A DNA stretch of 64,000 nt from Phoronis australis (GCA_002633005.1 NMRA01000122.1:467312-531311); one strand, 5' to 3'; shown: positions 1 through 64,000, numbered from the stretch's first letter. The notes: generated from the letters alone by a model not told the origin. Numbers and translations: made by a program.

Positions 1-240
1 TTATCATCGATCTTAATCTAAAAGGTCGGGGATTCGCGTTTCCTATTAGCACAGGGCGGTAATCACCAATCGTCAAAAGTAGGGGATGGGCGCTTAACCG
101 AGAGGTGGGCGCTTAATTGGAAATCTTCAAAAATAGCAGGGGGGCGGTTAACCGAGCAGTGGGCGGTTAAATCGAAAATCCACCTAAAGTAGGGGTGGGC
201 GGTTAACTGAGCATGGGCGTTAACCCGAACGATTACGGTA
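1..240. mobile_element. Right end of a TA-flanked CCGTA-terminus (pogo/Tc1-mariner-like) non-autonomous element, cut by the window edge
   Basis: Ends ...GGGCGTTAACCCGAACGATTACGG|TA at 240, with repeated subterminal GGGCG(G/C)TTAA(C/T)CGAG motifs. Same terminus style as 27198, 43591 and 59865. Confidence 0.6.
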
Positions 241-2564
241 ATTAAAGGTCAACGTTTTGAACCGAGTTGGACAAAAAAAATTACCGAGATATTGTGTCCC
301 TGATATCACTTTATCAATTTTACGTCTACGCATTTGAACTCACTGCACCACATTGAAACTTTACAGACATTAGAATGATGAATGTTGAACTAATATTGGA
401 GTAAAATAGTGATTTAAGCGCACTTGAACATGGGCCAAGTACTGGTGCACAGCATTGTGAGGGAAATGTAGCAGAATTAAGAGAGGGCGCTGTTGTATTA
501 CAGGATAAGAGCATTCTATCTAAGACCCCTCAAAGATTAGCACCAGCCTTGCCATCTTGTTGGATGTGGTAAAAATTTGGCATGAGCTTATATCTATGCC
601 AATTCAAACGCTTGATTAGCCTTGGTATTTATATACAGCTTTGCACCGATGTGGGTAAAAAAGTGGTAAGATAAAATCTGACACAAAATTAGTGTCATTA
701 AAAACTACAGTCTTCCTTGAGTAAACAAAATAATATAACAGTGTTGGGAAAAATTGCGTTCTACCGTTATTCTGCTGCTAAAGTTGTGGAGCGATCTTTA
801 GCGACGGCTTTCGGCGCCATGAAATATTGCGTCACCTATTGGCCAGTTTCTTTTTTCGCCGATTCTTCAATCAACTGCTGTTCTTTCACGAGCTTGCGTA
901 CACGTCACAACAAATTATTGGATCTGGTTTCACCTCATTATAATTTTTTAGAATTCTGATACCGAAAAACCGAATTTCAGAACAAATTTTGCTTCTCCGA
1001 AGTTGTCGCAGATTTAGGAAATGGCGCGTGCGCGTGACACGAGCGTATTGTTTTCGAAACAACGACATACTTTTCATTGTTAAAAAAGGCGGAGAGTTAC
1101 GCAAGAAAATGACGTTTATTGCATTGTTTCTCACTTAAACGGCTGTAACGGGCAAGGTGAGTATCAGTTGATTCCCAGATTTTGCATGCACCCCGACAGT
1201 CTTCATACAGCTAACTGGCTGGCTAATGCTTGATGTGTTGGGATAAAACAGAACCGAGGAAAGGTACACACTTGTTGCAATCCACAACAGACTTGAGGCA
1301 GCAATACCCAGACAAGATCATCGATCCCTCACCAGGCGACTGATAATCCAATCAATAATTAAGGAGAGATTAACAGCACTGTTTGTCGCAGGGTCATCTC
1401 AGCATCCCAGGCAAGCAAACAGTAACGAAGAAGAGCATGGAATCAGGGCATGACAAGACACTTCAGTGCGGACACAACCAAAACAAACATGTAGATGAAA
1501 TCAAACAACCACCTCAGTCCTGACTATTGATCAGACAGCAGTCCATTCTCAGTGATGTTATTAGACAACTGATTTACACATAGTGTCAATTGATCGGAAC
1601 ATGCTATTGTTTTTGGCGTGCATTACAGGAATGGAAAGACAATGGACACAGGCTATGCATATTTGTGGCCATTACTGCATTGCAAACAGAGCATAAAATT
1701 GGTTGTAAGGCTGTGATTAATGCGGAAAAGAGAGGAAACGAATTATCCAAGGTGTGAATTTGCACATGTAGCACAACACAATAAATTGTTGACGATGCAC
1801 AAAGCACCTCAGGGAGGATACCTGAGGAAAAAAATTAATGTTGAACTTCCACATTTCACAACTACGCTGTTGTTTGTTTTTTCATTTCAATAACTCCTTA
1901 TATAAAACAACGTATAATCGGATGTGAATTCTTCCAATACCTGAACTAAAAAATAGGATGTTATCTTCAAAAGAGCCAACTTCAATGATTTTTTTATTGT
2001 TTTTAATGTTTTCTGCTATTGTAATTGCCCCAAGAATAAATGAGAGGCCCCAATGTTAAGAAAGCATGAACTTCATCAGTATGCCATCAGATGTCACTGT
2101 CGACTCGCTGAACGGGTCACGAACCTCATCTTGTATTCGAATAGCCGGCCAACACACCGTCTGCAACTGTCACATGAAGACAAAACATCTGTTACAAGAG
2201 CTCTAATTAACATTTAGCGCACTGTGCACCAACACACAAACTCATCTGCCATTACACAATCACTGGCACCATATATACATATTAAATATAGGACGACTAA
2301 ACTGGACACCAGCTGACAACAATTGTAAAAGAAGGTCCAACAATGTTCCACTATCTAATGCATTTGGTGTGTATGCACTCTCAGCATGTGGGTGCAAGGA
2401 AATCAATGGAAAGCTCTTCAAAATGATAACAAGCATAATTAATGCACAAATGATATTGTGAGAAGCATGTGATCCCAGTGACGCAAAGTGAATGCAATTT
2501 AATACCTGAACATAAGTTTCATTAATAATACATCTGGCATTTTAAATGGAAATTACACAAAAAA

Positions 2565-2909
2565 AGACCTTTCACACCAGTTTAACACAGGGAAAAAGAA
2601 GAGTGTCAAAGTAGAGCGTTACACAAATATGATTTTTTAATTTGAAGTATTGTATGTATAGTTGAATAATAAATGGAGTTCAGTGCTTAACAGCAGAATT
2701 TTTGAAAAAAAATTAACATGTGCAATTGTTGATAGCGACACCTACTGATAACTCCGGTGAGACTGAAGTTAACGTTTTACATCACACCCAAGCATCGATA
2801 CTGAGGCTCCGCTGATCAATCTAGTTACAATGAAGTTAAGTTGGGCTTTTATCTTTGATCTAAGAAAGAAACTCCCCAAAACATCTACAGTGGCATGTGG
2901 AAAGGCCCT
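2565..2909. mobile_element. Degenerate Harbinger/PIF-like MITE (AGGGCC-type TIR)
   Basis: AGACCTTTCACACC ... ATGTGGAAAGGCCCT imperfect TIRs. Internal GACACCTACTGATAACTCCGGTGAGACTGAAGTTAA resembles the family at 7040-7515 and 35490-35809. Confidence 0.4.
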
Positions 2910-3184
2910 TAGTATAGTGAATTTTGTTCAAAATCGACACAAACTGTGAAGGTTTCAGGAGTGCAGTCAATACATTTTGAGATGTAGTCTTGACAGAGTA
3001 ATTAATATTTCCACGGTATGACATGATATTAGTATGGCCAAATACTCAGCACCTATAGGTGGAGGTGTAGTTATTAATAACTGGAAGTGTTCAAGCTAGT
3101 CAAGTACATGTTTTGAAAATTTACGAAATCGTATGTGAGGATGCAGGATCATGACTAGGACAGGGTCTGACACCGGACAGACAA

Positions 3185-3352
3185 TGGTTGTGTAGAGGGA
3201 CTGGTCCCCCTTCTGGAACAGTGTCTAGTTGTGGAAATGGACCGTGGGACTAGATCCCCTTCTGGATCAGTGTCTGGATGTGTAGAGGGGCTAGACTCCC
3301 TTCTGGACCATGGTTGTGTAGAGGGGCTAGACTCCCTTCTGGACCAGTGCCT
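3185..3352. repeat. Degenerate tandem repeat, ~36-bp unit (GGTTGTGTAGAGGGGCTAGACTCCCTTCTGGACCAT), ~4 copies
   Basis: Direct repeats are visible and explain the WSRRESSPST repeats in ORF 3155..3394. Confidence 0.8.
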
Positions 3353-6300
3353 TTGAATCACAAAAAGACCTGAAGTGAGACACAGCAGCCTCAATAGGTT
3401 GTCAGTTAATGAGGAGCTTGCCAGTCATTCCCAGGGGCTGAAGTGAGGAGGGAGTGAGTAAGCTCACATAGAGTCATTAGTAAACCGTGTGACGTATGAC
3501 TCAACAGGGCTCACCTATAAGAACAAGTAAAGTGACTAATTTGGGTGTAATTAGCTGGTGAATCAGATAACTAAACATGAACACTGACACCAATGATGTC
3601 ATACCCTGAGAGGCATGTGTGTGCTTGTGTGTATGTGACAGTATTGTGGTGCCGTTGCCTATGTATGGTTCTTGACAGTCGACTGTGTAGGATCCTGGGA
3701 GAGCACCTCCGCAATCTTTCATTTCCCACTTATCACTTAAAGGACACAACACAACACAAATTATTTCACTTAGCTACCTATAGTGTGAAAGCAGGGTCCA
3801 GGATTAAAATAACCTCGCAGCTTTGCCTAATTAACAGGCAAACTAGACCCACTTCAGACTCACAATACTTACGGTATTTGTTCCATTTTCTATCGCCGTG
3901 TGCCAAAGATGCCGCCTCGGGCGATTTCATAAAATTAACGAGAGGTCGCATTCTGCATAGCGAGCTGAAAAAACAAAACCAAGTGATTATGTTAAGTGAG
4001 TCAACAGCTGTCAATCAGAGCCTGACTGACGGCAGGTTACTCCATTATCATGGCTACTACCCAGGTCACTGGAGTAAATGTACATAGTATTTGCTAGTGT
4101 AAACTTGAGTATGCAGTCAAGTCATGTACGAGTATTAACACGTGACATACAGTAAATGTCCGTGTTGATGAATTAACTAAATCAAGCAGCGAAAAAACTC
4201 TAATTCAATCAGAATTGCTGTAAAACAATTTTTTTACTTGTTAAAATAAATTACTTGATGCTGCATTTTGCTGAGTTTAGCTGGTTAAAGAACAAAAATT
4301 GAATTACATCTGTTACTGTTATAAAATTACCCTCATAACATTTGTTACAGTGATGAGATTTTATTTAACGACAAGACAATCGAAGCCATAATCAAAAATG
4401 CTTCTGTTTACTAGGGGGTTGCTAATCCTAAAACAGCAATGTGATGTGAGATGCTGGCTCATTCGATAACAATACAAGAGCGGCGAAATGCGGCATTAAA
4501 TTTTGAAAATCTTTAATGTTGAGTTTACGCAAAATCACATTTAATTTTGAAAATGTTTATTTCTTCCCCAAGAGCTCAACATATGATTTTCCAGACTGTA
4601 TTTGTTTCAGTTGCTTTTATTACTCTGCAAACAAATGTTAGTGCGCATATTATTTCTAACCTAAAAAGAATGGAAAGTAGATACATGAAAATTTTGTAAC
4701 CATGCTAAAAATTAAGTTGGTTTTTCCTGTAGTTATTTTGTTGAAAGAGGAACTTAAAAATAAAATTACACACTTTGTCCACATTGTGCCTTGAATTGAT
4801 TTTCTAAAACAAAAATAAATAATGAAATAAATCCATCTCCAAGAAGGCAAGGTCAGTGCAACCTAAACAATGTATGATGGCAAAGTTCACCTGTTGACTT
4901 AACATATCAAAGCAGTGACCTACTTTCCATTCCAAGAGTATTTTGACCCACATTTGAAACTTAGTCAAAAATTCTTGTAAACTAGTCAACATGACAAATA
5001 AAGCACAAATGCACCAGCCAAGGAAACATTAATTAAACAGATAATTAACTGAGAAGCATCAACCATAAATAACCCCAGTTTATAACGGAACCCCTGGGAT
5101 TGTTGTGCAGCAGGTGTCATAATTATGTGCAAAAAACAACACACCTGTGACACGTGACACATTTTGCAATAAATGTAATGCCTGAATGTGTCACCAAGGT
5201 AAAGACGGCTACACAACAGCCCATTCAAGATGGATGACAAAATATACCATTAGACATACAGCATTTTAGAGTAGCAGTCATGTAATGTGAGGTGAACTCA
5301 ATCCCATTCAGCCAAGACTCTTATAAGAAATGTTGTCTTTGCATATGTTATGGAAATATGCAGTTGTATGTCACATAATCAACAACGGTTATGCATTATC
5401 CTGAAGGACACAAAAGTGCTTTAGAATAACAATTTAAACCGCAGTAATAATCCACATTACATCCAGTAAAGTTCAAGGCCAAAAATCCATCGAGGCCTGA
5501 AATTTTAATAAGAAATTTTGCCCAATTCTCACATTTACTTTTTAACAATTAATTTAGGTCCAACTATATCACAAGTTTTCAATACAAGTGTGGCATTCTG
5601 GAAAATTACTGTTTCAACCACAAAAATTATTGTGGCTTAGCTATCCTTGCCAGCTAACAGTGGCTATTGGGTACGGCAATTATTACAGATTGGGAAATGA
5701 AAATGGTAACAATTCATGTTGAAGATGCCCACTAGCAGTAAGCAGGCCAATGGTTTGAACTTTAGAGAGGCTGATTATCGCGTGTTAGAAACACTTACCA
5801 GCTCACAAGTCATTTGTTTTAATGAATTACTGTACACAGTTCACATGTGATTATTACACTCTGCAGTAATAATTACCAGCTACACATTGTCTAATCAGTG
5901 AATGGTTCTTAAGAGTGTTCTCCCCTGACTGACAAGCTTATCAAATCTCTTCCAGATCAGTAACAACATCAGCACATCAGTGAGAACAAAATGAAGGCTC
6001 AATGAGAGCCAATCAAACAGCTGTTACCTGGCCTAATTAATCAGTCTACCTGAGCCTGGGAAGTCAACACCTGGCTCGCAACATTGTATCTCATACTAAC
6101 AAAGAGTGGCTGACTATTGGAAATATCTTACATCTATAAACATAGTGTTGATTATGTAAACAAACAAGTTTATGATTACTGAGCCATTTGTATCACAGAG
6201 ATGATTCTCACTGCAATGAATTACTGTGTTGGAATGACCATATGTACTGGAGGTATTCCATCCGTGGTTGTAATCACAGAGAATGGAAGCCAACTTTTAC

Positions 6301-6647
6301 CATAGCCACCCAACCTTCATACACCCCAAGAACTTACCACACACAAAAACCTTTACTACGGAACCTGAACTCCAACCAATTTTATACCAAACAACTGGAC
6401 AACCCACTATCTATGTTATGTGGTGTTGCTGGTCTCTCATCCTCTAAAATCGTCTGTGGTAAGGACGCCCGAAAGTGTTTGGAGTTAGGTTCCGTGACAA
6501 GGTTTTTTTGTGCACGGTAAGTTTTTCCGGTGTGTGGTACAGGTATAGTTCGCACTCCATTTTTAGTCCACAAAATGGAGGAAATTCACGAGATTTAATA
6601 GTCTGGCACTTTTTCGACAAAATTCTATTTCATTACAGATGTCACAA

Positions 6648-6816
6648 CCTGATGTAGGATAAATCTTTGATTATTTTGACATCCTGATGTAGGATAAATC
6701 TTTGATTATTTTGACATCCTGATGTAGGATAAATCTTTGATTATTTTGACATCCTGATGTAGGATAAATCTTTGATTATTTTGACATCCTGATGTAGGAT
6801 AAATCTTTGATTATTT
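6648..6816. repeat. Perfect minisatellite, 35-bp unit x ~4.8
   Basis: CCTGATGTAGGATAAATCTTTGATTATTTTGACAT at 6648, 6683, 6718, 6753 and 6788. Confidence 0.97.
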
Positions 6817-7039
6817 ACAGCAAGATATGCAGTGTCAGCCTTTGAAAAAGTAAAAAATAAGTACATTTTGACAATCATTTTTGTCGATTATAGTTGAAAA
6901 TTATTTCCAAAATAAAAAGTGATAAAAACAAAGAAACCATTCAACACAGACACCAAAGTAGTTTACAGTTACCACACGTGAGGATTCAATTCCGCCATTA
7001 CATTCTTTGTACGTTCATTAATTAAGCATTTAAAATCAG

Positions 7040-7515
7040 TGAACTCCGGTATGAGCAATGCTGATTTATACATGTGAAAATAACTGAATTCTTCACACCA
7101 GCTGCAGTAGTTAAAGACATCGAAGCAAGTGACAGGTTACGCCAAGATCATTGAAGTAACCGCAAGGTAGCGCTGATACATGCCATGCGCTAAGATTTTT
7201 TTAATGTGACATCTGTGTGCCAATTGACATAAAACATATTTCTAATTCGATTGGTGATTATTTGAGCAAAATATAAGCACCTATTAGTGACGACACTGCA
7301 ATTTAATTGTTGTTGATAACAGTGGCCCCTGGCGATGGCTTCAATGGGACCAAAGTTGACCTTTGATACTGCACTGCAGCGTCGATGCTCCGCAGTAAAA
7401 TCAACCTGTTTGCTGCGAAGTTAAGTGGCGCTCTTAACTTCGATCTAGGACTGAAGTTAAAACCATACATATTCATCAAAACTTTGACGCGTCAAAATTA
7501 GTATGAAATGGCCCT
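7040..7515 (+). mobile_element. Harbinger/PIF-like MITE, uninterrupted paralog of the split copy at 30200-35809
   Basis: Colinear similarity to 30220-30424 followed directly by 35478-35809 (e.g. GAGCAAAATATAAGCA.CTATTAGTGACG.CACT, GATAACAGTGGC.CCTGGCGAT). Ends AGTATGAAATGGCCCT. Confidence 0.8.
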
Positions 7516-9660
7516 TTGACACAACACTCATTTTGATCAACTCTTAATCATTTTGTAAAAAAGTTTTTGGTCAGAATTATATAACATTATATAACTTGGG
7601 ATGGTTTAAAACAACATTAGCTACCATACCACAAGTGAATCAACTTGAGAATCTACCCCCGAAATAGCGAATTCTCAATTTAAAAAATGGCAAGAAAAAC
7701 AACAAAATTGTAACTCTGAAGGAAAGAAGAAATCTAAGAAACGTTAATGAATTTAAGAATGAAATTCATTGCTATATGAGCAAAAATATCATACCTTTAA
7801 TATTTGCATTTGTAATAATTGGAATAACAATATGAAGGGCACCTACATAAGTTATTATGAACGTAAGAATGAGCCTTATGACGATAACTCAAAGAGGACC
7901 TTCAGAGGACAACTTTTTTGAGAAGTCACTGAGAACTAAATTCATTTGCACAGAGTAACTGTCAGTTAAAGACTTGAACGCCTGGATCGCCAATTAAAAC
8001 TAAAAGATAAAGCAAATATAATGATATGCACTACATTTAACAAATAAACCCAGTCATATAGGGCATATGGCATTGATAAGTTGGTGACAAATAGCCCTCA
8101 TAAGTTATCAAAGCGGTCACTGATAAACTGGGTGCAGTTAATTTGAATACATATAGCTTGCAACACGCAGTACATATACAGGTATACCGATATAAAATGA
8201 ATACAGGTACGCGTAAAATATGTATAAAACATCGAGGTATACTAAGCTGATCATACCCCAGGCAAGTTGTGTACCGTGGGTAGTTTAATGAGGAAACACT
8301 AACGTGCACCTGCTTTTATTGGTTGTCATGGCGGCGAAGCGGTACTTTGTAATTATTCACATACAGAACAGTTCAATTTAATACCCTATAAATTTATGAT
8401 AATGAAGTTCATTTTAAGCCGAAATAAAATCACCATACATGACAAAACACATTTTACTAATAAAAACCATTTCCTGTTACGAAATCGGTCCCAAACAGTT
8501 CTAAATTAGAGGTAATTTCAGGGATTCGAGAAAACTGGCGGTTGGTTATCTGTCGACATGAAACTCTACAAGTTGGCTCGTCACCGTCACATGTACCGAG
8601 CACAGCCTGTTAGCTCTTAGCAAACCCAGATGCCACTCTACGAACGAGTTGAGGCACGAGTTGGAAAATGGTCGGAATCAAAAGTTCGCTTCTTGGACGG
8701 AATGAAAGTGTATAGCTACTGTTAAGTTATTGAATCCTAGTGTATTTGCAATTTTTGATTAGCTTGAATTGCATGGCACTGAAACTAAATACCATTGAAT
8801 GAGTTAACACAAAGCTTTGAATTTTTTCAACATTGGGTTCATTATAATTTGAGTGCCAATGTTCAGACTTTTTTGGGGGAAAACAAATTAAATTTTTCAC
8901 ATTGTTGTTGAAGAATGCAGGGACACATGGCTTTGGGAACTTAAGTACCCGGATCAAGGATCATGACTGGTTTCCATGCATCTCACTAAAAAAAACTGTG
9001 TTATTTGAATTTAAGCCTCTTCATCCACCGATCTAGGGCCTGAAACAAATATTTGCTAAAAGATAGAAGCATTCCCTGAAGGTGAGATGTGTATATTTCG
9101 TCATTTTCATTAGAAATACAAGACGTTGCCAATACCCTAATCCACTCTCGCCAGCTCTTACAGGTAAAGTTAACAGATGACCAGCTATACTCAGGGCTCT
9201 AATGACATCAAGTACTCTAGATAAATCCAGGATTAACTCTCTAGGCACACGCCAGGCACATCAAGCCACCAGCAGTATGTGGATAGAAGCCAACCAAATG
9301 AATCATGTGTATTTGCGTGTCATTAATTCTGCTTTTTAAGGTTGCCATGACCCCGCCCATGTCACCAACTGCATATATTTACATAAAATTAACGAGCCAA
9401 TAGTTTTAAATAGTAGCAAATGCACAGCTTCATAGGGTAAATTCATGCTAATACAGTAATCAACTGTCGTAAAATCGGATACATACATTTGATTTTTTCC
9501 CTGGCCAGTTCAATATAAGTTAATTTGGACAGACATTAAGTATAAGCATGTTTGTTCCAATGAAAGCAGAGGGTGCTTAAACTGAAAAACAAGAAATCTG
9601 GGGAGAGGTACCAAATGAAATACACTAAAACATATGTGGTTTTAAGTGATATTTCTTAAA

Positions 9661-9825
9661 GTTCGGGATGGGTTACAGTATTGCCAGTATGCTTATAAAA
9701 CCCTTTATCACAAAAGTTCAGGATGGGTTACAGTATTGCCAGTATGCTTATAAAACCCTTTATCACAAAAGTTCAGGATGGGTTACAGTATTGCCAGTAT
9801 GCTTATAAAACCCTTTATCACAAAA
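9661..9825. repeat. Tandem repeat, 55-bp unit x3
   Basis: GTTC(A/G)GGATGGGTTACAGTATTGCCAGTATGCTTATAAAACCCTTTATCACAAAA at 9661, 9716 and 9771. Confidence 0.97.
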
Positions 9826-9880
9826 GGATCTACAATAAACATATTGTTAGTGACATTATCTGCACAGAATCAAACCTAAC

Positions 9881-9911
9881 ACCCCTACCCCTACCCCTAC
9901 CCTTACCCCTA
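9881..9911. repeat. (CCCTAC)n microsatellite
   Basis: ACCCCTACCCCTACCCCTACCCTTACCCTA. Confidence 0.85.
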
Positions 9912-10639
9912 TCCTCCTCATTGCAGTTTAACACTGTGGTGTCCGAGGTAAACCCACCTCAAACATGGTTGAGAATTTTAAGCTTATTTACCAGGTAGTC
10001 ACTGGCCTTGTTCAGAAAATGTCTTGCAGACAACGGTGATAATTGTCAACTTGTAATAAAATAACAACAAAAAACAAGAAAATGGATTTTGTTTTATAGC
10101 TCTGGTCAATGGTAATAACTCCAAGGATTCTATTCTAAAAATAATCCCAAAAACGCCTTTTCGTCCGAAGAACAAACAACATTAGTTCCTTTAAAGACAG
10201 TATACTACGGTATGCTTGTAGAGTTCACGCATTCAGATGAGACTCACACCTTTGAACCTTTGTTCTGAGATACTTTTTTTGAAAAAAGCTTACAACACAA
10301 TTTCAAACTGAGACTAGCAAGCATTAGGTACTTGTTAAGTAGCAGATATTATTAAATCAGAACTGTTTACTACTCCCTAGCAAGCAGAAGGTGTATGAAA
10401 TTTTAGAGGGTTAATTGATTGATAAGGGATGACATATTAGTGCTCAATGGGAGATATGTACAAGGGTAATCAAATGAAGACTAATCCAGTGACCATCTGC
10501 CGGGCTCACACAATCTCAGTGGGATCACACAACAGTAGCCATCTCTCAACAACACATTCACAGGCTGCAAACAACATTCTAGAATTTAGCAGGTCGCTGT
10601 CATGCACATTTAGCACATATGCAGCGCCACCTTTAACTA

Positions 10640-10791
10640 GCTCAGCTGCAAGATTTAGCATTGCTTACTCACAAGTTGTACAGTGAGAAAAGCTCAGTGA
10701 CTGGCTCAGCTGCAATATTTAGCATTGCTTACTCACAAGTTATACAGTGAGAATAGCTCAGTGACTGTCTCAGCTGCAAGATTTAGCATTT
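10640..10791. repeat. Tandem repeat, ~64-bp unit x ~2.4
   Basis: CTCAGCTGCAA(G/T)ATTTAGCATTGCTTACTCACAAGTT(G/T)TACAGTGAGAA(A/T)AGCTCAGTGACTG repeated. Confidence 0.9.
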
Positions 10792-11189
10792 GGTGCTGTG
10801 AGAAGAGTTCAGTGACTGGTTCTATAAATACTTGGACCTAATTACAGCTGTCAGTGGCGTTAATATGCAAGTCCAGCATATAATGCTTCGTACCTGCAAA
10901 AAAAGTTACATTATCACCGACTGAGGGGTTATTTTGCTATGAATGTACCTTTCCTAAAAATGAAAATTCGACTTGAAAAAGGTGTTAATGTAATAGTAAC
11001 AATGACATAACAATGACACACAACCATATGACATATTCTATAATACCTTGATCTCAATGTGTGTCTGCCAGATATCGGTGACCATTGGCCATTTGTAATG
11101 AGATCACAAAAACAACAATTTTGTTCCACAAATCTATCCCACCCGACAATAATCATAATAATGCATTTTAAACCATAAATCTGATAATA

Positions 11190-11527
11190 GCTGCATTTAC
11201 ACGGGAAACGAGTTGTCACCGAGCAACTAAAACGGATTACAGTTGATCATGCGCAAATGTGTGTGCAAACACGGAGCAAGGTAACACTACAGCGACCATT
11301 TTTGACACCGGTTTGAGAGGTAGAGCAATTTGTACTTGATCAGTTGCTCTAGCTCCAATTACATGTCTAAACACGGGGGCAAGTGGGAAGGGATAATCTT
11401 ACGCTTGCGCAATAGCATTCCACGTGGTTTGGACATTCATCATTGTTTATGCGAGCATGCGCAGACAGTCTTCATGTAAGTGACTCATGCTGACCCAGTT
11501 TGCAATCCAATGTCGTGTAGATTCGAC
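11190..11527 (-). mobile_element. Harbinger-like MITE (GCTGCATTTACAC TIR family), inverted relative to 27713-28085
   Basis: Reverse complement aligns by eye along the length of the 27713-28085 copy (ACACCGGTTTGAGAGGTAGA vs TCTACCTCTCAAAGCCGGTGT; CAGACAGTCTTCATGTAAGTGACTCA vs TGAGTCACTTACACGAAGACTGTCTG). Confidence 0.8.
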
Positions 11528-14500
11528 AAAAGTAGAGCAAGTCGCACCATGACAACTGTTCCCCGTATAAAAACGGCTATTGTTCCTTTAAAGCACTGAT
11601 ACATATAACTGGCAGATTGCAATTTCTTTTCGTCATTCAAGACCCAGTCCATTAAAAAACACGAATCTTTAAAAATCTGACATGAGGGCAACATAGCCCC
11701 CTGATGTTGCTAATCCTTGTTTTATGAGCAAAAATGACTCCCAGTCTTCAGATAATCAACACAGGTCTGGCAATGTTGGTGCATTGGCACACAAGCATGG
11801 TATATATAAAGGTGCTTTATTAACAGGGGTTTTCCATGTCACTGAAAGGTTTCACACATATGTTGTATCGGAACTACAGCATCCTGTCTCAACATAGAGT
11901 AAAACCACTCAGCCAGAAAATTAACCATGCCACCAACAGACCTCAGTCAGGCCAAACTATAAGAAACAGACAGTACTCAACTCATTAGCTTTAGGCTAAA
12001 AAAGCGGACACTTTCTCAGGAAATAGCCCATAAAGACAGATGATAATCGGGCAGGATGTGTACAAGCCAGGACACAGGCACCGTAAAAACTGACATAAGT
12101 CACACTAACTGCATCACTTTCTTTCGGCCATATTTGGTCGTGCTTGATGCAAACCTTGTAAATCGTCATGACAGGCCACGTGTCAGCCTCATTGGCGACA
12201 CAGTCTCGTTCCTTATTAATCTGATAATCACTGTATTAATCTTCGACTATTACAGCGGTACTTCACAGCCTGTGGTGTCCTGTTACCAAATGCTTTTCAC
12301 AGACCGCCTCTACAGAGGCATACATGGTTGACCCAACGACCCTCATTTCCTGTTTTTTAAATTTGCTAAGGTTTTTGACAAGTTTTAATCAGACTTGAAT
12401 ATTTAGCCCAGATAAGTTAACCCGCAGAATAGACACTCCAACAGTCTGACGGGTGCAGGATTAATCACCCTGGGTACCAGAAGCACCAGGTGAACTCAAT
12501 GCACACTGTAAATTATGCCACTCATGACACTGTCAACTTACTGCAAAAGAAAAAAAAAACCTAAAATCTAACTGTGCGCTCAAAGTATCCTTTGATTTTT
12601 TATAAATAGCCAAAAATACTTCTAACTTGATATCAAAGGATCAAAGTGAGGCTTTATTCTAATTTCCATGGTAACCATGTGCACTTGCTTGTGTGTGCTT
12701 GAACTACATGTAGGCAGCCTCGGTTGCTCGAAAACAGAATGACAGTTTCACCAAACAAAGTTTGCAACTCCCTCTGTTGACATGATAACAAAATGGCCTT
12801 GATTAGACTACGGTGAAGAACTGTTGGAGATTTTGCCAACTAAAAAGTAGTAAATGACCTGCAGGTCGCTAATTATGAGTGACACGTCACTACCATGTTA
12901 TTTGCTATGTGTCTCATAATTAATGTAAGCAAGCCAGCATAAACTGATGGAATTTCTTGTTGAAAAACCAAGTGCTCCTTTGTAGCCAAATCCCAATTCT
13001 CACTGATCACAGGTCAGTGAACCCCGGAAGACCCAGGTAGAAGGACCTCGTGACCCCTTGGTTGCTGCATCGCGTGCCACCTGCCCATAACACAATTGTT
13101 GAGTACCTAAGGCCACAGTCATATCTCACTCTAATACAATTTGATAGGATCTGATTACCAGGCCCTATTCAGAGAATTCTCAACCATCTGCCATAGGTTT
13201 TTTGGAAGACGATAAAAGTACACTACGCCAACAATGCGGAAACAGTGAGACTGATGACTTTGCGCAGGGCACACATAGAACTGAACAGTCAGATGGCTAT
13301 TTGAGTATTTGTCTTTTCCACAGACAGTTTGTGTTGTTTGAGGCTGACACAAAAAACAAAACAAACTTTTGTAAGAAATTCTACATTACAAGTTCCATGT
13401 CTTGTTCAAAGCAAACCCACTCATAAGGTTGATTTTTTATGGAAACTTCACACCCAGACTGAAGTTTGAGTCTTATCAAATCAGAAAAAATGCAATATAA
13501 TAATTTATGGCTCAGGACCTTTTCGGTCACCCTACAAGGGATATGTACTACATTACTAAAAGAACATGCAAGCTCTACCTACTTAACTATACAGAATGTT
13601 ACAATAATGAGTTTCACTAGAACATGATATTAACAATTTACTTAAACAAGATTAGAATGAATAACATATTTAATTTCAACATTTGGAGTTGATTACAAAG
13701 GCTACGAATACACTGATATTCTTCACTAAATTTAAAGCTGATTTGCATATCTGAGTTTCTGGGACTTATTAACAAAATCAGTGTACCTCAAGTAGTGTGC
13801 AAATAAAAGTCAATTTCCCGTATTAAAAAGACAGCTACTTTAACTTGGTGAGCTAATGGTAACAAACAGAACAGTTAACTGTGGCAATGGTGAAGGAGAC
13901 AGATTTGAATAATAGAAAGAGTAAACTAGAGCCACACAAAGTACACAACTACACTGCAAATAGTGTACATCTAGGAGTGTTTACAAACACGATTAAGATA
14001 ATTAGAGTAATTTTTCCACTATCATTTCAAAGCTAGAAATCGATTGGTTGCTGGCACATCCCAGCAGAGTTGCAAATTATAGGCGTCTACCTGAAAACTG
14101 ACGGTGCATTTTTTTAAACCACAAACTGCAGGTTTTTGGCAAAATTTGCCAAAAAACTTTGCCAAAAATGGACTAACAAAGAATTTATAGACAAAAACCA
14201 AAATGGCCTACGGGAAGTGCCACGATAGTTGAATCTGTCTGAAATCATCTGGTGCCAGCACACCTCCGCTGTACGACTCGTAAAAGGATTTCTGAAATAA
14301 TGACTTACTGGCAGTATGCTGACCATATGTGACCACATTTTTGAAGAGGCATAAAAATAATAATAATATTCAACTCTTGAACACAGCCTGCTTCCGTATA
14401 AGGACATCACAGTTCAATGGCATGTAACTTGTGGAAATGGTAATCTGCAATTGCCGTAAAATCTCGCCAACTTGGGACAAAAATAATTGTAAAATTGACC

Positions 14501-15877
14501 TTTTTTCATGGATCAAAGGCTTCTAATGTAGAGAATGATCACCACATGGTACTTGAAACTTTGTTTTTTGATAGCTGTGGTAAATTTTAAAAATGATAAA
14601 GCAATTAGCTGGCGCTACTTTTCCATGTTAAGAAATTTAATTTCACTTATCGGCCACATTATGCCCAAATTCGTTAGATTTAACATGCAACTTAAACCTG
14701 GACAACTAGCACCAACATAAACATGCAAAATGATGGTCCATGTCCCAATGATTTTCTAAGGTCCTACATACTCTTAATAGTTAAAACAATATAAAATGGT
14801 GGTTGATATGCGTCAGTCTTTGGTCTGATGAAGCTAAAACTTGAGGCCCTACAAATCATTTTGTACAGAGCAATAGCTCACTTACTAAAAGTATTAAAGG
14901 TATTCTGTAAACAATAGGATTGATCTTCTCTTCTCAAGCAACAACTTTGTTCCATCACTTCATACACAGCAACAAGAATAGGAAACTATCTTGAAACAAA
15001 GGTTAGAAATAAACACTGTCTGTTTGTATATCCTAGTGTCGCCATAGAAATGCATTAATTACTGTTGCTAAGACAATAGATAGCCACACTGAACTAGCAG
15101 AGTTCGCATCACCACAGCGCAGTAGCTGCGCCAATCAATTAATATTCATAATTTATCAGATTTCCAATATTTCTACGACAGTCGTGAAACCAACGCGTAC
15201 AAACACAGTCGCTACACGAAGTCAGCGGTCCAGGATTACTTCAGCTAAAACCATGGATATAATGTTCATTTTCAAAATGGGTATGTACTATTTGAAATGG
15301 CTGGCTAGCAAATTAAAATGATGAGTAACATTTGAAATGTCAGTTTTTATTTGTTTCATTTCGATGAAGCTTAATATCCTTAGATGCACAGTTACGACCC
15401 ATTATATTTACAGCATAAGTAAACATACCATGAAATGTAATGTTCAAAAACATGATTGATAATGCTGAAACATTATTAAACTCAATTGCTTTTTGTACAT
15501 CTTTGACATTAACTGGCATCTGGTAAAACTCGATTTCCCCAAGGACGTATAAATAAGATGTAGCCTTTGATGGCGCAGGCGTCTCCAATTTCACTCGTTC
15601 GCAGCCGACTGGCTTTGAATACAATAAGATAAGGCATTACTAGCAGTTTTTACTAATTAGGCCAGTTAATATGTCATGGAAAAATCTGATTAAAGATTGT
15701 GGAGGTCGTTAATCATAAACTATGGCTAACATTAGAGCACGCTTGATTGCACACGTTAAATAGTTACTATGGTTACGAGTCACCGAGGTAGTGATTAGCA
15801 AACCACGGAAACACAATTGAATTTAATAGCATTACCCATACTTCTAACACATATGCAGATGAGGCCATGTGCAATAC

Positions 15878-16122
15878 CAGGGTACCAAAGAATCATATGA
15901 ACGAGCCTCCGAATCATACGCACCGAATGATAAAGTGTTCGTGTGTGTGATTCAATGCTCGTCTGTATGATTTTGTGGTTTGTAAACATGATTTTTGTTT
16001 GAATGCATGATTCATGGGTTCGTATGCATGATTCATGGGTTCGTAAGCATGCTTCATAGGTTTGTAGGTGGTTCTTTTGTAAAAAATGCGATGCTCGTGT
16101 GTATGATTCTATGGTACCCCTG
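15878..16122. mobile_element. MITE with ~27-bp TIRs and internal 21-bp subrepeats
   Basis: GGGTACCAAAGAATCATATGAACGAGC vs reverse complement of right end GGGTACCATAGAATCATACACACGAGC. Internal GATTCATGGGTTCGTATGCAT repeats. Confidence 0.75.
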
Positions 16123-17830
16123 ATTACATTTAAGACAGGCAAGTTTTGCTGCATGTTATGAAGAAAAGGGCTGAAATCACGCCCTCCATCTTGATTCAGG
16201 AATTATGAACAGTTGATGTTTCACACCTTGGTTTGGTTGTGCAAGCGTAAGTGACCTGCAGACTCAGTGATGTCACGTTAATTGCGAGTTTAGACAGTTT
16301 CCTATGTATCAGCACAACACCGAATGGAACAGTTTGAGGAGCCAAAACTGATAATGAGCATTGGTTTTGTTGAATCACTGGTAACTGGCACAGAGTGTTT
16401 GGAAATGACAAAACGTCAAACACATGCAATGTGTGCACCCATGATGTACAGTTATAATGGAACTCAATGGTAACTGCAGTTGTTTAGTAGCATCAAGCAC
16501 AGGATGGCATATCAGGGCTAAACATAGGAGTGAGTACACAATCAAAAATACCAGAAGAAAAGTAAAATACGAGTAGAAAATTGACCTCACTAGTTTTTTT
16601 TGGTTGTCACAAGTGCAAATCTGGAAATACAAGCAAAACACGAGTGCAGAATATGCCGTCACTATGATTCAAGATGATTCAAGAGGGCATTTTCGCTTGA
16701 GTCGAGTGCACTGGTTTAAAAAGTAAATGTATAACGCATGCAGGAATGAGCCTTAAAAACAGCAAGTTTATTGTCCATATTATTACCATTATTTGTGAGG
16801 TGATACCAATTGAAAGTTTAGGACTACTTCATATAACCACAGATCGCTTCAATTATTCCTGTTAGCCAACAACTAACGCATTAAGTATAAAGAATAGTTT
16901 AATAACCTACATTGTCTTGAATGATATTAGATGCCAAATAGTCCTAATTGAAAATGGTATTATGTTACAACAGAATCAATTATACAAAAGAGCTAGAGTG
17001 GTCAACGTGTTCTCGGTGGATGGGACTCGGTGTTATTAAATTGAGCTGTCATATAATTCTCTACAAAAACCATATTGATTTCACAGGTTGCGAGTCACCA
17101 ATTCTCAATAAAACCGTAATTATGTGGAAAGACGAGGTAGAATAACAGAGCTGCAAACACCCAACCGTCAGTTCTTATTGGTTGACAATAGTTCAAAGCC
17201 AGCAATTTCCAATGCCATCACTGGTGCAGCCTAATAGTTTTCCATTGTAGCGCCACGCGCAGGATTAATTTCCTGATTAGGAGCCCGTAATTACCCAGTT
17301 CCACTTGAGGCCATTTACATATATGGGTTTCACTGAAAGATCCATGTTTAGTCAGGCGGATTAATATGTTAGTCTATTATTGATTGAACTATCTCATCCA
17401 TCATAGTTCCCTTGCATTCATTGTACAAATACTGAATGAAAAGGAAAATGTTGCGCAATGAAAACATCAAGTTTTCTAATTGTTTGACAAATGTTCGTAC
17501 AGATACGAGCAGGCACGTCATCTGTAATATGAATTAAAATCAATGTTAGTAAATATTTGTCCATTCTTACTCTACATTCACCACGATCATAAGCTGCCGA
17601 GTGGTGAACTCCAAATAACAAGGATATCCTGCAGAAAAAGAATTCAACTGAATAACTGAATGAATGCAGGCATGGTTGACTTTGTCAAACTCTTTCTAAT
17701 AATCAATAAAAATAGCATCAAGAAAACTATCAAGTTTCACAGAGGAAATTACATGGCCTATTTTGAACAAAAAATGGTCTTGATGCAAATATAATATATT
17801 CTTTGACTGGAGATTACTTGACATTACTGT

Positions 17831-18038
17831 AGGCTGCAGGCTGTGTCTAAAGTGAAGCCATATAAGGTAAGTCGAATATAACGTGCACGCATTTTGAGAA
17901 CCAGTTCTCTTACACGCATTTTGAGAACCAGTTCTATCCACTGAACAGGCAACAAACTGATTCTCAAAATATGGGTATGTTATACCCGACTATTGCCTCA
18001 TAGGTAAGGATTTTGGAGGCTGGAGGCTGTGTCTAAAG
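17831..18038. repeat. Inverted-repeat cassette bracketed by 22-bp direct repeats
   Basis: AGGCTG(C/G)AGGCTGTGTCTAAAG at 17831 and 18017. Inner IR AGTCGAATATAAC..CATTTTGAGAACCAGTT / AACTGATTCTCAAAATATG..GTTATACCCGACT. Confidence 0.65.
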
Positions 18039-18101
18039 CTGTTTTTACACAAAGGTCAGAGGTCACAGCCTGTTGTCACAGTGCAACTTGCTTCACATTA
18101 G

Positions 18102-18375
18102 TAGCATTTACACTGCATTAGATCACAAATTGGATCTGCATGAGTCATTTACACCAAGACTGTCTATTGTGCAAGCAAAACAAAGATGATCTTTTCTGCC
18201 TTGCCCGAGTTTGTGTTAAAACATGTAGTTTAAACTAGATCCAGTGCAACTTGTTTTACCTCTCAAACTGGTGGCAAAATGGACGCCGCAGTGTCAATTT
18301 GCTCCGTGTTTACGCGCAGACACTTGCGCTCGATCAGCTGTTCCGCGACAACTGCGTCTATCATAAACACCGCTT
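18102..18375 (+). mobile_element. Third, more decayed copy of the GCTGCATTTACAC Harbinger-like MITE
   Basis: GCATTTACAC start. GAGTCATTTACACCAAGACTGTCT, AAAGATGATC and TACCTCTCAAA are colinear with 27713-28085. Confidence 0.7.
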
Positions 18376-18793
18376 AAATGGAAGCCACTTGCAACTTTCC
18401 ATGATTGCACTCAGGGGCTAGAAGCTGCCTCTATATGAAACCTCCATCAACTTGGCATGATTGCAGCCTACTGTTCTAAAGTGGGGCCCTATGTCAGCTT
18501 GTTTCACATGGTGTTACTACAGCCCATACGCATACATACACGCACGCGCACACACCTTTATGTCTCTAATCCAGGACTGCAGCTAGTGGCAGGTTAAATT
18601 AATGTAAGCTCATATGTTACATTCAGCAAGCCCAAGTGATTTTCAAGTGATCAGTTCGCTGACATCAGATACTAATGTTGCGATAAGCACTCATAGCTAG
18701 ACCCTTGGTTTAACGCTGAAGTCTAACAACTACCATACATAAAAATGCCCATTCCAATCTGAGTCCGAGAGGTAATCTAGACTGAACAATATA

Positions 18794-19832
18794 CAGTGCA
18801 TTAAACAAAACTGAAAGAACTTTTCCAAGTCGGTATCACTGAAACTACCTTTTAGGAATTGAAAAAAGTTCCAATGAGCAAAAAGTATTTTTAAGAAATC
18901 TTCTAACCACGCTTACTTGATACAATAGTCAATATTAGCATTTTCCATACAATGTTATATGTACATATAAGTAGACCTAAAGAAATGTTTTTGGTGCCAA
19001 ATGGGACTTTCCTCTTTTCAAACGGAATTTTAAGAACTTGAACTGTTATTCAACAGCCTAAAACTGTACACGCTTACATTGCATTGAAGATTGAATTTCA
19101 TTCCTCCCTGAGTGACCATTCACTATCAACTTCATTGCACCTGTATTCAAACAACCAATCAGCGAATTCGAAAATTTTTTTGACACATCAAACCTTCTTC
19201 TTAACTCTTCTTTAAAACTTAGAAAAATTCATTTCCAGGCAAAACACCTTTAAACCAATCTTATCAATCTTACCTTGAAAGCCAGAATGATTGAACATTA
19301 TCACGACATCCTGCTTTCACTAAACTAAAACTCAGAGTGAAGTTTTGCCTTGGATAAGTTGTCAAAGCGAAATGCTGCACGTCATTTTCGAACGCACGCG
19401 CTCCGAAACTTTTGTGAATTGTAATCTCTGTTCATCTGTGCTGCAAGACTGTCCCTATTGGTTGATGTCGTGCGTAAAGTTATAATACACACAGGCATGA
19501 AATTCTGAGCTCGTTCAAGCTGTCTCAAGAATGAGCAAGATGTTGTGTGGGGAATTATTGATATAAAAATTGTTGATCTGTTTGAAAAAATACAGATTTT
19601 ATCTAACCTTGTTCACATTTGAAAGCTTACAAAGCCTTTCTTTACTCAAAGTTGTGATGGACTGAGTTATCCTAAAGGGCCGAGTTGATGCATACCTAAT
19701 CTTGAGACAATGTACGATTTTAGTTCTAGCTTAACAGAGAAATTTAGCCAATGAACGAGTGACTTAATTAGGAACGATTCTTAGTTAGAAGCGTGCAAAC
19801 TCAATGAATTAAGATGTATTTTGAATACACTG
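18794..19832. mobile_element. Possible decayed Tc1-like non-autonomous element
   Basis: TA|CAGTGCATTAAA at left and TTTGAATACACTG at right (weak TIR; right-hand TA missing). Confidence 0.3.
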
Positions 19833-20049
19833 AGGAGGAGATGCGATGGAGACAATTGCCAAGATATAAGTGCTTATCCATGTAGCCTTGGAGTTTGACA
19901 GGATAGCCTAAGTATTTTAATTTATTCAAAAATAAGGAAAACCCGCCAAAAACATTGCAAAAGCTGTATATGCTAATGTACATGATAACGTGGAATGAGC
20001 ATGCTTTCAACAGATTTATCAAGATCTCTTGACATCTACACCTAAACTA

Positions 20050-20212
20050 AAGGGCCTTTCACATAGTTGATTAGTAGTACAGTGGACTAAGGTTCTTTAT
20101 TGACCACAAACACTCTGAAAGGTGATTTAAACTTAGTACGATACTAAAATTAGTGCGCCCAACAAGACTGAACTAACGAGCGTAACAAAGTTAGTTACGT
20201 ATGTGAAATGCG
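20050..20212. mobile_element. Small Harbinger-like MITE remnant
   Basis: AGGGCCTTTCACATA ... TATGTGAAATGC imperfect TIR. Confidence 0.45.
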
Positions 20213-20400
20213 AAAGGTTTGGTCCGCAGTACTTTGCTTGACCGTCCTAAATTATTTTCCCTACATCGCACTAGATAGTGACCACCATCTGTAGCTGTCC
20301 CAAATTGAGAGGTGAAGCTTTTCGGACAATTTTTCCTCACAATGATTGGAACAACAAGTAGAGTTGTTATTACTACTTTTTACACAGAGGGTCACCGTAG

Positions 20401-20680
20401 GAGGCCGTCGATGTCTTTAATACCTTCCAACTCCAACAAATACTCTTGTAAACTAACTTTTTCTTCGAGCAGCCCTTCGTTCAGTTGCCCAATTCGGCAA
20501 CAGGCCAATTTTTAACACTGAGCGCGCACTCCTGGCGGGCGCCGTCAAAACTGGAGCCCGCACAGTGTAAAAATGACCAGTTGCCGACCTGGGCAACTGG
20601 ATGAAGGACTGCTCGAAGAAAAAGTTTGTTTACAGGAGCATTTGTAAGAGTTGGAAGGAATTAAAGACATCGATGGCCTC
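20401..20680. mobile_element. Foldback (near-fully palindromic) MITE with GAG...CTC ends, MuDR/Sola-like
   Basis: ~125-bp arms, GAGGCCGTCGATGTCTTTAATACCTTCCAACTC... vs ...GAGTTGGAAGGAATTAAAGACATCGATGGCCTC. AGGGTC-containing degenerate direct repeat on both flanks. Confidence 0.9.
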
Positions 20681-22474
20681 AGGGTCCATAACTATAATGT
20701 GACTTGATGTTTGAGGCATATTGGCCGAATAGCATACCATAGGAGCTTGCCGTCTCTACTGAGGTCAGCAAGAGATGAAGGAGCTCACAGTATCTACTGA
20801 AGCCAGCATGAGGCGATTGTCACTCTCTAATATCATGAGTGTGGTGGAGTTCTTCCAGCCATTTCGAGTACTCGGTTGCAGTCTGTCAAGTCACTGTTCA
20901 CTGTACAGTTTTAAACTTAAACATGTCTCAAAATATGAACAGAAGTGGCGACTGGTGGTTGGATATGTACTGTGGTACAGCGTAGACATATCTTGTGTAT
21001 AGTAGGATAAAGCTTAAAAAGTTAGGACTGTGGAATGTTTAGTACGGTCAAGTGAGAAAGGTGACACATTTGGTACAGTAGATTAACACACTGATCTACA
21101 ATATGTTCTGGCTTCGAACTAGTCTGGACTAACTCTAGTGCAAAAGCAGCTCAATGCACTTTAGCAGTTAGGTACAAGTACTCGCGTTCTCTTGTTTAGC
21201 TTAAGTAGTGACTATAAGGGGGTATTCAAATTATTACCTTCAATAGCTCCAGGGCATGACGTGATGTGATTATTAACAATGGCAGTCAGGTTGCCATGGC
21301 AGCCAAAAATTACCTTTCTTATGACAACATGGGTACCAGCAGGTATGAAACCGGGGAGTGTGTTCAAAGAATAGTACTAAGACCAGGTAACATAGGGGAG
21401 GAAAGATAGCCATGGTAACAACTGAGATGGAATATTGCAAGCTGTTCAATGCTAATTTAAAAGTAATAAGATATGTTAATGCGAGTGCAGGTGTCTGCAG
21501 TAGTTGAACATTATTTTGATGAGGGTGTGCAGATCTAAAATTAACATACCCATCCTTTTATTAGAGAGTTGACAAGGTCAGAACAGATGAAAGCTAAAGA
21601 GATAGCATACTCCTCTGATTAAAACATAACCGATATCACATCACTACTGCCACTGCCCAAGTCATATTACCATACAATTCTTTGTGTAATGTATCACTTT
21701 ATTTCCACATTTAAATCAACTATGTACTTGACAACAAAAAAAGCTGAGGTTAATTATCTATGAAGCTCCTTAGAAATAGGTACATCAATATCAATCAACC
21801 GCCTAATTGCTAAGCTGCCTAAATCCAGAAAAATGAAACTTTAAAATATTTATAACTAAAAGAGACCAGTGACCTTTATTCTAATTTGTTAACTATGAAT
21901 AAATGATGAAACCGGATCAGACGAGAGTGCGCAGACACAAAGGTAACTTATTGCACAATTACAAGACACGTGTCATATAACAGCATAAAACTCTGACAGA
22001 ATTGTGCAGGTTATTCACTTCTACTGATTGGTCTAGCCTCATGTAATTTATCACCAAGAAGAGATCACACATTTCAAGTACAATATGTATTCTAAAAATC
22101 TTTCCTAAATATCCTTGCCTTGTTATAGATGGCTTCCTGTCATATTACGCTTTCATTTCCCTGCGCATTTCCAGGATGAAAGTTTCATTTATTTCCGAGA
22201 TGCAAGTTTCATTTTTCATGCATTTCCAATTCCAAAATGTAAGTTTCAATTTCCAAAACCCTGGGCTTCACCACAAAGAGGAATGGCTTACTTAAAGTTT
22301 CAGTTTATGACAGTTGCCAAGCACAAGTAAATACATCATTTTTTTATTTACTTCATTCCATTTTCCACAAGTGTTGAAATTCCATTGTTCACAAGTGTCC
22401 ATGCAAGGAAATCAGTTTGTCTTGTTCCCCAGGCTTTCCATGTTTCATGTGAACTATGTTATAGTTATGCAATA

Positions 22475-22660
22475 CAAGTTGGGACTTGGAGGCGGATAGC
22501 CTACAAGTTGGGACTCATTAGCTAGGTAAACTACACGTGGGGACTCAGTGGCTGGTAACCAAGTAGAGACTCGGTGGCCAGTAACCTACAAGTGGGGACT
22601 CGGTGGCCGGTAACCTACAAGCCGGGGACTCGGTGGACGGTAACCTACACATGGAGACTT
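22475..22660. repeat. Minisatellite, 27-29-bp unit (ACCTACAAGTGGGGACTCGGTGGCCGGTA), left part
   Basis: Same unit as 24160-24700. Confidence 0.9.
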
Positions 22661-22661
22661 G

Positions 22662-24159
22662 CATGTCGTGAACACATCCACTAAAACAAGAAACTGTAGG
22701 AACACCACATTTATCCACCTTCACTCTTATCAGGCTTCTATTGTGAGTCAGCATGCGTGAATAATTGGCTGATAAGCCACCTCTGGAACTACTTTTGGCT
22801 GAATGGATGACCAGGCCATAAAATGATAATTAGCCAAGACCAGTTACTATAATGCAACAAAGAATAATGTCTTGCATCACCTAGCCTTGGTGGAAAGCTG
22901 TATACTGTATTGGCTCAAACAAACGCTTAGAAAAANNNNNNNNNNNNNNNNNNNNNNNNNNNNNNNNNNNNNNNNNNNNNNNNNNNNNNNNNNNNNNNNN
23001 NNNNNNNNNNNNNNNNNNNNNNNNNNNNNNNNNNNNNNNNNNNNNNNNNNNNNNNNNNNNNNNNNNNNNNNNNNNNNNNNNNNNNNNNNNNNNNNNNNNN
23101 NNNNNNNNNNNNNNNNNNNNNNNNNNNNNNNNNNNNNNNNNNNNNNNNNNNNNNNNNNNNNNNNNNNNNNNNNNNNNNNNNNNNNNNNNNNNNNNNNNNN
23201 NNNNNNNNNNNNNNNNNNNNNNNNNNNNNNNNNNNNNNNNNNNNNNNNNNNNNNNNNNNNNNNNNNNNNNNNNNNNNNNNNNNNNNNNNNNNNNNNNNNN
23301 NNNNNNNNNNNNNNNNNNNNNNNNNNNNNNNNNNNNNNNNNNNNNNNNNNNNNNNNNNNNNNNNNNNNNNNNNNNNNNNNNNNNNNNNNNNNNNNNNNNN
23401 NNNNNNNNNNNNNNNNNNNNNNNNNNNNNNNNNNNNNNNNNNNNNNNNNNNNNNNNNNNNNNNNNNNNNNNNNNNNNNNNNNNNNNNNNNNNNNNNNNNN
23501 NNNNNNNNNNNNNNNNNNNNNNNNNNNNNNNNNNNNNNNNNNNNNNNNNNNNNNNNNNNNNNNNNNNNNNNNNNNNNNNNNNNNNNNNNNNNNNNNNNNN
23601 NNNNNNNNNNNNNNNNNNNNNNNNNNNNNNNNNNNNNNNNNNNNNNNNNNNNNNNNNNNNNNNNNNNNNNNNNNNNNNNNNNNNNNNNNNNNNNNNNNNN
23701 NNNGTATTTTGAATATTGCAATGCATGTGTTCCAAAATCTAAATAACTTGGGTCCTATATTTTTGTATTAGTGCGCGCCGAATGAAAGTAATCGTGAGTG
23801 TTGCTGTGTTGCAAAATCTCTTATCCTGGGCCGATTTGAAAAATTCAAAGTTGTACTCATATTTGTTTTCGCTCCTCTTTTCAAATATTACAGTAAAAAC
23901 TATGTAAAACTCTCTCCATAAAAAGTACAGTCTGCTAGCTAGGTTGTAATCAGCTGATCATATCCGCATGAGCGAAGCCAATTATCCTGGCTCGTGACTC
24001 GATGACTAGAGCAGCTTGGCGGCATCCCTTTGATCGTGAGCCGAGTGCGACTCAGCCAAGGTGGATAAATACGGTCTACTTCAATTTTCCATACCCCGCC
24101 GTTTACCTTAACCACTGGGGTTAGGACCAATCTTATTTAGTGGGAATGTTCATAGCATG
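22662..24159. mobile_element. TIR element with CATG termini inserted in the minisatellite; interior includes the assembly gap
   Basis: CATGTCGTGAACACATCCACTAAAACAAG vs reverse complement of right end CATGCTATGAACATTCCCACTAAATAAG. Further mirrored ATTTATCCACCTT and ATAATTGGCT blocks. The flanks rejoin as minisatellite GAGACT.G|GGTGGATG. Confidence 0.7.
22936..23703. other. Assembly gap (768 N)
   Basis: Run of N; the three long X-filled ORFs are artefacts. Confidence 1.
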
Positions 24160-24700
24160 GGTGGATGGTAACATAAAAGAGGGGACTCAGTGGCTGGTAA
24201 CCTACATGTGGGGACTAAGTAGCCGGTAACCCACATGTGGGGACTCAGGGGCCGTTAACCTACACATGGAGACTCGGTGGATGATAACGTACAAGAGGGA
24301 ACTCAGTAGCTGGTAACCTACAAGTGGGCCGGCCGGACTCGGTGGCCAGTAACCTACAAGTGGAGACTCGGTGGCCGGTAACCTACAAGTGGAGACTCGG
24401 TGGATGATAACGTACAAGAGGGGACACAGTGGCTTGTGACCTACAAGTGGGGACTCGGTGGCTGGTAACCTACAAGTTTGACTCAGTGGCCGGTAACCTA
24501 CAAGTTTGACTCAGTGGCCGGTAACCTACAAGTTTGACTCAGTGGCCGGTAACCTACAAGTTTGACTCAGTGGCCGGCAACCTACAAGTTTGACTCAGTG
24601 GCCGGTATTACCTACAAGTTTGACTCAGTGGCCGGTAACCTACAAGTTTGACTCAGTGGCCGGTAACCTACAAGAAGGGACTCAGTGGCAGGTAATTTAC
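24160..24700. repeat. Minisatellite, 27-29-bp unit, right part; homogeneous 27-bp variant at ~24470-24670
   Basis: ACCTACAAGTTTGACTCAGTGGCCGGTA-type repeats. Confidence 0.97.
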
Positions 24701-26164
24701 AAGGTACAGAAGAGTCAGGTCGTGTGGCTGATATCTCATGATGAGCTATTGGCACCCAGATCCCCATCTGAATCCCTCAATGCTCTTCATTTCTTCATTA
24801 AAGAACACCTTTAGAATGAGGAAGAACAAAACAACAAAACCAAAGCTCGATCAATTGCCAGCTTTCAGTCACAGAATATCCTTCATTTTCCCATTTTATT
24901 AATGCCTCTCTCGGATATGGAAGGTAGATCTGATGTCTGATTTGTGGTCAAAAAATAAAATGGCTGATCACGGCATTTGACAAGCATTCCAGTGTGAAAC
25001 ATTTTCAGATGACGAAACAGATGTCCGATCCGTCTTCTGGTTGGATGGCAGAGAGCAATAAGCTTAACAGGAGGTATATCAAAATCAGGATTGTTACTAA
25101 CATTACATACATTCAGGCAGAAGATACTACAAATATAGCGTCTAACATGACAAATAATTCTGGTGAACTGTTAAAAACTGCTCAAATGTGGAAAGTCTCT
25201 ACAGTTTCAAAATTATGTTAGAATAAAAATTTTCCTGATGGAAAAGACAAGGTTTTCACAGCAGTAATCGTTATCTTAACGGGCACAACGACACCAGATT
25301 TTTTATTTCCCCTAATCCATCACGGAAAATTTCCATTAAAAATTTGCATAATAACTCAATTCCTGCGGGAACGACGGTACATATAGACACGGCTGTAACC
25401 AGCGGCCCTTCTGTCGCACAATGTCACAAAATCAATAATATGAACACAAAATTAAAACAGGCAGACTTGAAAACATTGTCAACCTTCTAAAATTTCAAAC
25501 GCCCAGAGCTAGAAAGATAACAGCCTAAATGTCATTCATGATTAAAACGAGAGCTTGTCGGAATTAAAAAAACATGGAAATGCACTTACTAATATTAGGT
25601 TATGCATATTAATGGACATCACTATGTGAAATTTCACTAACTAATGATGAGCTAATTAAAAGAATTCTCAACGTTTCCTGATCTCAGATTAAACTTCAAG
25701 AAAACCCATTTCATCATTAAACTTAAGACATCTGCCACAGTGAACTTGTGAGAGTCATTTCATCATCACTCCTGGACCACTAGAAATAACAAACCAGGCA
25801 GATCCCAGTAGACATCAATGTTGTCTCCCTGGCTTATTATGCATCATGTTAGAAGGATATCAACATAAGAATAGGACAGCTGGAATTATCTTGACCTGCT
25901 TGATGGTTAGCAAATAAAAATTCTTTCCTTTCTAGGTTATAGGGTTCAAAATAATGATCACTAAGATAATAATTTCCAACTAGATTTTTTAAGTTCGATC
26001 TGGAAAATTGCACCGGTTGGCATAATTCGACCTGAAATCGAATTCGGTCGACCTCAGACTTTTCGAGCAATATTTGACCTGGAAAATACATAAGGATGAC
26101 CATAATGAAATAGGGAGAACTCTCGAGATTGTAAGTTTGTGGCTTACTGTATCATTCAAAACAA

Positions 26165-26671
26165 CAGGGCTTGGAATGACCAATGACAAAAAACGCGGAA
26201 ATTTTGAAACTTTTACGGCCCAAATCATGCCCGATAACCAGCCTTGAAATGGTCAATGTGAACCTTTCCCCGACAAAAATCGGGAGGATTAAAAAAAAAA
26301 ACGTTACCACCATCAGTAGCATGCGTCTGCGTCCTTTTAGCTCGCCCGTCCACTCCCAACCCACACATTTTTGGCTGCAGAGCGGTGGTATTTGTCGCCG
26401 CGCTTAACAATAACACGAGACGCCATTGAAAATTACACCACGCTGTCCCAGGTGCCCCGGCAATGTTGACAATTTACGTTCCTCCGAAACATAAAGAGCA
26501 ACTTCCGCTTTTGGAGGTGAACGTCGTCTGCAACGCCGCGGTAGGAAAGGAATTTGCCGCGGAAATTTTATATCAAATCCGATTTTTTTACGCGGAAATA
26601 TTATGAAAAAAGCGGAAAGCACATTTGAAAAAAGCGGAAATCCGCGTTTCCGCGGAAAATTCCAAGCCCTG
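26165..26671. mobile_element. hAT-like MITE with 6-bp TSD (hAT6-like)
   Basis: 13-bp perfect TIR CAGGGCTTGGAAT/ATTCCAAGCCCTG. AAACAA immediately on both sides. Repeated GCGGAAA subterminal motifs. Confidence 0.88.
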
Positions 26672-26854
26672 AAACAATCACATGAATGCAGTTTCAGACG
26701 AAAACTAGATGGAAATTGAAAATAGTACTCCCAGCTGTAACATTTTAGATACTGTTTATCAAATCAGATCAAAACAATATAATTTCTGTAACAAAACCAT
26801 AAGTCCAAGGAAAAGCCTTGAATCACTGGAGTCAAGTGTGACCCCAAGTCAAAA

Positions 26855-27198
26855 GAGTATCACTATTTTGAAAACTTAAGGAGGACTTCAGGTAATTTGT
26901 TGAGTCGAAACTATATTTTTACTCAAGAATTTAAGTTGACCTATCGGCGATCGCGAGGCAGTGACGCATCAGTCGGCGAGTTTGGGATTTTCTGAAAAAT
27001 GCTCGTAATTTAACAACAGTTTGATAGCAATGAACTGCAATTTTGTAGAAACTCTGTCATAGGTTACAGATGCATCACAGAGCGCAAATTTGGTGAATTC
27101 TTTCTTACAATTTCACCTGTTTCGGAGATCGGGTTTCAACCACTTCCTAAACTGAATTTTTCTAAGCGCCCTGGGTGCTTATTAGGGCGAATACGGTA
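26855..27198 (-). mobile_element. Truncated copy of the CCGTA-ended pogo-like element; shows the empty Kolobok target site
   Basis: Reverse complement aligns to 43591-43929 and continues (CCTCCTTAAGTTTTCAAAATAG) into 49013 onward. Terminus GGGTGCTTATTAGGGCGAATACGG|TA. Confidence 0.88.
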
Positions 27199-27712
27199 AT
27201 TCAAGTGGTTTGTTGATTTCAAGGATGGCCCTGCCAAGAATTGTAGGTTGACTCTTGGCTTACCTCAAAACCCAACTGCTGCCTGGTGGTTTGGTAATTG
27301 GCCCAATTATGTTGCACACCTAGCAGAATTAATGAAGAACATATTGTTGTAACATTAAACAAAACACTTTAGGTTGTAAAATTTGCAAAATACAACTGTT
27401 GCTCCTACAGTGTTTAGGATGGTCTCATTATCTAGAGAATGATGACATCAGCAACCTGAGGTGATATAATTAACCACAACAGCATGCCGTCTTTGATCTA
27501 AACTGGCAGATTCTGTAGTGTGCAAACCCGTACGTGTCAACGTAGGATTCTTTTCATGGCCCTGAAAGAGATTTCGAAGAGAGAAAACACAAGAATAGGG
27601 AAAACCCCACAGTAGATCCAAGTGGTGTTCACTGACTTACAAAAGCCATTTTTACATGAGAGACAGGTGTCACTGTGCCGTCAGTTATCACGGTGTGACT
27701 TGTTCCACTTAA

Positions 27713-28085
27713 ACTGCATTTACACGATAATAAATCGCGCAAACTGGATCAGTTTGAGTCACTTACACGAAGACTGTCTGTGTATGCTCACATGAACAAC
27801 AGCGAACGTCTAAACGACGCGGAATGCCATCAGATCACCCAGATATACGATTTGAAAGATGATCCCTTTCCGCTCTGCTCCAGTTGTGTTTACACGTGAA
27901 GTTGAAACTGGGGCACCTGATAGAGTTTAACTCGTTCTACCTCTCAAAGCCGGTGTAAAAAAGGGACGCTGTGGTGTCAGTCAACTTGCTCTTTGTCATT
28001 TGCGTTTGCACACACACACACTTGCACCACATCAGCTGTTCCATGTTAGTTGCTCCATGACAGCTGTCTCCGGTGTAAATGCGGC
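27713..28085 (+). mobile_element. Harbinger/PIF-like MITE with TAA TSD
   Basis: TAA|ACTGCATTTACAC ... GTGTAAATGCGGC|TAA. A 3-bp TWA TSD is the established PIF/Harbinger signature. Two more copies are in the window. Confidence 0.88.
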
Positions 28086-30424
28086 TAAAGACTGTCCAAT
28101 GACCTTGCTCAAAAATGCGTTAGTGCAGTGATGTAACACTTGGACATGGGGCAAAAGGCTAGACATTAATGAAATCTTCAGAAAAAAGTTATGAGGAGTG
28201 TGATGAAAGAATTTCAAGCACTTTTTGAAAAATTCAAGGAATATATTTTTCAGTGTTTTACTTAGGTAACTTTAAGTGTTGCATAGCAACAATCAGGTGC
28301 TGCCATCCCAAAACATGGATTTCAACAATGGCCAATCTCTTGCCAACTGGCAGGAGCAGACCAGCCTTTAGACTCCTCACTGCTTTATCTCCCTAAGTCA
28401 AACCTATGGGCGGTAGTCTGAAAGTTGCCAGAGGAGTATTGAGACTGATCTGGTGACAAGGATCTCCAATTCCACTAACTTCATATGAAATTCAAGCTGA
28501 TTCGATTCTACAGGATGTAAAGTAAAAACCACTTAAAAAGTGAAAGAGCAAGCTAAAGCTTTCTAAACACGAAATTTCCTTATCAAGCCATTTTTGACAG
28601 AATGAAGCAGACAATCTGTCATATATGTAATCAAATCTAAAACAAATTCAATATGTTTATTATCTACACACTACTTGTCTGACATGCCTGGCCAAATACA
28701 TCCAACTTAATTACACGACCAATGATACATAGTAAACACGGTTTATCTTTGTTAACGACTTATTGATTTGTACGATCGCTGGGCAAGGTAATCTGACGCA
28801 CCTGGTGACTTCCCACTGTACTTTCATTGGCTTGTGTCTTGTAACATTCAAGTACAACTACTCAGTTTTTTAAGGTTACGTAAGACCCCAGAAACATTGC
28901 AAATTTTATTAGCTTGGGAACACGTCTCAGAAATATCTGACCTAATTCAAAGGTAACTTTCAGGTACTATGCTGTAGGCACTCAATTTTATGAAGCAGGC
29001 ACAACCGTGTGACCAAATAAAGTAAAAAATAAAATTCTACAGGCTATCCACTCACAGAAAATATACTCTACTGCTTTTGGGTGAATGAAGACTTGACAAC
29101 GAGGATGTACATAACACAGATATCTAACAAAATCATCACACATGCAAAACAATGATGATTAAATAAACACGACACATGCAGACTCAAGACATTTGAGTTT
29201 CAAAGCAAATTACCAACTATCTTGTTTGAGAAAAAAGAAACTAACAGTGATGTGATAAGGCCTCTGAGTAAATGACTCTTGACCATAATTGTCTTGTTCA
29301 CCTTATGCTTTACCTACAAATACCTTTGTTAACCCACATAGTTCTATGTCTTTCTCTTGACATAGCAGTATTTTGACTCTACATATTCATCGTTTTCAAT
29401 GATAATATTATTGAAGTCTTTATATCATTGCATTAACCACAAACAAATTGAGAAATGAAAACCATGCCAGTACATTACTGCATAACTTAAACATTGCCAT
29501 TTCCTTAGTACAGAGTTATGATTAAATTAACTCCATAAATAGGAACTAGTGCTTGGCATATTTTAAAATATTGATTGGAATATCTGAGGGGAGCACAGTC
29601 ATATGTGTAAGGTGATAAACATAAACCAAATCTTAACCAATAACAGACTAGTTACTGAACAGGTGTTGCCTCTTCAGCTTTGTCCCAGGGTAATACAGTG
29701 ATTATCTATTGATCCTGGATCAATAATGATAGCAATCGGTGCTTTATTAACAATAATTAGTCTAGCCTGAAGGACTACCAGTCCCTGGTAAGGAAATGAC
29801 AGCATTACATAATACTATCCAGTTTTAATTAATTCTCCACTAATTATTTATCTCTAAATTATGCCAAAGACCTAGCGTAGTGTCAACAAACCAACTTCCA
29901 CAGTTTTGTAAAAGCCTAATCAGTTCGGTAGTTATCGATCCAAAGCGATGCTGCAATGTCTGAAAATTGGTAGTTAATTGCAGGTAAGTAAATTAACTGG
30001 TCAAGCACGCACCTGATAATAGTCATCATTATTTGACCATCATGTATGACAGACATTAGGGTTAAAGTCCCACAAGCACTTACTCGTTAGGTCAAACTCG
30101 AATGAATCAACTTATGCAAAGGTGACTCTTCCCTGTTGGAGCAATCAATGAATTCAGTCCAGAATTTCATCATATGCAATTAGAAACACTAGTTCCACAA
30201 GGCCCTTACATATTGACTTAACTCCACTCTGAGCAGATCGTCGATGTAAACAGCGCAATAACTGGACTGTTCATACTGGCTTCGGTAGTTAATGAACATC
30301 GAAGTAAGTGGTTGGTGCCACTGTCATCATCAAAGTTATCGCTAAGTAGCATTGCACGCTATGATTTTTTTCAATGTTTCAATTTGGAAACATTTACATG
30401 CGCTAAGTGACATTAAACTTATTT

Positions 30425-33400
30425 CATAACGCTAAACCCTCGTGAGAGACCGCCCCGAGATGGATGCTGGAGCAACTCGGGGCGGTCTGGGATCAAGCGG
30501 AAAAACCACAGGGTAAATCTGTGGTCGACGAATCTATTCGGTCGATTACATTTTATTGCCCGTGAAGCCGCTAAGGGCTGCCTGAAGAAATATGACTCGC
30601 GCGTTTGTATTTTCGCCTTTTTCAATAACATGTAAAAGATTCATCAACAAATTCCTCGTAAAATTCTGAAAACAAGCGTTTTTCTCCCACGAAAATCGAT
30701 GAAGTTTTGGCCGAGATATTTCACTTTCAGTCCAGGCTAGCCCTGCACACTCAGAGAATCGTCACACAAGATTACTACGCGGTAATGCGGTTTCACTGTC
30801 AACAAAGGAAGACGTCAAAATCGACTTATAATTGTCATTTTTAAACTATTTGCATGGTAAATTATCAAAATGTAAGTAAAATCGTACTCTATATTTTAAC
30901 AAGAAAACAGCAGTTTCATTTTGGTGAACATGTCTATAAGGACCTAACTCGCGCATGGTGGTGAGTAGTGAGTCCGGCCAACACGTGAGGATGGCTGTGT
31001 TGTTGTTTTTGCTCTCAATTCAAAAGTAGCCGTTTCAAAATGGAAGATGGACAGAAAATGCAGGCAGTTGACGAAAACGGCCATTGGAAGGAAGCAATTG
31101 AGCGGGGAGTAAATGACAGCGCTGGGAATTCACGTCGGTTTTCCTGGATGGCCGTCTGAGTTTGACCAGCTCGTCGAGCCGTGATTCGTGAGAGGCTGAG
31201 CCGATCGACTACGTCGGGCTCGGTACCTGGACCTGGTGAAGAAAAACGTAAGTATTTTTTTGTCATCCCTTATGCTCGCATGATGCTGTTGGCTGTATAG
31301 ATAAAGTATACCGTGTTTGCGTGGGATTTTGTGTTCATGAAATTACAGACTATGTACATCTACCACATTTAAAGTCAGAGAAACATTGTTACTTAGTGAA
31401 AGATAAACGTCTGAGCGAATATACCATGGTGCCTTCAATGTTGTGTTTGTTCTTTGTGAAGTAGATTTACTGTAACAAGTCCGATGTTGTCGGATTGAAT
31501 TGGTATTCCGGGATTTTCAATGCCAGTGGCAGATCCAGAATTTTTGGAATGGTGTTCGCAAATGAAATAATGTCAAGCCATTGTTTTAAATTACCATTTA
31601 AGTTTTATTAATAAGAGGTGGAGACAGCAATCTTCAGCCGTGTCTTTGTTACCTTGTTCTCATTTCTTTACATTTGTTTATGTTTCATTTCATTGTTTTC
31701 TGTAGATCCCCCCAACCCCCTTGCCATAGTGCACTCTCTGTTGACTGAATTTGATGACATAATATATTGATAAGCCATTGTATTCTGCATACCAGTACTA
31801 GCTTAACCCTTAGTCCTGCACACCTGGCCCTATTGTTCACTCTTGACTTTTGTTTACAAAATAATCCAGTCCAGTCTACACCCTGATTGCTTAGTTTAAT
31901 ATTTACCAGTGAGTAAACTGTATTTCACTTGTTGAACCTTTTCTTACTATCATGCAGCTCTTGCTTGACAGTGCACATGTACTTTTATCTCCTCTTTTTC
32001 GAACCACTCATTAAAGCGTTTTATGGGGTTTGGTTTCTTTTCATGAATGTTTTCATCGTTGGTTTCTAATTCGTTCAACTGCTTCCCAAAACTCCTGAGT
32101 CCTGAGCATTGAGCAACACTCAACAATCCCTCTAAAAAATGATGCCCTTCCAAACAGTGATGTGACCTTCTGACTACATGAGTGTAAGCTGTGGTACACT
32201 ACTGCACGTGCACAAGGTCATCAGCACCAGAAGTTTTAAAATCACACCACCAAAACTGTGACTGTTTACATTTCAGAGAGCTTGCCGTGACAATTTCAAG
32301 AAGGTATACCGCTTGACAGTTGCATTTATGTACACGTTGAAGCCTGGAGAATACAGACTTGATCAGGGCTTGGGATTTCCGTCTTTTAAGAGGAATTCCT
32401 TTTTTGGTGTCGATTTTCTCTGATTGGATTTCCAGTTTCCTCTTTTTATGATTTTTTCGACTTCATTAAATGTTTAGTTCAGGTAAATTTTACATCCAAA
32501 AATGTCTATCACCCAAACCTATTTTTTGTGTATCATACATCAGCTGGAAATTTCTCCGCTGTTTTTGTTATTGCTCATTCCAAGCTCTGCTTATTTTTCG
32601 TGAAGTAACTAGAATGGATTTCATAACATACCAGTTTATTGTACTGGATTCTTCTTGGGTTTATCAACTGTAAACTAACACTAATAGGAGCATAGGATAA
32701 TAGCCACCTGTCTTAAGTTCGCACAAAAGTAGAGTACAAAATTCCAAACGTAATTTCGAGTTCCAATTCCTGTAAAAAGATCAATGACAGGGCCCAGGTA
32801 TCAATTCCGGTATTTTTGGCACTTAATCGTGTTTGAAAGTGTTGTACTGTGTTTGGAAATTTGTTTGAAAAGCTGTTTTTTTTTGCTGAACAGCGTATGA
32901 CCTTACTGGATTTAAGGGCCCCACCAGAGCATTTATTAGTGTGCCCTCCACTCATTTCCAATGTTCTATGTATATCAAATGCTTTGAGATGCCAGCAGGG
33001 TAGTATTCTGCATGCAGCTTTGTTGACCATTGTGGTCAGTGAGAATGTCCTACTCACATGTGTATGAATGCATAGTGTGTGCACCTCATTCATGTACCAC
33101 ACCAGTATTGCCTGTGTGGTTATGGAAATGTGTAAGCTGCTTGTGTTGTATGGGCATTGTTGAGCTTGAAATGCTAGTTTTACTCCTATAAAACTAGGGA
33201 TGTATTTATTGCGACATGTCTCCGTTATTGTTGTTACTAGTTTATTGCTTAACCAGTGTATCTATTTTGAATATTCTTCAAGCCTTGGATGACTGATCTT
33301 TTCAGTTTAGGATAGTTATTGTTTGCATCCCAAGAAATGAATTACATACTGTCTTTTTTAGTATTTTTATTCAGTGACTCCTGGTGTGGTTTTGAAAATG

Positions 33401-35477
33401 GTTGTTTTTTAGGCTGAAATGCAGATTTTTTACCAAGTTCTGCAATGACCCTGTCATTTCCACATGGTTATCTTGAAAAGCAAATTCTTGTATACATATT
33501 ATTGTCATCTTGTGAGGTGTGCAATTTATTGCGGTTTTCAGTGACTGGTTCCACCAGGGATAGCAGTATTGTGCACCTACCGGTACTTTGCTCAAACCCA
33601 TGTTTCATATTATTATATTGATAACTTTTCCTCGTGAAGGTAGTGATCTCAGCAGTTATATCACTTATGGTGTTTTGTCAAGTAGTAGAACCTTGTACTG
33701 CTATGACACAAATTTTGAAGGTTTCTATGTTGTAGTTAAGTCCCACTTTAAATATTTTGCTCACCATGTGAGTTATTGTTTACATGGAGGGATTCATACT
33801 TATGGATGATCTCATCAGGGATTGCATGTAACACTATTTGGGTGTGTATATTTGTTACATGTTCATTGTATAAAGTGTATTGTTTATATTGCAGAGTTTA
33901 TAATTGTTAGTTAAAAAGATTTCGGTAGGTTATCTCAACAGTGCTTAGTGCATGTTTTGCTCATCCTGTGAAATGTAATATTTATACTGAAGAGTTTATC
34001 ATCGCTAGTGCCTGTGTCCCTTATTGCTTTTCCCATAGTATGAACAACTAGTCATGTTAACGTTTGAAATTCTCATGTACAATATATATTACACTCTTCC
34101 GAAATCTTACACTTATTTTCATTGCCCAAGCACTAATCTGAAGAGTGGCCTACTAGTTATGTGGAATGCGCACAATGCATTGTTAAAGCGAGGTGATCGT
34201 ATGCCGCTGGGTTTTTGTTTTCTTACTCTTTGTGAACGCAGTGCCTGTAATTCGCATTTATTCCTAAGTTTATGCAATCATTTTAAATTACAAAACATGA
34301 AACCCTGGGAACCGGTGGGGCAGTTAAATTTTGACATCGACAATATATACGTGTCATTTGAAGTAGTAGCCCGTTGTAGGGTGCCACGACCAAAAATATG
34401 GGTACACATCACATGTTTAACCACAAACAACAAGTGAAAGAGTTACTTTTTCAGGTAAGCGACGCGTTGCGCGCTTTGGTTGTTTTTGTCCGTTTTAGGT
34501 GGCAAGTGGCGCTTTTTTCTTTGACGATTTCGCTGAGGTACGTTTCAGAAAATCGTACTGTAGGCCTAAGTCATTTTTTCTGTGCCAGTTCATTTAGGTA
34601 CACAGCAACTGAAAAAATGGATAAATCACGTCATTTTAAATCTCCATATCGCTCCGTTATGGCCACTTCGACTTGGATGGATTTTGGCTCTTTCAAACAC
34701 TCCTCCATGCTCTATTTTTTGAAGTTCGTTAACGAAAACGCGTACCAGGATGTAAGGTTCGTGCCCTCCCCCTCGAGTTTTAGTTGGTAATTTTGACATG
34801 AAGATGATGGTGATATTTATGCGTTCCTTGACGAGAATTCCAGCAAGTCAAGTTTTGCCTAATTCAGCTTTTCATTCATTTTTATACCGTGTATGGTCGC
34901 TGGCAAAATAAGATACCATCAAGATTTTAGTCTAGATGTTTCCTAACTCGATTTTTAGCCATAACACTGAGCGCGCAAGAGAAGACGGAACATATTTGCG
35001 ACGTTTCGTTTACTCAAAGTTAATGAGCCTAAACGTCAGAAAATATTTGTTTTCTCTTTCTCGCTTATAATGATTTTCAAGGGTTTCCGTTATTCAATTT
35101 CGGCAAGGTCGTCGCTTTCTCGCAAAACTACCGATTGGATGATCAATTACGCACTTATTTACTCTCCGTTTTAACGTTGATCATCGTCAATACACCTCCA
35201 AAAATTGCACATCGTCTTTGCGCAAACTACATTGAGATTTAAGTCTCCCGAAAAAAGTTGACGATCGGATAGTGTTTAAAAGTCTAATTCTAAATTTCTC
35301 CAGTTAGTGCACAAATGAAGTAAAAGAAAGTAGTTCTGCTTGTCGCGTCAGCTGTTGGTATCATTATCTCGATTTATGACCCACAACGCGTGACTGGACA
35401 AAGCCTTTTCAATTTAGCCGGTGGAGCGTGAGACCCCTGAGGTCCCAATCGAGTCCTCACGACAACTTCGCGTTATG
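30425..35477. mobile_element. Unclassified 5053-bp non-autonomous DNA element with bipartite TIRs
   Basis: Left CATAACGC-TAAACCC-TCGTGAG; reverse complement of right end CATAACGC-GAAGTTG-TCGTGAG. Boundaries are fixed independently by the interrupted MITE. No intact ORF. Confidence 0.82.
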
Positions 35478-35641
35478 TTAAATCGAGTGGTTATCATTAG
35501 AGCAAAATATAAGCAGCTATTAGTGACGGCACTACCTTGTAACTGTTGACGATAACAGTGGCACCTGGCGATAACTTCGATTGGACCGAAGTTAAGCGCT
35601 CATACAGCACCGCAGTGTTGACGTTGCATTATTAAATCCAC

Positions 35642-35729
35642 CTGTTAACTGCGATGTTATCTGGAGCTGTTAACTGCGTTGTTATCTGGAGCTGTTAACT
35701 GCGGTGTTATCTGGAGCTGTTAACTGCGA
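35642..35729. repeat. 25-bp tandem repeat x ~3.5 inside the MITE
   Basis: CTGTTAACTGCG.TGTTATCTGGAG; unexpanded in the 7.4-kb paralog. Confidence 0.92.
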
Positions 35730-37003
35730 TCCAGGACCAGAGTTAAGCATTCATACTGACCGTAACTTCCCAAACCATCGACGCGTCGACGTTAGTATAA
35801 AAGGGCCCTTCAAAAAACCAACAAAAACAGAAGGATTACACCCCAAAACATGGACCAAACAATATTTATAAAGTAAGACCTTGCATGGGACTTTAATTGC
35901 AGGGTTACAAGAAGGTGCAAACAATTATCGATCAGCGGAGACTTGGCAGAGAATGTGCTCAACAGTCTCGGAGGGAACAATATTGGCCAGAGTTACTGAA
36001 ACTTTACACCTCAGGGTGGTAAATGCACAGCTGACCATTTCTATTGGACAAGTGGTTCAGGCCATGCCAGTTTGCTCACTGACCATTGTCCAGAGCTCAA
36101 TTCACCCAATTAGTGGCTATTATCAGTGGCCACTTGTGTTCCCCTAGCTATTCATTGGAACCACTTCACAGCTAGATTATGAAAATAAGTGCAATTTCCA
36201 CTGGTTTTCCACCTAAGCTAATATGATGACAGAAAGATGACAACATCCCTATGTGTTGTGACAACATGGTTTGTGTGTGCTGTGTAAAGTATGTCACGTG
36301 CCTGGCAGTTTTCGCGTGCCACTATATTCTTTGCTGCAGGCTAAATAAACAGGCCCAGTGTTTGAATTGGACATAACAACCAGAGTGCATTGTCAGTCTG
36401 ATACACTACAAACAACATCAGTTACTTGAACACTCACAATCTACATCAAGTTAATACCATATGTATATGCTTGACCCCAAAAGGCATCAGAATCTTATGT
36501 AAGACAGAAAAGATCACTTGTGGAATAGCACCTGCTGTCTCTGGTTGTGATACTTCCATAGTGGAGGTCTGCCCAGAAGATGAATTTTCACAATAGATTC
36601 CCTGCACAAGGGATCACTAAAAAGGTTCTTTTCAGGACTTCAAAACTGAACGAAAAGTCTCAACTACAGAAATCTAATTCATACACTTTGCTGACAAAAG
36701 ATTTTTTATTTTCACATGGCATCTCCTTGTGCACAATTTCAGGCCAAATGGGTAAAAATTCAGGTGTCTAAGAATTTCTTCGAAAGGGTTAGGTTCACGG
36801 AATTAACCCTTAAACACTGTGGAGTTTCTCCAACAAACACTTCCAAAAAGGGCTTAACCCTTAACAACGTCAACTCGCTAAATGCAACCTGGCAAAATTT
36901 CCATTACACCAAACTGAAAATGAGATTGACAAAAAACTCGCACGCAAGGAGGTGAAAACCTGGCCTCCATAAATGATGCATAGTCGGCAACAGCCAAAAA
37001 TGA

Positions 37004-37797
37004 AAGCAAGAGCAACGCAGAGTGTTGAAATGCGCCCACGAGAGCACCGCAAACGGTGTGCTAATAAGGGTGATTATTTGCATCATAAAAAATGGCCATT
37101 AGATGGCACAAAATACATTGAACCCATATAAAAATGGAAGGTTTGGTCGTCTGTCAAAACTTTTTGCCAAATTTCATGAAAATCCGTCAAAGAACTCCAA
37201 AGATACAAAATAACTCAAGATAACTGCCATTAGGAACCAGAGCAGAAGTTGAATTCCTCCATCTGCTGTCAAATTAATAAGAATAGAACTGCAAAATTTC
37301 AAAAACATCTTGCAGGGGGGTTAAGGGATACAGCCATAGATGCACAAAATGTCACTAGATGGCACAAAGTACATCAAATCCTTTTGAAAACGGTTACATG
37401 TCACCATTTCTGCAACAGAAAGCTATTTACTAAATTTCGGAAAAATCCGTCAAGGAGTTTCATTGAAACAAACAAAAACATAAAATTATGAAATTACCAC
37501 AAGGTACCACAGCCTTCGCGAATCCGTCCTAAAGTCGTCATTGTCCGTTGTCAAATTCATATAAATAAACATGCTAAATTTAGAAAAGATCCTGCAGCGA
37601 GTTTAGGAGATACAGCCATGGGCGCAAAATTAAACAAAACTGCCACTAGAAGGTGCCACAGTAGTTGATGTCATCGGAAAATCATCCACCAGCCACCCTC
37701 TTCACAGCAGGAACATATATGCCAATTTTCACAATCATCTTAGAGTGGTTTGACTGATAGAAGGGCGGATCTGTCAGACATGTGGGCACATAAAAAC
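37004..37797 (+). mobile_element. Helentron/HINE-like (rolling-circle non-autonomous) element with internal degenerate tandem units
   Basis: Start AAAGCAAGAG. Repeated GCCA(C/T)TAGATGGC / AAATTTCATGAAAATCCGTCA / GAGATACAGCC units. Ends ...CATGTGGGCACATAAAAA. Confidence 0.6.
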
Positions 37798-39836
37798 AAG
37801 ATATTTGAATTAAAGAACCGGCGAACTGAGCAAAGTTCTGGCAAAATCACTGGCAAAATCACGGGAAATATCATGGGCTCAGTAACAACCAAGCAATTTC
37901 CCTATAGAGCCCAATAGCTGTCACAGCCTTGCCCACTTCAAGGTAAGGGAAAACAGCACTTTTGGGTATGTCTGAGCAGGAGTCATAAATGGCCCAAGTA
38001 CAATCTCTAAATGGGTGTGTGTATTTGAATTTGTGGAGCTGTATGGTTCCCAGTCAAGAGTACACCAGGGACAGTGGTACAGTGCCAGGGGCATTTTAAT
38101 GCCCGGTTTAAGTAAGTTGAAATCATGCAGCGCATATGGACCCCAAGGTCTGGCCCTGTTAGTCCAACATGGGGATCACAGTTTAAAAAATAACAAAATA
38201 TAAAAGAATACCGACATAAATGTTGTTGTCACAGATAAGAAAATTGAGTCAAGTGTTCAGTTGCTAGACACTGACACATATAGGAAGAAGGTATGTCTTG
38301 CCTAGGTAACAGACCCATGTTAAATAAGGTATGAGGTAAAAGGTGGTCAAGTGTTGAGTTCAGGGCTACAAATATTACATAACAGCTTGGAAAGGTTCAG
38401 AAGAAGAGGCTAGAAAGTTGCAGGGAGGAAAGGCTCCCATAAATTAATTACAAGACATTGTTGTCCATCTGCTCCCCTAACCCATGGGTCAAAGCTCTCT
38501 ACTTTACTGCTAAGAACTGAGTGAGAGGACAATCCCTCTGTTCATCAATTAAATTACGGAACATAGTACCACAATAATTAGAGTAATTTCACTGTTACTA
38601 ATCACACAACCAATGTTGGCAAAATTGCAATTTTTCTCTATCTTTCACAAGATGACTACTACTAACAGATAATGAAATGATCATCACCTCAGCTGTTTCA
38701 TGACAACTACACAGTGCATGAACCACCATGCCGACAATAGAGTAATTTTTTAATGCTTGAGATTGGTTGAGGACTGACTTTAATTACAAAACAAGCTCTT
38801 CTTCAAGTTTGCCATAATGTGTGTTAAATAGGATAATTATGGGACATTACAATTTCAATTAGTTGAATTATTACATTAGCGCTAACATTCTTACAAGCGC
38901 TGAAAGAACAACTCTTGATGGACCCTAATGATTTCTTTGCATTGATAACAGTAAATAGGCCTGTTTACATAGATGTTGTAATGGCCATTTTGATAGCTAT
39001 TTTGATCCTCATTTCAACATACCCAGTAAAATCCCAACTTTAATCATCATTTTGTCACCTGCTAAGTGCAGGAAAATCCAACAGCTGCAATAAATCACTT
39101 GGGCCACCTGCTGATACCGGACGTGTCTAAAATGCATGCGCACTTCATGATAGCGCGTTGTGCCATTTGCCTTGGAAAACAAAATGCGAAATGTTTTTAC
39201 TTTAATCCGGAAATGCGGAAATACGACCAGAAGGAGATTGCAATACTTTAACCTGATTCTTGGGGGATGTTGAAATCACGACATTCTCTCAGGGACCAAG
39301 AAAGATAGCATGACGTACACTCGCGTACAAAAGAATTTGGAAAAGATTTTTGCACGTTACTATGACGTAAGTGTTTGCCTATTGGCAACTGCCCTGTGTT
39401 TTTAACTGGGAGTAATATTAACTCGGATAATCCTAAGTTTTTATGACCTGTAGGTTAAACAGCAGCTTGTTTTGTTGTACCCTCAATTACTGACGATACT
39501 AATTTTATACTTACTCTTGGAGTTGGGCAATTGTTCCAATTAGAGTTAAGTGTATAGAAATATACTTGATTTAAGCTACAAAGAGAGCAACCAAACACCC
39601 TCCCTCACATGCTAACAGAGGGCGCATTGTACACTATAGGGGAAACGATGGAAAAAATCATCATGTAAACAGTCGCAGATTGCCATTAAAAAGTAAGCGT
39701 AGAAATAGCGAAGAAATAGCCCAAACATTTCACATGAACATGTTACTAATGCAGTATTCAACAGTTTTCCAGTGCAGGGCAGCAGAGGTTATGCAACACT
39801 AGATGACAATTCATATTTCTGACCCACCTCTTCTGT

Positions 39837-39972
39837 AAAGGGACAGTGCAGATGAGAACCAGGAGCTCATCCGTCTGCTGCAAAGGGACAGTGCAGATGA
39901 GAACCAGGAGCTCATCGTCTGCTGCAAAGGGACAGTGCAGATGAGAACCAGGAGCTCATCCGTCTGCTGCAA
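39837..39972. repeat. 45-bp tandem repeat x3
   Basis: AAAGGGACAGTGCAGATGAGAACCAGGAGCTCATCCGTCTGCTGC; the second copy lacks one C. Confidence 0.95.
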
Positions 39973-40559
39973 CAGAACGATGATGAGCTGGAAGCTGCTC
40001 AAAAAATTTCACGTGACAGTTGATCTCAAGCAGTAATCAACTGATATCACCTAAGGAACAATTTGAGACCTATTTCATAATGGTAAATAGAAAGCAGGGT
40101 CTTAACAACATTTCTAGATGAATCAGGAGGACACATGACATATCTTAGTCCCCCACTCCAAATCTACTCAAGGGCACTGTCTCCCTGCCCCCACTATAAT
40201 ACGCCCTTGTAACCGCTTTAAGAAACGTAGTTGGGTCCTAATTTCATGCAACAGGCCACTAAGGCCCAGTCGTTTGTATTATTTGACTGAATTGGGTAAA
40301 TGCAACAAAATCTCCCAAGATATATTATAAAATAGCTAAGTGTTGTTAACTGATAAACTGTATGCACAAATTTGATTGAAGCACCACCTATTAACCACCA
40401 AGAAAGTTGTGCTTCCTTGGCAAAAATCATGCCAGTGCAAAGAAGCCACGGGAGGTTACCTTTATTGTAGGCTGGACTCTGAACATTTGGAAAACAATTG
40501 ATACATCTCACTGCACACCTCAGTTCAATCAACATCACATAATGGTAAACAACAGTAGC

Positions 40560-40776
40560 TGGGCCAGTCAGCTACACTGGGGTCAGCGAGTGCTCGCTTA
40601 CGGATGGACAATTTCAGGTGTCATCACTTCCTACCAGCAAATGTCGTCCAATCCATGAAAGAAACATATGTGCAAAATTTCACGAACATACGTCAAAGGG
40701 TTTTGGAGACAGAGCAGCAGACACCGGAGATGACGGCATAATGCGTCCACATATAAATACGTGGTCCCATAAAAAT
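40560..40776 (+). mobile_element. 3' fragment of the same HINE-like family
   Basis: GAAACATATGTGCAAAATTTCACGAACATACGTCAAAGGGTTTTGGAGAC, and terminal CCACATATAAATACGTGG..ATAAAAA hairpin remnant. Confidence 0.5.
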
Positions 40777-42086
40777 TCTCTGGGATTCTCTGTAGTTAGC
40801 ACAGAAGTTTTGCAAAGTGTCTATAGCAATTTTCTAAAAATAATACGGCTTAATCTTTATTTGAACATCAAAAAATAATGAAAACTTTGATGAAAAATAT
40901 GAGACATGGTTTAAAGACATTGTGTTTTCAGACAGTTCAAAAACATAAGAAATTGCTGAAAAACATAAATTTGTGTCGACAGTCAAACACTAAAACTTTA
41001 GGCACATTGCCCATGTCGATCACGATCACGTGATTCACTGTAGGTTGAGTTAAATGTAGGTCAGCAGGTCACCTTCGAATAAGTCATGGACAATGTTGTG
41101 TTTACGACCCAATAAATTGCACCAAAACTGCACAGAAACATTCGGCAAGAATTGTGAGACAACATATCAGAACTTGGGTACGATTTGAAGAAATTTCTTT
41201 AAGTTTTGTTGAACTCATGACCAGTTTTCTAATCTAGACAATCCAGAGTTTGATTGGCAAACTTCAGTTGCAGGATTTAGGCTGCGGTTTTGTATTGAGT
41301 TTAAATTCGGCATGCTGTCGGCTCACACACGAGCTTCAAATCCTGACTCTAGTGTGGCATAACAACAAATAAAATATTCAGAACCTTGAAATGATACAAG
41401 AGACAACATATTCATTTGACAGTGCATTTGGGTTGACAAATATAGGGTTACGCATTGTGAGAAAAACTAGAGGAAGATTCGAATTGATTGAAAGGTTGCA
41501 CGAAAATAAAGTGTGCATGTTGGTGACAGCCCTTCCAAAAGAGTAATTTTTCACTAAAAAAACTATCTATACAAACTAATAAAATACTCAAACAGTTTGC
41601 TGCATGCAGAGCCCGTATCTCTAAAAATATCATTTTTGTGAAATATGGCTACACGTAACCTCAACCAGAATGTTTAAGGTAACGCAACAAATCTTGTTTT
41701 AAAAAATCCCAAATCAACATCTACATCACAGCAAACAAAGATGACTGTAACAATACAAGGATAGTTCAAACATGAATAGATTATTCATTATCATCATCGT
41801 GGTCATCATAACCATTGTTCTGCTCTCTGTACTCAGGCTAAAAATAGCATAATTGGATCTAGTGTTCGCCAGAAACTCACCTTTTATAGATCGCCTGCTG
41901 GTATCACTTATCAAAAGCAACAAAAAAAATATTTATCAAAATGAACTGGTAATTTAGGGACAATCATCTCTTTTATGACCGTAATCAAATAAGAATGGTT
42001 TCCAATGACAGGTCATGCTGTAATATATCATTGCACCAATACTAAAAAAACAGACCAGAACGAATTACGCTAAATTTTATTTTACT

Positions 42087-42149
42087 CATGGGCAGCGCAA
42101 CACTGAAAAAAGTGGGGATGGGCTTGCCCCGTATGGTGCACCGCCCATG
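42087..42149. mobile_element. 63-bp minimal MITE with 5-bp TSD
   Basis: TTACT|CATGGGCAGCGCA ... TGCACCGCCCATG|TTACT; TIR matches at 11 of 13 positions. Confidence 0.7.
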
Positions 42150-43109
42150 TTACTGAAAGAATTTTTCACATTGCAGGCAAGCTTATGTGAAGTTTACGAC
42201 ACAATATAGCGGACAAGTGAAATTTCATTTTGTCAAATTTCTCAACAAATATAACTTTCAGGAAAATCTATTTTGCTTTTAGCATAGCGTGTATGGTGTG
42301 GCTATTACTAAAAAGCATTTGGTAAAATTTTGAGCATTTGCAACAATGTGGTAAAACTTTGAAAAATAGAAATATGTCAGTTTTAGCAATTATTTTGTCC
42401 CAAATTGAAGAATTTTTACACAGTGCGAAAACGTGCATCTGACCTAGATACATATGTTACATGAGTGACTAATTTAGGGTTACGGCCAAAATTTGTTCCT
42501 TGAATAGAATAGTTAACGCTTGGAGACCTCCCGAGGTCCAAAGCCAAGTGGACAACTGTCAGGTATGGTGAAGCTGCACAATGGGATGGTAGTATGTGAG
42601 TATTCCCACACACTAAGTATACGTGGATTACACCTGCCTTATCAGTCGCAGTACACAAGCCATTATCATGGCCACTTTGCAGTTTGCGAGCACACCTCGA
42701 TAATGGCGGCGGGAAGTGAGATGCAAACTGTCATCAAACAGTTTCCGGTTATTCTATTATGTTGTGGGATTTAGACAGCGCACGGAAAAGGTAGCTGCAT
42801 GGGAGGAATGGGTAAACAACCTGCATCGTTGTAATTACAAAGTATGTTTACCAAAATGCAAAGAACAGATACCTTAGAATATGACCAATAACACCACATG
42901 ATAGGCTTCCTTACCCACAGAAGGTAGAGCTAGGGATGGAACTATGCAAGCCAAGAAAATTATACTGGGGATCAGGGAAGGATGACCAATGAGGTGAGAC
43001 TAAATATAACAAAAGTAGTATGGTCTCCACTATTGTTTGGTATTGTCTTGGCTACCTAACCTCAGCTGATCATGTAATGCAATGGTTTAGACTTGTAATA
43101 ATCAGCCTT

Positions 43110-43418
43110 GACCTACCTTACCATGTAATGCTTTAGTTAGTCTGGACATATTAAGCACCACCTACCCTACTATGTAATGCATTTGTCTAGACATATTCAG
43201 CACCACCTACCCTACTATGTAATGCATCAGTCTAGACATTCAGGGTCACCTACCCTAACATGTAATGCATTAGTCTCGACATATTCAGTACTATCTATCC
43301 TACTAAGCAATGCATTAGTCTACACTAATCAGGGTCACCTACCCTACTATGTAATGCATTAGTCTAGACATATTCAGCACCACCTACCCTACTATGTAAT
43401 GCATTAGTCTAGACATAT
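43110..43418. repeat. 45-bp minisatellite, left part (~7 units)
   Basis: CATATTCAGCACCACCTACCCTACTATGTAATGCATTAGTCTAGA; resumes at 50116. Confidence 0.95.
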
Positions 43419-46400
43419 CAGGCATATATCCAGGTTTCAAAACCCTACTCGCCAGCTGGACGAGTGAGCCAGAAAATCTACTCGCTCAGCCCGAAATTCA
43501 GTCGCCTGGCCGTTTGCGTCTGTCACCACAAACTTGCTGCCAGGGTCAATAAAAACCGTTTCGTGCGTTGATGTCACCATCTATTAGGGCTACCGTATTC
43601 GCCCAGGGTGCTTAGAAAAATTCATTTCGGAAGAGGAGCGCTTGTTGTAGCCTAAGGTGGTTGAAACCCGGTCTCCGACAACGGGTGAAATCAAATTTAC
43701 GACCTGTGACGTATCGATAACCTATGACAGACTTTCTACAAAACTGTGGTGCATTGCCATCAAACTTTGTTGTTAAATTATGATCTTTTTTTAAAAAAAA
43801 CGTGCTGAAATCCCATGGCGAAAACTTGCCGACTGATGCGTTGCTGCCTTGCGATTGTCGATAGTGCAACTTGAATTCTTGAGTAAAGATACAGTTTTGA
43901 CTCAACAAATTAAAATGAATCCTCCTTAAAGGAGAATGCCACCCAAAATACAACGTATTTTGTATCAATTAAGATCGAGAAGTTCCACTCGATAAAAACA
44001 AGTACGGTTCTTTTACCTGTCAAAGTCGGCAGACGGAGGTGTTGAAATTAACCAATGACATCACAGGTTCGAACACAGTCTACTCAGCAGTTCACAACAC
44101 GTTTACCGGTGTCAGCTTATCGGTTGAATTCATCATTTTACACCAAAAAATCAACAAAATTCGATATAAAACCCTTACAAATACATCGAGTTATTGAACA
44201 AATGTGTTGTTTTATTTCGCTGTTATGGATTTATAGGTATTGGAATGTACCATAGCCTACTAAGTTCGGTAGGCCAATTTACCAAGGTCGGTCGCGGGAG
44301 TTTTGGGCGCTGTTCAGTTATAAATTCGAATTATTTGTCCGTGAAATACAGACAGGAGAACATAGCTGTGTTGCAATTTTAGACTTGCGATTTTTTTCAG
44401 CTCTAAACATACAAAAACGCTCATTATCCCGGCCAGTGGGTCGGAACCCGATCAGGCCCGTCACGGCCGGCCTGAAAAACATCACGAACATAAACCAGCC
44501 AAAGTTAGAAACTAAACTTCCACTCACGAAAAGACTATACTAGTGAGCCAAAGATATAATGTGCACGTGATTATTTTGGTGAATTAGACACTGCAAATCT
44601 ACTTACTAGCTTGTCGGGGGCCAGGAAGTCAGGTTACCCTTCCACAGCAAAACCGTCCTGGCAAAAGTTTCACAGTAAGAATGATTCGAATAATGTATGT
44701 GAATATCTAAATAAAGATTCCCCTAACATCTGACCATAGGATATACAATCAAGAATTAGCATGTGCTCACACGGCCAACACGTGGAGAATTTCTTGCTTA
44801 CACTGGTGACCCCTCAGATTCCCTAAGCCCCAGACAACTTTTAGGATGCCTATTCAGCACGCCCTTTGTATTGATGTAGATCTGAGCTAATGCAGTTGAA
44901 AGGTAATTGTTAGCATTACTGTCTCAACAATGGTTGTTGTTAGTACCCCCAATTTGGTTTTCTCTGACAATTACAGAGTTATAGCCTGTAACTCTGGAGA
45001 GTAGTTTTAACTTGGTACATTATAAATATTACAAAATGACTAAAAAGGTTAACTTGTGTTTATCTTCACAAGGGACCACTTCATCTTGGTTTTCTTTATT
45101 CAATTTTTAATGCTTCTGCCCACAGGGTTGATAATTTTTTATCTAAATTTTAAACTTGAAGTACCAAAACAGTGGTAGTTAAGTTCATTTTGAGCCCATC
45201 CCTAAACCTTACCACATTACACGTACAATCAACCTTTTACGTGTCATTAAAGTTTAATCTTTATTAGAACTCAAAGCATAAAATATATACAAAGTGCAAA
45301 TATGGTGATAACCAAACTGAAGATTTGAAATCCCTGGACAATTTCAGTTGCACTGACTATATAACTATTCTAGCTCTTCGTCAGCAATAAAAAATGAAAA
45401 GTGGGCACAACAACTGTTTCCTGGTCAAAAATCTGGTTAAACTAGATTGAAAGAATATTAAAAAATGAATTCGTGTGATATTGTTAACTCTGATGCACCG
45501 AGTATATCGATACGCGCAGTAGTTTATCTTCAATCGAACCCAATGGTTGTAGATTTAGATTCTTAGTTCATCGATTTCTAAAAAATGGAAAACTGTACTT
45601 GGTTGTTTTTTCCAGCTGAATACCGCCGTGGTGTTCGTTTACAATGAAAATTAGTGGTTAATGCATTTTGAAAATTCGGCATTATGTACAGTCAGAGATG
45701 TTTAATATAGTTTATGGTCGGATAATTACATTTAATTGGGTCTTGCTCGCATTGGGCAATGCGGTCATCACAATTGTACCTCATTCCAGCACCGCGCTCT
45801 CTTTGATCCAGTGGTACAAGCCGCTCAGGACGATCAGTGAAAATTCCCGCAAAAATCTTTAGAAATGATCGAACTCCTTGTAAGCGTATTATTCACGGTA
45901 TGAAGGTGCCTGGTCAATTTAGTTTATTGCATCTTTTTTCAGTTTTATATAAGCATTGCTTAGGGTGACAATAATTCATTTTGAAACATAGCGCACAATA
46001 ATAAACGTCAACTGTGACAACTCACAATCCCGACTTAGATGAGTGGTCATCCGACGAAGACTTCACAGGTCGATCGTTAGGTTTCACAAACCGGAATTCA
46101 CTGATCAAGAAATACAAGAGAGGCGCCGTGAATGTGCACAGACAACGGAACATACGAATAGTTCCGAAAACCGTTTGAAAGATTTGTCATGGTGTCAAAC
46201 TGTGTGCTAACTGCACGATAATAGAAACAACTGACGATTGCGTTTGCAGCCACGAAATTCCGAAAGTGAAACGCCTTCTTGGAGAAGCGTAGATGTGTCT
46301 CATGGACCATCCTGATTTTGCACCGCATCTAAAAGAAGTCTGCTTAGGGACTGGGAAAAAGAACTGACCAACACATCCTACACCCAGGGTCCAAACAGAA

Positions 46401-46891
46401 GCCTGATAAATAGAGTAAGTCATCAAACAGGTTATATAAAACGTTATGTTCTCATGCTTTGAATTAATTGTAATTGTTTATGTTTCCATTGCCAGCTACA
46501 ATTCTCCATAATCAAAAACTGATCAACAACCAATCCACGTTGTTTTGCCTCCTGCTTACCAAACCCAAACACACTAGGCACAACATCTGACTAATCATAT
46601 TCTAGTCTCTTTTCTGCCCTGGCATGAGCTGTTTGGTAAGCCGGCATTCGATCGTCATGGAAATCACTGTAAAGACTAGCTTACCCAAATTTCGACCATT
46701 GTGCACAATCACTGCTGAAAACCTCAAAAATGTGTACAATCTGAGCTCCAATGGTTACAATCACGAAAACCGAATGCAAGAGATAAATTCTTTCAAATTT
46801 GTACCAACACCACATGTTTTATTACACAGAAGAATCAACATCAAGTGGCCAAAGTTTTATTTTTGCAGCATGTACCAGTATAAGCAATTCT

Positions 46892-47545
46892 TTATGGCTT
46901 TGTCGACTTGTAATAGGCAGATTTCAATGACACGAGTTTTTGTTTTGGGTAGTTCCTCTGGTGTGCTTGTCCAGGTTGGGATTTCAGAACGAGAAGCGAG
47001 TCCAGCGTCTCGTTACCAAGTGACGCCCTTTGGTCAATTTTGTTCTTTCTAATGCAAGAAAAGACTCGTTCACAGGTTGCCTTGCCATGTGGAATCGTCA
47101 GGATTCTAAGCATAACATGTGAGAGATTCTTGAACCGAAAAATGTCTCCTGCATCTTTTATTTTGGCGATGTTCACCCACATTTGATCAATTGTTCCTGT
47201 GCAGTTAATATCCTGGCAACTCTGGTATTCAGCAAATTCCAGTTGAACAGTATCACTTGATACTCCTGAAACATGAAAAATAAATGCAGGACTACAATAG
47301 TTTTACTTGGAAAAGAATGCCATCACATTTTGAGACAGCAGAAACCTAAGTAACCTGGAGCTTATAACTACAAAGGCTTAACTACAATATGCCAGTCTTT
47401 TTAAAGATTAAAATCTTTAATTCTTAATTTTAAGTGGACAATTCTTTTAATTAAAGTGCACCCAAGTTTGTTAGAATATTCAAGACGAAACCAACCTTCT
47501 GGTAGCAAAGGCGGGTACTTCACCAGGAAATGAAAAAGTGAAAAG
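46892..47545 (-). pseudogene. 3' fragment of a spliced hAT transposase (C-terminal dimerisation domain); exons ~47545-47496 and 47265-46892
   Basis: SLFHFLVKYPPLLPE G|gttggt ... tttcag|VSSDTVQLEFAEYQ...IDQMWVNIAKIKDAGDIFRFKNLSHVMLRILTIPHGKATCERVFSCIRKNKIDQRASLGNETLDSLLVLK. The IPH...CERVFS...R.SL motif is typical of hATC. Confidence 0.9.
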
Positions 47546-47837
47546 GGCACCCATAGAAATTAAAAACCTCAAAATATACCCCACTAACATTGTGAAAAGG
47601 CATTTTTTGTCGATATCTGTCAAAAACGTGGGTAAGGAATGGAGCAGGAACATGCCTGACTATTGATTAGTGAAAATCATACCCATAGAATACCTAACTG
47701 CATGAAGATCATGCCCATAAAAGTACCTAAATTGACGAACACCCAACTCATAGAAATACCAAAAATCAGCAGAAACCCCACCCATGATGGGCAGCACATA
47801 TGTACCCACCAATATAATGAGTGCCCCACCCCCCTGG
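47546..47837. mobile_element. One end of an EnSpm/CACTA-like non-autonomous element
   Basis: Repeated subterminal CCCATAGAAAT(A)CC-like motifs and terminus GAGTGCCCCACCCCCCTGG; the other end was not found. Confidence 0.45.
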
Positions 47838-49305
47838 TCGGCAGTACCCTGGAAGTTGCCTATCGTCTAAGCTGTGCATTCAAAGCCACCCTGTCGCCCG
47901 TGCACTGTGCTAAAACGATCCTGAAAACGTTCGACCTTGTCTTGATGCAAAATAATATCATATGAACCAAAGAAAGTATGACACTATCAACATTTGAACT
48001 GTTGGACTACTACACTAAAGTTTTGCAAAACAAACTGAAAATATACACTCAAATCCACGCTGTCGTTGTCGAAGGCATAACCAGACGCTTCCGCTGAGAA
48101 AATCAGGCCCGACTAATTATTACACTAATAGCACCAATAAAAGAGCGAGTTTATTTCATCCCAAAAGTGGGAGAAACACATAAACAAAAGACATAGGTCG
48201 GAATTATGACAAACTGTTTTTATAATTGCCGATCATTTACTCGCAGTATAATTTGACAAAGTTACTATTAATATCAATAAGCCAGTTCTACATGCGTACG
48301 GTATCCTAGTGGACAAGCTGTGAACTAGGTCGGCACGAAATCGCCGATGTGGATTCATATCTACCCAGGATTTCCCGTGAAAATTTTCAACAGTGTGTTG
48401 GCGGGACCCCGGCCGATCGGACACGTTATGTGCCGCAAAAACATATATGATGCGCCCCTGCAAAAATAGGGATAAACAGTGAAATAATATACGAAGAAAA
48501 CGAACTTGTGGATAATAATATTTTATTAACAATGAACTTGACACTCACTCGTGAATTGCGTACCATTACAAAGTGGTTTCGTATAGCGTAGGATCGCATA
48601 AAAAATCATACGATTATACGCCTGTTTTGTACAAGTAAACACTGGTATGACTAGATAAAATGCCAGCCACAGACACGGAGAAGTTTCGTGGCCTCATACT
48701 TAATTGGTATTACAGTGTACTTTTCATTCTTCACTACCACAAAACACTTCCGAAGCATTATATGCTCTCGAGGAAATCAAAAAAAAACAATATACCTGCT
48801 TTCCTCGTAGCTTCATAGTTCGCACAAGCGGGAACGATACACCACCCCATAGTGGCACTCACTCTGAAGAAGAACCACTGATGTCGCTGATTTCTCACCT
48901 TCCTCATAGGTTAACGTGACACCTCTCGGTGAGGTGAGATCGGCCGTATATGAGGTGATGTGGATATAGACCGATAAAGACGGTAAAAAAGACAGGTGGC
49001 ATTCTCCTTTAAGTTTTCCAAATAGCGTACTTAAAATTTTTAAGTTCCTGTGGAGTCGGGATTAACCGCAGTTCAAATCTGGGCAAGATCGCACACCGCA
49101 ACAAGCAAAAAATCTGGAAGAAAACACATGTTGTTGTCATGTGACGTTTGTTTTGAAGTTTGTCTGCAGGTGTGCGCCGAGTGAGCGAGCGTGTGCGTGT
49201 CATCAGAGTTCATGTGCCAGAGTCGGTAGCAGGCCCACATACTAACGTATAAGCGGGCCCTAGCGCGCCCTTCTTGGCCACGTGCTCATTAAAACTGGTC
49301 AAGTT

Positions 49306-49611
49306 TCGATTCGCGGTTTTTACGGTTTTTACGTGTACAAAAGTAATCTGCATTCCTGTTGAGGGAGAAGAGCTGTACAGGAAAGATAACAATACAATTC
49401 CGTTGACAAATACACTGCTTCTGTTCTGAAAGACCTGGCCATAGTGGGACATGTTCCTCGCAAGATCAGCAGAACTTTTGCGTTCTTTTTGAAGTGTACA
49501 GCCACAGCTAAACACCGACATAGCGGCGAGGCTCGTGGGTCTAGAAATTCCGCACACAATGATTTTTCAGGACTGTCGGATATTATTGATAAATTGAAGA
49601 CATTACTGTAG
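49306..49611 (+). pseudogene. Stand-alone HIRAN-like domain ORF, frameshifted
   Basis: SIRGFY(GFY)VYK / VICIPVEGEELYRKDNN / NSVDKYTASVLKDLAIVGHVPRKISRTFAFFLKCTATAKHRHSGEARG / GLEIPHTMIF / SGLSDIIDKLKTLL*. Fits the HIRAN pattern RG.H.Y...GE.L...N..D..A..V....VG.VP. Confidence 0.8.
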
Positions 49612-50115
49612 AATTTTAGAACTGTAGGTAAAGCATCTTTCGCATATGTTCATCAGGACTGGACTCTATTTTAGCGAAGTCTGAAAATGAGATAGGGGCA
49701 CGGGTGCTTATCAGTCCAAGAATAATGGTATTTCACTTGCTGCAAGCAAACGGACTGGTCTTCCACCTTTCCTCCCTTTTCTTTGTTTCGGACTAGTCCA
49801 CTAATTCCTTTGTGCATGACCACACACTGTGTTCTTTTGTCTAGACGAATCGCGTAACGGGCGACATATACTGAATCGGTAGGATCGCACTGCACTGATC
49901 TTTTTTACTGCCGGAGCATCAACATGCTGACTAAACTGAACCTTAAAATTCAGCACAAGGAGGAGAATATTTATTCATGTTCATCTGTGAAACGATAGTG
50001 TTTTTGTGCTCTGAAAATTCCCTCACCACCTGTGCGAACGGCAAGTGAACTTCTACTCGTCCAGCGCCATTTTTACTCGCATTGGCGACTGGGCGAGTGG
50101 CGAAGTATATCCCTG

Positions 50116-50640
50116 CATATTTAGCACCAGCTACACTACTATGTAATGCATTAGTCTAGACATATTCAGCACCTACTATCCTACTATGTAATGCATTAGT
50201 CTAGGCATTCAGGGTCTGACCTACCCTACTATGTAATGCAGTAGTCTAGACATATTCAGGATCACCTACCTACTACGTAATGCATTAGTCTGGACATATT
50301 CAGCACCACCTACCCTACTATGTAATGCATTAGTCTAGACACATTCAGGGTCACCTACCCTACTATGTAATGCATTAGTCTAGACATATTCAGGGTCACC
50401 TACCCTACCCTGTAATGCATTAGTCTAGACATATTCAGGGTCACCTACCCTACTAACAATAATGCATTAGTCTAGACATATTCAGCTCACCTACCCTACC
50501 CTGTAATGCATTAGTCTGGACACATTCAGCGTCACCTACCCTACCTAGTAAAGCATTACTCTGGACATATTTAGGGTTCCAATTACCCAACCATGTAATG
50601 CATTAGTCTAGACATATTCAGCACCACCTACCCTACCGTA
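50116..50640. repeat. 45-bp minisatellite, right part (~11-12 units)
   Basis: Same unit as 43110-43418, with CACC and GGTC variants. Confidence 0.97.
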
Positions 50641-51654
50641 TAATGGGCTTGCAATATACAGGGTTCCCTTCTCTACCCATAAGTTAAGTAGAAGAGATTG
50701 AAATACTGACCCTGACTAACAATTCAAAGTCTGGGTACACCAAACTGCATTACGCCAAGTTCCAGGTTTTGCATATCCTGAGAGCAGACCTTTATCTAAC
50801 AGACTCTAATATTTAAATACCACGGCTAAGACGCCCTGTTTAGCATTTAGACAACTTAGTAAGTAAACAGGTAAGCATTATTGTCTCTTTAAACATGCTC
50901 GACTCAGCTCTGGTAAATAATAATATAAAGTTAAGACATGATATGCTACCGTAGATACGATATACTTCATTGCAGACCCATGTACAGTAATAAACTACAC
51001 CACTATGGGCAATTTGATGCAGTCACAGGTCACGACACTTTGGGAAATTGGGAAACCCATTTTAGACTGTCTTGCTATTTTTGAAATGGTGGATGGACCC
51101 CTCTGAGAGTGATCACGTTAATAAAACAGACCTACAGCCAAGGTATTCACTGCTCTCCCGATTAAATAAAAATCTTGTCCAACGTGAAGATAAGAAGACT
51201 CCATGTGATCAATGAAACCCTCACGCCAACATCATGGAAAGATGCACTGACCAGAGACAGTCACTAAGGCAAGCAGAGCACCAGGACTTGATTAGAGACA
51301 TCATATCTGTTTAATAGGCCAGTTAGTTTACAAATTTAGCAAGTACAGTAAATAAACAGTAACCCAGAGATAAGAATCTCATGTACTAGATCAAACGGAA
51401 GACAGGAAATGCCATGGTTTGCCTGACCAGAGAGTACAAATAACCTTCTTGTAATAACTGTTTCTCAATTTATCCAAAGCTAGCGCATAAACCACAACCT
51501 CAAAAGGAAACCATAGAAGGCAGAGCCAGAATCAAAATAGACCACTGAAGATTTGAACATAGTTGGGAAATTGAAGTCAGACATTTGAAAACTTAGAATA
51601 CTGATAAGAAAACAAACTTGATATAAGAAATCATAAAAGATTAGTCATTAACAC

Positions 51655-51786
51655 GTAGAAAATTAAATCAATTACAGGACTTACGATTGAGTTGGCTACA
51701 TTGCATCCTCCTCTCGATGACTTCAGCAGGCCTCCTCGAGAGGACGCAACGTAGCCAAAAGTTCAGTAATTGATTTAATTTTCTAC
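51655..51786. repeat. Palindromic element resembling paired, degenerate Penelope-type minimal hammerhead motifs
   Basis: Perfect 21-bp IR GTAGAAAATTAAATCAATTAC/GTAATTGATTTAATTTTCTAC. Inner IR TTGGCTACATTGCATCCTC/GAGGACGCAACGTAGCCAA. The inverted repeats are certain; the hammerhead origin is inferred. Confidence 0.65.
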
Positions 51787-53785
51787 ATATTATTACTCAA
51801 CTGGATGACTGAAAGTATTCATAGCATTATTATATCCAACTATGGACACGACGTCCTAAGATCTGTTCGTCATTTTATTAGTCATTAGCATTGATTGAGA
51901 TTTTCAAAGACAAAGTACCGTATCTCTTTATATTTAAATGGGGGCTCCATTTGCCAATCTAACACTACAAACTTCCTAAGTCAGAATTGTTCATAAAAAA
52001 ATCAGAAAGGCTCAATCATAATACCCTGCCTCAAGAGGCCAACCTGTGTGCCGAATATTGGGGATGAAAGGGGTAAATTGGTCATTACCCAGCACACGAG
52101 ACAACCGAAATTTTCCGTCAAAAAAACAAAAAAACATGCTATCTTAACGATGTTGGAAAACATTTGCCTGATTTTCACTTCAGATATTTCATTTTTTTCA
52201 TTTTCGGCTCTTGCTAAGAATTTTGCCAGGATCCATTTAGCCAGTTCATGTTACGCTAAGCCGCAAGCCCTGCACACACAAGTTTAGGGATGTTGCATTA
52301 ATCAAACTACTAGCATGTATTTAAAGGGCACATGGGAGTCAAGTACTATTATTAGATTACATTCATTCGCTTACACCCATTTTTTAAATTTAATCAACGG
52401 AGATGCACCAGTAATCAGTGTGTGGATGAAGTTACTTGCAATATCTTGACTGACTGCTCTTCCAAACAGTAGGATATAATGAGGATAGTGACTTATGAGT
52501 TGGAAACAACAACCAGTGAATACTTACGCAATCCCTACAATTAATGTAACAAAGTCACCAGATCACTGCGCTAGATCCCTAATTATGTACAGCATGAGTC
52601 ATTGTGTGCTAATGGAGCAGATCAACTCTAACAAGTGTTCCTGAAACACCAGTGTACAAGAACAGTCAAGTGTCCCACAAATTGTGGTGAAGACACCACA
52701 AAGAAATAACAAGAGGGTGATAGTAATATCAGGAATGGAACAGATCAGTTGGGAGACAAGTGACAGCCTGGACAGTTTGCTCAACAGTGGTCAGCCACAA
52801 CCCTCTGGTCACTGACATAACTCACTTACTCACTACTGCAAAGGAAACAGTGGTGTACTTTCCCTGGGCCAAATACACAAGTTTCATGTCAACTCTCAAC
52901 TAGGATACTGGGTTACTCCCTACATGCCAGGTGGCGCTAGAGAGACAATAGGCAACCACAACATGCAACCAGGTGTGCTTTCTATATACCGGAGAACCTC
53001 GCAAAAACACAAACTCACTCACACAAGACTTCGCGAAATATTGCCAGGCATTACAAGAGAACCACGTGATAACACTAGCTTCTTTTGCGAAATTCTTGCA
53101 TCTACGAAAATCAACCCTGAGGTAGCCACGTGAGACACTTGTCATCCAAAAACCCCCTACTCATGGATTGCTGTCCGTTTTCAATGAATTTGATTCATAA
53201 AACTACAGACCTTTATTCATTAGCACCACCTAGTGAACATCAAGTCAAACATTACTTCATACCAAAAACATTGTACCTGAATCTACCTTTAATTATACTT
53301 CCTGGTAAAAGGAATTCCTTCAGCCTCATTTTCATACGTTAACTTCAAGAACATCTGTCATTTTGAAGCCAACAAAGTTTTGGTTTTGTGTGGGTTACAA
53401 AACATACAAAGCGTTATCACCATGTAGCAAGTACTTTGAAGTCAGGGTTAATTTCTCCTTCCTCCTAATGAAAAATACGTTGTAAACGTTCTTGTTACAC
53501 TCTGAGGAAAATCCTCAGGTGTGGGAAAATGTCTTGCACCTTTACAAGCTTGTCCTCCAGAGTCTCATCTGTAACAGGGCAGTTTAAAGGTGAAGCAGAA
53601 AGGATTTCTAGAATGCAAAGCATGGTTAAACACTTCTTCAGTATATCCCGTCGTGAAATGAGTACGGTCGTACCGCAAACAAGAGTAGTTTACTACCCTA
53701 CAGACGAGCAGAATACTCATACACCAGAAAAGACCATCTCTCAATCCTTAATTTACCAAGTACATCACTTTTAACTTCAACAGAA

Positions 53786-53923
53786 CCAAGCTTACGACAT
53801 GAACTCCAATAGTACAAGCTTACGGCACTTACTCCAATAGTACAAGCTTTACGGCACAAACTCCAATAGTACAAGCTTACGGCACTTACTCCAGTATTAC
53901 AAGCTTAGGGCACAAACTCCAAT
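53786..53923. repeat. 28-29-bp tandem repeat x ~5
   Basis: CAAGCTT(T)ACGGCAC(TT/AA)ACTCCAATAGTA. Confidence 0.92.
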
Positions 53924-55326
53924 GGATATTTAAATGAGCATTTCCCCCCATCATACCGAGCTTGACATGGACCAATACTACACCTGTATGACAAAAAGCA
54001 TGTTCAACTTCAAGCACATAGCTTATCTATCTTCCAAATTGTTTAGAAAGACAAATTAAAAATGTTGTAATCTGAATTTCAAACTAACTTACTGGTAAAA
54101 CAACACTTCATGTACAATGCACAAATATTGACAGGTTGGTGAATACACCTTATATGAAAATATGCTGAGCTAAATCAAAAATTTTCTCCTCAAATATATA
54201 CAAGTTGGAAGTAGAACATTCTGACAGGATGAACGATTATTGATTTATTTAAGTACAGCAGTTAAGTGCCAGAGGCATGTCTCCTGCTAAATACCTGAGG
54301 CTGACCGAGGAGACCAGTACCAGTCCACAGTTGAAATAATATTTAAACACCTAGGTTTATTGAAGCAATACAAAACATGACAGAAAATAAACAAATCATA
54401 AATAATGCTTGTTAAAAAGAAAGTACAGTACTTTAGGCATAAACAATAAACAGTTGATCTTGTAGCACTCACTGACAAATCAGGTTGATAAATTGACTAT
54501 ATACCATTCAGAGAAAGCACAGCAGTCAACCCATAGAGGGCACCACTTGCAGGGCTTTCAACTTGGTAACAGTCAACATAGAAACACAGCAGGTGCATTT
54601 TACTTTACCTGAAACAACCAAAGCCAGTCAAGTTGTACCAACTTGATAACAAATTATTGCAGACTTCCTCAAATTGCAAAAAAATTTAAACAGGTAACAC
54701 ACATACATGAGAGAAAAAATCACACAATCGTAGATAGCAGTTGTGTGTCAGTTGTTCCCCATTTCACCTGCATGACATTCTAATTTTACAAATTTCATTA
54801 ATTTTCTAAATATTCGTTTGTAAGCCCACCAACAACTTCTGGTATACCGCGACAACGTTGAACTCCTTAAAATTACCCTAGTTCATGCAAACACCCTTCA
54901 ACATGTAATGACTGACAAAAATGAGTTATTGACCAGAACCAGTGATTCAGACAAAATTTTGTTTTAAAAGCCCAGTGTTCTCCACAACCTTTTTTGATTT
55001 GTCACAGCGTCAAGTTTAAATTTTGTAGTGACGAATTTGCCTTACTTGCATTGAGTTTGAAATCCTATGCAACGACTTTCAGGTATTGAGATAAGTTGTT
55101 TCTCAAGCAAGTTAAGACACTGCGGACTTTTGGTATCACTTCAATGCATTTATTTTAAGACTTAACACACTAACTGAACCCCACAGAATAGACACTGACT
55201 TCCGAACACGAAACATCGTCCCATTCCGTGATTACAGAGTTTTTCCATTTAAATATCTTTGCTATTAATTGAGATGAATATGGTACCACATATATCACCC
55301 TGAAGCTAATACTCACAACACCTTAA

Positions 55327-55867
55327 AGTGCTTTCCCATTAGAGGTAAAACTTCGCTTTTACCGAAGTTTCGCTAAGTGGGAAAGGTTAACTCCGGTAGT
55401 TAATCTGCAAGTGAAACTTTGCTGAAAATAGTAGGATTTAAAAGCGAAGCTTCGGTACTCACCAAAACTTTGGTGTAGTGGGAACGATCAGAGCGAAGCT
55501 TCATCAAAGTTATTGATAGATGTCGTTGCAACGATATACAATCACGCAAAACTCGAAAACGTGTTCTTTGTTATTGTAACGTAACCGACGTGCTCTCAAT
55601 AGATGCACGTAAAATAAGTAGAAGAAAGCATATCTGATGTAGACACCGATCATTTTCATAAACACTCTCGTAAATGGCAGGAGACCAATTTTCAGGTAGC
55701 CTCGAAACCCACTACTCGATAATCATTTGAGAGGACGCATGAACTGCACTGTCAGGTTCTACTCCAATGACTGAGTCGACATTTAGTGATAACTTCGATA
55801 TCACTGTCAGTAAACTGAAGTTCCGTAATGGGAATGCACCATCAGCGTTTACAATGGGAAAAGCACC
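55327..55867. mobile_element. Harbinger-like MITE with a duplicated right TIR
   Basis: AGTGCTTTCCCATTA ... TAATGGGAATGCACC (ends 55840), then a second AATGGGAAAAGCACC (ends 55867). Internal CGAAG(C/T)TTCG motifs. Confidence 0.7.
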
Positions 55868-56560
55868 GTCAGTGTTTACAATCATTACCACCACATGGGT
55901 TCACATGAAGTACATAAGGTCATCAATCTTGTCAACAGCATAGGAGAATAATAAAATATTTTAAGTAAAAAAAAAAAAAAACAATCCAACATCAAAGCAA
56001 CCTCTGGACAAACACCCTGACATTCCTGGTTACTTACTTTTGTCATAATTTGTAAACTACCTAACTCATTTTTCATTTCCCACATCACTCCCCCCCAGTA
56101 AGTCTTCATAATATGTGTGATTAGTGTCATTACATGGTATTCATTATTGCGGCTACATTTGTAACTTCATCACGTTTTCCTGTTTTGGTTGCATTCTTAC
56201 ATTTAGAACTTGCGTCATGTATTATATAGGTTGGCGAATAGACAAAATCAAACCAAATACGGAACAAGTAAAAACATGATAAGGAACTGACTAGTGTTGC
56301 ACATTAGTTGGTATATGGTCGAGTGCAGTCCTGATTCCATGATTAAAGAGGGTGCTGCCATTTGGACGACATTTTTGATCAATTCAGCATATTATAGTAA
56401 CTATGATAGGCATTTGGAATGATTAATTTATTTTTAAGACAAAAATGAAAACAGCACTTTTAAAAACCCGGAAGAATGACGCAGCAAACAAGTTGTGAAC
56501 ATGTCAACCGCTAACTGTGCTTAATGGCTTTGACAACCGCAGATTTTCTGTCTCTACCCC

Positions 56561-56611
56561 GTTGCCTTTGATAGTTGCCTTTGACAGTTGCCTTTGACAG
56601 TTGCCTTTGAC
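56561..56611. repeat. 13-bp tandem repeat x4
   Basis: GTTGCCTTTGA(C/T)A. Confidence 0.92.
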
Positions 56612-56673
56612 AAGAGTAATGACGTTAGAAAACAGGCAATAACACTACTACAACAGAGACCAGTCAGCCATAC

Positions 56674-56837
56674 AGTGTCTGTATAGTGCGACTAGCTCAC
56701 TGTGTCTGTATAGTGCGACTAGCTCACTGTGTCTGTATAGTGCGACTAGCTCAGTGTCTGTATAGTGCGACTAGCTCAGTGTCTGTATAGTGCGACTAGC
56801 TCACCGTGTCTGTATAATGCGACTAGCTCACAGTGTC
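56674..56837. repeat. 25-27-bp tandem repeat x6
   Basis: (T)GTGTCTGTATAGTGCGACTAGCTCA(C). Confidence 0.95.
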
Positions 56838-57303
56838 CACTAGGGGGCACCAGAGTGAAGTAGTGAATCCCGTCCAAAAATCAACCTGTCAATTTTCATG
56901 ATTCTTCAAGTGGTTTGGCAGATAGAAAGGCAGACGCCAAAAACTCACTAAAAATTTTGACAATAGCCACTAGGTGGCGCAGAATTGCCAAAGCCATCCG
57001 AAAATGGAAAGGTGTCGTCGTCTCCTTAATAGAAATCTATTTGGCAAATTTCATGAAAAACCATCCAAGAATACCAAAGCTACATAGGAAGTTATAAAAA
57101 AACAAAATTGCCAATAGGGGGTATAGCGGTAGTCGAATCGGTCTGAAATTCGTGGTCAGCTTCATAGGAACTCATCTGCTAAATCTCATTAAGATCCAGT
57201 GAGGGGTTTAGGAGATACATCTGCCGATGCCCGGGACACAGGATGCCCAGACAGAGATGACTTCAATATGCACCCACATATAAACATGTGAGTGCATAAA
57301 AAA
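56835..57303 (+). mobile_element. HINE/Helentron-like element with 3' hairpin
   Basis: CCACTAG(G/A)(G/T)GGC and AAATTTCATGAAAA units as at 37004-37797. Terminal hairpin ATGCACCCACAT-ATAAAC-ATGTGAGTGCAT followed by AAAAAA. Confidence 0.65.
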
Positions 57304-58207
57304 TGTTCCAGTAATCATTTATTTACAAAATATAATCAGCCATATAGTGTGTACAGTTCACAAGTAAAGCTATGAGACAGGCAGAAAACAGACAAAATAC
57401 ACCTTTAAACTTCATGGCTGGTTATTCAAAGACCCTTTAGGTACACTATTGATTTGACCTTAACGCACAGCATTACCAAGGTCGGATCAACAAGAGCATT
57501 TCATGTAATTAGTTTGCACCAACACGATGCAATCAAATACGGCATGTACCAATAACTGAGAAACAGGAAAACAACGCATTTTTGTTAGCCTAAACAGAGT
57601 AGATCAAGGTTAAGAATTCTGTACTTGGACTGAAAGCATATTACTCAAAACCACAAAGCCATTCATCAATCCTAACACAGCACTGGACTTGCTCCTGGCC
57701 ATAACTAGAAAAATCCCAGGGTCCAAGTCTCATTTCCTGTACGTTGAGTGCATTGGTGCCACTTTGTGTACATTTTCCCCATTCCCAGTTTTGTGGTCAA
57801 GTTGTTGCCAGGGATACCAGTCCCTTAGCTTAGCAGGGAGCCAGTTAAGGTTGGTACAATCCCTGATCAATTTGCGCTGTGGTGCGCAAAATCACAACAA
57901 TTTGGTTAAATTAAAAACCATCCTCCATCGACAGACCGTGTCAAACCGCAGAGACAGCCTTACACAGTAAGGCAGACAGTTTTCTAATAAAGTATTCCCA
58001 GTACACAGCCAGTTAGTTTGATTTACATAAATTGAAGTCTGTATTGAACCGAATAACCTTCTAGAAAAAAAATGCCCTAAAAATGTTTGTACTATTCTGT
58101 GTGTATTTACCACTGCTCTTCTGAGTGCTCACTAAGTACAAAAAAACAACTGCTGCATGAATGAAGTGAGTGTAAATGAATAGATAAACATTGTAAACAC
58201 AACTTAC

Positions 58208-58261
58208 CCAGTGGTTCAGGTGTGCCATCTATTGATAAGACTGAGAACTGGGTGAAGACAT
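58208..58261 (-). CDS. 54-bp internal coding exon (phase 1-1) of an unidentified host gene: (D)VFTQFSVLSIDGTPEPL
   Basis: Minus strand tgtgtccttgtatttcag|ATGTC...CACTGG|gtaagtt: strong acceptor and consensus donor, length divisible by 3, open frame. Confidence 0.7.
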
Positions 58262-58698
58262 CTGAAATACAAGGACACAAATGTAACTTTTGTGATAAAA
58301 ATGTCAGTGATTTAGAGGATATTTCTTAAGGATACACAACAGCAACAGCAAAAAGAGATTCACAGCTCTGTTTGGTCGGCATGCAATGAGTCTGTGCATC
58401 TATTGGATAGCGCATTTCCCCCCCATACTTACTTTGTTTTGAGACTCCAAGGCATTTGAAACTTTTTACTAGGAGCGGGTCACCCTCATACATCCAACCT
58501 GGATGAACTGTCATCATGGCTTGATAGGTTTTCCAGCGTGAGGCCAATAACAATAAAAGAATATTCAATCGATGGAACACAACACTAAAAGTAGGAACTA
58601 CCAGTAACAGCCCGTCACGCATCAAATTTTGAATTACTTAAAGCAGTTAGGAAACCGCATTGGGTCCACAAAGTGAACGTTCGATTCAGGTTACTCAC

Positions 58699-58749
58699 CG
58701 CTACGGATGGTCTCAACTTGTTCCTTACTTAGAAGGAGAGGGATAGCCT
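58699..58749 (-). CDS. 51-bp internal coding exon (phase 1-1) upstream of the 58208 exon: (E/K/Q)AIPLLLSKEQVETIRS
   Basis: Minus strand tttgcag|AGGCTA...GTAGCG|gtgagta. Open frame that splices in frame to the 54-bp exon (G+AT=Asp). Confidence 0.6.
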
Positions 58750-59549
58750 CTGCAAACTAGTGACAGTTTGTTATTAATTGAGATCGTAATTGGCCTCTGG
58801 GTGTATAAAATGATACATGATGACAAGCCAACTAGTAGAGCCCCGCTCTCAAGCAATAACAAGATGCCACAGTTTTTGAATAAAAAGCATTCACATCATC
58901 TAAAACTTGACTATGGACAATTTCAGACCACTTTCATAACAGAAAGTGCTCTAGATTTATTTTTTTTTTGTGATAGAAGGTTTTAGCTGGTTTCAATGAA
59001 AAATCTCATTATGAGTTTCTGGTGAGAAGTTTGTCGAATTACATATTCCACAATTTTCAGAACTATAACTGAGCCACTGCATTGACGAATACCACTGCAC
59101 TCAACAGGTGACAGAAATATGTGCAGCTTAACTAATTGGACTTGTTAATTTAATGAGGATTAATTAACCACTGCACTAGCCCAAGCTGGCAGGAAATCTT
59201 GCCCGGTGATAAACTTAAACACTGGAAACCCTTGGGTTAAAATTGAGAACACCTCACTAGCCAAACCACAGATGAGGTTGACCAGCCATTGTAATAACCT
59301 AGGGTCACCACAAATGTGGTTCTCATCTGCTTCAGACTTGGTAATGGTTGGTAATTCAACAGGGATGAGTGAGGTCAGAAACTGATCTCTTTTTGCACTC
59401 AAAACTGGCATTCATGCAGAAAAGCATCATCATGTGCCTAACTAGTATTAAACCTTTTTAGTAGAAAGTACAAAGTTTAGGCAGACATGAACCCAACCCA
59501 TTGAAAATGTTATCCTAGGTCCCAGTGATTTCTTACTTATTATCTGCAT

Positions 59550-59865
59550 TCAAAAAAGCAAGATTTCGAGCACGCGCGATACAGTGAACAAGATGGCACA
59601 CACGCAGTGCAAGCTGTTTGCGTCGGAGACTTGAACGGAATTCAGTGTAACAGATCAGATCATTAAATATTTGTTTACTCAACAAAAATCATGAGGGTGT
59701 CGATCGTGGGTACACTGATGCTACTCAACTTGCTTAACGCTTGTGTTTAGCATATACACTTACCAAATTTCCAAATTTTCACTTTCAAACACTTATGCTT
59801 GGCTATACACCCAACCTGATAATTGAGATCAAACACCCTGGGCCTTAATGCGAATAAATACGGTA
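59550..59865. mobile_element. Fragment ending in a CCGTA-type pogo-like terminus
   Basis: CACCCTGGGCCTTAATGCGAATAAATACGG|TA; left boundary approximate. Confidence 0.45.
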
Positions 59866-62800
59866 CTCGATATACGTAACTTTCAATTTACAACGCAGTT
59901 GTTGCCAAAATAAAATTTGTTATCAAAATAATTTTTTCTTGATTTGGAAACTCAACCATGCTAATACAAGCCTCTTCACATGAACATAACTACTACCTAA
60001 TCATAGGTGTAAAAATTTGTGGAGAATGTTGACTTCACCATCCTCTCCAGTGTACTATTGACTGCTAAAAACCACAGAGCAGTGACGAGCCAATCAGGTG
60101 AACTACTAGATGCTACAATCAGCTGGTTACTGGCTGTGCCAGGGTATATTTAGAGTTTGACCATGGAATACAAGCCAAGAATTTTAAATACAGTACTTGT
60201 GGCTCCACCAGACAACCACAAAATGTTCACCTAGAAATGAGATCTTGATAAAAGTACTTAATAACAATCCAAGCAGATGTACTTTAAAATATACAGTTCA
60301 CAGTTTATCCAAATCATGAAACAAGTAAAAAATCAATTTAAAATCCTAAATGCACTGCCTTTGGCCTTCGTCCAAAAAGAGAAACCTGATGAATATGCAG
60401 GTATAATCACTAATTTAGAGGTGAAACTTGCAATACAGATGAGAGACACAAACATGCAATTGTGACAATCAGGGACATTTAACTACCTACAAAATGGTAT
60501 GACAGTTTTACGGGGGCGGGGGGGNTTAATTTAACATGGATGTAAAAATAGCCAAAATAGCCAACGGGAGACAAAGTACCATAGCCACAGTGTCTATCTT
60601 TTGACAGCATGCTAACAGCATCAAGTAATTAATTACCTGACTCTATATTAAATGTGAAGAACACCAGTATAAGTAGAATTACATGACACAACAAACAAGC
60701 CATTGCGGGGAAAAAGAGCCCTTTTAAAGTCTTGCTTTGTGCTGCCATCTATTGTGGGTAAATAAAGGAACTGGGGTTGCTGTCCATGATAAACATCTTA
60801 CTAAGTGGTCAGAAGACTTTTCAATAAAAAAATACAAAAGGAAAACAAACAAAATTGCAAAGGACCCATCTTTCCCATGTACATGTGGTCGATTACTTGT
60901 TAAACTTTTTGGTACTGCCAGCAAGTTTTACTTGCACTAGTCAACAGTACATTGAAAATTCTCATCCAGATCACGTTTCCTGTGAAAAAAGGGAAAACAT
61001 GCAAGACCCTGCAAAATTATGTGACTGAAAGGCTTATATTTCCCAAGTCTGCTTGAGCCTTTACAAGCATAACCTTGCAAACTGGTGGTCACAGAAGTGA
61101 TTGGTCAGTGAGATTGAAATTGAAAATATGGGATTAAATTTATGAATTATTAAATGTCTCCGTTCAATATGTCCCGGGTCTAGTGATGCAGTCCAACCAA
61201 CAAGAAATTCTTCGTATAAGCACCAGGCAGATCTTGACATTTTTATAGAGCTGTCTACATATGTTAAAACTGAAAACTATAAGTGAACCATGACTGGTAG
61301 TATCAGCAAGACCAGCCTTTAGGGCTCATCAGCAGAACTGACTCACATGGGAAACTAGACTGAATATGTAAACAAGGTTGTTGAATGGATGGGACAGACA
61401 GCTATCTCTAGAGAGCATCAAGAACACTGAGAGAGTGAACCACTTCAGGAAATGTCAATGAACCCTGGTGTTAATAGAGGAAACCAGAGAGTGAGAGTTG
61501 GCAAGTCTTCATAGCGACACAGTCATAGTTGAGGGTTAAAAGAGGTTGACCCAACATAATTCTTGACTAAGACAAGTCTCGGCATGCAAAGTATCATAAC
61601 TTAGATAATAAAATTACTGTGCCTGGAAATTACATAAAGCTTCCTGTATAATTCCAGCAGGAGACAGGTATACTCAATTTAATACAACTACTCTTTTAGT
61701 AAGTGGCACTAATACAGCTATTATGAATAGTAGGCCTGACAATAACACTCATCACATTCATAAATTCAGATATGGACCTGGAATGGCAAAACATGATTAT
61801 CTCAATAAATGAGCCCGTGAGGTGGAACAAAAACTGTTAGACTGAAATTATAAAACTTCAATAACAAAATCTAAGCAAAAACAATTTGAATTCCCACATC
61901 GCAAATCATGCCACGATCGCACACAGCAAGTCTCAATTTCATACAAATGCGTAGAACTTGCACATGCACTGTACCGAGATCTGTTGATACCAACAAACAT
62001 AATGCTGTCCACAATGGTCAGGCAGTGGTATTTGACACACAGGTGTTAGCTAACACCTTTAGCAGTCAGTTTTCAAGGAAACACTAATGACAATTTAATA
62101 CATATTAGGTAAGTTCCGTATTAGCCTTGTATATCACCCAATAACTGGACTCGTCAATTAGCACAGATGGTGACCATATCCTGGCCAAAGTAAAAACAAA
62201 TTGTCTACCTGTCAAGTCAGTTCTTTCCTGTTTACTTTTCTATAATCTCATTAAATTTCACAAGTTTAGACAAGGTTTTCCCTGATCATGTTTACTTACA
62301 GGCAGCTATAGAGAGTTAGTTGACACCAATGTGTTATTCCAAGGGATCAACAGATTTATTGGGCAGGCTCTCTACAGTGGTGAACATTTACGAAAATTTG
62401 AAAGAGGCCAACAAGCAGTCAAAATAAAATCTACTAAAGCAAGGTATTTTCAAGCAGAGATTCGTGACACGGTCACATGATTAACTTTTCAACAGTCAAG
62501 GCCAGGTGAACAGTCATTATACAAATAACTAGTAGTAGCAACAATATCATAAAATTCAGTGAACTACATCATGAACTTGTAGACCTTAACCTAATAATTC
62601 ATTTCCAGAAACTGTATCCGAATAATTGGCCAATCAATAACTAGAGAAATAGAGGTAGACATTGATGTGATAGCAATAACCACTCAATTAAATACCTGGA
62701 AACTATCAAATGTGTAAAGTACACAATTAAGTCAGCAATCCCTTCTCCTATTGGCAACAGAAGCTAGTGAACACAACAATGCTTGGCACATGCACAATAG

Positions 62801-64000
62801 ACACCAGTGACATGTGGCATGACGTAAGCTCACATAATTTAAGAAAAGAAGTAAACAATATAACATCAACAATTACACTTCGTTTAGTAAGAAAATCAAC
62901 ATTTTTAATTATCTACAATAATTGTGGGCATGGTACAATAATTATGCCACGCCCAACTTCAAATAAAATTTCCTGTTAAAGGAAATCCCTCACTTGATTG
63001 TAAAAATTGCCCCACAATCTAAGCATGGGCAAAAATACTGCATTAATGACACTAGGGTCAATTCCAAGTAGGTCCAAGTCTCAATCAATGCAGTGACTGC
63101 TATCAAATGGAAAGAATAAAACATCAAAGCCCAATTTGCAGAAGGCTTAAAACAAGTGATAAACCCCTCACTAAACACTCAAGTAGTAAGAATGGGTTGA
63201 TTTCCAGTCCAAACATGCAGTGGACAGGTTTATTAAACCACAAAAATCTTGGTGTTTTAATCATTGACCAAACTGGCACCACATATGTATAGCTGATTAG
63301 GTGATACAGACTTTGTGGTTTGCTATAATCAATTAATTTAAGCACTGCAAACTGATGTTTATTGGGCTGATAAAGTACACCTTCATCAAGAACATAAAAT
63401 CATGAGAGAATTTACAGGTATTCATGGCTAAACTAAGGGCTTACCTGAACTAACAGTGATTTAATAAAGAAAACAGCAAGAGAAGAACTTTTAAACATTG
63501 TTGACACTACTCTGAGCAGGATCTGGGACAAATGATTATTTGAACATGATCTCTGATAAAGTAAACATTTGAACATGATCTCTGAAAAAGTGAACGTCTG
63601 ATGCAAATCGCATTACACTTAATAATCAATGAAAACCGGAGTGCTGTAAAATCCTTCTATTTCTGAGTAGAAGTAATTGCCATTTTACCCTTTTCAAGAG
63701 CTTGTCAACATTACTGTGAATGCCCATATTTTTCAAGGACAGGTTGATAGGGCGCAAGTTATACTACCTCAAGAGGTGTGGTAAGTTATCACAGCTATGA
63801 CAAGTTGCTCTGATTTGACTGTGTCCACATGGTCACTAAGTGCACTGTTTGTGAGCATGCATGTGAGATATTAGTTTCATTAGCATACTGCCTGGACAAG
63901 AGATGAAGCCACAATAAGAATTCACAATCCAATAGTGAGGGTCTACTTTGTCAGACAGGTTCAAAAGTCATTTGGCCCTTTTATGCTGTATTTAACTCTG

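Follow-up and report, generated by a model that had tools for sequence, protein, structure and literature searches.

A frameshifted solo HIRAN gene between Passer-type transposon ends in Phoronis australis and its relatives in pogo elements of other genomes

Excision of transposons of the Tc1/mariner type leaves 3' overhangs of 2-3 nt on both the element and the donor flanks. In the Passer elements of the pogo group, the terminal inverted repeats (TIRs) begin with CCGTA and are flanked by TA (PMC9976928, supplement; PMC7386202, supplement table), and Ulp1 domains occur as additional components in Ginger1 and Mutator elements (PMC2836005). The HIRAN domain of HLTF has a cavity that holds one single-stranded dinucleotide; it reportedly recognizes 3' ends and prefers fork-like junctions over single-stranded DNA (PMC4666394). 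Two further papers, in the text available to us, bring up HIRAN solely in connection with Rad5 and phages. The word HIRAN has no occurrence in the accessible parts of Gao et al. 2020 (PMC7386202, with supplements), Wang et al. 2023 (PMC9976928, with supplement) or Dupeyron 2020, and the domain is not named in those of Bao 2010 (PMC2836005) or PMC9587614. An earlier note on the locus described here, made from its sequence alone, knew of no standard description of HIRAN as a pogo/mariner accessory gene, and our search of the full-text literature, with Repbase Reports, Iyer et al. 2006 and bioRxiv supplements outside its scope, likewise found nothing that joins the two.

The window, that is, the whole stretch of DNA analyzed, comprises 64,000 nucleotides of Phoronis australis (GCA_002633005.1 NMRA01000122.1:467312-531311). 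It contains a nest of insertions, in which a TA-flanked element lies inside an element with CAGG...CCTG ends and in turn holds a Kolobok-type insert. The features, in window coordinates, are as follows.

43419..50115, no strand: outer element, bounded by CAGG...CCTG and an apparent 5-bp duplication (CATAT), into which the pogo element inserted
43591..43592, no strand: left TA target-site duplication (from the sequence)
43593..43929, plus strand: left arm, with the CCGTA-type TIR at its start and the TTAA target of the insert at its end
43930..49008, no strand: Kolobok-type insertion, no part of the pogo element
46892..47299, minus strand: C-terminal fragment of a hAT transposase (PF05699, E 2e-7)
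49013..49728, plus strand: right arm, composed of a non-coding middle, the HIRAN remnant and the right TIR
49300..49611, plus strand: pseudogene of a solo HIRAN-domain protein
49702..49728, minus strand: degenerate right TIR of Passer type
49729..49730, no strand: right TA target-site duplication (from the sequence)
26863..27198, minus strand: a further left arm, truncated and from a related subfamily (75% identity, intact TIR, different flank, empty TTAA)

The outer element splits a 45-bp minisatellite, whose two parts now lie at 43111-43418 and 50116-50636. The Kolobok-type insert is 5,079 bp long, has a perfect 14-bp TIR with AG...CT termini, and is bordered on both sides by a duplicated TTAA (43926-43929 and 49009-49012), in agreement with the TTAA duplication and RR...YY termini by which Kolobok elements are defined in the accessible part of PMC9587614. 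A Cys-rich fragment within it (46179-46289) recalls KolX by eye only and has no Pfam match. The hAT fragment belongs to a stretch of low read depth, approximately 46650-48660, that is nested in the same insert and is crossed by read joints.

The TA-flanked element also exists free of the insert. The related arm at 27198-26863 continues past a single TTAA into the beginning of the right-arm sequence, and joints from 43912 to 49009/49011 that lack the Kolobok insert turn up among RNA reads as well as in contigs from each of the three DNA runs; the Kolobok-free splice is therefore real. The splice proposed previously, 43930-49012, proved correct, as it consists of the insert (43930-49008) plus one TTAA copy (49009-49012). 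The element proper (43593-49728) measures 1,053 bp once the insert is removed. Counted with its flanking bases, it measures 1,058 bp.

Both ends reported in the earlier note are present in the sequence. The left one reads TA-CCGTA at 43591-43597, preceded by GGGC, and the right one reads AATGG-TA at 49724-49730, so that the TA duplication of pogo/Passer elements is found on both sides and the CCGTA terminus is exact on the left and degenerate on the right. The two ends match each other no better than chance (p ~0.5, 300 shuffles), since 12 bp are missing from the left TIR in comparison with the copy at 27198 and the right TIR is degenerate. Nevertheless, the right TIR matches both the published pattern and the left TIR of that copy, which is intact, with none of 300 shuffles as good. 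It falls after the open reading frame, and the objection that the latter might be a separate insertion beyond the true right end is thus not borne out.

The coding remnant was examined by a frameshift-aware alignment with P0002, an intact relative described below. In the interval 49300-49608, 51 of 99 aligned residues are identical (52%), with a score of 154, none of 30 shuffles scoring above 33; a stop codon follows at 49609-49611 and matches the C-terminus of the solo relatives. In particular, the window frame ends in LKTLL, and P0002-P0004 end in LKSLL with no protease after it. The remnant is interrupted by four frameshifts (near 49325-49349, 49396, 49538 and 49561) and one in-frame deletion of about seven codons, and the motifs quoted previously for this frameshifted frame are all present, spread over two frames. 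Similarly, tblastn with the relative P0001 matched 49324-49608 (E 1e-17), while no other part of the window gave a match under E 0.1.

The fragments of the window copy and of L001, another copy from the same species, have no Pfam or Atlas match, nothing significant in PHROGs or PDB, no word-index homologues and no metagenome loci; HIRAN identity is thus shown through intact relatives. In a tree, the window row is placed without support. A phmmer search of 1.84 billion representatives with the open stretch of L001, which is longer than that of the window remnant, gave a single match, P0001 (E 4e-4), which led to six more relatives. P0001, P0002 and P0003 score 31.5, 34.7 and 37.0 bits with the Pfam HIRAN model (PF08797), above its curated cut-off of 24.7 bits, and in the Atlas P0001 lies amid HIRAN clusters. 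The intact protein P0002 has 113 amino acids, and its predicted model (pLDDT 90) matches HLTF HIRAN with a Foldseek TM of 0.74 at ~20% identity. Structural comparison of this model gave Z 13.2 to HLTF HIRAN (4xzg_A; rmsd 2.1 over 105 residues), 11.9 to the bacterial stand-alone protein lp_0118 and 9.2 to Rad5, the next unrelated structure being at 4.9. According to the model, P0002 has the HIRAN beta-barrel fold, and the HIRAN identity put forward earlier stands on both the profile scores and the structural match.

Examination of 17 aligned sequences, with HLTF numbering and register assigned by eye using the accessible text of PMC4666394, revealed that the pocket positions corresponding to N91, D94, H110 and K113 are invariant or nearly so, and they are kept in the window copy as well. 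By eye, the N, D, H and R pocket positions are retained in the family, the equivalents of the base-stacking residues Y72 and Y93 are variable, and the position of R71 is filled by His.

HIRAN relatives in other genomes demonstrated a recurrent association with Passer-type ends. From 89 pattern matches in unrelated metagenome contigs, 25 loci in 13 DNA clusters were obtained; they are 29-60% identical to P0002 and lie outside the window family. An exact TACCGTA stands 147-253 bp upstream of the gene on the same strand at 11 of these loci, representing 7 of the 13 clusters, compared to a background of 74/2,937 windows (2.5%). The exact upstream end is absent at the other 14, several of which have a decayed or downstream one: L020 and L024 possess an upstream end with one mismatch, L019 a decayed upstream end, and at L021 and L026 a Passer-like end is located downstream. 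None of 100 pattern matches in viral contigs proved to be a relative, and in prokaryote genomes the only one among 36 was L027, which lies in AT-rich, eukaryote-like DNA and is probably host sequence in a bin.

One of these loci, L002, is a complete element of 2,841 bp with perfect 26-bp ends. It carries a 351-codon frame encoding a HIRAN-Ulp1-like protein and a convergent 479-codon DDE_1 frame with DD35D (35-residue) spacing; the latter encodes a pogo transposase and is a candidate member of Passer. The same layout is seen in broken form in L007 and L011 and weakly in L006. In three shorter elements, L005 (750 bp), L010 (681 bp) and L027 (494 bp), HIRAN is the only gene between the two ends, a design shared by the window element. 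Because of the recurring TACCGTA-HIRAN arrangement, the complete element L002 and the two-ended HIRAN-only elements, we conclude that some Passer-like pogo elements carry HIRAN as a conserved accessory gene. Autonomous elements of the kind asked about in the earlier note, with a DDD/E transposase plus HIRAN, do exist in other genomes, but in those seen HIRAN is fused to a Ulp1-like protease domain and is not of the solo form. The suggestion that a transposon family mobilizes a solo HIRAN protein is supported at the level of the family; the window copy itself is a pseudogene in an element without a transposase.

Comparison of seven HIRAN frames revealed pN below pS in all 21 pairs, with dS saturated in 15 of them; for the pair L002-L007, dN is 0.17 and dS 1.5 (dN/dS ~0.11). 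If HIRAN were a passively captured fragment of a host gene, as in Pack-type elements, it would have no role for the element, and indeed the window copy and many of its relatives are pseudogenes in non-autonomous elements. This reading is very improbable in view of the same position and orientation of the gene in at least seven DNA-unrelated clusters, the retention of the protein at saturated silent sites, the purifying selection indicated between families, and an identity to HLTF of only ~20%.

As to the function of the protein, we infer from its sequence and modeled fold that it would bind 3' DNA ends made in transposition. The known 3'-end cavity of HLTF HIRAN, together with the overhangs left by Tc1/mariner-type excision, leads us to favor a capping role. 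The HIRAN protein would cap the short 3' overhangs left by ITm transposases on both the excised element and the donor break, a mechanism to which we assign slightly less than an even chance. Such capping could shield the ends, or else direct repair of the donor break to a templated route that restores the element, and in the fused forms HIRAN might bring the Ulp1-like protease to such ends.

In Tn7, TnsE directs transposition to replication forks. That HIRAN might target or time transposition at forks, without handling the transposon's own breaks, is a reading we regard as unlikely. The retained fold and pocket are compatible with it, as is the preference of HLTF HIRAN for fork-like junctions over single-stranded DNA (PMC4666394, accessible part), but nothing visible in the solo protein would link it to the transposase, and the two-ended elements still follow the TA target rule. 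Another possibility is that HIRAN acts against the host, either by serving as an HLTF/Rad5 decoy or by carrying a SUMO protease to chromatin and so relieving silencing, the solo form being a reduced one. Ulp1-like fusions in L002, L003, L007, L011 and P0016 point in this direction, as do the Ulp1 domains of Ginger1 and Mutator mentioned above. However, the Pfam C48 cut-off was passed in only one of the five candidates scanned, and no protease follows the LK.LL stop that terminates both P0002-P0004 and the window protein; we find an action against the host quite improbable. Binding of the 3' ends made in transposition remains the function that we prefer, although the variability at the two stacking tyrosines counts against it.

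Within the species, other copies carry the HIRAN remnant, as had been anticipated and as both the assembly matches and the read variants confirm. The right arm has at least 12 matches (86-91% over query positions 1-679) on eight contigs of a same-species assembly, B1, and no real match in one other listed genome or in two more that were aligned. Reads of the species contain a one-base loss at 49537/49539 and a gained T at 49562, both of which reopen the frame and sit exactly at the last two frameshifts. Among the 12 substitutions in the remnant listed in 40 of 158 variant rows, four restore W20, P37, K61 and Y82, and four are silent. These observations point to a once-intact master gene behind the family; an intact copy of it is not shown by the reads. 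RNA reads cover both strands and are mostly less than 95% alike, so that they reflect other copies and no HIRAN mRNA.

The copy L001 has the same Kolobok end, the same right flank and the same last two frameshifts as the window copy, and may be its allele or a piece of a larger duplicated unit; over 43 codons the two differ by very few changes (dN 0.01, dS 0.10). Flanks were compared for this one other copy, and the arm at 27198 has another flank. One might suppose that the remnant was multiplied mainly by riding along with the outer CAGG element or with larger duplications, its pogo ends being relics of a single old insertion. L001, which shares both neighbors, is consistent with such a history, and read depth differs little between the outer flank and the 5' part of the remnant (~500-2,000 over the latter). 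We nevertheless consider it hardly credible, given the Kolobok-free joints that recur in RNA reads and in contigs from each DNA run, and the different flank of the 27198 arm; the cross-genome association of HIRAN with pogo ends is moreover unaffected by it.

No trace of a transposase was detected in the window (tblastn with P0033, E 0.1), and the DD35D DDE_1 transposase that characterizes pogo/Passer elements is thus lacking from the element. The window copy is non-autonomous with Passer-type ends, a candidate rather than a proven member of Passer; an autonomous partner of the window family was not found. Considering the evidence as a whole, it is reasonably probable that the locus represents a dead, transposase-less, TA-flanked repeat with Passer-type ends and a frameshifted solo HIRAN gene. 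It probably arose by deletion from a two-gene pogo element, the HIRAN protein of which would bind the free 3' ends produced by cut-and-paste. The copy in the window is itself most likely a dead deletion derivative, and its family would have been moved in trans by a Passer-like transposase. A wider proposal is that these elements belong to a widespread, undescribed two-gene class of pogo/Passer transposons with their own putative 3'-end-binding HIRAN protein, either solo or fused to a SUMO-type protease, which would cap the overhangs of the donor break and favor repair that copies the element back, making cut-and-paste transposition replicative; helper-only elements such as the present one would be kept for supply of the protein in trans. 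We advance it tentatively and hold it to be doubtful.

Animal pogo and Tc1/mariner elements are regarded as one-gene systems in which break repair falls to the host; an accessory gene that is conserved and binds ends would mean that some lineages manage their own ends or forks. Any bias that cut-and-paste elements impose on donor-site repair could then be tested directly, Passer-type vectors might be improved, and many "HIRAN domain" annotations of solo proteins in assemblies from marine invertebrates would be explained as transposon genes. Since the window copy is dead, its value is that of a further member, and L002 is the better experimental object.

Among described systems, the closest is Passer, the DD35D pogo group. 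As far as the accessible parts of PMC7386202 and PMC9976928 describe it, the TA target-site duplication and the short CCGTA TIRs with an ...ATAAG.C.C core are shared; L002 resembles it further in its DDE_1 transposase with 35-residue spacing. The published intact Passer elements contain one open reading frame (PMC9976928, same part), whereas the window copy has a HIRAN remnant and no transposase. A second protein is also carried by Ginger1 and Mutator, with Ulp1/OTU (PMC2836005), and by Kolobok, with KolX and nucleases (PMC9587614), although these are other superfamilies. Finally, the protein family resembles the HIRAN domains of PF08797, which include HLTF, Rad5 and bacterial and phage stand-alone forms, in its fold and in the N, D, H and K/R pocket positions. 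It differs in its low identity, ~20% to HLTF, in having no SWI/SNF or RING partner, and in its location inside the ends of eukaryotic transposons.

Fusion of the HIRAN domain to an Ulp1/C48-like domain was observed in three relatives of the element's HIRAN remnant, two of them on metagenome contigs and the third a protein:

L002 479-1531, HIRAN + Ulp1/C48-like fusion
L003 439-1461, HIRAN + Ulp1/C48-like fusion
P0016, HIRAN + Ulp1/C48-like fusion

On inspection of the sequences by eye, the catalytic motifs of the Ulp1/C48-like domain, which supply His, Asp, Gln, and Cys, appear intact in all three. A 494-bp element carrying a HIRAN remnant and retaining both ends occupies positions 3806-4299 of L027, a locus from the prokaryote-genome search; the surrounding DNA is AT-rich and eukaryote-like, lies in a record labelled as an archaeal bin, and is probably host contamination of that bin.

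The window contains several further features outside the Kolobok-type insert:

20401-20680, fold-back (inverted-repeat) element of MITE size
about 22930-23710, run of N marking a gap in the assembly
43419-50115, outer element ending in CAGG...CCTG, flanked by what looks like a 5-bp CATAT duplication
51649-51792, fold-back (inverted-repeat) element of MITE size
59836-59865, minus strand, additional TA|CCGTA-type end

The outer element, about 560 bp without its inserts, was inserted into a 45-bp minisatellite, and its apparent 5-bp target site duplication is reminiscent of hAT5-type elements. The additional end resembles the TIR at 27198; its partner was looked for and not found. In the right arm of the main element, the short segment 49105-49228, common to this element and a more abundant repeat family, reaches a read depth of about 96,000, far exceeding that of adjacent sequence. 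One block of a 29-30-bp tandem repeat flanks the assembly gap on either side.

Nested within the Kolobok-type insert are:

46179-46330, Cys-rich fragment
about 46650-48660, low-copy stretch
46892-47299, minus strand, hAT dimerisation fragment within the low-copy stretch

A Pfam search with the Cys-rich fragment gave no match; judged by eye, it is similar to KolX / the P2X7 ballast.
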